Below, piece after piece: positions 1 through 64,000 of a stretch of DNA of 64,000 nucleotides. Position numbers and translations under genes: made by a program. Source of the stretch: Phenylobacterium aquaticum. GTDB lineage: Bacteria > Pseudomonadota > Alphaproteobacteria > Caulobacterales > Caulobacteraceae. Where the stretch lies: the NCBI GenBank assembly GCA_947378305.1, contig CANCJJ010000013.1, positions 10,097 to 74,096 on the forward strand, in the 5' to 3' direction. The notes under the pieces were generated by a model. The model made no database searches. It was not told the origin of the DNA and saw only the letters and a list, made by a program, of their open reading frames with translations. Each line of letters starts with the position of its first letter. The stretch's first letter is position 1.

Positions 1-510
1 GGGATCGCGTGGGACCTGCGCCGGTCCCAGCCCTATGAGTGCTATGCCGATCTCGAATTTGATGTCCCTCTTGGGGTCAATGGCGACTGCTATGACCGGT
101 ATCTCTGCCGGATGCAGGAGATGCGGGAAAGCATCCGGATCATTCTGCAGTGTGTTGACCGGCTGAAGTCTACGCCCGGTCCGGTCATGGCCACCGACAA
201 CAAGGTTGTTCCACCGCGGCGTGGTGAGATGAAGCGCTCGATGGAGGCCTTGATCCATCACTTCAAGCTCTACACCGAAGGCTTTCACACGCCCGAGGGT
301 GAGGTCTATGCTTGTGTAGAGGCCCCCAAGGGCGAGTTTGGTGTCTATCTGGTCAGTGACGGCACAAATCGTCCTTATCGCTGCAAGATACGTGCGCCGG
401 GCTATCCGCATCTCGGGGCCATGGACTGGATGGCCAAGGGGCACATGCTTGCCGATGTCGCCGCCATAATCGGATCCCTCGACATCGTTTTTGGTGAGGT
501 GGACCGATGA
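1..510 (+). CDS. nuoD: NADH-quinone oxidoreductase subunit D, C-terminal part (5' end outside window)
   Basis: Frame 1 is open from base 1 ([20 protein letters not shown]...). It has the conserved NuoD/49-kDa tail ...[39 protein letters not shown] and is followed by nuoE-N in canonical order. Confidence 0.9.
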
Positions 511-857
511 GCGCGCCGGTTTGCATCAAGCCGTTTGACGTCGTTGAGGCTCAATTTGTGGCCTATAACGACCACGACCTCGATGGTCATTGCGCCATGT
601 TTGCGGATGACATTGTTGTCGCGGACCTAAATGGCACGGTCACGATCCAGGGCATTGCGGCCTATCGCGCGAAATATGCGCAGGTCTTTGCTGATTTCCC
701 TCAGAACAAGGCTGAGTTGCTGGCCCGAATTGTCCTGGGCAACCATGTCATTGATCATGAGCGCGTTCAGCGGGTTTCCGGCGGGGAGACCTTTGAAGTC
801 GCAGCGATCTACACCGTTTCGGACGCGAAGATCGTCCGCGTCGATTTTGTGAAGTGA
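507..857 (+). CDS. small NTF2/SnoaL-like fold protein embedded between nuoD and nuoE
   Basis: 116-aa ORF whose ATG overlaps the nuoD stop (ATGA 507-510). Host-like codon bias. The sequence pattern ([11 protein letters not shown]...F..D.VV.DL.G....G..A....Y..VF..FP......I..GN.V.DHE.V...) resembles the NTF2-like cone fold. The family call is by eye only. Confidence 0.6.
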
Positions 858-867
858 GGGCCGCACA

Positions 868-1557
868 GTGAGTGTTCGCCGCCTGGCCAGTCAACAGCCT
901 GCAAACTTCGCCTTCAGCCCTGATAGCCTTAAGGCCGTAAAGACCTGGATTGCCAAGTTCCCCGATGGACGGCAGCAATCTGCGGTCATTCCCTTGCTTT
1001 GGGTTGTTCAAAAGCAGGAGGGCTGGGTTTCCGAGCCTGCACTGCGTGTCGTTGCCGAGACACTCAACATGCCGGTGATCCGGGTGTTTGAGGTCGCCAC
1101 GTTCTACACCATGTTCATGCTGGAGCCCGTTGGGTCTCATGCTTTGGTTCAGGTTTGTGGGACGACACCCTGCATGCTGCGGGGCGCCAATGACCTTAAG
1201 GCCCTATGCCAGCGAAAGTTTGGGGATCGAGAACACCTCAGTGCAGACGGTAAGGTTTACTGGCAGGAAGTTGAATGCCTGGGGGCCTGTTCGAACGCGC
1301 CCATGGTTGCCATCAACGACTATTATTACGAAGACCTCACGCCGGAGTCTTTTGAGACCATTCTGGATGCGTTCATTGCAGGTAAACCGCCCGCTCCAGG
1401 GTCAGCCATAGGTCGCGTGGCCTCTTCACCGTTAGGCGGGGCTACGACCTTGCTGGACCCGACCCTCTATGATGGATCAGCTGCCAAGCCGATCAAGTTG
1501 CTGCCAAATGCTGAACCAAAGGCGAAGCCCAAGGCAAAAAAAGAGCCGTCCGAATGA
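868..1557 (+). CDS. nuoE: NADH-quinone oxidoreductase subunit E (24-kDa, 2Fe-2S)
   Basis: GTG start. Cys motifs [11 protein letters not shown] and [11 protein letters not shown] (cluster N1a ligands). Lys/Pro-rich C-terminal tail ([15 protein letters not shown]). Canonical operon position. Confidence 0.9.
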
Positions 1558-1618
1558 TTGGTCGGATTTCGAACAAAGCGCGGCCTGGGCCGCATCAGGC
1601 AGGGGGCCTCGTTTAACC

Positions 1619-2935
1619 GTGGTCGGAATTCTCGAAGACAAGGACCGTATCTTTACAAATATATACGGTCTTCAGGACTGGGGGCTGGATGGTGCCAAGC
1701 GTCGTGGGTGCTGGAATGCGACCCGGGACATGCTTGCCCAGACGCCAGAATGGATTTGTGATCAGGTTAAGGCTTCGGGCCTTCGCGGTCGGGGCGGTGC
1801 GGGTTTTAGCACGGGTCTGAAATGGACCTTCATGCCCAAGCAAGAGTCAGAGCGTCCGCACTATCTGGTTGTAAACGCAGATGAATCTGAGCCTGGAACC
1901 TGTAAGGACCGCGAAATTCTCAGGAATGACCCGCACCTGCTGATCGAGGGCTGCCTGATCGCCAGTTACGCCATCAGGGCCCACACCTGCTACATCTATA
2001 TCCGTGGTGAGTATGTCCATGAACGTGAGCGGCTAGAGGCTGCCATCAAGCAGGCCTATGAGGCCAAGCTCATCGGTAAGGGTAATATTCATGGCTGGGA
2101 CTTCGACCTGTTCGTCACCCATGGGGGCGGGGCCTATATCTGCGGCGACGAAACCGCGCTCATGGAAAGCCTTGAGGGCAAGAAAGGCCAACCACGCCTG
2201 AAGCCACCTTTCCCCGCCGGGGCCGGTATTTATGGCTGCCCAACCACCATCAATAACGTCGAATCTATTGCCAATGTCGGCACCATCCTGCGGCGTGGCG
2301 CCAGCTGGTTTGCAGGCTTTGGCCGGCCGAACAATACAGGCACCAAGCTCATGGCCATTTCAGGCCATGTGAATGCGCCCTGCGTGGTCGAGGAGACCAT
2401 GTCCATCCCGCTCCGGCAGTTGATCGAAGATCACTGTGGCGGTGTTCGGGGCGGTTGGGGCAATCTGAAGGCAATCATTCCGGGCGGGTCCTCTGTTCGG
2501 ATGATCCCGGCCCACGAGGCCGAGACGGCCCTAATGGATTTCGACTCCCTTTCAGCCCTTAAGTCTGGCCTCGGGACTGCAGCCGTCATTGTTATGGACC
2601 AGTCTACGGACATCGTCCGGGCTGTGGCGCGGTTGTCTTATTTCTACAAGCACGAGAGCTGTGGTCAGTGCACGCCTTGCCGTGAAGGAACCGGCTGGAT
2701 GTGGCGGGTCATGGAGCGCATGGCGACCGGCGAGGCCGAGATGCGCGAGATCGACATGCTCCTGGAGGTCGCCAGCCAGGTTGAAGGTCATACGATCTGC
2801 GGCCTCGGCGATGCGGCGGCCTGGCCGATCCAGGGCCTCTTCCGTCACTTCCGCCATGAAGTTGAAGAGCGCATCACCAACTATCGGACCGGAAAACCTC
2901 ACGTGCAGGGCGCAAGCCTGCAGGCGGCGGAGTGA
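1619..2935 (+). CDS. nuoF: NADH-quinone oxidoreductase subunit F (51-kDa, FMN/NADH site)
   Basis: Motifs [13 protein letters not shown] (FMN/NADH) and [12 protein letters not shown] (N3 4Fe-4S). The ORF is open from 1469 but that part overlaps nuoE. The conserved N-terminus ([13 protein letters not shown]) begins right after GTG 1619, so the exact start is uncertain. Confidence 0.9.
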
Positions 2936-2943
2936 TTTGAACC

Positions 2944-4986
2944 ATGCCTAAAGCCAAGGTCAACGGCGTCGAGGTCGAGTTCGAACCCGGCATGACAGTT
3001 CTGCAGGTCGCGGAGCTGGCGGGTGAAGAAATTCCGCGTTTCTGCTATCATGAGCGGCTGTCCATAGCTGGCAACTGCCGCATGTGCCTTGTCGAGGTAA
3101 AGCCTGGTCCGCCCAAGCCTCAGGCGTCCTGTGCCTTGCCCGCTGCGGACAACCAGGAGATTTTTACCAACACACCCATGGTCAAAAAGGCCCGGGAAGG
3201 GGTGATGGAATTTCTCCTGATCAATCACCCCCTGGATTGCCCGATCTGTGACCAGGGCGGAGAGTGCGACCTGCAGGATCAGGCCATGGGCTATGGTCGT
3301 GACGACAGCCGCTTCGCGGAGAACAAGCGCGCCGTGGAAGAGAAATCCATGGGGCCGCTGATCAAGACGGTCATGACCCGGTGCATTCAATGTACCCGAT
3401 GCGTGCGTTTTATCACCGAAGTTGCGGGCGTTCCGGATATCGGGTTGATTTCCCGCGGCGAAGACGTCGAAATCACCACATATTTGGGCAAGGCCGTTGC
3501 CTCTGAGCTCTCTGCCAATGTCATCGACCTTTGCCCGGTTGGTGCCCTGACTTCCAAGCCCTACGCCTTCAACGCCCGGCCATGGGAGCTGAAGAAGACT
3601 GAAAGCGTCGACGTGATGGACGCACTTGGATCGGCCATTCGCGTGGATAGCCGTGGGCCCGCGGTTCTTCGGGTGCTCCCGCGCCTCAACGAAGAGATTA
3701 ACGAAGAGTGGATTAGCGACAAGACGCGTTATGCCGTCGATGGCCTCTCGCGTCAGCGTCTGGATACCCCCTTTATCCGCCTGAATGGCAAGTTACAGCC
3801 GGCGACCTGGGCCGAGGCTCTGGACCGCGTTGCAAGCAAGCTGACATCAACCCCCGCCGAGCGGATAGGTGTCATTGCTGGCGACCTTCAGGATGCTGAA
3901 TCCCTTAAGGCTACCAAAGACTTGTTTGAGGGTCTTAAGGTCAAGAATCTGGATTGTCGGCAGGACGGGATGGCCCTGGGTGATGGGCCCCGCGAAAGTT
4001 GGCTCTTTAATTCTACCATCGCGGGCCTTGAGACCGCCGACGTCATTCTTCTGGTTGGCACCAATCCGCGCCTTGAGGCCCCGGTGATGAATGCCCGTCT
4101 GCGCAAGCGCTGGCTTGCGGGTGAACTTAAGGTGGGCGTCATTGGAGACCAGGCCGACCTGACCTATGGCTATGACTATGTCGGCGCGGGCCCAGACAGT
4201 CTTGCAGGGCTTACAAGGTCACGTTCGGAGTTCGCAAAGGCGCTCAAGGCGGCCAAGTCACCGGCCATAATCCTGGGGACTGGGGCTCTGGCACGGACAG
4301 ATGGGGCTGCAATTGCACGAACAGCGGCTTCAGTGGCTGGTCACTTCAAGATGGCCTGGAATGTTCTGCATTCAGCGGCGGCGCGGGTTGCGGGTCTGGA
4401 CATGGGCTTTGTGCCCGCTTCGGGTGGCCTGTCGGCCAGCCAGATGGTGGCTAAACGCGGCGTAGACGTCCTTTTCCTGCTCGGTGCTGACGAGATCGAC
4501 GTGTCAGGCTCCGATGCCTTCAAGGTTTATCTTGGCACCCATGGTGATGCCGGGGCGCACTCTGCGGATGTGATCCTGCCAGGTGCGGCCTATACCGAAA
4601 AAGACGGGCTCTATGTGAACACGGAAGGCCGGGTTCAAATGGGCCAGCGCGCGGTGTTCCCGAAGGGGGAAGCGCGGGAAGACTGGTCGATCATGCGGGC
4701 CTTGTCGGCTCGCCTTGGGGCACCCTTGCCCTATGACACCTTGAGCCAGCTCAGGGCGCGTCTCTTCGCCGATCATCCGACGTTTGGGCAGGTCGATTAT
4801 GCACCGGGATCTTCCAGCCCTGATGTCGATTTTTCGGAGATCGGAACGGAAGGAAAGCTGTCCGACCTGGCTCTGACTAGCTCCATCAAGGCCTTCCACC
4901 TGACCAATCCGGTGGCCAGGGCAAGTGTGACCATGGCCGAATGCGCCGCAGAAGTTGCGGGTTCAGTCAAGATGGCGGCGGAGTAG
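2944..4986 (+). CDS. nuoG: NADH-quinone oxidoreductase subunit G (75-kDa)
   Basis: CYHERLSIAGNCRMCLVEV (2Fe-2S), HPLDCPICDQGGECDLQD and RCIQCTRCVRF (4Fe-4S clusters). 680 aa. Confidence 0.95.
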   Translation: MPKAKVNGVEVEFEPGMTVLQVAELAGEEIPRFCYHERLSIAGNCRMCLVEVKPGPPKPQASCALPAADNQEIFTNTPMVKKAREGVMEFLLINHPLDCPICDQGGECDLQDQAMGYGRDDSRFAENKRAVEEKSMGPLIKTVMTRCIQCTRCVRFITEVAGVPDIGLISRGEDVEITTYLGKAVASELSANVIDLCPVGALTSKPYAFNARPWELKKTESVDVMDALGSAIRVDSRGPAVLRVLPRLNEEINEEWISDKTRYAVDGLSRQRLDTPFIRLNGKLQPATWAEALDRVASKLTSTPAERIGVIAGDLQDAESLKATKDLFEGLKVKNLDCRQDGMALGDGPRESWLFNSTIAGLETADVILLVGTNPRLEAPVMNARLRKRWLAGELKVGVIGDQADLTYGYDYVGAGPDSLAGLTRSRSEFAKALKAAKSPAIILGTGALARTDGAAIARTAASVAGHFKMAWNVLHSAAARVAGLDMGFVPASGGLSASQMVAKRGVDVLFLLGADEIDVSGSDAFKVYLGTHGDAGAHSADVILPGAAYTEKDGLYVNTEGRVQMGQRAVFPKGEAREDWSIMRALSARLGAPLPYDTLSQLRARLFADHPTFGQVDYAPGSSSPDVDFSEIGTEGKLSDLALTSSIKAFHLTNPVARASVTMAECAAEVAGSVKMAAE

Positions 4987-4989
4987 GCC

Positions 4990-6069
4990 ATGGAAACTGC
5001 AGTCAATTTCTGGGCGACCCCGACCGGCTGGACGATCATTTCGGTCGCGCAGATTCTTGCCGTGCTTGTAGGTCTCCTGGTGTCGTTAGCCTTTGTTATG
5101 TATGCGGATCGCAAGATATGGGCCGGCGTTCAGATGCGGAAGGGCCCCAATGTCGTTGGCCCCTTTGGTCTGCTTCAGTCCTTTGCCGACCTGATCAAGT
5201 TCGTGCTGAAGGAAATCGTCATCCCCGACGGGGCTGACAAGTTCGTCTTTCTGCTCGCCCCAGTCCTGACCTTTGCCCTGGCCATGGTTGGCTGGGCGGT
5301 CATTCCGCTGGCCCCGGGCTGGGTGGTGTCGAATATCAATGTCGGGGTGCTCTACCTCTTCGCCATTTCGTCCCTTGGCGTCTATGGGATCATCATGGGA
5401 GGCTGGGCATCCAACTCCAAATACCCGTTTCTGGGGAGCCTGAGGTCGGCCGCTCAGATGGTGAGTTACGAGGTCTCCATCGGCTTTGTGATCATCACGG
5501 TCATTCTTCTGTCAGGGACCATGAACCTGGCCCAGATCGTTGAGAAACAGGCGGGCGGCTTCTGGAACTGGAATTTCCTTGGCGGCGGGCTGAGAAATCT
5601 ACCGATTGCCGTGGTCATGTTCCCAATGTCGGTGATCTTTTTCATATCTGCATTGGCCGAGACCAATCGTCCGCCCTTCGATCTCCCCGAGGCTGAGTCC
5701 GAACTCGTGGCCGGGTATCAGGTCGAATATTCCTCGTCTCCCTACCTGCTCTTCATGATCGGCGAGCTCGCGAATGTGATCTTGATGTGTGCCCTGATCT
5801 CCATCCTGTTTTTTGGCGGATGGCAGGCACCGCTTGACCTGGCATTTGTGCATGCCTGGGGGCCAACAGCGCAGAGCTTTTATGGCTTTATGTGGCTGTT
5901 TTTGAAGATTATTTTCTTCTTTTTTCTGATCTCAATGACCAAGGCGATTGTTCCTCGGTATCGGTATGACCAGCTCATGCGTTTGGGATGGAAGGTCTTC
6001 CTGCCGATTTCGCTGGTGGCCGTCGTGCTGGTCTCCGCCTGGCGTATCCTGGGGCCATTGCACTCATGA
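4990..6069 (+). CDS. nuoH: NADH-quinone oxidoreductase subunit H
   Basis: Polytopic membrane protein with the conserved NuoH/ND1 segments [14 protein letters not shown] and [27 protein letters not shown]. Confidence 0.95.
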
Positions 6070-6260
6070 ACCCTTTCTTTCCCCTCGCCCTGGCTGTCGT
6101 CCTGAGTGGTTGCGCCACCGCTGGGCCGAATGGCGATGTGGCCACCTATGATACGCTCAAGGTGGCCCGCGCGGCCTGCGAGCAGAAAAACAAGGTGCTT
6201 GTCCTCCGTCCCGACGGCAATTCCGAGAGGATGTCGGCCTATGAATGCAGGAGCAAGTAA
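6066..6260 (+). CDS. putative small secreted lipoprotein between nuoH and nuoI
   Basis: ATG 6066 overlaps the nuoH stop (ATGA). 64 aa: [16 protein letters not shown]... with lipobox L-S-G-C and two more Cys in the mature part. GC3-rich codons like the neighbours. No basic residue in the n-region lowers confidence. Confidence 0.5.
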
Positions 6261-6266
6261 GCGGTC

Positions 6267-6758
6267 ATGCTGAAGCGCATTTCACAAGCTGTGCGAGGGG
6301 CGGCCCTCTCAGACTTCGTCGGAGCCTTCTGGCTGGCCATGGTCTATATGATCCGGCCCAAGTCGACCGTGATTTATCCTAATGAACGGGGTCCCCAGTC
6401 CCCGCGCTTTCGCGGTGAACACGCCCTGCGCCGGTATCCCAATGGGGAAGAACGCTGCATTGCCTGCAAGCTGTGCGAAGCGATTTGCCCAGCCCAGGCC
6501 ATTACGATTGAAGCTGAGCCCCGCGAAGACGGCAGTCGCCGGACGACCCGTTACGACATCGACATGGTCAAGTGTATCTACTGCGGTCTGTGCCAGGAGG
6601 CTTGCCCCGTGGATGCCATTGTCGAGGGTCCAAACGTCGAGTTTGCGGTCGAGACCCGCGAGGAGCTCTATTACGACAAGGAACGCCTGCTCGATAATGG
6701 GGATCGTTGGGAGCGGGAAATCGCTAAGAATCTAGAACTGGATGCGCCCTACCGGTAA
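6267..6758 (+). CDS. nuoI: NADH-quinone oxidoreductase subunit I (2x 4Fe-4S ferredoxin)
   Basis: [12 protein letters not shown] and [12 protein letters not shown] motifs. 163 aa. Confidence 0.95.
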
Positions 6759-6794
6759 GGCCCGGTCGCCGTGTCTGCATGAATTGAAACCCTT

Positions 6795-6822
6795 CTCGTG
6801 TTTCCGCCTCGGCGGACACGAG
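6795..6822 (+). other. intercistronic stem-loop in the nuoI-nuoJ spacer
   Basis: ctcgtgtTTccgcc-tc-ggcggacacgag: 12 complementary pairs with a 2-nt bulge and no downstream U-tract. It lies in the only sizeable non-coding gap (89 nt) of the nuo operon. Confidence 0.4.
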
Positions 6823-6847
6823 CGGCTCAAAGAGAGGGACTGAAAGA

Positions 6848-7465
6848 GTGGCCTTGCAGGCGATTGCTTTCTATCTGCTAGCGACAGTTACGCTGGTGTC
6901 TGGGTTCTGCGTGGTTTCGGCCCGCAACCCGGTGCATTCCGTATTGTTCTTGATCCTGGCCTTCTTCTCGGCAGCAGGGCTCTTTGTCCTTCTTGGCGCA
7001 GAGTTTCTCGCCATGCTCCTGGTGATTGTCTATGTCGGGGCCGTTGCGGTCCTGTTCCTGTTCGTCGTCATGATGCTGGATGTCGATTTCGCCGCGCTTC
7101 GGCAAGGTTTTGCAACCTACATGCCTCTGGGAGCAGGGGTTGCGGCGGTCCTAGCCTTTGAAATGATTGCGGTGTCCAGCGTCATTGCCACAAAGGGCGC
7201 GGGTGCCGCGCACGACAGCCCCATGGCCTCGGGGACTGAGCTTTCCAATGCAGAGACCATTGGTCGGGTGCTCTACACAGATTACATTTACTTTTTCCAG
7301 GCAGCCAGCCTGGTCCTGCTTGTTGCCATGATCGGGGCCATCGTCCTGACCCTGAGGCACAAGCCAGGGGTTCGGCGGCAGATCATTTCGGACCAGGTCG
7401 CCCGAACGCCAAAGACTGGCATGACAATTGTTAGCCCGGGGTCGGGCGAGGGGATTGGCGAATGA
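6848..7465 (+). CDS. nuoJ: NADH-quinone oxidoreductase subunit J
   Basis: GTG start, 205 aa, hydrophobic NuoJ/ND6-like N-terminus ([40 protein letters not shown]). Canonical operon position. Confidence 0.9.
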
Positions 7466-7770
7466 CCATTGGGTTGGTGCATTACCTGGCGGTTGCGGCC
7501 GTGCTGTTCACCATCGGGGTGTTCGGCATTTTCGTTAACCGCAAGAACATCATCGTGATCCTGATGTCCGTCGAGCTGATCCTGCTGGCCGTGAACATCA
7601 ATCTGGTCACGTTTTCGGTCTATCTGCACAATGTGGTAGGACAGATCTTTGCCATGTTCGTCCTGACGGTGGCGGCCGCCGAGGCTGCAGTTGGCCTAGC
7701 GATCCTCGTGACCTTTTTCCGTAATCGCGGCGACATTGCTGTCGATGATGTCTCCGTGATGAAGGGCTGA
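7462..7770 (+). CDS. nuoK: NADH-quinone oxidoreductase subunit K
   Basis: 102 aa, 3 TM, conserved [16 protein letters not shown] and [13 protein letters not shown]. 4-nt overlap with nuoJ. Confidence 0.9.
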
Positions 7771-7781
7771 TTGGTAAGTTC

Positions 7782-9845
7782 ATGAACGCCCACGATCTTG
7801 TTTTCATAATTGTTTTCGTTCCCCTGATCGGGGCACTGACGGCTGGTCTTTTCGGCAAGGTCATCGGGCCGATTGCGTCTCAGACAGTCACAACGGGGCT
7901 GCTCCTTCTGTCCTGCGTGCTTTCATGGGTGGTGTTTGCCCAATGGGCCTGGGGCGGACTTGAGGCCTTCACGCAAACCCTGGCCCCCTTCATCCATGTC
8001 GGCCAATTCCAGTCCAACTGGTCGATCCGGATAGATGCCCTGTCTGCCGTAATGCTGATTGTCGTGACAACGGTTGCAGCCTTGGTGCACGTCTATAGCT
8101 GGGGATACATGGCCGAGGACGAGTCCCGGCCAAGGTTCTTTGCCTATCTGTCCTTGTTCACCTTCGCCATGTTGTCCCTGGTGACGGCCGCGGACTTTAT
8201 GCAGCTCTTCTTTGGCTGGGAGGGCGTGGGTCTTGCCAGCTATCTGCTGATCGGGTTCTGGCACCACAAGGACAGCGCAAACGCGGCGTCCATCAAGGCC
8301 TTTGTTGTCAACCGGGTCGGTGATTTTGGCTTTGCCCTCGGCATTATGACCGTCTTCTGGATGTTCGGAACCATCCAGTTCGCTGAGATTTTCCCGCGGG
8401 TTCACGAATTTGCCGGCAAGACCTGGATGTTTGCCGGTCATTCCTGGTCGGCCGTGGATCTGGCTTGTGGGCTTTTGTTCATCGGAGCCATGGGCAAGTC
8501 GGCCCAGTTCTTCCTGCACACCTGGTTGCCCGACGCCATGGAAGGGCCGACGCCTGTGTCTGCGCTCATCCATGCCGCCACTATGGTGACCGCGGGCGTC
8601 TATATGGTTTGTCTTCTGTCGCCCATGTTTGAATACGCCCCTGTGACCAAACAGGTCGTCACCCTGATCGGGGCGATTACAGCCCTCTTTGCGGCCACCG
8701 TTGGTCTGGCTCAAAACGACATCAAGCGCGTGATTGCCTATTCGACCTGCTCGCAGCTCGGCTATATGTTTTTTGCCGCAGGCGTCGGTGCCTATCAGGC
8801 CGCCATGTTCCACCTGTTTACCCATGCCTTCTTTAAGGCCTTGCTCTTCCTTGGGGCGGGCTCGGTGATCCATGGCATGCACCATGAGCAGGACATGCGG
8901 AAAATGGGCGGGCTCTGGAAATACCTGCCCGTAACCTATGCCGTCATGACGATTGGGACCCTGGCCATTACCGGCTTTGGTATCCCCGGTGTGGAACTTG
9001 GCTTTGCCGGATTCTATTCAAAGGACACGATTATCGAAGCGGCATTTGCGGCAGGGCGGCAGAGCGGCGGCGTTGCCTATTTCGCCTTCATCGTCAGCCT
9101 TTTCGCAGCGGGTCTGACGGCATTCTATTCCTGGCGTCTGGCCTTTATGACCTTCCATGGCACGCCCAAATGGGCAGCTGAGGCAGAGGGCCATGGTCAC
9201 GATGCCCATGCGGTCCACGATCACGGCCATGATGATGCTCACGATCATGACGCCCATGGCCATGGTCACGGCTCGCATACGCCCCACGAGAGCCCGGCCT
9301 CCATGCTGGTGCCGATCTTGCTCTTGGCGGTTGGGGCGGTCTTTGCCGGTTACGCCTTTGTCGAGAAGTTCGTTGGCGAGGGGCGTAATGAGTTTTGGCG
9401 TGGCGCGATCTTCAATGCGCCGACGAACAAGGTGCTTGAAATGGCACACCACAGCCCGGAATGGCTGGCCTGGGCCCCACTTACGGTTTCCATGATTGGC
9501 CTCGTTGCGGCGTGGTACGTCTACATCGCCCGTGAAGGAATGGGTGCGCGTATTGCCGCCAACCGGGGCCTCCTTTGGGGCTTCCTTTACAACAAGTGGT
9601 ATTTTGATGAGCTCTATGAGGCCACCATTGTGCGGGCAACGCGCCTGCTTGGGGACCTCTTCTGGAAAGTCGGTGATCAGAAGATCATTGATGGTCTCGG
9701 CCCGGATGGTGTTTCAGCGGTCTCCTATGAGGTGGGTCGCAGGACAGGTCGGCTACAGTCGGGATATGTCTATCACTACGCATTTGTGATGCTGCTCGGG
9801 GTTGCGGGGCTGCTGTCCTTCGCCCTTTGGGCCTGGCAGGCTTAG
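7782..9845 (+). CDS. nuoL: NADH-quinone oxidoreductase subunit L (antiporter-like)
   Basis: 687 aa. Mrp/ND5-type motifs ([50 protein letters not shown]). Contains a His/Asp-rich insert (see findings). Confidence 0.95.
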
Positions 9846-9859
9846 GCGGGGGCGCACAG

Positions 9860-11347
9860 ATGACGGGTTTACTCTCCCTTATTACCTTCGCCCCACTTGC
9901 TGGGGTGGCGGCCATGTTGCTTTTGCAGGCCGCAAGGCCCTCTGATGAGGCGCGCTCGGCTGAGGCAGCACGGTGGATTGCGCTTGGGACCACCCTGGTG
10001 ACCCTGGCCCTGTCGGTTCTGCTGGTCAGCAGGTTTGACGTCCATAGCTCCGGCTTCCAGTTTCTCGAAGACATCCCCTGGTTTTCCATCCTGCACTACC
10101 GCATGGGCGTTGACGGGATTTCTGTTCTCTTTGTCCTGCTGACAGCATTCCTGATGCCCTTGTGCGTCCTGGCATCCTGGTCATCGATCACAACCCGCGT
10201 TCAGTCCTATATGATCGCGTTCCTGGTACTGGAGACCCTCGTCATGGGTGTCTTCTGCGCCCTTGATCTGGTGCTCTTCTACTCATTCTTTGAGTTCGGC
10301 CTCGTGCCCATGTTCCTGATTATCGGGATTTGGGGGGGGAAGCGTCGGGTCTACGCCGCCTATAAGTTCTTCCTCTACACCCTGCTCGGGTCCGTCCTCA
10401 TGCTGGCGGCGATCCTCGGGATGATCGGGATGTCTGGCACGAGCTCGATCCCTGAATTGATGGTCTACAAGTTCACGCCTGGGGTTCAAATCTGGCTCTG
10501 GCTCGCCTTCTTCGCCTCATTCGCTGTGAAAATGCCGATGTGGCCGGTGCATACCTGGCTCCCGGACGCCCACGTTGAGGCCCCGACAGCGGGGTCGGTT
10601 ATTCTGGCGGGTATCTTGCTGAAGATGGGCGGTTACGGTTTCCTCCGCTTCAGTCTGCCGATGTTCCCGCATGCCTCAGAGGTCTTTGCCCCCCTGATCC
10701 TGGCCCTGTCTGTGATTGCGATTATTTACACCTCGCTCGTCGCCTTCCGGCAGACAGACATCAAGAAGCTGATCGCCTATTCCTCGGTTGCCCATATGGG
10801 CTTCGTCACAATGGGGATTTTTTCTGGCAATGCCCTTGGTGTGCAGGGTGCCATGTTCCAGATGCTCAGCCATGGTGTGATTTCCGGGGCGCTCTTCCTC
10901 TGCGTGGGTGTGGTCTATGATCGGATGCACACCCGCGAGATTGCCTATTATGGTGGGCTGGTGACCCGAATGCCGGTCTATGCCGCCGTGTTTCTGCTCT
11001 TCACCATGGGCAATGTTGGTCTTCCCGGGACGTCTGGGTTTGTGGGTGAAATTCTCACCTTGACGGGTACCTATCACCTGTCGACCTGGGCGGCTCTCTT
11101 CGCCACCAGCGGGGTTATCCTGTCAGCTGTCTATGCCTTGAGCCTCTACCGGCGTGTGGTTTTCGGCCAGATGACCAATCCAGCCCTGGCTGCCATTGAA
11201 GACCTGACGGTTCGTGAGGTCGTGATTTTCGTGCCGCTCATCCTGTCCACGCTTTATCTCGGCTTTCAGCCAAATGTGGTGCTTCAGGTCACCCAGTCGT
11301 CCGTTGACAGCCTGGTCGCGGCGTATCACGCCGCCATCGGCGCCTAG
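9860..11347 (+). CDS. nuoM: NADH-quinone oxidoreductase subunit M
   Basis: ND4-type antiporter-like subunit ([40 protein letters not shown]). The ATG at 9860 ([13 protein letters not shown]...) avoids overlap with nuoL. The ORF is open from 9827. Confidence 0.9.
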
Positions 11348-11361
11348 GGGTCATTTCTCGC

Positions 11362-12798
11362 ATGTTTTCCCGTGATCTTGCGCTAGCACTTCCAGAACTG
11401 ATCCTGGCGGGTTCGGCCCTCGGCCTTCTCGTTATTGGAGCCTTCAGCCCGCGATCCTATCGCGCCGTTGGGTGGGGCGGGGTGTTTTCCCTTCTGGCAG
11501 CTGTCGCGGCAGTCTTTCTGGGGCCTCAGGGCCGGGCTTTTTCCGGCAGCCTGGTCGTGGATGGCGTCACCTTCTACAGCCAAATCGCCGTCTTCCTAGC
11601 CTGTGCAGTGGCGATCCCTTTGGGGCAGAGCTGGTTTGCGCGCAAGAACATTACCAACTTTGAGTTTCCAATCCTGATCCTGCTGGCCGCACTCGGTATG
11701 GCCATGATGGTGGGCGCTGGGGACCTGATCTCGCTTTATGTCGGTGTCGAGCTTCAATCCCTGGCGCTTTATGTCCTGGCGGCGATGTACCGGGATGATG
11801 CCAAGGCCTCAGAGGCCGGGCTGAAGTATTTCGTTTTGGGAGCTCTGTCCTCAGGACTGCTCCTGTATGGGGCGTCACTGATCTATGGTTTTGCCGGGTC
11901 TACACGGTTCGTGGATATTGCGGCCGCCGTTCAGGGACACGCTGGGACGGGCGTCCTGTTTGGTCTCGTCTTCCTGATTTGCGGGTTGGCTTTCAAGGTT
12001 TCCGCCGCACCCTTCCACATGTGGACGCCGGACGTTTATGAAGGCGCGCCGACCCCTGTGGTGGGGTTCTTTGCCGGGGCTCCCAAGATTGCAGCCATGG
12101 TTCTGTTCGCCCGGGTTCTCTATGAGTGCTTCCCCGAGGCCACGGCCCAGTGGCGTCAGATCCTGATCCTGATTGCCCTGGCTTCAATTGCCGTCGGGGC
12201 CTTTGCCGGTCTGGCCCAAACCAACCTGAAGCGCTTGTGGGCTTATTCCTCGATCGCCAATGTGGGGTACGCCGTCCTTGGCCTTGCCGCCGGGAACGGT
12301 GAAGGCGTGAAGGCCATGCTGATCTTCATGGTGCTCTACATGGTCGACGTTACGGGCTTTTTCGCTTGTCTGTCGTCTCTGACCCGGAAGGGCAAGGCGA
12401 TGGAATCCATTGAGGACATGGCGGGTCTCTTCAAGGAAAGTCCGGCCATCGCTCTGGCTATGACAGCCTTTTCGCTTTCGGCTCTTGGCTTGCCGCCTTT
12501 TTCCGGTTTCTGGGCGAAGTACTATGTGTTCAAGGCCGCCATTGGAGTGCAGGACCCCATCATTCAGGGGGCTGCTATTGCCGGGCTTGTCGGCAGCGTT
12601 GTCGCGGCTTTCTATTATCTTCGGCTTATCAAGTCGATGTGGTTCGATGCGGCGAGCGGTTCGGTTGAAGCGCCGCCACGGGATGCCGTGTTTGTCGCCA
12701 TGGCCGCTGCGCTATTTAGTTTCCCCGTCGTCCTGCTAGCCCTGCATTTCCTTGATCCTCAGGCCCAGGCGGCGGCTGCCGCCTTTGGCCTGAAATAG
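11362..12798 (+). CDS. nuoN: NADH-quinone oxidoreductase subunit N
   Basis: ND2-type subunit (FKVSAAPFHMWTPDVYEGAPTPVVGFF), 478 aa, last nuo gene. Confidence 0.9.
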   Translation: MFSRDLALALPELILAGSALGLLVIGAFSPRSYRAVGWGGVFSLLAAVAAVFLGPQGRAFSGSLVVDGVTFYSQIAVFLACAVAIPLGQSWFARKNITNFEFPILILLAALGMAMMVGAGDLISLYVGVELQSLALYVLAAMYRDDAKASEAGLKYFVLGALSSGLLLYGASLIYGFAGSTRFVDIAAAVQGHAGTGVLFGLVFLICGLAFKVSAAPFHMWTPDVYEGAPTPVVGFFAGAPKIAAMVLFARVLYECFPEATAQWRQILILIALASIAVGAFAGLAQTNLKRLWAYSSIANVGYAVLGLAAGNGEGVKAMLIFMVLYMVDVTGFFACLSSLTRKGKAMESIEDMAGLFKESPAIALAMTAFSLSALGLPPFSGFWAKYYVFKAAIGVQDPIIQGAAIAGLVGSVVAAFYYLRLIKSMWFDAASGSVEAPPRDAVFVAMAAALFSFPVVLLALHFLDPQAQAAAAAFGLK

Positions 12799-13533
12799 GT
12801 GACTTCGCCGCCGATCCAGACCTTTGAGTCTCTGGATTCGACCAATGCAGAAGCCCGCCGTCAGGCGGATGCCGGCATGGTGGGGCCTGTCTGGATTACC
12901 GCTGAAACTCAGACGGCCGGGCGTGGCCGGCGAGGGCGGGTTTGGGATGGCGGAACAGGTAATCTGGCCGCCACCTTGCTCTTCAGAACCGACAAAGCCC
13001 CGGCGGAAGCGGCCCAGATTTCCTTTGTAGCTGCCCTGGCTGTGGCAGACCTGGCCAAGTCTCTGGTCGATCCGGCCCTGGTCAGGTTGAAGTGGCCGAA
13101 TGATCTTCTGATAGATGGTAAGAAGGCCTCAGGCATTTTGGTGGAGTCAGGCCTGGGACCGGATGGTCGGCTTTGGCTGGCCGTCGGGATTGGCGTCAAT
13201 TTGAACTCCGCCCCCTCTGACCTTGAACGCCCGGCCATTGCCCTCTCTGCATATTCGAAAGGTCCGATTATACCCCTAGCAGCCCTGGACGTTCTGGCTC
13301 GGCAGTTTGCCCATTGGCAAGCGCGCTGGGAGCGAGACGGCTTTTCGGTGATTGCCGACGCCTGGACCCTTCGGGCGGCCGGTTTGGGCAAGGTTTGTGA
13401 GGCCCGGTTGGCAGACCGGTCGCATTACGGCATAGCTGAGGGCCTCGATCCGGATGGTGCCCTACGGCTTCGGACCCCGGAGGGTTCAGTCCTGCGGATC
13501 ACCGCTGGCGATGTCTTTTTCGGAGTGGCTTAA
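12799..13533 (+). CDS. birA: biotin--[acetyl-CoA-carboxylase] ligase (no N-terminal HTH domain)
   Basis: GTG start directly after the nuoN stop. Biotin-binding motif GRGRRGRVW. 244 aa, too short to carry a repressor domain. Confidence 0.8.
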
Positions 13534-14306
13534 TGCTGTTGGCCATAGAGCAAGGCAATACCAACACCCTGTTTGCGGTTCACGACGGTGACGCCTGGAT
13601 TGCACAGTGGCGAGCCGCGACGGAGAGTAGCCGCACGGCGGATGAATATGCGGTTTGGCTGTCGCAACTTTTGAACATGGCCAGCCTTCGGTTCGACCAG
13701 ATCGATTCCTGCATTATTTCCAGTGTGGTGCCCCAGAGCATTTTCAATCTTCGGAACCTGTCACGGCGATATCTCCATGTTGAGCCCCTGGTGGTCGGAG
13801 AAAACGCAGATCTTGGCATTGCTGTGCGTCTCGACAAGCCGTCAGAAGCGGGCGCGGACCGACTGGTCAATGCGATTGGGGCCCATGTGGTCTATCCGGG
13901 CGACCTGGTCGTCATCGACAGCGGAACGGCCACGACTTTTGACGTAATAGCGGCGGATGGCGGGTTTGAGGGCGGTCTGATTGCCCCGGGCATTAACCTG
14001 TCCATGGAAGCGCTTCATGCGGCTGCCGCTAAACTTCCCCGGGTTGCGATTCAAAAGCCTGTGAAGGTCATAGGACGTGATACAGTCGGAGCCATGCAGG
14101 CCGGTGTTTTTTGGGGCTATATTGCCCTCATCGAGGGATTGATCGCTCGGATCAAGGCCGAATGGGGCCGTCCTATGACTGTAATAGCAACCGGCGGGGT
14201 TGCGTCCCTGTTTCACGGCGCGACCCAATCTATCGATCACTTTGATTCAGATTTGACAATTCGTGGGCTCTTGGAAATCCATCGGCGGAACACGATCAGG
14301 ACCTAG
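13533..14306 (+). CDS. coaX: type III pantothenate kinase
   Basis: N-terminal [11 protein letters not shown] (ASKHA phosphate-1 motif) and later [11 protein letters not shown]. 257 aa. birA-coaX adjacency is typical. Confidence 0.85.
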
Positions 14307-15989
14307 ATGGCAAAAGCAAAACAGAACGACGAACTCGTATTCCTGCCCTTGGGCGGGTCCAACGAGATCGGAATGAACTTCAATCTTTACGGTTACGGGC
14401 CAGCCCATGCCCGGAAATGGATTGTCGTGGATTTGGGCATCACCTTCGGCGACCAGAATACGCCCGGGGTCGAAATCATCCTGCCCGACCCGGAGTTCAT
14501 CGAGACCTACGCCAAGGATATTATCGGCATAGTCCTGACTCATGCGCATGAAGACCATATCGGGGCCGTGGCCTGGCTTTGGCCGAGGCTGCGCGCGCCC
14601 CTCTATGCGACACCCTTCACGGCCTTTTTGTTGAAAGAAAAGCTTCGTGAGAAGAATCTGGCTGACGAGGCCGAGATCACGATTGTTGAGCTTGGCGGCA
14701 AGATTCAGCTGGGCCCGTTCGAAATAGATCTGATCACCCTGACCCACTCCATTCCTGAACCGAATGGTTTGGCCATTCGAACCCCACTGGGCACCATTCT
14801 TCATACAGGCGACTGGAAGATCGATCCTGATCCCCTTTTGGGGGAGGTGACTGACGAAACAGCCATTCGCACACTCGGTGACGAGGGGGTGCTGGCCATG
14901 GTGTGTGACTCGACGAACGTGTTTGTTGAGGGGCGGGCAGGGTCCGAAGCGGAAGTTCGTGTCGCCATGACCAGCTTGATCGGCAGTCTGCACGGCAAGG
15001 TCGCCGTGGCCTGTTTTGCGTCGAATGTAGCGCGTATGGATACCACCATCCGGGCGGCAGAGGCTGCCGGGCGACGGGTCTGCCTCGTCGGACGCTCCAT
15101 GCACCGTATGGCAGCAGCGGCCAAGTCTGTTGGGCTGATGTCCGATATCAAGGACTTTGTACCGGACACGCAGGCCAAGCAGTTTCCTCAGGACAAGATT
15201 CTCTTCCTCTGCACGGGCAGTCAGGGCGAAGTCCGGGCTGCGCTCTCGCGTATTGCGGAAGGAACCCATCCCCATGTGAATTTGGGGCAGGGGGATAGCG
15301 TGATCTTCTCCAGTCGCATGATCCCGGGAAATGAGGTTCCGATCCGGAACCTCCAGAACCGGTTGGCGGATCGGGGGGTGCGGCTTTACACGGAACGGGA
15401 CCACCCCGGTATCCATGTCTCTGGCCACCCCTGTCGGGCCGAATTGGCCGACATGTACAGCTGGGCACGGCCCCAGATCGCTGTCCCGACCCACGGGGAG
15501 CGGCGCCATTTGCTGGAACATGCCGCTTTTGCCCGCGACCTGCAGGTGCCACAGACCGTTTCGCCCCGAAATGGCGACATGGTGCGGCTGGCCCCCGGCC
15601 GGGCTGAAATCATCGATGAGGTGCCAGCGGGACGGATCTACGTGGATGCGGGCGTCATGACACCAGAGAATGGCGATGCCCTGCGTGAGCGCCGTCATGC
15701 CGCCTTCAATGGTGTTCTGGCGGTTTCCGTGGCCCTAGATGGACGCGGGCGGATCGTTTCGGGTCCCCAGGTCCGCGCGCTCGGCCTTCCCGCAGACGCA
15801 GAATATCCCATGGATGAGGTCCTCGATGATTTGGCCGAGGAGGCCGAGAAGGCATTTTCGCGATTGTCAGGAGATGATCGTGAGCTCGATGAGACCGTTG
15901 AAAGTGCCCTCTCGCGGGCGGTTAAGAAGGCAAGTCATCGGATCTGGGGCCGCCGCCCCGTTGTCGAAACCACTGTTCTGAGAATTTGA
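14307..15989 (+). CDS. rnj: ribonuclease J (metallo-beta-lactamase/beta-CASP family)
   Basis: HAHEDHIG (HxHxDH) motif, beta-CASP-length protein (560 aa), LGGSNEIGMN N-terminus. Confidence 0.85.
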   Translation: MAKAKQNDELVFLPLGGSNEIGMNFNLYGYGPAHARKWIVVDLGITFGDQNTPGVEIILPDPEFIETYAKDIIGIVLTHAHEDHIGAVAWLWPRLRAPLYATPFTAFLLKEKLREKNLADEAEITIVELGGKIQLGPFEIDLITLTHSIPEPNGLAIRTPLGTILHTGDWKIDPDPLLGEVTDETAIRTLGDEGVLAMVCDSTNVFVEGRAGSEAEVRVAMTSLIGSLHGKVAVACFASNVARMDTTIRAAEAAGRRVCLVGRSMHRMAAAAKSVGLMSDIKDFVPDTQAKQFPQDKILFLCTGSQGEVRAALSRIAEGTHPHVNLGQGDSVIFSSRMIPGNEVPIRNLQNRLADRGVRLYTERDHPGIHVSGHPCRAELADMYSWARPQIAVPTHGERRHLLEHAAFARDLQVPQTVSPRNGDMVRLAPGRAEIIDEVPAGRIYVDAGVMTPENGDALRERRHAAFNGVLAVSVALDGRGRIVSGPQVRALGLPADAEYPMDEVLDDLAEEAEKAFSRLSGDDRELDETVESALSRAVKKASHRIWGRRPVVETTVLRI

Positions 15990-16005
15990 GATCCGGGAGG
16001 ATGGG

Positions 16006-16431
16006 ATGATCGGCAAGCTGAACCATGTGGGTATAGCCACACCTTCGATTGAGGCCGCAGTCACTGTCTATCGGGATGTTCTTGGCGCGACCTCAATCGG
16101 CGAGCGTTTTGCCATGCCGGAGCAGGGTGTCTGGGTTTGCTTCGTCAACCTGCCCAATAGCCAGATCGAGCTGATTGAGCCCTATGGCGACGCCTCCCCA
16201 ATTCACGGTTTCCTGGCAAAAAACCCCATGGGTGGCCAACACCATGTCTGTTTTGAAGTTGAGGACATTCTGGCAGCGCGCGACGATCTTCAGGCCAAGG
16301 GGGCCAAGGTGTTGGGAACGGGTGAGCCCCGGATCGGGGCGCATGGAACGCCGGTGATCTTTGTCCATCCGAAGGACATGGGGGGTGTTCTCATCGAGCT
16401 GATGGAAGTGCCCAGAGGGGGACACGCGTGA
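16006..16431 (+). CDS. mce: methylmalonyl-CoA epimerase (VOC/glyoxalase fold)
   Basis: MIGKLNHVGIATPSIEAAV...QIELIEP...GGQHHVCFEV...VIFVHPKD..GVLIELME is the typical epimerase pattern. 141 aa. Confidence 0.85.
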   Translation: MIGKLNHVGIATPSIEAAVTVYRDVLGATSIGERFAMPEQGVWVCFVNLPNSQIELIEPYGDASPIHGFLAKNPMGGQHHVCFEVEDILAARDDLQAKGAKVLGTGEPRIGAHGTPVIFVHPKDMGGVLIELMEVPRGGHA

Positions 16432-16685
16432 CGCTATTTACGGGAATTGCGATCTATCTGACCATTTGGTGGACCGTCTTGTTTGTCGTCCTGCCCCTGG
16501 GGGTGACCAGCCATGCAGAGGCCGGGATTGATCACGGTGACGGCGGGGATCCCGGCGCGCCGGTAAACCCCAACCTCAAGCGCAAGTTTACAACGACGAC
16601 CCTGGTGGCAACGGTCCTATTTGCCATTCTTTGGACCGTATTGCGGTTCAATCTGATCCATATTTCGCCTTTGCGGGTTCTCTAA
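16428..16685 (+). CDS. DUF1467-type small membrane protein
   Basis: 85 aa, two TM helices flanking a Gly/Asp/Pro loop. GTG overlaps the mce stop (GTGA). The partnership with mce is common in Alphaproteobacteria. The family call is from memory. Confidence 0.6.
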   Translation: MTLFTGIAIYLTIWWTVLFVVLPLGVTSHAEAGIDHGDGGDPGAPVNPNLKRKFTTTTLVATVLFAILWTVLRFNLIHISPLRVL

Positions 16686-16693
16686 GGCGCAGG

Positions 16694-18001
16694 GTGTTGG
16701 CAGTGGAGGCTAGGATTTCCCGTTCACCGAGACGCGTGGCTGGCCCGTTCAGTGCATGGGAGAGGTCTATTGCGGGGCGCTATCTTCGCTCCCGACGGGA
16801 TCAGGGTGGTGTGGCCCTGATTGGACTCATCTCTTTTCTGGGCATTGCTGTGGCCGTTGCCGTGCTCATCATTGTCATGAGTGTGATGAACGGGTTTCGC
16901 GCCGAGCTGCTCGGGCGCATTCTGGGTTTTAACGGTCACGTCTATGTCAGCGGCACGGCCTTCAGACCGGATGAGCGCGGGCCCATGATTGCGCGGCTGA
17001 AAACCCTGCCCGGTGTGGTTCAGGTCTCTCCCGTCATTGAAGCCCAAGTGATGGCTCTTGGGCTAGGACAGATCTCCGGAGCCGTTGTTCGCGGCACGAC
17101 TTTGGCGGATTTGAAGTCCACTCGGCTTGTCGCGGACAATATTGTTCGTGGGTCTATGGCCGGGTTTGGCGACGGCGAGTTCGGGGGCGATGTCATCATC
17201 GTTGGCGACAAATTAGCCCAGAGCCTTGGAATTCAGCCCGGGGATCCCCTGACCCTCATCTCTCCAACCGGCGGGGCAACGGCCTTTGGCGCTCCTCCCC
17301 AGCGCAAGACCTACACGGTCGGCGGGACCTTTAGCGTCGGCATGAGTGAATATGATCAGACCTTTATCTACATGCCTCTAGAACAGGCCCAGGTCTTTCT
17401 GGGGCGGGAGGATGCCATCGACTTTGTCGAAATGAAGTTGGCCAATCCAGACAAGGCAACCGCCATCAAGCCCCAGGTGTCTGCCGTCGTGGGGTCGGAA
17501 GGGTTTGTCAGCGACTGGACAGAGAAGAACGCCTCTTATTGGGGGGCCTTGCAGGTCGAGCGGAACGTGATGCGTCTGATCCTAATGCTGGTTGTGGCGA
17601 TTGCAGCCCTGAACATTATTTCTGGTCTGATCATGCTTGTGAAAAACAAGGGTAAGGATATCGCCATCCTGCGGACCATGGGGGCCAGTCGCGGATCCAT
17701 CATGCGGATTTTCTTTATGTCCGGGGCCTCGATCGGGATACTGGGAACCTTGGCGGGCCTTATTCTCGGCACGCTCTTTTGCTTTTATATTGATCCGATC
17801 CAGCAGGCGGTGGAGTGGGTCACGGGGGCCAAGGTATTCTCCTCCGATGTCTACTACCTGTCCCGGGTTCCGGCCAAGGTGGACTGGATTGAGGTCCTTG
17901 GCATAACGGGCTGGTCCCTGGTCATGGCCTTTGTCGCGACCTTGCCCCCGGCCTGGCAGGCATCCCGCCTCGATCCCGTAGAAGCGCTTCGTTATGAATA
18001 G
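16694..18001 (+). CDS. lolC: lipoprotein-releasing ABC permease, LolC/LolE family (single copy)
   Basis: [17 protein letters not shown]... N-terminus, periplasmic MacB-type loop, C-terminal FtsX 3-TM bundle with [12 protein letters not shown]. Start ambiguous (GTG 16694, TTG 16697 or GTG 16703). The ORF is open from 16631 but overlaps the previous gene. Confidence 0.8.
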
Positions 18002-18683
18002 GTCTGTTCTTCGCCTGGAAGGCTTGTTTCGGACCTACAAGTCAGGGGATCATGACCTTGAAATCCTGAAAGGCGTCGACCTGGACCTCGTGGCAGGCGA
18101 GATCGTCGGGCTGGTGGGTCCCTCGGGTTCGGGGAAATCGTCACTCCTGCATGCTGCCGGTTTGCTTGAGGCTCCGACATCCGGAAATGTTTTTGTGGAG
18201 GGGATAGATTGCTCTCGACTGTCGGACCGTCAGAGGACACGCGTCCGGCTTGAGATGATCGGGTTCGTCTATCAGGCCCACCACCTGCTGCCAGAATTCT
18301 CGGCTCTTGAGAATGTTGCGATCCCGCAGATGATTGCCGGGGCAGGGGGGAAGTCTGCCCGTCAGCGTGCAACGGCGCTTTTGACTGACCTGGGGCTCCA
18401 TGAGCGAATTCATCATCTTCCGGCCCAGCTGTCAGGGGGTGAGCAGCAGCGCGTCGCCGTAGCGAGGGCACTGGCGAATTCCCCACAGGTCCTGCTTGCC
18501 GATGAACCGACGGGGAATCTTGACCCAGCTACCTCTGCAATGGTGTTCTCCAGCCTCTCTGAGATGGCCCGGAAGCAGGGCGTGGCGGCGCTTATTGCCA
18601 CACATAATCTAGAACTCGCTCACCATATGGACCGCGTGCTGGAAGTTCGCGATGGCGGTCTGCAACCCTGGGGTGGGGCCTAG
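17994..18683 (+). CDS. lolD: lipoprotein-releasing ABC ATPase
   Basis: Walker [10 protein letters not shown], signature LSGGEQQR, Walker B LLADEPTG. Overlaps the lolC end by 8 nt. Confidence 0.85.
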
Positions 18684-18728
18684 TCGATCCGGATGCCCAA
18701 TGTTTTTGTGCGGGGGCGCTTGCAATGA

Positions 18729-18760
18729 GAACAAAACAAGAATAGGAACGAAATAGGAAC
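18729..18760 (+). promoter_or_regulatory. tandem candidate LexA (SOS) operators, GAAC-N7-GAAT + GAAC-N7-GAAC
   Basis: GAACaaaacaaGAAT (18729-18743) and the perfect GAACgaaatagGAAC (18746-18760). They overlap the spacer and -10 region of a TTGCAA -35-like hexamer at 18720-18725. The same motif and orientation sits in front of this window's lexA. Confidence 0.6.
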
Positions 18761-18781
18761 TTAGTTTGTGGAGTCATCTAA

Positions 18782-18871
18782 ATGGTTCGTCTCGCGCGGG
18801 AATCGCTGGCTTTTGTAGCCGTATCAAGTTTTGTCTGGATGATGTGTCAGGTGGCACAGATTGCGGCTTAG
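18782..18871 (+). CDS. 29-aa hydrophobic peptide, candidate SOS-induced membrane peptide (SidA/TisB-like by context)
   Basis: GGAG (18770-18773), 8-nt spacer, ATG 18782, 29 sense codons, TAG 18869-18871. Peptide MVRLARESLAFVAVSSFVWMMCQVAQIAA has a basic N-terminus and one TM-length hydrophobic stretch. It starts about 20 nt downstream of the SOS boxes. It is too short to appear in the ORF track. Confidence 0.5.
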   Translation: MVRLARESLAFVAVSSFVWMMCQVAQIAA

Positions 18872-18890
18872 ATCATTGGGGAGTTAGCGG

Positions 18891-21800
18891 ATGAACGGGA
18901 ACGGGAGCGAAGGCTTCGTTCATCTGCGGGTTCGATCGGCCTATTCGCTTCTTGAAGGTGCCATTCGCGCGGAAGCAATTGGAAAGCTGGCTTCGGCGAT
19001 GGAGATGCCGGCCGTGGCGATTACCGACCGGGCCAATCTGTTTGGGGCCCTGGAATTTTCCGTCGCGACTAAGGAAGCCGGAATTCAGCCGATCGTTGGC
19101 TGTGCCCTGCCCGTCACCGGTATTGGGGGTAGGGCCCCGGAGCGTTGGGCAAAGACGCCCACGCTCGTGCTCCTCGCCCAGTCTGAAGCCGGTTATCTCA
19201 ACCTGTCTTTGCTATCGTCTGAGGCCTATCTTTTGGCTGAGGCGACCGAAGAGCCGGCGATAGCTTGGTCACGGCTCATTGAATTATCTGAGGGGCTGAT
19301 CCTGTTGTCCGGCGGGCCGGACGGCCCAGTAGATCCGCTGTTCGCAGCAGGCAAGGTCGATGAAGGCAATGCCGCCCTAACCGAGATGGCGCGGGTATTT
19401 GGCGACCGTTTTTACATCGAACTTCAGCGGCATGGTATGTCCAGTCAGGCCCGAAGCGAGCCCTGCCTTGTGGCCCATGCCTATGCGCATGACATCGCCT
19501 TGGTCGCGACCAATGACGTCTATTTCGCAGAGGCCTCCCTCTACAGCGCCCATGAAGCCTTGCTCTGTATTTCTGATGGGGCGTTCATCGGGCAGGAGGA
19601 TCGGCGGAAAGTCACAGAAAACCATGGGTTCAAGTCCGCCCAGGACATGAGGTCTCTCTTCTCTGACCTGCCGGAAGCTTGTGACAATACCCTGGATATT
19701 GCCAGGCGCTGCGCCTTTATGGTGCTCAAACGCGATCCAATTCTACCACGCTTTCCGACGGTAGACGGCCGGACTGAGGCCGAGGAGTTGGCCACCCAGG
19801 CCCGTGAGGGCCTCAAGGCTCGTCTTGAGAACCACGCCCTTTCCCAGGCAGAGTCCGTCTATTGGGAACGTCTCGAACGCGAGATCGGCGTCATCCAGAC
19901 CATGGGATTCTCGGGATACTTCCTGATCGTTTCCGACTTCATGAAATGGGCGGTCGCCCACGGGATTCCCGTGGGTCCGGGCCGTGGGTCGGGTGCGGGT
20001 TCGCTGGTGGCCTGGTCGCTTCTGATTACCGGTCTTGATCCGCTCCGTTACGGGCTGATCTTTGAGCGTTTCCTGAATCCGGAACGCGTGTCCATGCCGG
20101 ACTTTGACATCGATTTCTGTCAGGAGCGTCGCGAAGAAGTCATTTCCTACGTTCAACAACGATATGGCCGGGACCGCGTGGCCCAGATCATCACCTTCGG
20201 CACCCTTCAGGCGCGTGCTGTGCTGAGGGATGTGGGACGGGTCCTGCAAATGCCCCTGGGCCAGGTGGATCGCCTGGCCAAGATGATCCCTGCCAACCCC
20301 GCCAATCCCGTGACCCTGGCCCGTGCACTCGAGCTGGAACCGCGCTTGCAGCAGGCCAAGAAGGATGACGAGGCCGTCGCTCAGTTGCTGGAAATTGCGC
20401 TCAAGCTTGAGGGGCTTTACCGGAACGCCTCGACCCATGCGGCAGGCGTTGTGATTTCAGACCGGCCTCTGACAGAGTTGTCTCCCCTGTATCGCGACCC
20501 TCGCTCGGAGCTTCCGGCGACCCAGTTCAACATGAAATGGGTGGAAAGCGCCGGTCTGGTGAAGTTCGACTTCCTGGGGTTGAAAACCTTGACGGTGATC
20601 GACAGGGCCATGAAGCATCTGGCCAAGCGGGGCGCAGATTTCGATCTGGAGACCTTGCCGCTTGATGATGCCAAGTCCTACGAGCTGATGGCCTCTGGTC
20701 AAACCGTGGGGGTCTTCCAGCTAGAAGGCCAGGGAATGCGGGACACTCTCCGCCAGCTTCGGCCAAATTCCCTGGAAGAAGTCACAGCCCTGATTTCGCT
20801 CTATCGGCCGGGGCCAATGGATTCAATTCCGGCCTATGTGGACTGCAAGGCCGGCCGCAAGCCGCTCAATGTTTACCACCCCCTCCTGGCTCCGGTCCTG
20901 ACCGACACCTATGGCGTGATCGTTTATCAGGAACAGGTGATGAATATCGCCAGGATTATGGCGGGATATTCCTTGGGAGAGGCCGACCTTCTGCGTCGGG
21001 CCATGGGCAAGAAGAAGAAAGAGGAGATGGACCAGCAGCGGGTCCGCTTTGCTACCGGCGCAGCGGAGCGGGGCGTCGATACAGAGCTGGCCGAAACCCT
21101 GTTTGAGCTCATGGCCAAGTTTTCCGGCTACGGATTCAACAAGTCCCACGCTGCTCCCTATGCCCTGATCGGCTATCAGACGGCCTGGCTAAAGGCCAAT
21201 GCCCCGGTTGAGTTTTTCGCGGCCTCAATGAGCCTGGACATCTCCAACACTGACAAGCTGGCCGTATTTTATCAGGACGCCAAGCGCTCGGGGGTGAAGA
21301 TCCGTTCGCCGGATGTGAATCTTTCCAGTGCGGATTTTGACGTGCTGGACGGGGAGGTGCTCTACGCCCTGGGCGGCATTCGCAACATCGGTCTTCAGGC
21401 CATGCAGAATGTGGTTGAAGTTCGTCGTCAGGGCGGGGCCTTTCGGGATATTTTTGATTTTGTCGAACGGGTGGATCCAAAGGATGTGAATCGTCGGGCG
21501 ATCGAGACCCTGGCCCGGGCCGGCGCATTTGACAGCCTTCATCCAGATCGGGCCCAGGTGTTTGCGGCGGCTGAAACCCTCTCAGGATATGGCCAGAGCG
21601 TTGCCGCCGAGCGTGCATCTTCCCAGGGCTCGCTATTTGGCGGAGACCAGGTTGAGGCCCAAAGGCCAAGACTGCCCAAGATCGATAGCTGGACAGGGAC
21701 CCAGAGGCTGGATGAAGAGCTTGCGGCCGTCGGCTTCTACCTGTCCGGCCATCCGCTGGAAGACATGCTGGTTGCGCTACGACGTAAGCGGACCGACCTG

Positions 21801-22328
21801 TTGGCGGAAGTCATTCCCAAGGCAGAGGCCGGCTCGGAAGCCTTCCGCATGGCCGGGGTTGTGCGGCGCAGACAGGAACGGGCCTCCCAGGGGAGTGGCG
21901 AGAAATTTGCCTTTGTCACCCTTTCGGACCCAACGGGGGAATATGAGGTTCTGTTTCCGCCGGAATCCCTGAAACGGTGTCGTGAGTTTCTAGAGCCTGG
22001 AAAGGCTGTGTCCCTAAGGGTCAGGGCCAAGGCGCGTGATGGCGAGGTTCGGTTTTTCGGCGACGATGCCGAGCCGATCGAGCGTGCGCTCGAAAATGCG
22101 ATCGCCGGACTTCGGGTGCATCTCATTCCGCGCAGCGCGGAAATTGAGGCCCTACAAAAGCGGCTTGAGGGAGCCGTGAATAGTCGTGGGGGCGAGATCA
22201 TCCTCGTGGCTCCGGTCGAGGGTAGCCGCGAAATCGAATTGAGACTGCCGGGTCGATATACCTTGGACAATGGCATTCGGGGGGCCCTTAAAACGGCACC
22301 GGGTGTTGTCTTTGTGGAAGACATCTAG
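18891..22328 (+). CDS. dnaE: DNA polymerase III alpha subunit
   Basis: 1145 aa. PHP domain start [16 protein letters not shown]. Palm motifs [14 protein letters not shown] and [22 protein letters not shown]. Confidence 0.97.
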
Positions 22329-22491
22329 CCAGTAAAACACTTGCGTTTTCGGGTATTCTCCTCTACGGCCACAACCATTCCACACGCAGGCGTTTGGCGA
22401 TTGATGGGGAGACATCCCGTCCTTTTCCATTCCGGTCCTCCATTCGGAGGGTTTGTCTGCGGAGGCTAACCGGAAAAAGAGGACCATAACC

Positions 22492-23337
22492 ATGGCACTT
22501 CCCGACTTCTCTATGCGCCAATTGCTCGAAGCAGGCGCGCACTTCGGTCACCAGACCCACCGCTGGAACCCGAAGATGGAGCGCTACATTTTTGGCAGCC
22601 GCTCCAATATCCACATCATTGATCTCTCGCAGTCCATGCCGCTGCTGCACCAGGCCCTGGTGAAGGTGCGTGAAATCTCGGCATCGGGTGGTCGCGTGCT
22701 GTTCGTCGGTACGAAGCGCCAGGCCTCCGACCCGGTTGCTGTGGCTGCAAAGCGTTGCGCGCAGTATTACGTCAATCACCGCTGGCTGGGCGGAACCCTG
22801 ACCAACTGGCGCACCGTCTCTGGCTCTATTGCCCGTCTGCGTGAGCTCGAAGGCGTGTTGGACGGTGGCGAAGGCAGCCGGACCAAGAAGGAAATTCTCC
22901 AGCTGACCCGTGAACGCGACAAGCTTGAGCTGTCCCTGGGTGGAATTAAGGACATGGGCGGCATTCCCGACCTTATGTTCGTGATCGACACCAATAAGGA
23001 AGCGATTGCCATCCAGGAAGCCAAGAAGCTGGGCATTCCGGTTATCGCCATCCTGGATACCAACTGCGACCCGGACGGCATCAACTATCCCATTCCCGGG
23101 AATGACGACGCCGCCCGTGCAATCCAGCTCTATTGCGATCTGCTTGCAGATTCCGTTCTCGACGGGCTCGCGGCCGGCGCGTCAGCGTCGGGCGTGGATC
23201 TGGGCGCTTCGGTCGCCCCGGTCGAGCCTACCCTGGCGCGTGAACTGACCCCGGAGGCGATTGAAACCGCCGCGGTTGAGCCCGCAACCATGGAAGACGC
23301 TGTCGCGGCTGAGCCTGCTGCGGACGCTGAAGCCTAA
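22492..23337 (+). CDS. rpsB: 30S ribosomal protein S2
   Basis: [36 protein letters not shown] Shine-Dalgarno 8 nt upstream of ATG 22492. The ORF is open from 22453 but that extension is not S2-like. Acidic Ala/Glu-rich C-terminal tail. Confidence 0.95.
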
Positions 23338-23353
23338 GTTAAACCCTTCATAA

Positions 23354-23378
23354 GGCCGCTGCCGTTGAGGCAGCGGTC
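23354..23378 (+). terminator. rpsB-tsf intercistronic hairpin (attenuator-like)
   Basis: CCGCTGCC-gttga-GGCAGCGG is a perfect 8-bp stem (23356-23376), extendable by 2 pairs. It is followed by tcgtaaatctgatt rather than a clean U-tract. Confidence 0.4.
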
Positions 23379-23403
23379 GTAAATCTGATTAAAGGAGCCC
23401 ACC

Positions 23404-24339
23404 ATGACGGAGATTACCGCCGCGTTGGTCAAGGAACTGCGTGAAAAGTCTGGCGCAGGCATGATGGACTGCAAGAAGGCCCTCCAGGAAAATGGCGGAG
23501 ACGTTGATCAGGCGATTGACTGGTTGCGCACCAAGGGCCTCAGCAAGGCCGCCAAGAAGTCTGATCGCGCGGCTGCCGAAGGTCTGGTTGCGGCTTCGGT
23601 TCGCAAGTCTGGTGCAGGCATGACCGGTGTGGTCGTTGAGCTGAACGCGGAAACGGACTTTGTCGCGCGCAATGAGAAGTTCCAGGCTGCCGCCAAGGAA
23701 ATCGCCCTGGTTGCACTGGACATCGAAGGCGTCGAAGCCATTTCTGCAGCCAAGACGTCAGCCGGTGAGACGGTCAGTGATATGGTCACCAACCTGATCG
23801 CGACCATTGGCGAGAATATGAACCTGCGCCGGTCGCTTCGGTTTTCGGTAACTGAGGGCGCTGTTGCCTCCTATGTCCACGCCGCCATCGTGCCCGACCT
23901 GGGCAAGATCGGTGTTCTCGTGGCCCTCGAGGGCAAGGGTGATCAGGCCAAGCTTTCCGAGGTTGGTCGTAAGATTGCCATGCATATTGCCGCGACCAAC
24001 CCTCTGTCCCTGTCGACGGATGATCTGGATCCGGCGGCGATCGAGCGTGAGAAGGCCATCTTTACGGAGCAGGCCCTGGCCTCTGGCAAACCTGCAGGCG
24101 TGGTTGAAAAGATGGTGGAGGGCCGCATCCGCAAGTTCTTCGAAGAGGTTGTGCTGCTCAAGCAGGCCTTTGTGATGAATCCGGACCAGACCATCGAGCA
24201 GCTCGTTGCCGAGACGGCCAAGGAAACCGGAGCCTCGGTCACGGTGAAGGGCTATGTCCGCTTTGCGCTTGGTGAAGGCGTTGAAAAAAAGGTCGACGAC
24301 TTCGCCGCCGAGGTGGCATCGATGGCTGGCCAGTCCTAA
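23404..24339 (+). CDS. tsf: elongation factor Ts
   Basis: [25 protein letters not shown]-terminal UBA-like motif. AAAGGAG Shine-Dalgarno. 311 aa. Confidence 0.95.
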
Positions 24340-24361
24340 TTTTCGGAAAATTGATGATTTT

Positions 24362-24403
24362 AAGGGCGTGGTGCGTTCGACGCGCATCACGCCCTTGGTT
24401 TAT
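24362..24403 (+). terminator. hairpin downstream of tsf (probable terminator)
   Basis: AAGGGCGTG...CACGCCCTT (24362-24370 / 24388-24396) with further inner pairing, about 15 bp in total, then GGTTTAT. Confidence 0.5.
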
Positions 24404-24408
24404 GTAGA

Positions 24409-25155
24409 ATGGCCCAGGATTCTTCGGACACGCACATGACCAACTCATCCCTTCGCTATAAGAAAATTCTCTTGAAGATGTCCGGTGAAGTGCTGATGGG
24501 CGATGCCCCGTTCGGCATTGACACCAAGACCATTGAGGCCGTCGCAGAAGACATCAAGGAAGTTGTCGCCGCGGGCATTGAGCTTTGCCTTGTGATCGGC
24601 GGCGGAAACATTTTTCGCGGGGTGTCTCTGGCAGGGCAAGGCATGGAGCGGGCAAATGCCGACTATATGGGCATGCTTGCCACGGTCATGAACGCCTTGG
24701 CGCTACAGGGTGCGCTTGAAAAAATCGGCGTAAACACACGCGTTCAATCAGCAATTCCGATGGATGCGGTTTGCGAGCCCTATATTCGCAGACGGGCTCT
24801 ACGCCACCTGGAAAAGGGGCGCGTTGTCATATTTGCAGCAGGGCTCGGGGCACCTTTCTTCACAACAGACACCCCCGCAGCCTTGCGGACGGCTGAGATG
24901 GGCTGTGATGCGCTCTTCAAGGGAACTAGCGTCGACGGCGTCTATACGGCCGACCCCAAGAAGGACCCGGCTGCCAAGAGGTATGATACCCTTAGCTATC
25001 ATGAGGTGCTGTCCAAGGATCTTCGGGTCATGGATGCGTCCGCGATTGCCCTCATGCGTGATAACAAGATCCCGATCGTGGTGTTTTCGATCCGTGAGCG
25101 GGGTAATTTTATGAAGGTTCTCAAGGGACAGGGCGTTTTTACGACCATCGCCTGA
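24409..25155 (+). CDS. pyrH: UMP kinase
   Basis: [36 protein letters not shown]-like segment. Alternative start ATG 24436. Confidence 0.92.
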
Positions 25156-25182
25156 GCGAAATTTATCTGAGGGAGCAAACCA

Positions 25183-25749
25183 ATGGCCGCTGCAGAAAAG
25201 CCTGTCCTGTCGAGATACAAGGACCGAATGGACAAGGCGATTACCGCCCTTAAGGAGGAGTTCGCAAGTCTGCGGACCGGCCGTGCGTCTGCGGGGCTTC
25301 TGGATCAAGTCATGGTGGAGGCCTACGGGTCCACCGTCCCGATTAGTCAGGTTGGGGCCGTCAGTGTGCCAGAGCCGCGTTCCATCACCGTCAGTATCTG
25401 GGACCGGGCCGTGGTGGTCTCCGTTGAAAAAGCCATTCGTTCAGCCGGCCTTGGTCTCAATCCCGTGGTCGAGGGACAGACCCTGAGAATTCCGATTCCA
25501 CCGCTCACCGAGGAACGTCGTCGGGACCTGGCCAAGGTGGCGGGCAAATATGCCGAACAGCAGAAGATTGCCGTTCGGAATGTGCGACGCGACGCCAATG
25601 ATGACCTGAAGAAGGCGGAGAAGGACTCTGTCATCAGCCAGGACGAGCAGAAGAAGATGGAAACCGAGGTCCAGAAGATGACGGACGAGGCCGTCAAGCG
25701 CGTCGATGAAGCCTTGAAAATCAAGGAACAAGAGATCATGCAGGTTTAG
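25183..25749 (+). CDS. frr: ribosome recycling factor
   Basis: 188 aa. [35 protein letters not shown] motifs. GGGAG Shine-Dalgarno. Confidence 0.95.
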
Positions 25750-25772
25750 TCGGCCCGCGACTGCCGGGCCGA
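25750..25772 (+). other. frr-uppS intercistronic hairpin
   Basis: TCGGCCCG-cgactgc-CGGGCCGA is a perfect 8-bp GC-rich stem immediately after the frr stop, with no U-tract. Confidence 0.35.
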
Positions 25773-25783
25773 CGAGGGACCCC

Positions 25784-26539
25784 ATGACCGTTCACAAACC
25801 TACGCCGACTGCCTCTGATCCGCCGCTTCATGTGGCGATCATTATGGATGGCAATGGGCGCTGGGCGAAGCGCCGTAGCCTGCCGCGTACCCTTGGACAT
25901 CGCGCTGGGGTTGAAGCCCTGCGGGCTGTGGTGTCTGCGGCACCGGACTTGAACATCCGCTGGCTAACGGTCTTCGGCTTTTCAACCGAAAACTGGAGCA
26001 GGCCTGCTGCGGAAGTGGCGGAATTAATGGCCTTGCCGAAGCGCTATTTTGACTCCGATCTGGACAGGCTTGTGCGGGAAGGTGTCCGCGTCCGGGTTAT
26101 GGGACAGAGGGAGGGCCTTTCGGCGGATCTGATCTCCATGCTGGATGCCGCTGAACTTCGTACACAGGCCAATGATGCCCTCCACCTGCAGATTGCGTTC
26201 AACTATGGCGGCCAGTCTGACATTGTCCAGGCAGCAAGGAAGTTTGCCCAGGCGGTGGCAGACGGTCAGGCGCGGCCTGAGGACCTGGACGAGGCAAGGT
26301 TTGCAAATAATCTCTCGACTGCGGGTCTTCCGCCTCCAGATTTGGTCATAAGACCCTCCGGAGAATTACGCCTGTCGAACTTTCTCCTTTGGGAATGTGC
26401 CTATACCGAATTCGTTTTTCAAAATGTGCTCTGGCCGGATTTCGGGCCGAAAAACCTGGCCGAGGCCATAGAGACCTACAAAAGCCGAGATCGGCGCTAT
26501 GGCGGGACGGTCGCAGATGACGCCTTTGCCACAAGCTAG
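25784..26539 (+). CDS. uppS: undecaprenyl diphosphate synthase
   Basis: HVAIIMDGNGRWA and cis-prenyltransferase C-terminal RLSNFLLWECAYTEF. Confidence 0.92.
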   Translation: MTVHKPTPTASDPPLHVAIIMDGNGRWAKRRSLPRTLGHRAGVEALRAVVSAAPDLNIRWLTVFGFSTENWSRPAAEVAELMALPKRYFDSDLDRLVREGVRVRVMGQREGLSADLISMLDAAELRTQANDALHLQIAFNYGGQSDIVQAARKFAQAVADGQARPEDLDEARFANNLSTAGLPPPDLVIRPSGELRLSNFLLWECAYTEFVFQNVLWPDFGPKNLAEAIETYKSRDRRYGGTVADDAFATS

Positions 26540-27362
26540 GTCCTTCGACTGGTTCAATCTCGGCATTCGGGTCGCGTCGGCGACTGTCCTGGTGCCTTCG
26601 GTGCTGGCGGCAGTCTGGTTTGATATCGGCTGGACCCGTACGGGGTGGCCATTCCTCACAATGGTCGTCATTGCCGTCGCCATGTTGTCGGTTGAGTGGG
26701 GCGGCATGAGCGCGCCCTTAGCCCGGGTCAGGGTTTCGACAGCCGTCTGTGCTGCGATTTTGAGTGCCGTCCTTCTGGCTCAGCGGGAGCACATGTTTTT
26801 GGCATGGGGCGCTCTGATTATTGGGGGTGCGGCAGCAGCCTTGATCGCGCGGGGTGTTTCGGAACGGCCTGGGAATGCTGCCTTTGGGGTCTTTTACATT
26901 GGTATTGCCTGTATCTGCCTGGTCTGGCTTCGTGCCATGCCTCAGGGGCGCTGGTGGACCCTTATGGTGTTTGCGGTGACATGGGCGGCGGACATTGCCG
27001 CCTACGCGACAGGCAGTGTGCTTAAAGGTCCCAAGCTGTGGCCACGGTATTCTCCGAACAAGACCTGGTCAGGTTTCTTTGGCGGCTTGCTTGCCTCAAT
27101 TGCAGTTGGCGCTGGGATGGCCAGCCTTCCGTATTTCAGCCTGAACTTCTATGCAGCCTGTTTGGTCGGCCTTGCTGGTGGGCTGGCCACAATGGCTGGG
27201 GATCTTTTGGAGTCCATGCTCAAGCGACGCTTTGGCGTGAAGGATTCCGGGGACCTAATTCCCGGGCATGGGGGTTTGCTCGACCGGGTCGATGGGCTGC
27301 TGTTTGCAGTTGTCTGCATGTCTGCCCTTAGGCTGGTCAATCATCTGGGCTGGGGACATTGA
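26499..27362 (+). CDS. cdsA: phosphatidate cytidylyltransferase
   Basis: C-terminal signature [28 protein letters not shown]. Polytopic membrane protein. Start uncertain (ATG 26499 or 26517, both overlapping the uppS end). Confidence 0.85.
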
Positions 27363-28552
27363 GTTTACCCCGGCGCGTCTCCATTCTTGGCTCAACTGGC
27401 TCGATCGGGGTTTCGACCCTTGATCTGTTCGAGGCTTCGGGCGCTGAGGTTGAGGTCGTTGCCCTGACGGCGGGAAGAAACGTCGCTCTCTTGGCCGAAC
27501 AAGCCTTGAAATGGCGTCCAACCATGGCCGTGATTGAGGACCCTGAACTCCTGCCGGACCTGCGAGCACGGTTGCAGGGCACCAACATCCAGTGTTCAGC
27601 CGGAGCCTCGGCGATTGAGGCGGCAGCCTCAGTTGAGGCCCAATGGGTCATGTCAGCGATTGTTGGTTTTGCCGGTCTCGCGCCAACCCTAGCGGCGGCA
27701 AGGTCCGGTGCAGTCATAGCGCTAGCAAACAAGGAGAGCCTGGTTTGTGCAGGGCCATCCTTGCTGCGCGTCGCAAAACTTGCGGGTGGTGTCGTGATCC
27801 CGGTGGATTCTGAACACTCAGCAATATTCCAGGTCCTGGACTCCCTTAATCTGGACAAGGTTTCCAGGCTGATCCTGACGGCATCCGGCGGACCGTTCAG
27901 AACATGGTCCAGGGAGAAAATGGCCCGGGCAAGTTTAGATGAAGCTCTGGCTCATCCGAACTGGAGCATGGGGCAAAAAATTTCCATCGATTCAGCCACC
28001 ATGATGAATAAAGCGCTCGAAATGATTGAAGCAGCTTATTTATTCTCGATGAGGCCAGATCAGGTTGATGTCCTCGTCCACCCGCAATCAATCATTCACA
28101 GCCTGGTGGAATACGCGGACGGTTCAACCCTTGCCCAGCTAGGAATGCCAGACATGCGGACACCGATCGCCTGCGCTCTGGCCTGGCCGGATCGAATGTC
28201 CTGGCCTGCGCCACGTCTTGATCTGGTCGCAACCGGCCCCCTGACATTTGAAGCCCCGAACGAAAGCAATTTTCCAGCGCTGTCGCTTGCGCGGCAGGCA
28301 TTGGCCTTGGGCGGCGTCGCCCCTGCGGTTCTGAATGCGGCCAATGAGGTTGCCGTTGAGGCCTTTATTCAGAGCCGAATTGGGTTTCTCGATATTGCCG
28401 CAATTGTAGCGGATACCTTGGGCGTGGCTGAGACCTGTGGGCTCATCCGGACTGAGGTGACCAGTGATTTGGCAACGATACAACAGGTCGATTCGGATGC
28501 GCGGCGGATGGCCGGGGAGGTCATGCTCGGTTATGCTGGCCGCCACGCTTAG
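27359..28552 (+). CDS. dxr: 1-deoxy-D-xylulose 5-phosphate reductoisomerase
   Basis: [17 protein letters not shown] motif, ...LANKESLV..., [23 protein letters not shown] start overlapping the cdsA stop. Confidence 0.92.
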
Positions 28553-28565
28553 GGAGTCGCGCTAG

Positions 28566-29771
28566 ATGTTGTATTTCCTGCAAAACCTCTTCTTTTATGT
28601 GGTCCCTTTCGCGCTTGTCTTGAGTCTGATCGTCACTGTTCATGAGCTCGGACACTTCTTGGTCGCCAAATGGTGTGGCGTGGCCATTGAAAGGTTCGCG
28701 ATTGGTTTCGGTCGCCCGATTTTTTCCCATAGGGATCAGGCTGGCGTGGAATGGCGGATCGGATGGATTCCGCTTGGCGGCTATGTGCTGTTTTCGGGAG
28801 ATACCAACGCATCAAGCGTGCCCGATCATGACGATATGAAGGTCATGCGAGACGACATAATTCAGCGAGAGGGCAAGGAGTCTCTCTCCCGCTACTTCCA
28901 TTTCAAGCCGGTCTGGCAGAGAGCGCTCGTGACATTGGCGGGCCCGGTTGCGAACTTTCTTCTGGCGATTGTCCTATTTGCCATCCTGTTTTTGACCTTC
29001 GGCGAGCAGGTCGTTCCGCCCCGTGTTGCCGTGATCAGCCCCGCGAGTCCGGCATCCGAGGCGGGATTTAAGGTAAATGACGAGATCGTCAGGATTAATG
29101 GCCGTCGAATCACTAATTTTCGCTCGATCGGTGAGGTAATCCAGGTTCGTACCGGAGTTGCGACGAGCTTTGATATCTTGCGTGACGGAAAGCCGGTGAC
29201 GCTTTCAGCGACGCCGCGCAAGGTGATTGTCAACACGATCTCAGGTCCAAGGCCGGTGGGTCAAATCGGCATCGCTCCGCCTCCGGACGTAACCCTTGAG
29301 CGATCCAGTCTTCCTCAGGCGCTGAGCAAGGGCGTGGTCAAGACCTGGGACACCTTGACCGGAACTCTCTATGTCCTCGGGCGGATCGTGCAGGGTGGAA
29401 TTTCGTTAAATCAACTGCATGGCCCGATTGGTATCGCCCATTTGTCTGGGGATATTGCAAAAGCCAGCGGGGAGGGATCTCCCAATCTTCTAACCAGTCT
29501 GTTCTATGGAACGGCGAATTTCTTGGGCTTGGCCGCCGCCTTGTCGGTCGGGATTGGGTTTATGAATCTCTTGCCGATTCCAGTGCTGGATGGCGGGCAT
29601 TTGTTGTTCTTTGCCTACGAAGCTTTGGCCCGCCGCCCACTTGCTGCCAAGGTTCAGGCCTTAGGGTATCGCGTGGGCCTTGCACTGGTGTTCGGATTGA
29701 TGTTGTTCGCCACATGGAATGACGTGCACGAGTTGCAGGTCTTCAACTTTTTAGGTGGTCTGTTCTCGTGA
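28566..29771 (+). CDS. rseP: RIP metalloprotease RseP (site-2 protease, M50)
   Basis: HELGHF zinc motif in TM1, central PDZ-like region, C-terminal NLLPIPVLDGGH motif. Confidence 0.9.
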   Translation: MLYFLQNLFFYVVPFALVLSLIVTVHELGHFLVAKWCGVAIERFAIGFGRPIFSHRDQAGVEWRIGWIPLGGYVLFSGDTNASSVPDHDDMKVMRDDIIQREGKESLSRYFHFKPVWQRALVTLAGPVANFLLAIVLFAILFLTFGEQVVPPRVAVISPASPASEAGFKVNDEIVRINGRRITNFRSIGEVIQVRTGVATSFDILRDGKPVTLSATPRKVIVNTISGPRPVGQIGIAPPPDVTLERSSLPQALSKGVVKTWDTLTGTLYVLGRIVQGGISLNQLHGPIGIAHLSGDIAKASGEGSPNLLTSLFYGTANFLGLAAALSVGIGFMNLLPIPVLDGGHLLFFAYEALARRPLAAKVQALGYRVGLALVFGLMLFATWNDVHELQVFNFLGGLFS

Positions 29772-32164
29772 TAAATCTGCAAAATCCGGTGATGTTCAGA
29801 CCTATGGACAAATACAAGGCCCGCAGGGCGACCTTTGGTTCAATTCTGGCCCTGATGGTAGGGGGCGGGGTTCTTCTGGGGCCCGGGACTGGATTTGCTC
29901 AGGTGGCCGCGCAGGAAGAACTTGTCCAGCGGGTTATCGTGACCGGGAATGAGCGGATCGAGCAGTCCACAATCCTGTCCTACCTGCCCGTTCAGACCGG
30001 AGAGGTCCTGACGCCTGCCAAGATCGATCTGGCGCTAAAGGCGCTCTTTCGGACAGACCTGTTTTCCGACGTGAAGATCAGCTTGGTCGGAGGCGATCTT
30101 ACCATTGCCGTGGTCGAAAACCCGATCATCAACAAGGTTATTTTCGAGGGCAATTCCGGGTTGAAGGAGGACAAGCTCCGAGACGAGGTTACGGTCCGCC
30201 CGCGAGGCATTTTTACTAAGGCGAAGGTCCAGTCTGATATTCAGCGGATCATCGAGCTTTATCGCCGTTCCGGACGAATTTCCGCCCAGGTCACCCCCAA
30301 GATCGTCGAGCTCCCCCAGAAGCGGGTGGATCTGATTTTCGAAATTCAGGAAGGTGCCAAGAGCGGCGTCATCGGGGTCAATTTCCTCGGTAACAAGGCC
30401 TTCTCGGACGACGACCTCCGCTCTGTCGTGGTGACCGAGCAGTCGATCTGGTACAAATTCTTCTCGACCAATGCGAACTACGACCCGGACCGGCTAGAAT
30501 ACGACAAGGAACAGCTGCGCAAGCACTATCGTAATCGCGGGTATTACGATTTCCGTGTCATCTCTGCCATCGCTGAGCTGGCCCCGCACAAGAATGGCTT
30601 TGAGGTCTCCTATACGGTGGAAGAGGGGCCGCAGTACAAGTTTGGGAAGCTCAGCGTCGAGACCCAGCTCAAGAAGCTCGACAAGGACCTGCTTAAACAG
30701 CTTATTCCGATCACGCCCGGAGACCTTTACGAGGATCAGAAGATCGAGCAGGCGACGGATGCTCTGACCTTTGCGGCGGGTGCCGCAGGGTTTGCCTCGG
30801 TTGATATTCGTCCCCGCTATGTCGCCGATCCCAAGACCAAGCGCGTCGATGTCGTTTTCCAGGTCAATGAGGGCCCACGGGTCTATGTGAATCGGATCGA
30901 TGTGGTTGGGAATACCCAGACCTTGGACTATGTCATTCGTCGCGAGATGAATCTGGTCGAGGGGGATGCCTATAACCGCGCCCTGGTTGATCGATCTAAG
31001 TTGAACATCCGGGCCCTGGGCTTTTTCAAGGATGTTACCATCACCGAGGTTCCCACCGCCAATCCCGACAGAACCGACCTTCAGGTCCGGGTCGAGGAGC
31101 AGCCAACGGGTGAACTTTCCTTTAGTGCCGGCTACTCGTCCGTAGACCAGCTGGTTCTGGATCTCGGGATAACCGAAAGGAATTTCCGGGGACGGGGACA
31201 AGACCTCCGAGCCCGGGTGTCTGTTGGATCGCTTCGGCAACAGGTTGATCTCGGTTTCACAGAGCCCAGGTTCCTGGGTCGTAATCTGCGGGCAGGCGTT
31301 GATGTCTACTCATTTCTGTACGACCTATCTCGCTATTCCTCCTATAAGACCGCCTCCACCGGGACCAATCTACGGATTGGATTTCCGCTGACCCTGAATT
31401 CAGCCATGTCGGCCCGCTATGTCCTGCGGAGCGACAATGTGGAGGTTCCGGCCAGTTACTGCACGGCTGGAAACTACCAGGTCTCACGCTCTCTCTGCGA
31501 TCAGCAAGGGACATATTTGACCTCAATGGTTGGCTATGGTTTTTCCATCGATCGCCGAAATGATCCGCTTAATCCAACCCGGGGCTACTATGGAAACTTT
31601 ACCCAGGATGTGGCCGGTCTGGGGGGAGATGTCCATTACGTGAAGTCTGAACTCGATGTCGGTTGGTACCACGGCTTCAACAAGGACTTCATTTTCAGTG
31701 TGAATGGCAATGCCGGCTATGCATATGCCCTCAACAATGAGTCCATTCGGGTCAACGACCGGTTCTACAAGGGCGGAAATTCGTTCCGAGGCTTTAAAAC
31801 GGCGGGGATTGGACCTCGTGATACGACCGATGGGCGGACGGATGCCTTGGGGGGGAATGCCTATGCCATCGGGTCCATGGAACTGACGGTACCCACCTTC
31901 CTGCCCCAGAAATACGGCATCAAGGCATCCTTGTTTACCGATGTTGGCACCTTGGGGTTGCTCGACAAGTCTGCGAAAACCGACTCTAGCGGGGTGCTCT
32001 ATCCAGGAATTCACGATGATCTCTCGCTTCGCGCGACAGCGGGCCTGTCTGTCCACTGGAAATCGCCCATGGGGCCGATCCGTTTTGACTTCAGCCAGAT
32101 TCTAAAGAAAGAAGCCTATGACCAGACTGAAACCTTCCGTTTTTCCACATCAACAAAGTTCTAA
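29768..32164 (+). CDS. bamA: outer membrane protein assembly factor BamA
   Basis: About 790 aa. Signal peptide (...GGGVLLGPGTGFAQ), POTRA repeats (RVIVTGNERIE..., VIFEGN...), C-terminal beta-barrel ending in an aromatic residue (FRFSTSTKF). Start uncertain (GTG 29768, ATG 29792 or 29804). Confidence 0.92.
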   Translation: MINLQNPVMFRPMDKYKARRATFGSILALMVGGGVLLGPGTGFAQVAAQEELVQRVIVTGNERIEQSTILSYLPVQTGEVLTPAKIDLALKALFRTDLFSDVKISLVGGDLTIAVVENPIINKVIFEGNSGLKEDKLRDEVTVRPRGIFTKAKVQSDIQRIIELYRRSGRISAQVTPKIVELPQKRVDLIFEIQEGAKSGVIGVNFLGNKAFSDDDLRSVVVTEQSIWYKFFSTNANYDPDRLEYDKEQLRKHYRNRGYYDFRVISAIAELAPHKNGFEVSYTVEEGPQYKFGKLSVETQLKKLDKDLLKQLIPITPGDLYEDQKIEQATDALTFAAGAAGFASVDIRPRYVADPKTKRVDVVFQVNEGPRVYVNRIDVVGNTQTLDYVIRREMNLVEGDAYNRALVDRSKLNIRALGFFKDVTITEVPTANPDRTDLQVRVEEQPTGELSFSAGYSSVDQLVLDLGITERNFRGRGQDLRARVSVGSLRQQVDLGFTEPRFLGRNLRAGVDVYSFLYDLSRYSSYKTASTGTNLRIGFPLTLNSAMSARYVLRSDNVEVPASYCTAGNYQVSRSLCDQQGTYLTSMVGYGFSIDRRNDPLNPTRGYYGNFTQDVAGLGGDVHYVKSELDVGWYHGFNKDFIFSVNGNAGYAYALNNESIRVNDRFYKGGNSFRGFKTAGIGPRDTTDGRTDALGGNAYAIGSMELTVPTFLPQKYGIKASLFTDVGTLGLLDKSAKTDSSGVLYPGIHDDLSLRATAGLSVHWKSPMGPIRFDFSQILKKEAYDQTETFRFSTSTKF

Positions 32165-32168
32165 AATC

Positions 32169-32801
32169 ATGAAAATTTCGAATTCCCTCAGCGCCTTTGG
32201 CACGGCCGCCATGGCCATGGCCATTGCGTCAACCGCCTTCGCCCAAGCTGCACCGTCAGCGCCTCCGGCGCCGGTGATTGCCCACGGGCCAGCCCTGACC
32301 GGCGTTTGCATCTTCTCGCCGGACGTTGCCGTCGGTAATTCAACGGTTGGGAAATACGTTCAGACTCGCCTGCAGCAAATCGGGACCCAGGTTCAATCTG
32401 AGCTGACAGCTGAGCAGACGGCCATCCAGAATGAAGCAAAGACCCTGGACAGCCAGAAGGCCACCCTCGACCAGGGTACGTTTGATCAACGCAACGCCGC
32501 CTTGCAGGTGCGGGCCAACGCGCTGCAGCGCAAGGCTCAGCTCCGTGAACGTGAAATGCAGGCGACCCAGCAGAAGGCTTTTGGGCGTATTGGTCAGGAG
32601 CTGGATCCTGTGCTTCGTGCCAGCTACCAGCAGGCAAAGTGCAGCCTCCTGCTTCAGCGGGATGCCGTGCTGATTTCCAACCCGGCCATGGACATAACGC
32701 CTGCGGCTATCGTCGGACTGAATGCGAAGATCACCCAATTTGTTTTTGATCGCGAACACCTCGACCAGGCGACCTCGCCGATCGCGTCGCCACAAAAGTA
32801 A
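32169..32801 (+). CDS. skp: OmpH/Skp-family periplasmic chaperone
   Basis: Signal peptide MKISNSLSAFGTAAMAMAIASTAFA-QA. Gln/Ala/Leu-rich coiled-coil body. Conserved bamA-skp-lpxD position. The ORF is open from 32118 but overlaps bamA. Confidence 0.75.
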   Translation: MKISNSLSAFGTAAMAMAIASTAFAQAAPSAPPAPVIAHGPALTGVCIFSPDVAVGNSTVGKYVQTRLQQIGTQVQSELTAEQTAIQNEAKTLDSQKATLDQGTFDQRNAALQVRANALQRKAQLREREMQATQQKAFGRIGQELDPVLRASYQQAKCSLLLQRDAVLISNPAMDITPAAIVGLNAKITQFVFDREHLDQATSPIASPQK

Positions 32802-32846
32802 GCCTCGAACCTTGGGGGTGATTGTCACGTCTCGGAGCCTGGCCCG

Positions 32847-33875
32847 GTGAGACCAGACCCCCGGTTCTTTGCCGCACGAGAACCTGTGAGTCTGGCTGAA
32901 CTTGTCAGCCTCACAGGGGCCTCGCCGCTTCCGCCCGGTCTCGGAACCATAGGTCTGGACCATGTCGGCATCTTGTCCCACGTGACGGAGGGCGGGGTCA
33001 CCTTCGTCAGTGACAAGCGCTACCTGACGGACTTGGCTTCGACCCGGGCAGCGGCCTGTTTCCTGCCGCGTTCACTCAGTGAGCATGTCCCTGCGGGATG
33101 TGTTGGCCTTCTGGTCAACAATCCTCAGGCCGCCTATGCCCTGACCGCTGAGCGGCTCTACCAGCCGGTACAACATGAGGGCTCTGCAGCCATCTCGGAG
33201 CACGCGAGCCTGGAGACCGATATTACCATAGGACCCGGCGTTGTGATCGGGCAGGGGGCGTTTATAGGCTCTGGAACGGTTCTAGGGGCAAACGCTGTGA
33301 TCGGGCCGGGCGTGGCCATTGGGCGGAGCTGCCAGATCGGCCCCGGAGCCGTGGTGGGCTTCGCCTTGGTCGGTGATCGGGTTCGGCTCGATGCAAATGT
33401 TGTCATAGGCAATGCCGGGTTTGGCGCGACCTTGGGGCCGGCCGGGATCATAGATATTCCCCAGTTGGGCCGTGTCATTATTCAGGATGGCGTGACGGTT
33501 GGCGCGAATTCGACGGTAGATCGCGGGGCCTACGACGATACTGTCATTGGCGAGAATACCAAGATCGACAATCTCGTTCACATTGCCCATGGCGTCAGGA
33601 TTGGGCGGAATAGCGTTTTGGCGGCTCAGGCCGGTATTGCCGGCAGTACAATTGTCGGAGATGGGGTTAGAATCGCTGGACATGCCGGAGTGGCGGACCA
33701 TCTGACCATCGGTAGCGGTGCCCAGATCGGCGGTGCTGCTGGCGTCACGCGCGACATACCGAAGGGCGAAGTGTGGAGCGGTTATCCGGCCCAGCCCTTG
33801 CGGCAATGGCTAAGAGAAAGTGCCTGGCTCAAACGCGCGGCAAGCTCACGACGACCTGGAGGGGTAAATGACTGA
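32847..33875 (+). CDS. lpxD: UDP-3-O-acylglucosamine N-acyltransferase
   Basis: GTG start. N-terminal LAELV...G domain followed by long left-handed beta-helix hexapeptide repeats ([13 protein letters not shown]...). Confidence 0.9.
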
Positions 33876-34344
33876 TCAGGCTTCCGTATCCGGGGTTCAG
33901 ACCCGGATCGACATTGCTGAAATCATGATGCGCATTCCCCACAGGTTTCCGTTCCTGCTGGTGGATCGTGCGGAGGACTATGTGGCCGGGGAGTCCATCG
34001 TCGGGATTAAGGCCGTGACGATCAATGAGCATTTCTTCCAGGGGCATTTTGCCGACTATCCCGTCATGCCTGGGGTACTGATCATTGAGGCTCTGGCCCA
34101 GTCCGGAGCCGTGCTGATGTCCAAGACCCTGGATGTTGATCCGCGGGGCAAGACCATCCTGTTTGCATCCGTCGATAATTGCCGGTTCCGTCATCCCGTC
34201 CGACCGGGTGATCTGTTGAAACTAAATGTTCGAGTGATCAAGGCGCGGGGCGGCCTGTTTAAGTTTCATGGAAAGGCCATGGTGGAAGATAAGATGGCCG
34301 CTGAAGTCGAATTTGCCGCCATGCTGGTGGAGACTCCGCAATGA
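33868..34344 (+). CDS. fabZ: 3-hydroxyacyl-ACP dehydratase FabZ
   Basis: [11 protein letters not shown] and [24 protein letters not shown] hot-dog active-site motifs. Confidence 0.95.
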
Positions 34345-35138
34345 CAACCGCGATTCACCCCACGGCGATCATTGCGCCAGGTGCCCGCATTGGCGAGGAT
34401 GTCACGATCGGGCCCTATTCTATTGTCGGCGCAGATGTTGAGATTGGTCCGCGGACAAAAATCTTGGCCCATGTGGTCCTTGAGGGCCACACCCGTATTG
34501 GCGCCGATTGTACAATCCGGAACTTTGCCAATCTCGGTGGTCCGCCCCACCATACCGGTTATCGGGGTGAACCCACCCAGCTCATCATTGGTGACCGGAA
34601 CATGATCTGGGAACATGTCACCATGCATATTGGGACGCCCCATGGACATGGTGTGACGACGATCGGGAACGACGGCATGTTCATGGCGACAAGTCATGTG
34701 GGTCACGATTGCCGGGTCGGCGACAATGTCATCCTGGCCCACTCCGCCACCCTGGGCGGGCATGTTGATGTCGGAAACTTCGTCATGGTCAGTGGCCTGG
34801 CTGCGGTTCACCAGTTCTGCCGGATCGGACGATATTCCTTCATCGGGGGCCTGGCGGCCGTGACCAAGGATGTCATTCCCTACGGGCTCGTCTGGGGGAA
34901 CCACGCCCATCTTGAAGGATTGAACCTCGTTGGCCTCAAGCGTCGGGATTTCAGCCGCGAAACCATCCGGGAATTGCGGTCGGCCTACCGGTTGCTGTTT
35001 GCCGAGGAAGGCAGCTTCCAGGAGCGCGTTGACGACACGGCCGCGACCTTTGGTGAAAGCGCCCCGGTCATGGAGATCATCGATTTCATAAGGGCCGACT
35101 CGGGTCGGCCGCTTTGCCTGCCGGAGCGCGAGGTCTAG
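34341..35138 (+). CDS. lpxA: acyl-ACP--UDP-GlcNAc O-acyltransferase
   Basis: [26 protein letters not shown] hexapeptide start. 265 aa. C-terminal helical domain. Confidence 0.93.
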
Positions 35139-35143
35139 CCCCC

Positions 35144-35986
35144 ATGGTAAAGCTTGGGTTGATCGCAGGTGGGGGAACCTTACCCCTTGAGATCGCTCAG
35201 CATTGCGAGCAGTCCGGCCGGCCTTTTTTTGTTATCAGGTTGAAGGGATTCAGCGATCCTCAGCTCGAGGGCTTTCCCGGTGTGGAAATTGGGCTGGCTG
35301 AAGTCGGGAAAAGCATTCGCGCACTTAAGAGAGCTGGGTGCGGGGCTGTCTGTCTTGTGGGCAATGTCGCCCGCCCGGATTTCGCGGCTCTAAAGCCCGA
35401 CCTCAAAGGGCTTACCCTGCTACCGAAGCTACTGCTCGCGGCCGGCAAGGGTGACGACGCCCTTCTGCGTGCTGTGCTGGACGTGTTTCGAAGTGAGGGT
35501 TTTGCTGTCGAAGGGGCCCATGAAGCAAAGGTCGATTTAACCCTGGCGGCGGGTCCGATTGGAAAAATCAGTCCTGGACCTGAGCATCTGGCTGATATCT
35601 CCCGGGCTATGGACGTCGCGCGGGCAATTGGGAGCCAGGACATCGGTCAGGGGGCCGTAGTCTGTAACGGTCTGGTTCTTGCCGTCGAGGCTCAGGAGGG
35701 CACCGACGCCATGTTGCGGCGTGTCGCCGTCGAAATCCGTCCGGAATTGAAGGGCAAGCCGGGGGCAAGTCGTGGTGTCCTGGCCAAGGTCCCCAAGCCC
35801 ATCCAGGAACGCCAAATTGACCTGCCGACAATAGGGCTTGCAACCATCCAGCGGGCCGCTGCCGCAGGGCTTGCCGGGGTCGTGGGGGAGGTTGGCGGGC
35901 TTCTGGTTCTGGATCGGGAGGCCGTTATCGCCCTGGCCGATGATCTAGGCATGTTTGTCTTCGGGGTGGACCCGGCAGGCTCATGA
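35144..35986 (+). CDS. lpxI: UDP-2,3-diacylglucosamine pyrophosphatase LpxI (DUF1009)
   Basis: LGLIAGGGTLPLEIA N-terminus, later QDIGQGAVV and EAQEGTDAMLRR. It sits between lpxA and lpxB, as lpxI does in Alphaproteobacteria lacking lpxH. ATG 35144 was chosen over 35114. Confidence 0.8.
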   Translation: MVKLGLIAGGGTLPLEIAQHCEQSGRPFFVIRLKGFSDPQLEGFPGVEIGLAEVGKSIRALKRAGCGAVCLVGNVARPDFAALKPDLKGLTLLPKLLLAAGKGDDALLRAVLDVFRSEGFAVEGAHEAKVDLTLAAGPIGKISPGPEHLADISRAMDVARAIGSQDIGQGAVVCNGLVLAVEAQEGTDAMLRRVAVEIRPELKGKPGASRGVLAKVPKPIQERQIDLPTIGLATIQRAAAAGLAGVVGEVGGLLVLDREAVIALADDLGMFVFGVDPAGS

Positions 35987-37152
35987 CCCAACCCTACTGC
36001 GTCATGCTCGTAGCGGCTGAGGCCTCAGGTGATGATCGTGGCGCAAGTCTCGGCCGCGCCCTCAAGGCCAGACTGGGAGATCGCGTCAGATTTGTCGGGG
36101 TGGGGGGCGAGCGAATGGCCGAGGTCGGCATTCAGAGCCCCTTTAACATTCAGGACCTTTCGATATTTGGCCTTCTTGAAGGGCTTCTTGCCTATCCACG
36201 GGTCCTGAAACGGGTTCGGGACACTGCTGCCCTGGCCAGGACGGAACGGCCTGATCTTGCTGTCCTGATCGATTCATGGGGCTTTACTGCGCGGGTTGCA
36301 AAGGCCATCCGCGATGACGACCCCGGTGTAAAACTGGTGAAATATGTGGGCCCCCAGGTCTGGGCGACACGCCCGGGGCGAGCCAGGACAGCGGCGCGGC
36401 TATTCGACCACATGCTCACCATATTGAGCTTTGATGCCCCGCTTTTTGAGGTTCACGGACTGGCGACGACCTTTGTCGGCAATAGCGCGCTAAATACGGA
36501 TTTTTCGGATGCAGATCCCCAGCGGCTTCGAAGCCAGTTGGGGCTCGCACCGGATGTCCAAATCCTGCTTGTGCTTCCCGGAAGTCGGTCGAGCGAAATC
36601 AAGCATCTTTTGCCAGCCTTCGAACAGGCGGTTCATGCACTGAAAGCCACCCATCCGGACCTGGCTATTGTCATTCCAGTTGCGAGTACCGTCTCAGATC
36701 AGCTGAGGGCCGCTGTCGCGGGCTGGGCCCATCGGGTCTATCTGGTGGAGGGTGAGACAGCAAAGCGTGACGCCATGAGGGCCGCCACGGTTGCCATGGC
36801 GTGTTCGGGGACCGTAACCCTTGAGCTCGCCCAGGCCGGATGCCCTATGGTTGTGGCTTACCGTTTTGGAAACCTCACACACTTCATTTTGAAGCAGGTG
36901 ATCACGACCCGCTATGCCGTGCTGTTCAATATGGCTGTCGACCAGTTTGTTGCTCCCGAATTGATCCAGGAAGACTGTACAGGCGCTCGGCTGGCCCAGG
37001 AGGTTTCTCTGCGCCTTGATGATGCGACCTTACGATCGCTTCAGGTCGCGGCTCAGTTCGAGGCCTTAAATAAAATGGGACGCGGCGGCCCTGATCCCTC
37101 AGAGGCCGCCGCGAATGTAATCGTCAAAATGTTAGAAGAATTAAGAGTTTAG
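35983..37152 (+). CDS. lpxB: lipid-A-disaccharide synthase
   Basis: 389 aa. [11 protein letters not shown]-terminus, [10 protein letters not shown] motif, [11 protein letters not shown]. Confidence 0.9.
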
Positions 37153-38432
37153 GCTCTCGAGTTAATGTCCACATAATCCCTTGCCGGCGCACCGGTATAG
37201 ATCTGCCGCGGGCGGCCGATCTTCTGGGACGGGTCTTCAATCATTTCCTTCCATTGGGAGATCCAGCCGACCGTCCGCGCCAAAGCGAAGAGCACAGTGA
37301 ACATCTCTGACGGGAAGCCGAGGGCGCGCAATGTGATCCCGGAATAGAAGTCCACATTCGGATAGAGCTTGCGCTCCACGAAATAGGGATCACTGAGGGC
37401 GACCTTTTCGAGTTCCATCGCAACTTTCAGCAGGGGGTCATCCTGGTGGCCGACCTCGGCCAGGACTTCATGGCAGGTCTGCTGCATTACCGTCGCCCGG
37501 GGATCGTAGTTCTTGTAGACCCGGTGGCCAAAGCCCATCAGGCGATATTTGCGGTCCTTAACGCCCTGGACGTATTCGGGAATGCGCTCAACTGAGCCAA
37601 TTTCCGCCAACATGTTGAGGGCTTCTTCATTCGCCCCGCCATGGCTGGGACCCCAGAGGCAGGCAATGCCAGCGGCAATGCAGGCAAAGGGATTTGCCCC
37701 CGACGAGCCCGCGAGGCGCACGGTCGATGTCGAGGCGTTCTGTTCGTGGTCAGCATGGAGGATGAAGATCCGGTCCATCGCCCGGGTCAGAACCGGATTG
37801 GGCTTCCAGTCTTCCGCGGGCACGGAGAAGCACATGCGCAGGAAGTTTTCGGAATAAGACAGGTCATTGCGCGGATGAACAAAGGGCTGACCCTTGGAAT
37901 ATTTGAAGGCCCGCGCCGCGATGGTCGGCATTTTCGCAATGAGCCGATGGGATGAAATCATCCTCTGCTCGGGATCATCCACGTTTGTGCTGTCGTGATA
38001 GAAGGCTGAAAGCGCACCGACGGCCCCCACCATGATCGCCATCGGATGGGCATCACGGCGGAAACCCATGAAAAAGCGGTCAAACTGCTCATGCAGCATG
38101 GTGTGATAAGTGATGTTGTGCTCGAAGGTCTCAAAGGCTTTCGCATCGGGGAGGTCACCGTGCAGCAGGAGGTAGCACACCTCCAGGAAGGTCGACTTTT
38201 CGGCCAACTGGCTGATTGGATAGCCGCGGTGCAGCAAAATGCCCTTGTCGCCATCAATGAAGGTGATCTTGCTCTCGCAAGATGCCGTTGAGGTGAAGCC
38301 GGGGTCATAAGTGAAAACGTCGGCTTCCGCATAAAGCTTACGGATATCAACGACGGCGGGACCATCAGTCCCCTTCAACACCGGCATTTCAACGGTCTTT
38401 CCATCGACCGTAATTTTCGCGGTTTCTGCCAT
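37149..38432 (-). CDS. gltA: citrate synthase
   Basis: 427 aa. [13 protein letters not shown] and [14 protein letters not shown] active-site segments. Confidence 0.95.
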
Positions 38433-38487
38433 GCCATCCCCTCGGAATTGGAAACTGTAACCCTATATTTTCAGGTCTTATAACGCC

Positions 38488-39894
38488 TTACGCGCCGGGC
38501 GAAAGAGCGTCTTCGATTCTGCCTAGGCTTTCTTTCTTGCCAAGGCAAATCAAAGCACTGGCAAGATCAGGTGCCGGTGCCCCTCCTGAGAGAATTCCGC
38601 GCAGCGCTGGCCCGAATTTTCCAAGTCCAATTCCCTGGTTTTCGGCGAAAGCCCTGAGGCTTGCCTCCAAGGTGCCTTGGGTCCAGTCCTCGACGTCGCC
38701 GAGCCAAACTGCGAGATGCTTAAACCGCTCACGAGTCTCGGGAATAAGCATGCCCAGGATCTTCTCCGGCAGCTCCAACGGACGACGCTTCAGGGCGAAA
38801 ACAACCGCATCGGCAAGCTCAAGGGTGGTCTTGGCACCATCTCGAACCAGGGGAATGGTGCGATGCAGGATGGCTTCATCTCCGTCGTGCACAGGCCAAT
38901 CCCGGCTCTTGAGGATGGATGTGATCAGCTTGACCAGGCGTCCGATCTCGGCCTGACGAATATAATGATTGTTTATGTGGTTCAGCTTGGCCCAGTCCAG
39001 CCGGGCGGGCGCGCCCACGACGTCGGCAACGTCAAACCATTTGCCGGCATCCTCATCACTGAAGATCTCATCATCCCCATGGCCCCAGCCGAGACGGGCG
39101 AGATAGTTCCGCATGGCCTCGGGAAGATAACCCATGTCATCGAATTCGCTGACGGCCTGCGCCCCGTGGCGTTTGGAGAGCTTTGCCCCGTCCGGGCCAT
39201 GGATAAGGGGGAGGTGGGCCCAGACCGGAACCTCCCAGCCGAGACCTTGATAGATGAGGGTCTGACGGGCGGCATTATTGAGGTGATCATCTCCGCGAAT
39301 GACGTGGGTCACGCCCATCTCATGATCATCCACGACAACGGCAAGGTTATAGGTTGGAGTGCCGTCAGTGCGCAGCAGAATGAGGTCGTCGAGATCGCGG
39401 TTCTGGAAACTGACCCGCCCCTTGACCTGATCCTGAATGATGGTTTCCCCCTCCGTGGGGCTCTTCAGGCGAACAACGAAGGTATTTTGACCATGGGGCT
39501 GTCCAAGGGTGTCGCGCCAGGGGGAGCGCACAACCCGTCCCTCTGCGCGGGCGGTTTCGCGCTCAGTCGTCAATTCGTCGTGGGTCATGTAGCAGCGATA
39601 GGCACTGCCTCGCGCCAACATGTCCTCCACGGCCGCACGGTGAAGGTCAGAACGAGCAGCCTGGAACACCGGTTCGGCGTCGGGCTGAAGGCCCAGCCAG
39701 CCGAGACCATCAAAAATGACCTGCACAGCTTCTGTCGTCGACCGCTCCCGATCTGTGTCCTCGACCCGCAAAAGAAACTTTCCACCCATGCGGCGTGCAT
39801 AAAGCCAGTTGAAAAGTGCTGTTCGAGCCGTGCCAATATGCATGGAGCCGGTAGGCGACGGGGCGATACGGGTAACGACAGGACGCTCGGACAT
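38488..39894 (-). CDS. gltX: glutamate--tRNA ligase
   Basis: VVTRIAPSPTGSMHIGTARTALFNW (HIGH motif) and KLSKRHG (KMSKS). ATG 39894 gives the conserved N-terminus. The ORF also stays open to GTG 39954. Confidence 0.9.
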   Translation of the reverse strand: MSERPVVTRIAPSPTGSMHIGTARTALFNWLYARRMGGKFLLRVEDTDRERSTTEAVQVIFDGLGWLGLQPDAEPVFQAARSDLHRAAVEDMLARGSAYRCYMTHDELTTERETARAEGRVVRSPWRDTLGQPHGQNTFVVRLKSPTEGETIIQDQVKGRVSFQNRDLDDLILLRTDGTPTYNLAVVVDDHEMGVTHVIRGDDHLNNAARQTLIYQGLGWEVPVWAHLPLIHGPDGAKLSKRHGAQAVSEFDDMGYLPEAMRNYLARLGWGHGDDEIFSDEDAGKWFDVADVVGAPARLDWAKLNHINNHYIRQAEIGRLVKLITSILKSRDWPVHDGDEAILHRTIPLVRDGAKTTLELADAVVFALKRRPLELPEKILGMLIPETRERFKHLAVWLGDVEDWTQGTLEASLRAFAENQGIGLGKFGPALRGILSGGAPAPDLASALICLGKKESLGRIEDALSPGA

Positions 39895-42097
39895 GGGGAC
39901 TTTGAAAATTGAGGAGGACAAACGGGCAGACGCCGACCCTGCGGCTCTTAGCACGCCAGATCCCCAGGCTCCTAGTCCAGGCCTGATCCTGAGGACATGG
40001 GTTGGGGAACTTACCCTTCAGCCGGAACGCTGGAGCCTTTGGCGACCTGTGCTCTTTGGCTGTGGCGCCGCGGTATATTTCTGCCTCCCGAAAGAACCCT
40101 TGCCCCTTGTAGGTATGGTCGCCTTGATTGGGGGACTTGGGCTCCTGGGCGCGCGGTCCATTTGGGGTAGGCGTCAGGAGGTCTCGATCTGCCTCATGCT
40201 CCTGGCTTGCCTTATTTTCGGATTTTCCGCGGCAAAACTGAGAACGGAGTCGGTGCGTGCCCCCCTGATACATGCAGGCACCGGGGTCTGGGACATTGAA
40301 GCCCTGGTTGTGGACATAGCCAGCCCGGGGCAGGGCGGCCAGAGGCTCCTGCTGGCACCTATCGAGGTGCGTGGCCTGGGAGCGAGTGAGACACCCTTAA
40401 GGCTGAGATTGACCCTGCGGGATACCAAGGTGCTTCCGGCGCCGGGATCCGTCATAAGGGTCAAGGCTTTGCTAAATCCACCGCCAGCGCCCGCGAGTCC
40501 GGGTGCCTATGATTTTGCCCGGGATTCATTTTTCGACGGGGTTGGCGGGGTTGGATTGGTCCTCTCGCAAGTCCAGCAGCTTGACCCCGCCCCCAATCTT
40601 CCCTGGAGACTGTGGCTGCTGACCCAGGTGAATGGCTTTCGCTGGTCCCTGGCCAATCAGATCATCGGGGTAATGGGCTCGGAGGAGGGCGGTCTCGCCG
40701 CAGCCATGATTACGGGGCACGAGGCCTTTATCCCCAAGGCGGAGGTCGACAGCCTTCGCGCAGCGGGTCTTGCGCACATTATTTCGATTTCCGGACTTCA
40801 CATGGCCATTGTTGGGGGCTTTGCCTTCGGACTTTTCCGTGTGGCAATCGCGCTCTGGCCCTGGCTGGCCCTAAGGGTTTCCGGGAAGAAGGTCGCCGCC
40901 ATTGCGGGCCTGATCGCCGTAATCAGCTATCTCATCCTTTCCGGGCTGCCAAATCCGGCCTTGAGGGCGGCTATCACGGCATGTGCGGCCTTTGGGTCCA
41001 TTCTGGCTGGGCGCCAGGCCATCACCCTGCATACCTTATCCCTGTCAGCCCTGGTGATCCTGGCACTCCAACCTGAGGCGGTCACCGAGCCGGGGTTTCA
41101 GATGTCCTTTGCCGCGACAACGGCCTTGCTGGCCCTCGCCGAAGCCTGGCCGCGTCCGGCCCGGGTGATCGAGGTTCCCTGGCCCATTCGTTTGATACAG
41201 GGTGCCGGTACCTTGTTTATGGCGAGCCTGCTGGCCAGTTTTGTCGCAGGTCTGGCAACCGGGCCATTTGCCATCGAACATTTCAATCGGGTCGCAACCT
41301 ATGGACTCCTGGCTAACCTGTTGGTGGAGCCCGTCTCCAGTTTCGTTATGATGCCCACCCTGGCTGTGGGCGCTGTTCTGACGCCATTCGGCCTCGGGGA
41401 TTGGGCGCTTGCGATCGCGGGCTGGTCGATTCAGGTCATGAACCAGATTGCCCGTGGGATTGCGTCCCTGCCTGGAGCCCAGATCGTGGTCGCCAGTGCG
41501 CCAGGCTGGACCCTGGCCGTTTCTTTTTTAGGGCTCCTGTGGCTGTGTCTCTGGCGCGGCAGGGTTCGATGGCTGGGATTGCCACTGGCCCTGGCGGTTT
41601 CCCTTTGCCCTAGGCCAAATCCACCGGATGTATGGGTGGCATCAGACGGGTCAGCAGTGGCCGTGCGCAGGGGGCGTGATGCGGTCTACCTGCGTCCTGA
41701 TGCCAAGCTCTTTGCTGCCCAGGTCTGGGCAAGGCACCGAGGCCTTCGGGAACCCTTGGCCCCCGAGCTGGCCAGGGCAACTGTTTTCAACTGTGATGTC
41801 TGGTCGTGCCGGCCAAGCTCGCCCGATGTACCGAGGGTATCTACCATCTGGACCCGACAGGAAGGACGGATTCAGGCGCGGATTGCGAGCCTCTGCGAAG
41901 GTGCAGAAGTGGTCATCGTACGGGGGCAGGTCGATCAGGAAGCCTGCCCAGGTCGGATCATGCTTGATGAAGGCGATTTTGCAGCCGGCGGATCGGCCGA
42001 ACTCTACCGGTCTCCCAAGGGGGCGTGGTCTATCCTCTGGGCCCAGCCCTTGCGTGGCGAAAGACCCTGGTCCATCGGGCCGTCTGTGCCGGATTAA
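39893..42097 (+). CDS. comEC: ComEC/Rec2-family DNA internalisation channel protein
   Basis: Multi-TM protein. ERWSLWRPVLFGCGAAVYF start region. Competence-domain segment RAAGLAHIISISGLHMAIVGG. Start is ATG 39893 or TTG 39902. The ORF is open from 39809 but that part overlaps gltX. Confidence 0.8.
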   Translation: MGTLKIEEDKRADADPAALSTPDPQAPSPGLILRTWVGELTLQPERWSLWRPVLFGCGAAVYFCLPKEPLPLVGMVALIGGLGLLGARSIWGRRQEVSICLMLLACLIFGFSAAKLRTESVRAPLIHAGTGVWDIEALVVDIASPGQGGQRLLLAPIEVRGLGASETPLRLRLTLRDTKVLPAPGSVIRVKALLNPPPAPASPGAYDFARDSFFDGVGGVGLVLSQVQQLDPAPNLPWRLWLLTQVNGFRWSLANQIIGVMGSEEGGLAAAMITGHEAFIPKAEVDSLRAAGLAHIISISGLHMAIVGGFAFGLFRVAIALWPWLALRVSGKKVAAIAGLIAVISYLILSGLPNPALRAAITACAAFGSILAGRQAITLHTLSLSALVILALQPEAVTEPGFQMSFAATTALLALAEAWPRPARVIEVPWPIRLIQGAGTLFMASLLASFVAGLATGPFAIEHFNRVATYGLLANLLVEPVSSFVMMPTLAVGAVLTPFGLGDWALAIAGWSIQVMNQIARGIASLPGAQIVVASAPGWTLAVSFLGLLWLCLWRGRVRWLGLPLALAVSLCPRPNPPDVWVASDGSAVAVRRGRDAVYLRPDAKLFAAQVWARHRGLREPLAPELARATVFNCDVWSCRPSSPDVPRVSTIWTRQEGRIQARIASLCEGAEVVIVRGQVDQEACPGRIMLDEGDFAAGGSAELYRSPKGAWSILWAQPLRGERPWSIGPSVPD

Positions 42098-42102
42098 CGG
42101 GG

Positions 42103-42798
42103 TTAGTGGTAACGGCGGATCAGGCCCACCAGCTTGCCCTGAACCTCAACCTGATCGGGTCCGAATATGCGGGTCTCATAAGCTGGATTTGCAGCCTCAA
42201 GCGCGACCGAACCGCCCTTTTTGCGCAGACGTTTCAGCGTCGCCTCTTCGCCCATGATCAAGGCCACGACAATGTCCCCTGAGGTCGCTGAATCGGTTTT
42301 ACGGATAACCACATAGTCACCGTCGAGAATGCCAGCATTGATCATGGAGTCGCCCTCGACCTCGAGCACGAAGTGCTCACCGCTCCCCAGAAGGGTCTCG
42401 GGCACAGGCATCCTGTCCCGCTCCTGCTGAATGGCGGCGATGGGGGTTCCGGCAGCGATCTTGCCCAGGATCGAAAGTTCGCGCGTGTCATTGGCGACGG
42501 CCAGACCAAGAGGCGCATCACTGGGCTCGACCAATTGCAACCTTGCTGGTCCGCGGCCCTTTGGCGGCGCCGATGTTGTGGCCTGTTGCGGAAGCTTCAC
42601 CACCTCAAGTGCACGGGCTCTATGGGGCAGGCGGCGCAGAAAACCGCGTTCCTCCAGCGCTGTGATCAAACGGTGAATGCCTGACTTTGATGCCAGGTCG
42701 AGAGCGTCCTTCATCTCGTCGAAGGAGGGCGAGACACCAGCTTCCTTGATGCGTTCATGAATGAACATGAGCAATTCGTGCTGTTTACGGGTTAACAT
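42103..42798 (-). CDS. lexA: LexA repressor
   Basis: [19 protein letters not shown] winged-helix N-terminus. Long linker. S24 peptidase domain with [11 protein letters not shown] (Ser) and ...TLKRLRKK (Lys). ATG 42798 preferred over the TTG at 42804. Confidence 0.95.
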
Positions 42799-42838
42799 TG
42801 CCAAACGCCTTCAGGAACAAATCGAAAACTCTGGCGAT

Positions 42839-42853
42839 GTTCTCTAAGCGTTC
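42839..42853 (-). promoter_or_regulatory. LexA operator in the lexA promoter (GAAC-N7-GAAC read on the gene strand)
   Basis: The plus strand reads GTTCtctaagcGTTC, 41-55 nt upstream of the lexA ATG and 9 nt downstream of a gene-strand TTGACA -35 hexamer (42862-42867). It matches the alphaproteobacterial direct-repeat SOS box. Confidence 0.7.
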
Positions 42854-42883
42854 TTTGTTAATGTCAAGTTGACGACGGCGGCG

Positions 42884-43678
42884 TCAGGACATCCCAAGTA
42901 GGGACCGGGTGGCAGACGCCACATCAGCCTGGCGCATCAGGCTCTCGCCCACCAGCATTGCCTTTGCGCCAGAGGCTTCCAGGCGGCTCACGTCGACCTG
43001 CGTAAAAATTCCGCTCTCCGTGACCAGAAGCGCACCTGGAGGCGCGAGACTGGCAAGGTTTTCCGTATTTGCCAGATCAATCTTGAAGGTCCTGAGGTCG
43101 CGGTTATTCACGCCCACCAGGCGTGCGCCCAGAGACTGCGCCCGGGCCATCTCGGCAGCATCATGAACCTCGACAAGAGCATCCATGCCAAGGCGGGCGG
43201 CTTCGGACATCAGAGCGTGGGCCAGTGCGTCGTCAACCATGGCGAGAATCACCAATATTGCGTCGGCACCCAAGGCTCGCGATTCGGTCACCTGCCAGGC
43301 ATCCACCAGAAACTCTTTGCGTATGCAGGGCAGGGCTGTCGCGGCCCGTGCCTGGGTCAGAAAGGCATCGTCACCCTGGAAACTTGGGCCATCGGTCAAG
43401 ATGGAAAGGCAGGTCGCACCCCCGGTTTCATAAGCCTTGGCCAAGGCGGGGGGATCAAAGTCCGCCCGGATCACGCCTTTGGAAGGCGAGGCCTTCTTGA
43501 TCTCGGCAATCAGTCCAAGCCTTCCGGGCCGGTGCGCGGCCTCCAGTCTTGCCCTGAACCCGCGCGGCGGACTGGCGGCCCAGGCAGCCTGTTCCAGGCC
43601 AACCATGGGCGTGACAAGTTTCCGGTCGGCGACTTCTTGGCGCTTATAGGCTGCGATTTTTTCGAGAATGTCGCTCAT
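42884..43678 (-). CDS. trpC: indole-3-glycerol phosphate synthase
   Basis: [13 protein letters not shown] start, [27 protein letters not shown] motifs. Confidence 0.92.
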
Positions 43679-44691
43679 GAACTGTGGCTTATTTCGATCA
43701 GACGCTCGAGGGCCACTCGGGCGTGGCCGTCATCCAGGATCAGCCCGGCCAGCTGCACTCCGGCCTTCAAGGTTTCAACGCGACCTCCGATCAAAAGGGC
43801 GGCACCGGCATTGAGGCAGACTATGTCGCGATAGGCTCCGGTCTGGCCAGACAAGACGGCTTTCAGCGCTTCCGCATTCTCGACAGGCGATCCACCGACG
43901 AGGTCCGAGGGATTGGCACGAGCAAGGCCAACGTCTTCAGGCAGCAGACTAAAGCGGCGAACCTCGCCATCCTTCCACTCGGCGACCTGAGTTTCCCCCG
44001 TCGTGGTTATTTCATCCATGCCCGACCCATGGACCACCCAGGCCCGTTCGGATCCAAGTCGTCCCAAGGCTGTTGCCAGAGGTTCAATCCAGGCTTCGGA
44101 AAAGACACCAACCACCTGCCGCCGAGCACCGGCTGGATTAGATAGCGGACCTAAAATATTGAAGATGGTGCGAAAACCAAGTTCCGCACGGATGGGTGAA
44201 ACATGCCGCATGGCAGAATGGTGCGCGGTGGCAAACAAAAAGCACAGACTGGCCTCATCCAGGGCGCGCCTCTGGGCCTCGGGGGACGGGGTCAGATTAA
44301 CACCGAGGACCTCCAGGACATCGGCAGCCCCGGACTTTGAAGACAGGGCGCGGTTCCCGTGTTTGGCAACCTTCAGACCGGCACCGGCCACAACAAAGGC
44401 CACCGCAGTTGAGATATTGAAGGTGTGAAGGCCATCCCCGCCGGTTCCGCAGACATCCAGGGTGGGGTAGGGCACATCCAGTCGGGTTGCGGCTGCGCGC
44501 ATGGCCCGGGCTCCCGCCATGATCTCCCCAACCGTCTCACCGCGCAGGTGCATGGCTGTCAGGGCCGAGGCGACCTGAGCTGGCGTTGGATCTCCGCGCA
44601 GGCAAGCCGAAAAGAAGCCGACGGCCTCGGTCTCTGAAAGCACCGCACCAGAGGCCAGCCTCGCCAGCAGGGGTTTGAAAACCTCCGACAC
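43675..44691 (-). CDS. trpD: anthranilate phosphoribosyltransferase
   Basis: DVCGTGGDG and [18 protein letters not shown] motifs. 4-nt overlap with trpC. Confidence 0.92.
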
Positions 44692-44699
44692 GCGCCGCT

Positions 44700-45290
44700 T
44701 TAAGCCGGGACCAAGGGTGTGACCCCGGCCAAAACCAGGAAATTGCCCAGCAATTTGTGCCCGCCTTCTGTCGCGATGGACTCGGGATGGAACTGGACCC
44801 CGAAGACTGGCCGAGACTTGCTCTGCAGTCCCATGATTTCACCATCATCCGTCCAGGCGGTGACAACCAAGTCGTCTGGCAAGCTGGCCCGATCGACGGC
44901 AAGGCTATGATAGCGCGTGGCGACAAAGGGATTGGGCATGCCACTGAACACACCCGTATTGGTATGATGTATCTGGCTTGTCTTGCCGTGCATCAGGGTC
45001 TGGGCGCGCACCACCTTGCCTCCAAAGGCCTGACCAATGGCCTGGTGGCCGAGACAAACGCCGAAGATCGGCAGGTCGGCTGGCGCATGCGTGATGAGGT
45101 CCAGACATATCCCGGCGTCATCCGGCGTGCAGGGCCCGGGCGACAGCAGAATGCCCTGCGGAGCCATCCCCAAAGCCTCTTCGACACTGAGGGCATCATT
45201 ACGATAGACGCGGGTCTGCGCACCCAACTCGTTCAGATAATGAACGAGGTTGTAGGTAAAGCTGTCATAGTTATCGATGACGAGGATCAT
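44700..45290 (-). CDS. trpG: anthranilate synthase component II / aminodeoxychorismate synthase glutamine amidotransferase
   Basis: [16 protein letters not shown], catalytic GVCLGHQ, and FGVQFHPES (His-Glu). Confidence 0.9.
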
Positions 45291-45388
45291 GGGTTACCTT
45301 TAGAGCGTTTCCGCGGTCATGGGAATCGTTGCCCGCCAAAAAACGGCGCAGGATTGCCACGGGCCGCAAATGCCCCTCCAATCTCTGC

Positions 45389-45571
45389 ATGAAACGGTCC
45401 GATTCTGTATTTCGCCCCGCGCTGGATATCGACCAGATGGCCCTGGCCAAGGTTTATCTCGAAAAGCCGTTTAAACGTGAGGTCGTCTGGCCTGTCTTGG
45501 CGGCCGCTTTCTTTTCCGCAACAACCGCGCTCCTGCTGGCCTTTGTGGTGATTGTCTCGCCGATACCTTGA
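45389..45571 (+). CDS. hypothetical 60-aa protein with C-terminal TM segment
   Basis: MKRSDSVFRPALDIDQMALAKVYLEKPFKREVVWPVLAAAFFSATTALLLAFVVIVSPIP. Moderately host-like GC3. No obvious Shine-Dalgarno. The ORF also stays open to ATG 45329. Weak call. Confidence 0.3.
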   Translation: MKRSDSVFRPALDIDQMALAKVYLEKPFKREVVWPVLAAAFFSATTALLLAFVVIVSPIP

Positions 45572-45580
45572 CCCGACGGC

Positions 45581-45627
45581 AATGCTTCAAGAATGCTTTT
45601 CAATCCTTCAGAGGCATGATTACATGC
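45581..45627 (+). promoter_or_regulatory. AT-rich repeat-bearing control region upstream of the exporter operon
   Basis: Direct repeat AATGCTT (45581-45587, 45592-45598) and palindrome GCATG-atta-CATGC (45614-45627), inside the only clearly AT-rich stretch of this part of the window (about 45575-45660). Confidence 0.3.
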
Positions 45628-45669
45628 AATTTCAGCCAGTAATTTGGCATTGTTCGGGAGCTCGGTAGG

Positions 45670-46674
45670 TTGAGCGAAGATAAGTCAGAGCTTCTGCGGT
45701 CTCTCAGTATTGATCGCTCCATGGACCAGGATTCACCCGCCAGGACCGGCCCAGGCGGGCTCGTGGTGGCGGGTTTGGTCGTCGCCAGTCTGCTAGGCGG
45801 CAGCGCTGTTGGCTGGTTTTTGAAACCGACACCGAAACCAAAGACCATCGTTGTCGAGTCAACCCAATCCACCAGCAAGTCTGCGGCCCCCGTGGGCGGA
45901 CTGACGGCCTCGGGCTATGTCGTGGCGCGTACCCGGGCCACTGTGGCCGCTGAAGTTACCGGCCGGGTCGTCCAGGTTTTGGTAGAGGAAGGCCAGGTCA
46001 TCAAGGCGGGTCAGGTTCTCGCCATTCTAGACGGGTCTCTGGCGACGGTGGATGCAGCCTCGTCCAAGGCGCGCGCCGTTTCGGCCCAGGCCGCCCTGGA
46101 GTCCGCCCGGCTTCAATATGCCCAGGCCCAGAAGGATCTCGTGCGTTACGAGACCCTGGCCAAGACAGGCTATGTCAGCGAGTCCAACGTTCAGGCCGTC
46201 CGGCTAAAGACGACGGTTGCCCGGGCCCAGGAAGACCTGTCCAGGGCTCAACTTGTGGCCGCTCAGTCCGATGCAAATCGCAGCCAGGTCCAGTTGGGGA
46301 AGTATGAGATACGCGCGCCCTTCTCCGGTGTGGTGATCGACAAGGCCGCCCAGCCCGGGGAAATCATTTCGCCCCTGTCCGCGGGGGGTGGCTTCACCCG
46401 AACCGGCATTTGCACGATCGTCGACATGGACAGTCTCGAGATCGAGGTCGATGTGAATGAAGCCTATATTGGCCGGGTTGCGGAAGGCCAGAAGGTTGAG
46501 GCCGTCCTGGATGCCTTCCCGGACACGGTCTTGCCGGCCCACGTGATCGCCAAGATTCCAACCGCCAGTCGCGACAAGGCGACGGTGCGGGTGCGAATTG
46601 GATTCGACAGCAAGGATGTTCGCGTCCTTCCCGAGATGGCCGTAAAGGTCACCTTCCTGGACAGCAAAACCTAA
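45670..46674 (+). CDS. membrane-fusion (HlyD/MacA-type) periplasmic adaptor
   Basis: TTG start with GGGAG 9 nt upstream. N-terminal LLRSLSIDR box then one TM. Barrel-sandwich/lipoyl half-motifs (ATVAAEVTGRVVQVLVEEGQVIKAGQVLAILD ... YEIRAPFSGVVID). Coiled-coil hairpin in between. Confidence 0.8.
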   Translation: MSEDKSELLRSLSIDRSMDQDSPARTGPGGLVVAGLVVASLLGGSAVGWFLKPTPKPKTIVVESTQSTSKSAAPVGGLTASGYVVARTRATVAAEVTGRVVQVLVEEGQVIKAGQVLAILDGSLATVDAASSKARAVSAQAALESARLQYAQAQKDLVRYETLAKTGYVSESNVQAVRLKTTVARAQEDLSRAQLVAAQSDANRSQVQLGKYEIRAPFSGVVIDKAAQPGEIISPLSAGGGFTRTGICTIVDMDSLEIEVDVNEAYIGRVAEGQKVEAVLDAFPDTVLPAHVIAKIPTASRDKATVRVRIGFDSKDVRVLPEMAVKVTFLDSKT

Positions 46675-46687
46675 ACAGGACTCCCTC

Positions 46688-47371
46688 ATGAGCGCTCTGA
46701 TTGAACTGAACGATGTCAGGAAACTCTATCGCCGCGGCAAGGAAGGGATAGCCATTTTCGATGGCCTGAACCTCTCAATTGAGAAGGGGGACTTTGTTGC
46801 CATCATGGGGCCGTCAGGCTCTGGCAAGACGACCCTGCTCAACCTGCTCGGGGGCACGGATCGTTGTGACACGGGCGAGATCATCTTCGACGGCGAGCGG
46901 ATCGACGGCTATTCCGAGGGGCAGCTGGCCGCCTGGCGGGCCCGCAGTGTTGGATTTATCTTTCAGTTCTACAATTTGATGCCGGTGCTGAATGCCGCAC
47001 AGAATGTCGAACTCCCGCTCATGCTGACCAATCTCTCGGCCAAAAAGCGCCGGGAAAATGTTGAGACGGCGCTTAAGATTGTTGAGCTGTCCGATCGGGC
47101 CAAGCACAAGCCGAAAGAACTTTCCGGCGGTCAGCAGCAGAGGGTCGCCATTGCCAGGGCTATTGTCTCTGATCCCAAGCTCTTGCTGTGCGATGAGCCG
47201 ACCGGGGATCTGGATCGGTCAACAGCCAACGATATTTTGCGGACCCTGCAGCAATTGAACAAGGAACTGGGCAAGACCATTGTCATGGTCACCCACGACC
47301 CTGAAGCGGCTCGCTTTGCCAACCGGACACTGCATCTCGACAAGGGGACATTCGCCGAGGTTACGGCATGA
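46688..47371 (+). CDS. ABC transporter ATPase, MacB/LolD clade
   Basis: Walker A GPSGSGKTT, Q-loop, signature LSGGQQQR, Walker B LLCDEPTGDLD, H-loop VTHD. Confidence 0.9.
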   Translation: MSALIELNDVRKLYRRGKEGIAIFDGLNLSIEKGDFVAIMGPSGSGKTTLLNLLGGTDRCDTGEIIFDGERIDGYSEGQLAAWRARSVGFIFQFYNLMPVLNAAQNVELPLMLTNLSAKKRRENVETALKIVELSDRAKHKPKELSGGQQQRVAIARAIVSDPKLLLCDEPTGDLDRSTANDILRTLQQLNKELGKTIVMVTHDPEAARFANRTLHLDKGTFAEVTA

Positions 47372-48528
47372 CCGACTTTGACCTGGTCTGGAAAAACCTG
47401 TTCAGGAAGCCTTTGAGAACGGTCCTTCTGACCGTTTCGATCTTCATGGCCTTTCTGATCTTCGGCATGCTTACGAGCGTCAATGTCTCCCTTGAAAAAG
47501 CGGTCGATAGAGGATCAAGCACCCGGCTGATCGTTGCAAACAAGATCAACTTCACCCAGCCGCTGCCGATTGCCTATGTTAACCGCGTGGCCGCCATCCC
47601 CGGCGTTACCCTTGTCAGCCATCAAAACTGGTTTGGGGCCTATTATCAGGATGCGCGGACAAGCCGGTTCGTGGGCTTTGCCGTTGATCCCGAGAACTTC
47701 CTGAAAATATCTGAAGAGATTCATTTGACGGAGGCCGAGCGCAAGGCCTTCATTCAGGAACGCACCGGGGTCATTGTGGGCAAGACAGTTGCTGACAAGT
47801 ATGGCTGGAAGGTGGGGCAGACCGTGCCCATCCAGTCGCAAATCTTTGTCCAGGCAGATGGTCGTCGAACCTGGGACATGAAAATTGTCGGGATTTTCAC
47901 GGGGGCGAAACCTACAGATCCGACGCCGGCGATCTATTTCAATTATGACTATATGAACGAGACCATTTCGTTTGGCCGGGACACCATAGGCAACATCATC
48001 GTCAAAACGGCATCTCCAGACGAGAATGACCGGGTTGCCAAGTTGATCGATACGACCTTCGAAAACTCGCCCTACGAAACCTCAACCTCGGATGAGAAGA
48101 CCTTCTCCAGGGCCTTTCTGAAGCAGGCCGGGGATCTAAACTTTATCGTCACCATGGTGGTGTCTGCAGCCTTTGCCGCCATTCTGATGATTGTCAGCAC
48201 GACCTTGGTCTCGGCCATGCGGGAAAGGACCAAGGAGATAGGGGTTATGAAGACCCTGGGCTTTTCAAGCCCACGGGTTCTCAGGATGGTCCTTGGCGAG
48301 GCCTTGCTGCTTTCAACGCTTGGGGCTGTTTTGGGACTTGGGGCCTCTGCCCTGGTCCTAAAGGGGATCTCAAAGCAGACTGAAGGTAGCCTTGGCGACC
48401 TGTCCATGCCTCCAGTTGTTACCCTGATTGGCGTCCTCCTGGCCCTTGGGTTGGGCCTCTCGACCGGGGCCGTCCCGGCAATCTCGGCCTTGCGCATGCG
48501 CATTGTCGACGCCCTGAACCGCAGCTAG
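47368..48528 (+). CDS. FtsX/MacB-type ABC permease 1
   Basis: WKNLFRKPLRT N-terminus, TM1, an approx. 220-aa periplasmic domain, then a 3-TM FtsX bundle with RERTKEIGVMKTLGFS. 4-nt overlap with the ATPase gene. Confidence 0.85.
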   Translation: MTDFDLVWKNLFRKPLRTVLLTVSIFMAFLIFGMLTSVNVSLEKAVDRGSSTRLIVANKINFTQPLPIAYVNRVAAIPGVTLVSHQNWFGAYYQDARTSRFVGFAVDPENFLKISEEIHLTEAERKAFIQERTGVIVGKTVADKYGWKVGQTVPIQSQIFVQADGRRTWDMKIVGIFTGAKPTDPTPAIYFNYDYMNETISFGRDTIGNIIVKTASPDENDRVAKLIDTTFENSPYETSTSDEKTFSRAFLKQAGDLNFIVTMVVSAAFAAILMIVSTTLVSAMRERTKEIGVMKTLGFSSPRVLRMVLGEALLLSTLGAVLGLGASALVLKGISKQTEGSLGDLSMPPVVTLIGVLLALGLGLSTGAVPAISALRMRIVDALNRS

Positions 48529-48539
48529 GAAGCCCGCTG

Positions 48540-49724
48540 ATGAGCATCTTGAACCAGACACGCTCTGTCATTGCCATGAATGTGCGCTCCATTCCCCAAC
48601 GCTTGGGAATGTCGCTTGCGACCATTGGGGCCATTGCCATGGTCGTTGCCGTCCTCCTCAGCTTTCTGGCCCTGGCCAATGGGTTCAGCCAGACCCTAAA
48701 GGGCTCTGGCGCGGCTGACGTGGCGATTGTCCTGCGTGATGGCGCCGATGCAGAATTGAGCAGTACCGTCTCGAGGGATCAGGTCGACCTCCTGGGTCAA
48801 GGCCCCGGCGTTCGCGCAGCCTCAGACGGTCACCCGATCGTTTCGCCGGAACTCATGCTGGTGGTCGACGGTGTCAAGAAGTCATCAGGGACCAAGGCCA
48901 ACATGCCTTTACGCGGTCTGGGGCCGAATGGTCTGCTGGTTCGCAAGCAGGCCAAGATCACTCAGGGGCGGATGTTTGCGCCGGGATCAAATGAGATCGT
49001 TGTCGGGGCTGGATTGCTGCGGGAATTTGCGGGATTTGAGCTTGGGAAGTCGATCCGGTTTGGGTCTCAAACCTGGAAGGTCGTCGGGGTGTTTGAAGCT
49101 CCGGGTACGGTTTTCGAGTCTGAACTCTGGGCCGACGCGCCTGTGGTTCAGAGCATGTTCAAGCGGGGGACGACCTTTCAAACCGCCCGCGTCGCCTTGA
49201 CCAGTCCTGAGGCGCTGAAGGCCTTTGCGGCCTATGCAAAGGCGGATCCCCGGCTGCAACTCAAGGCCCAGAGCGAGCAGGCTTATTACGCCGCCCAAGC
49301 GGAGCGCTCGGGAGTCTTGATCAAGTATTTTGGCTGGCCGCTTGGGATAATCATGGCCATTGGAGCCCTCGCAGGGGCCCTGAACACCATGTACGCCTCG
49401 GTCTCCAGCCGTGCCGCCGAGATTGCAACCTTGCGGGTTATCGGGTTCTCAGGATTTTCAGCCTTCATGGGCACCATGGTGGAAGCCCTGGTGCTGTCGG
49501 CGCTCGGCGCACTTGTCGGCGTAGCCATCTGTGCGGTTGGCTTTAACGGTCTTTCCGCATCGACCCTTGGGGCAGGCTTTACCCAGGTGACCTTCCGGAT
49601 TCAGGTCGGGCCGGAAATCGTGGTTCAGGCGGTTGTTCTGGCCCTGATTATCGGTCTTGTCGGAGGCATCTTCCCAGGCCTGCGGGCAGCTCGTCAAAGG
49701 CCACTCCTGGTTCTGGCTGGCTAG
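48540..49724 (+). CDS. FtsX/MacB-type ABC permease 2
   Basis: Same architecture but clearly diverged from permease 1: IPQRLGMSLATI TM1, a large periplasmic loop, SRAAEIATLRVIGFS. Confidence 0.85.
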   Translation: MSILNQTRSVIAMNVRSIPQRLGMSLATIGAIAMVVAVLLSFLALANGFSQTLKGSGAADVAIVLRDGADAELSSTVSRDQVDLLGQGPGVRAASDGHPIVSPELMLVVDGVKKSSGTKANMPLRGLGPNGLLVRKQAKITQGRMFAPGSNEIVVGAGLLREFAGFELGKSIRFGSQTWKVVGVFEAPGTVFESELWADAPVVQSMFKRGTTFQTARVALTSPEALKAFAAYAKADPRLQLKAQSEQAYYAAQAERSGVLIKYFGWPLGIIMAIGALAGALNTMYASVSSRAAEIATLRVIGFSGFSAFMGTMVEALVLSALGALVGVAICAVGFNGLSASTLGAGFTQVTFRIQVGPEIVVQAVVLALIIGLVGGIFPGLRAARQRPLLVLAG

Positions 49725-49757
49725 GGCGGGAGGAGCCTCTACTAAGGCTCGTCAGCC

Positions 49758-51290
49758 CTAAACGAACCGCCAGGCTTCTTCAGCAGCCCGGCGTAGGGCC
49801 CGAGCCTTGTGGAGGGTTTCGTCGTATTCTGCGTCGGGGTCGCTATCAGCCACCACACCGCCGCCCGCCTGGACGTAGATGGTTCCGTCCTTAATGCAGG
49901 CGGTGCGCAGGACAATGCAGGTGTCCACCGAGCCATCAGCACCGAAATAACCGACGGCCCCGGCATAGGCGATGCCGCGCTTTTCGACTTCCAGCTCGTC
50001 AATGATCTGCATGGCCCGCACCTTTGGGGCCCCAGACAGGGTACCCGCCGGAAGGGCTGCCATCAGGACATCAACCGGGTCCAGCCCATCAGGCGCATCG
50101 CCCTCGACGTTCGAGACCAGGTGCATGACGTGGCTGTAGCGTTCAACAAAGAAGCTCGCCGTCACCCGGACGCGAGGATCGCCATAGGCCTGTTCAGGAC
50201 TGTTTGATCCTGTCGCCTTCAGCATGGCGACACGACCCACGTCATTTCTGCCGAGGTCCAGAAGCATAAGATGTTCCGCGCGCTCCTTTGGGTCAGCCAG
50301 CAGCTCGGCTTCCAGAGCGCGATCCTGCTCTGGCGTGGCCCCCCGCGGCCGGGTGCCCGCAATGGGTCGGATGGTGATCTTGTTATCCCGAAGTCTGACG
50401 AGAATCTCCGGGCTGGAGCCCGCGAGCTGGAAGTTCCCAAAGTTCAGATAGAACAGAAAGGGGGAGGGGTTCATTCTCCGCAGGGAGCGGTAGAGCGCAA
50501 AGGGTTCAAGTTCGAAGGGTGACCTGAACCTGTGGCTAGGAACGACCTGGAATATGTCTCCGGCGTGGATGTAGTCCTTCGCCCGGGCAACAATCTGATG
50601 ATAGTCCGTGCGACTGACCGGCGTTGTGAACTGGTCGGGTTGCGGCTTGCCAAGGCCGGTCAAGGCGGGGGCGGCCCCCTTGAGATCCGAGATCACCTCT
50701 GACAGTCGCTGGGTCGCGGCATCATAGGCAGCCCGGGCCGTGCCTTCACCTGGACGGACCGTGGTCACCAGGATGATTTCCTGGGCGATGGCGTCGAAAA
50801 TCGCGACGATGGATGGCTTGATCATCACGCCGTCGGGCAGGCCCAGGGTATCGGTGTTTACGTGCGGCAGGTTTTCGACAAGCCGGATCATGTCATAGCC
50901 AATGGCCCCGAAGACGCCAGCTGCCATGGGGGGCAGGCCCTCAGGCATGTCCAGTCGCGATGAGGCGACAAGATCACGAAGGGAATTCAGCGCACCACCC
51001 GGTTGAGGGGTAAAGAGGCCCTGGGCAATGGCATTGCCTTCCGCAGTTTCCGCCTGATCTCCATAACACCGCCAGACGAGGTCGGGCTTCATGGCGATGA
51101 CAGAGTAGCGTCCCCGCCAGGCCCCGCCTTCGACGCTCTCGAAGAGGAAGGCGTAGGGCTCTCCTTTTGCAATCTTCAGGTAGGCCGAAACCGGGGTCTC
51201 AAGATCGTCTATGAGCCGGGTCCAGACGAGCTGGGAGAGGCCTTTCGCAAAGCCTGTTTCAAACGCCGTAAAACCGGGCTCCGGGCTCAC
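49758..51290 (-). CDS. trpE: anthranilate synthase component I
   Basis: 510 aa. Chorismate-binding C-terminal motifs GTLSGAPKVRAMQIIDELE, RGIAYAGAVGYF, IVLRTA. Confidence 0.93.
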   Translation of the reverse strand: MSPEPGFTAFETGFAKGLSQLVWTRLIDDLETPVSAYLKIAKGEPYAFLFESVEGGAWRGRYSVIAMKPDLVWRCYGDQAETAEGNAIAQGLFTPQPGGALNSLRDLVASSRLDMPEGLPPMAAGVFGAIGYDMIRLVENLPHVNTDTLGLPDGVMIKPSIVAIFDAIAQEIILVTTVRPGEGTARAAYDAATQRLSEVISDLKGAAPALTGLGKPQPDQFTTPVSRTDYHQIVARAKDYIHAGDIFQVVPSHRFRSPFELEPFALYRSLRRMNPSPFLFYLNFGNFQLAGSSPEILVRLRDNKITIRPIAGTRPRGATPEQDRALEAELLADPKERAEHLMLLDLGRNDVGRVAMLKATGSNSPEQAYGDPRVRVTASFFVERYSHVMHLVSNVEGDAPDGLDPVDVLMAALPAGTLSGAPKVRAMQIIDELEVEKRGIAYAGAVGYFGADGSVDTCIVLRTACIKDGTIYVQAGGGVVADSDPDAEYDETLHKARALRRAAEEAWRFV

Positions 51291-53224
51291 TTCGCCTTCT
51301 CCGGTCCTTTAACCGTCGACTTTGCAGACTTGGTTTCCAGGGGAGCAAGGCCAAGGGCTGCGCGCGCGACCGCCATGTCTGTTTTGGCTTTCATTGTGCG
51401 ACGTGCCGAGACCCGCATGTCCTCGCCGATTTCGCGGAACACGGCCATCGTCAGCTGCGGACGGCTGTCCTCAGTTGGACGGGCAAGATCTGTTGCCGAC
51501 GGCACGGTAATATCCCCGAGTTTGGCAATGATCAGACCGAAGCTCTGTGCGTTTTCGGCGCTGAAAACATCTCCCGGGGCGCTGTTGAAGACCTTGCCCA
51601 AGGCGTCCTGGGACAGGGATTTGTCCTGCTGCGCGGATTGGCGATTGATTGCGCCGGATTGGACGGGCTTGGATCCGACAGACGCTGCGACGGCCTCAAG
51701 GCTTTCGCCCTTCTTGATTCGGGCGGTGAGTTCATCGGCCTTGGCCTGAAGCCGCTTTGCCATTTCCCGGCTCATCCAGACCCGCGTGAGCTGAGGCTTG
51801 ACCTCGGCAAGGGGCGGAACAGCCTTGGGGATCACACGCTCGACGCGAACCGCGAAAGATTCGCCGGCCCCTTCGTCCTCAATTTCGCTTTCGCCACCCT
51901 GGGGCAGGGCAAACGCCACCTGGACAAGCTTTTGCGTGATGCTGCCGACAGACTTGCCTTCTGGATCAGCCCCTTGTTCGGAGACTGGGCCCAGGGTCAT
52001 TGTCGGGACACCGGCCTTTGCCGCTGACTCCACGAGACTTGCGCCGCCAGCATGGGCGTCATCATACTTCTGGCTCAGCTCATAGACCCGCTCAGCCGCC
52101 GCGGTCTTGCGGGCTTCTGCCTCCAGCATGGGGCGGACCTCAGCCAGGGTGGTGGTGTGTCCCGGCGTAATGCCGGTCAGCTTGATGGCCGCATAGCCAA
52201 GATCGCCCTTGACGACCTGAACGCCGTCCTTGGCCATGGCAAAGGCTGCAGCAGAGATCTTGGGATCAACAATCGCAGTCCGTGGCTTGGAGTCGTAAAC
52301 GACGGCCTCGACACCAACAGATTTCGCAACGGCCTCTGGGGCCTCGCCTTTGGTGAGGCGTGCTGCAATGGCCTGGGCAGCCACGGCGTCCTTGGCCGCA
52401 ATTTGGACCAGACTGCGCATTTCTGGGCGGTTAAGCGTGTCCTTGCGGAAATTGAACTGCTTTTCGACCTCGGCTTCGGTAACAGCCACGCTCGGGGCCA
52501 CCTGGGCCGGGCTGAATCGAACGACGGTCAGAATGCGATATTCGGGTCGCATGAGCTGTGCGGCATTTTCCTGCATGAACTTGGTCAGCTGGGCATCAGT
52601 CGGCAGGGCCAGGGGTGGCACGGTCCGGGGATCAATGGCGAAATAGTTGATCGTGCGGTTTTCTGTCGCAAAGACCGCGGCCAGGGCGCTGTAGGCCCTC
52701 GGCACCCGCAAACCATCGACGAGGCCTGACGCGAGGTGCGACTCGGCGATTTCATCCCGCATACCCTGCTCGAATTTTGGGGCGGTTAGATCATTTTGCG
52801 CCAGTGTCTGAAGATAGAGAGTCTTGTCGAAACGTCCGGAAACCCGGTCAAAAAAGTTTGGAATCTTCTCAATGCGGGCCTTCATGAGGGCGTCTGAGGG
52901 CTTGAGGCCGACCTTGTCCAGAAGGGCCCCGAGGGACTCTCGCATGGCCAATTCATTGACCAGCCGGGTATCGAAATGGTTTTCAACGGCAAGCTCCGTC
53001 GATACGGGACGGCCAGCCTGTTGCTCCAAGCCCTTTCGAGCACGTTCCCACTCCGACTTGAACGCCTGGGGACCGATGGATCGATTGCCGGCAACCACAA
53101 CCTGGTTTGCGGACTGACCCTTGAAAACGTCCCGCACATTGAAGATCGCAAAGCTGACGATCAGCAGGCCGATAAGGGCAACGGAGACCCAGGACTTGGC
53201 CAGGGCGCGAATTGTGGCGATCAT
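51287..53224 (-). CDS. ppiD: periplasmic chaperone/peptidyl-prolyl isomerase PpiD-like (SurA_N + parvulin-like)
   Basis: MIATIRALAKSWVSVALIGLLIVSFAIF N-terminal anchor, long helical chaperone body. AAGGG Shine-Dalgarno before ATG 53224 (ORF open to 53263). The stop overlaps the trpE start by 4 nt. Confidence 0.8.
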   Translation of the reverse strand: MIATIRALAKSWVSVALIGLLIVSFAIFNVRDVFKGQSANQVVVAGNRSIGPQAFKSEWERARKGLEQQAGRPVSTELAVENHFDTRLVNELAMRESLGALLDKVGLKPSDALMKARIEKIPNFFDRVSGRFDKTLYLQTLAQNDLTAPKFEQGMRDEIAESHLASGLVDGLRVPRAYSALAAVFATENRTINYFAIDPRTVPPLALPTDAQLTKFMQENAAQLMRPEYRILTVVRFSPAQVAPSVAVTEAEVEKQFNFRKDTLNRPEMRSLVQIAAKDAVAAQAIAARLTKGEAPEAVAKSVGVEAVVYDSKPRTAIVDPKISAAAFAMAKDGVQVVKGDLGYAAIKLTGITPGHTTTLAEVRPMLEAEARKTAAAERVYELSQKYDDAHAGGASLVESAAKAGVPTMTLGPVSEQGADPEGKSVGSITQKLVQVAFALPQGGESEIEDEGAGESFAVRVERVIPKAVPPLAEVKPQLTRVWMSREMAKRLQAKADELTARIKKGESLEAVAASVGSKPVQSGAINRQSAQQDKSLSQDALGKVFNSAPGDVFSAENAQSFGLIIAKLGDITVPSATDLARPTEDSRPQLTMAVFREIGEDMRVSARRTMKAKTDMAVARAALGLAPLETKSAKSTVKGPEKAK

Positions 53225-53391
53225 GGAACCCTTTCTGCCCGGGCGACCGGGGTTGTTCTTCATTGGGGGTATAGTGGGTATGACTTGCCTCCCGCAAGCT
53301 TGGCTGTGGCATTGTGAACAGAAGAGACCGATGACACTGGGCGCTTGATGGCGTATCGCGGGATTCCGACCAAATTATGCAGGTTTAGAAC

Positions 53392-54141
53392 GTGATGAAT
53401 GCCCTCCGGCCGATGATCATTGGAAATTGGAAGATGCATGGGGACACAGCGGCCTTGGCGGAGGCCCTCGAGGTGGCCGCCGGGATAACTGGGGCAGCTA
53501 TTCGAGTCGGCATATGTCCACCGGCCACCTTGGTCCATCGCATGGCGCAAGACGTTGCTGGGACCAAACTGGAAGTTGGTGGGCAGGACTGCCGTGCAGA
53601 ATCCTCGGGGGCTTATACAGGCGATATTTCTGCCCCCATGCTTCGGGACGCGGGGGGCAGTCTGGTTATCCTGGGCCATTCTGAACGTCGTTCAGGCTAT
53701 GGGGAAACGGATGCCCTGGTGTCCACCAAGGTCGAGGCCGCCTTTGCGGCCGGGCTTGAGCCAATCGTCTGCGTCGGGGAAACCTTGCAACAGCGCGAGG
53801 CAGGTCAGGCCCTTGATGTGGTACGAGGCCAGATCCTCGGGTCCTTGCCTGACACGATAGTTGGCAAGCCCCTGGCAGTGGCCTACGAACCGGTATGGGC
53901 AATCGGAACAGGTCTGACGCCGACAGTTCCCGAAGTTGAGGCCGTCCATGTGTCTATCCGGGGCGTTCTGGTGGAAAAATTTGGTCAGGACGGCGCGCGG
54001 ATTCCTATCCTTTACGGGGGCTCGGTTAAGCCATCGAACGCAGCTGAGTTGCTCGCCGCCCGCGAGGTTGGCGGCGCTCTGGTCGGAGGTGCTTCGTTAA
54101 AGTCGGCTGACTTCCTCAAGATCATTCAGTCTGTTGCCTGA
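53392..54141 (+). CDS. tpiA: triosephosphate isomerase
   Basis: IIGNWKMHG, ILGHSERR, AYEPVWAIGTG active-site motifs. Start at GTG 53392 or ATG 53395. Confidence 0.93.
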   Translation: MMNALRPMIIGNWKMHGDTAALAEALEVAAGITGAAIRVGICPPATLVHRMAQDVAGTKLEVGGQDCRAESSGAYTGDISAPMLRDAGGSLVILGHSERRSGYGETDALVSTKVEAAFAAGLEPIVCVGETLQQREAGQALDVVRGQILGSLPDTIVGKPLAVAYEPVWAIGTGLTPTVPEVEAVHVSIRGVLVEKFGQDGARIPILYGGSVKPSNAAELLAAREVGGALVGGASLKSADFLKIIQSVA

Positions 54142-54249
54142 CCCTGGCCGACCAAGCATCGACGCCACTGGCTATGGCTAAATGCGACTTGGGATGATAG
54201 ACGGCTGGCTCTGTATCGGCGCTTGCGCCTGGACCTATCGGACCTCGAA

Positions 54250-54651
54250 ATGCTCGGCACACTTCTCGCAATTCATATTATTGTCTGCATCTGCCTGATC
54301 GTGGTGGTGCTGCTCCAGCAATCCGAGGGCGGTGCCCTGGGCATGGGTGGGGGCCCGACGGGCTTCATGACCACGCGGGGTGCCGGGGACCTGCTGACCC
54401 GCACCACCTGGATTCTGGCGACCCTTTTCTTTGTGCTGAGCCTCGCCCTTACTGTGCTTACGGGCCGCTCCAAGGGTGAGAGCTCCGTGGTCGACCGGGT
54501 GAAGATCGAGAACCTCGCCCCCTCACAGCTGAACAAGCCCGCCCTGCCAGCGCCCGCCGCGCCGTCTGGCCTGGAAGCCCCGTCGCCGTCAGTTCGTGAT
54601 CCCTTTGCTGGATCGACGGGCCCGGCGGACAAGACGCCGCCAAAGCCCTGA
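54250..54651 (+). CDS. secG: preprotein translocase subunit SecG
   Basis: MLGTLLAIHIIVCICLIVVVLLQQSEGGALG is the SecG signature, followed by a second TM and a Pro/Ala-rich tail. Conserved tpiA-secG-pyrG order. Confidence 0.85.
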   Translation: MLGTLLAIHIIVCICLIVVVLLQQSEGGALGMGGGPTGFMTTRGAGDLLTRTTWILATLFFVLSLALTVLTGRSKGESSVVDRVKIENLAPSQLNKPALPAPAAPSGLEAPSPSVRDPFAGSTGPADKTPPKP

Positions 54652-54776
54652 TTTAGCAGATTTTTCGTTTTTAATTTTCGAGCCCGCTCGTATCGGCGGC
54701 GCACTTGAAGTTCGCCTCATCCACAGGATTTGCAAAAACGCCTCACGGTGTCTGCTGCGAATCAGAATTACTCTGA

Positions 54777-56423
<1,647 letters not shown>

Positions 56424-56584
56424 ATCCCAAGATCAGGGCGTTACCCGTTCGGTGTCGTGCGATTAGGCTCCAGCCGGACTTGAAACCATTGCGGGTTTGG
56501 GGCATACACCCCCGCTCACAGCGGCGGGTCGGGGCGGTGCTCCGGTTGCTGGCGCTTTCATATTTACGCCTGAGAGAGTCTCCC

Positions 56585-56767
56585 GTGGCCGTTCCTAAAC
56601 GCAAAGTTTCCCCTTCACGTCGCAACATGCGTCGCTCTCACCACGCCCTTGGTGCCAACAGCTTTGTTGAAGACAAGGAAACCGGTGAGCTGAAGCGTCC
56701 CCACCATGTCGATCTGAAGACGGGCATGTACAAGGGCCGTCAGGTCATCACACCCAAGGCCGACTAA
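56585..56767 (+). CDS. rpmF: 50S ribosomal protein L32
   Basis: GTG start giving (M)[21 protein letters not shown], the canonical L32 N-terminus. 60 aa. The upstream part of the 56480 ORF is not L32-like. Confidence 0.9.
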
Positions 56768-56787
56768 GGCTTTGAAGGTCGGGGTTG

Positions 56788-56807
56788 CCGGGGGTTATTG
56801 ACCCCGG
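56788..56807. terminator. palindromic hairpin between convergent rpmF and enoyl-CoA hydratase genes
   Basis: CCGGGG-(g)ttattga-CCCCGG. The loop contains the hydratase stop codon. Possible bidirectional terminator, no clear U-tracts. Confidence 0.35.
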
Positions 56808-57565
56808 CCCCTGGTCTGGACTGCGGCCCGACGGGCCTCCACCATTTCCGGCGTGACGTGGCGATTGTGTGCTGTTGAGCGAGCCTGCTCCAGCCTGAGC
56901 CCGTCCTGCATCGACAATTCGTATCCATCATCGATCATGGCCTTGTAGGTGACGAGCATGTCCAGATCGATCTGGGCCATGTCTGCTGCCAGCTTGAGGG
57001 CTGACGGAATCAGGTCTTCGGGCTCGACAACGCGGTTGATCAGGCCCCAGTCCAGCGCCGTCTGCGCGTCTAGAAAGTTCCCGCTGAGGGACAACTCTTT
57101 TGCCCTGTAGGGCCCGATCACACGGGATAGTTTCTGCGATAGCCCCCATCCAGGCGTAATGCCGACGCGGCCATGGGTATCGGCAAACCGCGCCCGGGTC
57201 GAACAGATGAGCACATCGCAGGCCAGGGCCAGTTCGAACCCGCCTGTAATTGCTACACCATTGATCGCGCCAATGACCGGCTTTTTGCAGGCGATGACCG
57301 CCCAGGCTGGATTTTCAGAGGGTGCGGTTGCATTCGCAGCTCTCAGACCGTCGGGGTCGCCACCGAGTTCCTTGAGGTCCAGGCCCGCCGTAAAGGCCCG
57401 GTCACCTGCGCCTGTTAGGACAATGACCTTGACCTCCGGGTTTGCATCCAGCTGCGTCAGGGTTTCATGCAAGCTTGCCCTCAGGGCCTTGGACAAGGCG
57501 TTCATGGCCTCAGGCCGGTTAAGGGTGACCAAGGCAACTTGATCCTGAATGTCGACGAGCAGCAT
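56795..57565 (-). CDS. enoyl-CoA hydratase/isomerase (crotonase) family protein
   Basis: MLLVDIQDQVALVTLNRPEAMNAL, VIVLTGAGDRAFTAGLDLKE, AINGVAITGGFELALACD. AGGAGGG Shine-Dalgarno 7 nt before ATG 57565. The long upstream extension to 57862 is Ser/Thr/Pro-rich and overlaps eno. Confidence 0.85.
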   Translation of the reverse strand: MLLVDIQDQVALVTLNRPEAMNALSKALRASLHETLTQLDANPEVKVIVLTGAGDRAFTAGLDLKELGGDPDGLRAANATAPSENPAWAVIACKKPVIGAINGVAITGGFELALACDVLICSTRARFADTHGRVGITPGWGLSQKLSRVIGPYRAKELSLSGNFLDAQTALDWGLINRVVEPEDLIPSALKLAADMAQIDLDMLVTYKAMIDDGYELSMQDGLRLEQARSTAHNRHVTPEMVEARRAAVQTRGRGQ

Positions 57566-57656
57566 GTGGAGCCCTCCTGTTTGGGGGCCAGATGACCAGC
57601 CAGACGAGGGGGAAGTCAAGCTCGGTAACATTGCCGTGATGGCCAAATCTGTGTAA

Positions 57657-58976
<1,320 letters not shown>

Positions 58977-58997
58977 GGCGTTGAAACGGTAAATTAA

Positions 58998-59047
58998 GGG
59001 AAAAGCCTCACCCTGGGTTCGCGTTCGGATCCAGTGAGTCTTTTCCC
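58998..59047 (+). other. long hairpin filling the eno-ftsB spacer and abutting the ftsB ATG
   Basis: GGGAAAAGcCTCAC (58998-59011) pairs with GTGAGtCTTTTCCC (59034-59047): 13 of 14 pairs, plus 3 inner pairs (TGG/CCA). The 3' arm ends on the base before ATG 59048. Confidence 0.45.
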
Positions 59048-59344
59048 ATGTTTGCCCAGCTTCGTGGCTATCTGCCGACTGCGGCTCTTGGCCTCTTGAT
59101 CCTTTATTTTGGTATCCATGCCCTAACGGGAAGTCGTGGCATATTGTCGAACAGCGAACGCGACGCCACCCTGGCAGCCAAGGAGGCCGAGCTGGTTCAG
59201 GCCCGCCTCATGCGGCAGGATCTTGAAGTCCGTGCTCATTTGTTGCGCGATGAGAGCCTATCCGCCGATCTGCTTGATGAGCGTGCCCGGTCGATACTTG
59301 GTTATGCCGACCCTAAAGACTATGTCATCCGGGTGAGGCCATAA
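59048..59344 (+). CDS. ftsB: septum formation initiator FtsB/DivIC-family protein
   Basis: 98 aa. N-terminal TM (AALGLLILYFGIHAL) followed by a coiled coil (AAKEAELVQARLMRQDLEVRAHLL). The position upstream of pdhA is typical of Alphaproteobacteria. Confidence 0.8.
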   Translation: MFAQLRGYLPTAALGLLILYFGIHALTGSRGILSNSERDATLAAKEAELVQARLMRQDLEVRAHLLRDESLSADLLDERARSILGYADPKDYVIRVRP

Positions 59345-59385
59345 CGAGCGCGCCTGGCTCGTAGTCCACGCCAATGGAGATATTC

Positions 59386-60369
59386 ATGGCACCTGAAAAG
59401 GGTTTGCCGGACCAGCTGAAGGCCTTCTACAGGCAGATGCTCTTGATACGCCGTTTCGAAGAACGGGCAGGCCAGCTTTACGGCATGGGGCTGATCGGCG
59501 GGTTTTGTCACCTCTATATCGGTCAGGAAGCCATTGCGGTCGGGGTTCAATCGATCAAGCAGACCGGGGATCAGGTGATAACGGGGTATCGGGATCACGG
59601 GCATATGCTGGCTTGTGGCATGGACCCCCGCGAGGTCATGGCGGAGTTAACGGGCCGCGCCGGAGGCTCATCCAAGGGCAAGGGTGGATCCATGCACATG
59701 TTCTCGACGGAAGCCGATTTCTTTGGCGGCCACGGGATTGTCGGGGCCCAGGTCAGCTTGGGGACAGGCCTTGCGCTTGCCAACAAGTATCGGAAGAATG
59801 GCAAGGTTGCCTTTGTCTATTTCGGGGATGGCGCGGCCAATCAGGGCCAGGTCTACGAGTCCTTCAACATGGCCGAACTCTGGTCGCTCCCGGTCGTCTA
59901 TGTGATCGAGAACAACCAGTATGCGATGGGAACCTCTATCGAACGCTCCTCCTCAGAAACCCACCTCTACAAACGCGGTGCGTCCTTCCGAATCCCCGGG
60001 GAAGAGGTTGACGGGATGGATGTCGTGGCCGTTCGGGAGGCCGCCGCGCGCGCGGCCGAGCACGCCCGGTCCGGTCAGGGTCCTTATATTCTGGAAATGA
60101 AGACCTATCGCTATCGCGGCCACTCCATGAGTGACCCGGCAAAATACCGCACCCGTGAGGAGGTGGATTTGGTCCGCAAGACCAGGGACCCGATTGATCA
60201 CCTTCAAGACATCCTCCTGAACGATCACGGCGTTGAGGAGGCTACCCTAAAGGTCCTGGATGGCGAGGTAAAACAGATCGTGGCCGACGCTGTAGAGTTT
60301 GCGCGCAATTCCCCAGAGCCTGCGCCATCGGAACTTTACACGGATGTCTATCTGGAGGCTTCCCGATGA
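59386..60369 (+). CDS. pdhA: pyruvate dehydrogenase E1 alpha subunit
   Basis: [27 protein letters not shown] motif [10 protein letters not shown]...[18 protein letters not shown] Shine-Dalgarno 6 nt before ATG 59386. An in-frame ATG at 59374 lies inside that Shine-Dalgarno. Confidence 0.93.
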
Positions 60370-61694
60370 CGGATATCCTCATGCCCGCCCTGTCGCCTAC
60401 AATGGAGCAGGGAACCCTCACAAAATGGCATGTGAAGCCGGGGGACTCGGTCAGGGCGGGTGACATTATCGCGGACATTGAGACCGACAAGGCCACCATG
60501 GAGGTCGAAGCGGTCGATGAGGGCGTGATTTCCGAGATACTCGTTGCCGACGGGACCGAGGATATCAAGGTCAATACGCCAATTGCCCGGCTTGCCGGTG
60601 GCCTTGCACCCGTTTTGGCGACACCAGTCGTTGAGGTCCAGGCCGAGCCTCCCGCCGCACCTGCCATACCAGAGCTGGTCGTGACGACTACAGAACCCCT
60701 CCAGCTGGGACCTACCACGCGTGTAACCGTCCGCGACGCCCTGCGCGATGCCATGGCCGAGGAAATGCGGCGGGACCCGGATGTCTTCCTGATGGGCGAG
60801 GAGGTTGCCGAATACCAGGGGGCCTACAAGGTCAGTCGCGACCTGTTGCAAGAATTTGGGCCAGATCGGGTCATAGACACCCCAATAACCGAACATGGGT
60901 TTGCAGGACTTGGGGTTGGAGCCGCCATGGCGGGCCTAAAGCCAATCATCGAGTTCATGACGTTTAACTTTGCCATGCAGGCCATTGATCACATTATAAA
61001 TTCATCTGCTAAGGCACTCTATATGTCTGGCGGACAGATCAAGACCTCCGTCGTGTTTCGCGGTCCGAACGGCGCGGCATCCAGAGTGGCCGCACAGCAC
61101 AGCCAGGACTATTCCGCGTGGTATGCGCAGATTCCCGGTCTAAAAGTTGTCGCCCCCTATGACGCCGCTGATGCCAAGGGTTTGCTGAAAGCCGCCATCC
61201 GGGATCCGAATCCGGTCGTCTTTCTGGAACATGAAATGCTCTATGGCCTGGACGGGGATGTTCCAACCGACCCGGACTGGACCGTCGAAATTGGCAAGGC
61301 CCTGGTTCGCAGGCCAGGATCTGACGTGACGATCACGGCCCATTCCAGGATGGTGGGTCTGGCCATCCAGGCCGCGGAGCAGTTGGCAACCATGGGCATC
61401 GACGCTGAGGTCATAGACCTGCGGACCCTCAGGCCTCTCGACCACGACACCATCGTCAACAGTGTCCGTAAGACCAACCGGATCGTCAGCGTTGAGGAAG
61501 GCTGGGGCTCCATGGGCGTGGGGGCCGAGGTCGTGGCGCGGGTCATTGAACATGCCTTTGACGATCTGGATGCCCCGCCGACCCGGATCTTCCAGGCCGA
61601 TGTGCCCATGCCCTATGCGGCGAACCTCGAAGCCCTGACACTGCCGACGGTGGAGTCAATTGTCGCAGCCGTTCGCGCGGTTTGCTATCGATGA
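60366..61694 (+). CDS. pdhB: pyruvate dehydrogenase E1 beta subunit with N-terminal lipoyl domain
   Basis: Lipoyl domain [18 protein letters not shown]...[12 protein letters not shown], Ala/Pro linker, then the transketolase-like E1-beta core ([14 protein letters not shown]...[11 protein letters not shown]). Confidence 0.93.
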
Positions 61695-62092
61695 CAGGCG
61701 CTGAGTTCAAATGGGTGGCCGGAGGCTGCCATTGCCGGGCGGTCCGCTTTGAGGTGGCCTTGCCGGAGGTCAGCGAGGCCCATTCCTGCAATTGTTCCAT
61801 GTGCGCCAGGACGGGCTATGTTCACCTGATCGTGCCGGAAAGCCGTTTCCGGCTGGTGTGCGGTGAGGACCAGATCACCACCTATGTTTTCAATACCGGC
61901 GTGGCGAAACACACCTTCTGCAAGGCATGCGGGATCAAGAGCTTCTATCGTCCGCGCTCCAATCCGAATGGCTGGTCGATTAATGCCCGGTGCCTGGATG
62001 AGCCTGTGGCCATGGATCTCAGCGCGTTTGACGGTCAGAACTGGGAATCCCACGCTGACACCCTGGCCCATCTGTCGGAGGACGGGGCATGA
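61691..62092 (+). CDS. GFA (glutathione-dependent formaldehyde-activating / CENP-V-like) family zinc-thiol protein
   Basis: [30 protein letters not shown] Cys motifs. ATGA overlaps with the pdhB stop (61691-61694) and with the pdhC start (62089-62092). Confidence 0.7.
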
Positions 62093-63363
62093 CGATTGAC
62101 GTCTTGATGCCCGCCTTGTCTCCGACCATGGAGGAGGGGACCCTGGCCAAATGGCATGTAAAGGTCGGCGACCAGGTCAGGTCTGGCGACGTTATTGCCG
62201 ACATCGAAACCGACAAGGCGACCATGGAGGTCGAGGCGGTCGATGAGGGGGTTATCGAGGCCCTGCTCGTGCCGGAAGGCACAGAGATGGTGAAGATCAA
62301 CACGCCCATAGCCCGGCTTGCCCAGGACGGTGATATCGGCGTGCAGGCCCCCGCGCCGGAGCCTCCCTCAAAACCCCAGGCGGAGCCTGCGATCGCCATT
62401 AGGCCTTCCCAAAAGGGTGTCGAAGGTCAGGTTTCTGCACCTAGGCCGGCGAGAGCAAATCGGGTTCTTGCCTCGCCTCTGGCGCGACGCATGGCTGAAC
62501 AGATGGGACTTGATCTCACCAGCCTTTCGGGAAGCGGGCCACGCGGTCGGATCATCAAGGTCGATGTCGAGGCCGCAAGGTCGCGCCCGCAATCTGTCCC
62601 GGCGGCAAGTTCAGCCAGCGCAACCCAGATGGCGCGGCCAGTGCTTTCCCTGGCCCAGATGGGGATCGCAGAGGGGAGCTATGATCTCCTCCCGCTGGAC
62701 AATATTCGAAAGACGGTGGCCCGGCGCCTGACTGACAGCTTCCGCGACGTCCCCCATTTCCCGCTGAACATGGACATCAATCTGGACCCACTTCTCAAGG
62801 CCAGAACGGATATCAACCTTGCCCTCGAAGACCGCGGCATAAAGGTCAGCGTCAATGACCTCATTATCAAGGCCGCCGCCATCGCCTTGAAGCAGGTCCC
62901 CGAGGCGAATTCGTCTTTCACGCCAGAGGGAATTGCCCGCCACCATCATGCCGACATTGCCATGGCTGTGGCCATAGACGGGGGACTTATTACCCCAATC
63001 ATCCGCAAGGCAGAGACCAAGGGACTTGCGGAAATCGCCACCGAAACCAAAGATCTGGCCGAGCGGGCTCGCAACCGAAAGCTGCGTCTGGAAGAGTTTC
63101 AGGGAGGCACGTTTTCGATCTCGAACCTTGGCATGTTCGGGATCAAGTCCTTTGCCTCGATCATCAATGAGCCCCAGGGAGCCATACTCTCGGTTGGCGC
63201 TGGCGAGGCCCGGGCGATTGTTAAGGATGGCGTCTTGAGTGTGGCGACAATGATGTCCGTCACCCTGACCTGTGATCACCGGGTGGTGGACGGGGCCATT
63301 GGCGCGAGGTGGCTTGCCGCCTTCAAGGCCCTGATCGAGTCGCCCCTGATCATGGTGACCTAA
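62089..63363 (+). CDS. pdhC: dihydrolipoamide acetyltransferase (PDH E2)
   Basis: Lipoyl domain ([12 protein letters not shown]), peripheral subunit-binding domain ([25 protein letters not shown]), catalytic domain with CDHRVVDGA. Confidence 0.92.
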
Positions 63364-63378
63364 AAGGCCTACGCCCCC

Positions 63379-64000
63379 CTAGGCCACCTTGCGTCCGTCG
63401 GCGTCGGCCATGCGCTGGATCGCGACATAGTCCGTCTTACCTGTCCCCAGGACGGGCACTTCCGGCACCTTGATGATCCGCCTGGGCACCGCCAGCTCGG
63501 GCGCGCCAACAGATTTCGCATGGGTGAGCAGGGACCCCGTACTCGCATCGCCCTGGTCAGTCACCAGAACCAGACGTTCGCCTTTTTTCGGGTCAGGCAT
63601 GGAGATGACGGCATGTCGGGCCTCTGGCCATACGGCAATGGCAAGGTCTTCGGCGGCCGTAAGTGAAACCATCTCTCCCCCGATCTTGGCAAAACGTTTG
63701 ACCCGACCCAGGATTGTGATCCACTTGTCCTCGCTCATGACAACGACGTCGCCGGTATCATGCCAGCCATCTTCGAGGGTCTCGATCGATCCGTCGGGCT
63801 TGAGATATCCGGCCATGACATTGCCGCCCCGGACAAAAAGGCGACTACCGCCCAGGATCCCCTCGACGGGCTCAAGCCGGGTTTCGATACCCGGCAGCAG
63901 GCCACCCACAGTTCCGCGACGGTTATCTGTCGGCTTGTTGACCGCAATGACCGGGGCGGCCTCCGTCGCGCCATAGCCCTCCAGAACCGGAACATTGCCG
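63379..64000 (-). CDS. AMP-dependent synthetase/ligase, Aas-like acyl-ACP synthetase C-terminal part (5' end outside window)
   Basis: The frame is open to the window edge: ...LEGYGATEAAPVIAVN...GTVGGLLPGIE...GWHDTGD...RVKRFAKIGGEMVSL...VPVLGTGKTDY (adenylate-forming A8-A10 motifs). Confidence 0.75.
   Translation of the reverse strand, partial: GNVPVLEGYGATEAAPVIAVNKPTDNRRGTVGGLLPGIETRLEPVEGILGGSRLFVRGGNVMAGYLKPDGSIETLEDGWHDTGDVVVMSEDKWITILGRVKRFAKIGGEMVSLTAAEDLAIAVWPEARHAVISMPDPKKGERLVLVTDQGDASTGSLLTHAKSVGAPELAVPRRIIKVPEVPVLGTGKTDYVAIQRMADADGRKVA

Follow-up and report, generated by a model that had tools for sequence, protein, structure and literature searches.

A probable sidA gene behind tandem LexA boxes, immediately upstream of dnaE in a Caulobacteraceae genome

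The open reading frame at positions 18782-18871 is, with a probability of about 95%, the sidA gene of an uncultured member of the Caulobacteraceae, heading a LexA-repressed transcription unit in which dnaE comes second. It lies in the 207-nt spacer between lolD (end 18683) and dnaE (start 18891) of the window, that is, of the whole stretch of 64,000 nucleotides that was analyzed. There are already publications on the gene family, the operator, the mechanism and the coupling of dnaE to the SOS response, and a curated model names the protein. The first-pass annotation had located in this spacer the TTGCAA element, both boxes, the GGAG, the ATG, the TAG and the 19-nt gap, and all of these coordinates were exact on re-reading. 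The features considered here are the following.

17994-18683, + strand: lolD, lipoprotein-releasing ABC transporter ATPase, upstream neighbor, given for context only
18720-18725, + strand: TTGCAA, the putative -35 element of sidA, assigned by conservation
18729-18743, + strand: LexA box 1, GAACAAAACAAGAAT, with an imperfect second half-site (GAAT), read from the sequence
18746-18760, + strand: LexA box 2, GAACGAAATAGGAAC, a perfect direct repeat, read from the sequence, position conserved in relatives
18770-18773, + strand: Shine-Dalgarno GGAG, 8 nt 5' of the sidA ATG, read from the sequence
18782-18871, + strand: probable sidA, 29-aa inner-membrane cell-division inhibitor MVRLARESLAFVAVSSFVWMMCQVAQIAA, by NF033228
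18872-18890, + strand: sidA-dnaE junction, 19 nt, unstructured, from sequence and folding
18878-18883, + strand: Shine-Dalgarno GGGGAG of dnaE, within the sidA-dnaE junction
18891-22328, + strand: dnaE, DNA polymerase III alpha subunit, by NF004226, second gene of the putative sidA-dnaE unit
42103-42804, - strand: lexA, by TIGR00498, encoding the repressor expected at the sidA boxes
42839-42853, - strand: LexA box GAACGCTTAGAGAAC of the lexA promoter (autoregulation), read from the sequence, same orientation as the sidA boxes

The dinucleotide ag separates box 1 from box 2. The frame runs from the ATG at 18782 through 29 sense codons to the TAG at 18869-71, with the dnaE ATG 19 nt further on, and a TAA immediately 5' of the sidA ATG makes a longer in-frame start impossible. 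Regarding the neighbors, the top NCBIfam match of the lolD product is TIGR02211 (LolD) with 259.6 bits, under the model cut-off of 307.75, and DnaE matches NF004226 with 1418 bits, above the model cut-off. Matches of the window sequence are found in metagenome contigs and in the MAG GCA_947452335.1, the organism being known only from metagenome assemblies; in the identical contigs lolC/E-like FtsX and MacB_PCD genes are found upstream of lolD. Five window-identical assemblies (L081-L085) contain the spacer, the 29-aa ORF being annotated in two of them and omitted in the other three. In species-representative genomes, the closest DnaE shows 76% identity as a full match and 92% as a partial match.

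The NCBIfam model NF033228 (cell division inhibitor SidA, equivalog) is matched by the 29-mer with 61.3 bits (cut-off 35; E 6.1e-17), a score of nearly twice the cut-off in an alignment covering positions 1-29 of 29. Also, a pairwise comparison with a Caulobacter-type SidA gives 21/29 identical residues (72%) and 26/29 positives with no gaps. The peptide begins with a basic N-terminus (MVRLARE), which is followed by SLAFVAVSSFVWMMCQVAQIAA, a single hydrophobic stretch of membrane-spanning length, and its best 17-residue Kyte-Doolittle mean is 1.88. A SidA-like peptide of 29 aa with precisely this build had been proposed by the first-pass annotation, together with a comparison with the C. crescentus protein, and the profile score, the identity to the Caulobacter-type sequence and the hydropathy value all agree with that proposal. 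Moreover, a protein search with the tandem-duplicated 29-mer as query found relatives carrying the NCBI name "cell division inhibitor SidA" in Caulobacter sp., Phenylobacterium sp. and P. soli, many of these proteins having over-extended start codons. In Pfam, no family was found for the 29-mer at E <= 10.

The gene is a constant feature of the family. A scan with the DnaE N-terminus gave 18 Caulobacteraceae-level loci, 16 of them with readable upstream DNA, and in 16/16 a SidA-type ORF lies just 5' of dnaE, on its strand; the ORF has 29 codons in 14, 28 codons in Asticcacaulis and about 31 codons in another locus (L016). When a profile made from the SidA peptides was run against 17,742 ORFs (the fetched loci plus the window), one match was obtained per readable Caulobacteraceae locus and nothing significant in the loci of other alphaproteobacteria. 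The spacer alignment suggested earlier bore out the coding frame: the 29 codons are open without indels in 15 sequences, with a pooled pS of 0.57 and pN of 0.25, and the window differs from its relatives by a pS of 0.53-0.87 and a pN of 0.13-0.42, values near saturation for pS, so that the pN/pS ratio is only rough. Variable columns are distributed over the three codon positions as 22, 16 and 26, and the SidA peptides hardly vary in their FVWM[MV]C core. These observations indicate a frame kept under purifying selection.

With respect to gene order, lolD directly adjoins sidA in the window, in Phenylobacterium-like loci and in Asticcacaulis, and elsewhere 0.7-2.5 kb of DNA is inserted. The sidA-dnaE adjacency is never broken in the loci read, even where the upstream neighbor differs, and the spacer between the two genes ranges from 13 to 79 nt. 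Strong hairpins without a T-run are present in this spacer at two loci (L002:3916-3985, -31.6 kcal/mol; L044:3910-3988, -37.9 kcal/mol), and these could be lineage-specific attenuation or processing sites. Such an adjacency, held despite a changing upstream neighbor and across short spacers with occasional strong hairpins, would also fit a leader ORF that tunes dnaE through re-initiation or through unmasked junction hairpins, besides or instead of inhibiting division. However, the 19-nt junction of the window is unstructured (folding energy of 0.0) and has no space for a terminator, dnaE has its own Shine-Dalgarno sequence, and a peptide acting in trans is suggested by the conservation of the amino acids, for example in the FVWM[MV]C core. 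Since conservation is seen in the residues of the peptide and not, across the family, in the junction hairpins, we do not favor a leader-ORF role and regard it as improbable.

The reading as sidA is further supported by the operators. The spacer carries the direct-repeat LexA operator of alphaproteobacteria (GTTC-N7-GTTC / GAAC-N7-GAAC), detected here as sequence in the promoter region, and a same-strand tandem pair of GAAC-N7-GAAY boxes appears in 2/1000 simulated windows. Perfect GAAC-N7-GAAC sites as such are not enriched, with four found in the window against 1.75 expected and 9/100 shuffles reaching four; the two intergenic ones precede sidA and lexA. The other two are at 49146-49160 (-), in the ORF 48540-49724, and at 59930-59944 (+), in the ORF 59374-60369; both were rejected as operators, being probably chance occurrences within long ORFs. 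The LexA encoded at 42103-42804 (-) scores 187.5 bits with TIGR00498 (cut-off 110.95), and its box, GAACGCTTAGAGAAC, is on the coding strand, 8 nt 3' of a TTGACA. The sidA and lexA promoters of the window thus have a common layout, with a -35-like TTG element followed by the box, and the first-pass statement that the lexA box at 42839-53 shares the motif and the gene-relative orientation of the sidA boxes was correct.

In an alignment of the upstream regions, a CTTG motif is found a few nucleotides 5' of box 1 in all 13 aligned Caulobacteraceae loci, only one of its columns being marked as invariant, and twelve aligned loci have it together with two GAAC-N7-GAAY repeats. In the 13 loci the GAACAAA of box 1 and the following GAA are invariant; in box 2 the first GAAC is invariant and its position is kept in relatives, and the G-rich ribosome-binding block and the ATG are aligned in place. 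Because a strict sigma-70 scan of 18400-19100 found no promoter, the -35 and -10 elements are putative assignments based on conservation, and box 2 is expected to overlap the -10 element and the transcription start.

For C. crescentus, the promoter of sidA (CCNA_02004) is reported in the early SOS class, with the LexA boxes GTTCACAAGATGTTC and TTTCTTGTTTTGTTC located 49 and 15 bp away from the coding sequence, a peak of 2009 rpm in LexA ChIP and the presence of sigma-70 (PMC12700426 supplements). Box 1 of the window is identical at 14/15 positions to the reverse complement of the second of these boxes, TTTCTTGTTTTGTTC, from which we infer that the locus works as the C. crescentus sidA does. 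A search of metagenome contigs with the two published boxes gave 12 Caulobacter-type loci, of which eight were read; these loci carry both boxes verbatim, and a 29-codon ORF is followed by dnaE in 8/8, with a gap of 23-36 nt (measured in five). In the loci L088-L098 (for example, L088:2640-2688), three direct-repeat units are present, GAACATCTTGTGAAC-a-GAACAAAACCGGAAT-atg-GAACAAAACAAGAAA, the middle one corresponding to box 1 of the window, and the published C. crescentus table lists only the outer two (PMC12700426). The window therefore differs from Caulobacter-type loci in having two boxes, 2 nt apart, instead of three consecutive repeat units, in the position of lolD, which adjoins sidA here and is about 1 kb further upstream there, and in a sidA-dnaE junction of 19 nt versus 23-36 nt.

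The position of sidA immediately 5' of dnaE on the same strand would place both genes in one unit, co-transcription being expected in this organism from the published case. The sidA-dnaE adjacency that the first-pass annotation gave is right, since in C. crescentus sidA (ccna_02004) and dnaE (ccna_02003) form one transcription unit of 3557 bp (PMC12700426 supplements). Also, ccna_02003 is listed as an SOS gene in Table S5, and after 40 min of mitomycin C the log2FC is 3.42 for sidA and 1.18 (about 2.3-fold) for dnaE, the latter reaching 1.45 in the lexA sidA double mutant (PMC12700426). The suggestion that dnaE would come under DNA-damage control is consistent with these data; its description as notable was overtaken, because dnaE is already in the published C. 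crescentus SOS regulon and the coupling is therefore no new prospect. As dnaE is essential, a source of basal transcription is needed: the sidA promoter may be leaky, transcription may continue from lolD, or a further promoter may lie within sidA. No terminator-like site was detected by a scan of 18400-19100, which includes the lolD-sidA and sidA-dnaE gaps. No such structure was detected in the stretch from the lolD stop to the promoter of sidA (18684-18720), so that lolCDE read-through across the LexA boxes could feed the basal transcription of dnaE.

Among known systems, the nearest is SidA of C. crescentus (CCNA_02004 / CC1927), with which the window shares the 29 aa, the basic N-terminus, the single hydrophobic helix, the direct-repeat LexA boxes in the promoter and a dnaE located immediately 3' in one unit. 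This protein was reportedly first described by Modell, Hopkins and Laub (2011, Genes Dev 25:1328). The TisB/IstR-1 system of Escherichia coli likewise has a LexA-controlled hydrophobic peptide of 29 aa in the inner membrane, and on these grounds the first-pass annotation had also called the candidate TisB-like. Under this explanation, the locus would encode an SOS type I toxin that depolarizes the membrane, leads to persistence and is controlled by an antisense RNA. However, the shared length, LexA control and hydrophobic helix are a likeness by analogy only: the peptide gives no BLASTP alignment at E <= 100 to the E. coli TisB sequence that was used for the comparison and no Pfam match, and searching both strands of 18300-19200 gave neither IstR nor any other Rfam family at E <= 1, a search that leaves room for a novel RNA. 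Moreover, the operator of TisB is of another type, and the window peptide falls into a different family, whose characterized member acts on the divisome and not on the membrane potential. The TisB-like label is therefore dropped, a TisB-type toxin being very improbable here.

A chance reading frame within a LexA-regulated non-coding 5' leader of dnaE is a negligible alternative, since, although short ORFs are common (6 kb contain 78 with 20 aa or more) and the peptide is without a Pfam model, it is opposed by the SidA profile match (E 6e-17), by a 29-codon frame without indels and with pS > pN in 15 sequences, by the conserved Shine-Dalgarno sequence and ATG, and by the demonstration of SidA as a protein in C. 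crescentus (PMC4211646).

As a SidA, the peptide would belong with other LexA-repressed small proteins that halt division while repair proceeds, namely SulA (E. coli), YneA (Bacillus subtilis), SosA (Staphylococcus aureus) and DivS (Corynebacterium), all of them unrelated to SidA in sequence. SulA targets FtsZ in the cytoplasm, and the Gram-positive inhibitors are longer and have extracellular domains; YneA and SidA are both reported to act on FtsW. On the other hand, DidA of C. crescentus is, like SidA, a small protein of the membrane and blocks the subcomplex formed by FtsW, FtsI and FtsN (PMC4211646). However, DidA is SOS-independent, activated by DriD without LexA control, and binds FtsN, and it is unrelated to SidA in sequence and location.

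Outside the Caulobacterales, two Cohaesibacter species have, in the lolD-dnaE gap and on the strand of these genes, a hydrophobic ORF of 27 aa (L022:3674-3757 and L025:3657-3740). The peptides are MIIRDVLALGSLITFMTMIGVWAQVLV and MIIRDVLALGSLITFMSMLSVWTQILV (start MIIRDVLALGSLITFM), and the ORF is preceded by CTTG-N5-GAACAAAAC[GA]AATAC. The two species differ in it by nine synonymous versus five conservative amino-acid changes (hand count), and the motif R-[ED]-x-LAL-x-S-[VL]-x-x-F is common to the Cohaesibacter peptide and SidA. No NCBIfam match was found for the 27-mer, and our SidA profile reaches it only with E about 2. It is possibly a remote positional homologue of SidA in a group beyond the Caulobacterales. 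Considered jointly, it is a doubtful but conceivable proposal that the lolD-peptide-dnaE module predates the Caulobacterales and that, in the lineage of the window, the LexA operators are the main gate or roadblock for the transcription of dnaE, a role they would have because the 19-nt junction is unstructured and no terminator follows lolD. In Roseococcus and other Acetobacteraceae (L042, L047, L049, L051 and L053), an apparently conserved 34-aa hydrophobic ORF, MRLAIASMTAMLLGLQLAMGAFFIAVLDMVRARR, lies upstream of dnaE; it was rejected as a small gene, being the C-terminus of a membrane protein of ~400 aa that ends before dnaE.

Based on the reading as sidA, a mechanism can be proposed in which family membership, synteny, operator layout and purifying selection come from the present analysis and the functional steps would follow from orthology with C. 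crescentus. In the undamaged cell, LexA dimers would occupy both adjacent 15-bp direct-repeat operators (18729-43 and 18746-60), and RNA polymerase would be blocked because the operators sit just 3' of the -35 element, covering the spacer, the -10 element and the start region. Upon DNA damage, activated RecA would provoke the self-cleavage of LexA and the sidA promoter would fire early and strongly. The 29-aa peptide, with its basic N-terminus and one hydrophobic helix, would then insert into the inner membrane and bind the late divisome proteins FtsW and FtsN, so that constriction would stop with the FtsZ ring still in place, and division would be held back until repair is complete. The SidA of C. 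crescentus, 29 aa long and located in the inner membrane, interacts with FtsW and, to a certain degree, with FtsN; the assembly of the Z-ring and the divisome is undisturbed by it, and its effect is suppressed by ftsW or ftsI mutations (PMC4211646). Also, the filamentation of the lexA mutant is due to sidA in that organism (PMC12700426). The transcript would continue through the 19-nt junction into dnaE, with a modest increase in the expression of the replicative polymerase.

Finally, the importance of the assignment is small beyond that of a right annotation, sidA being a gene that length cut-offs easily miss. The link between a division inhibitor and the gene of the replicative polymerase is biologically neat and already documented in C. 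crescentus. Then, for this Caulobacteraceae genome, sidA, the two LexA operators and the sidA-dnaE unit give a recognizable SOS division checkpoint.
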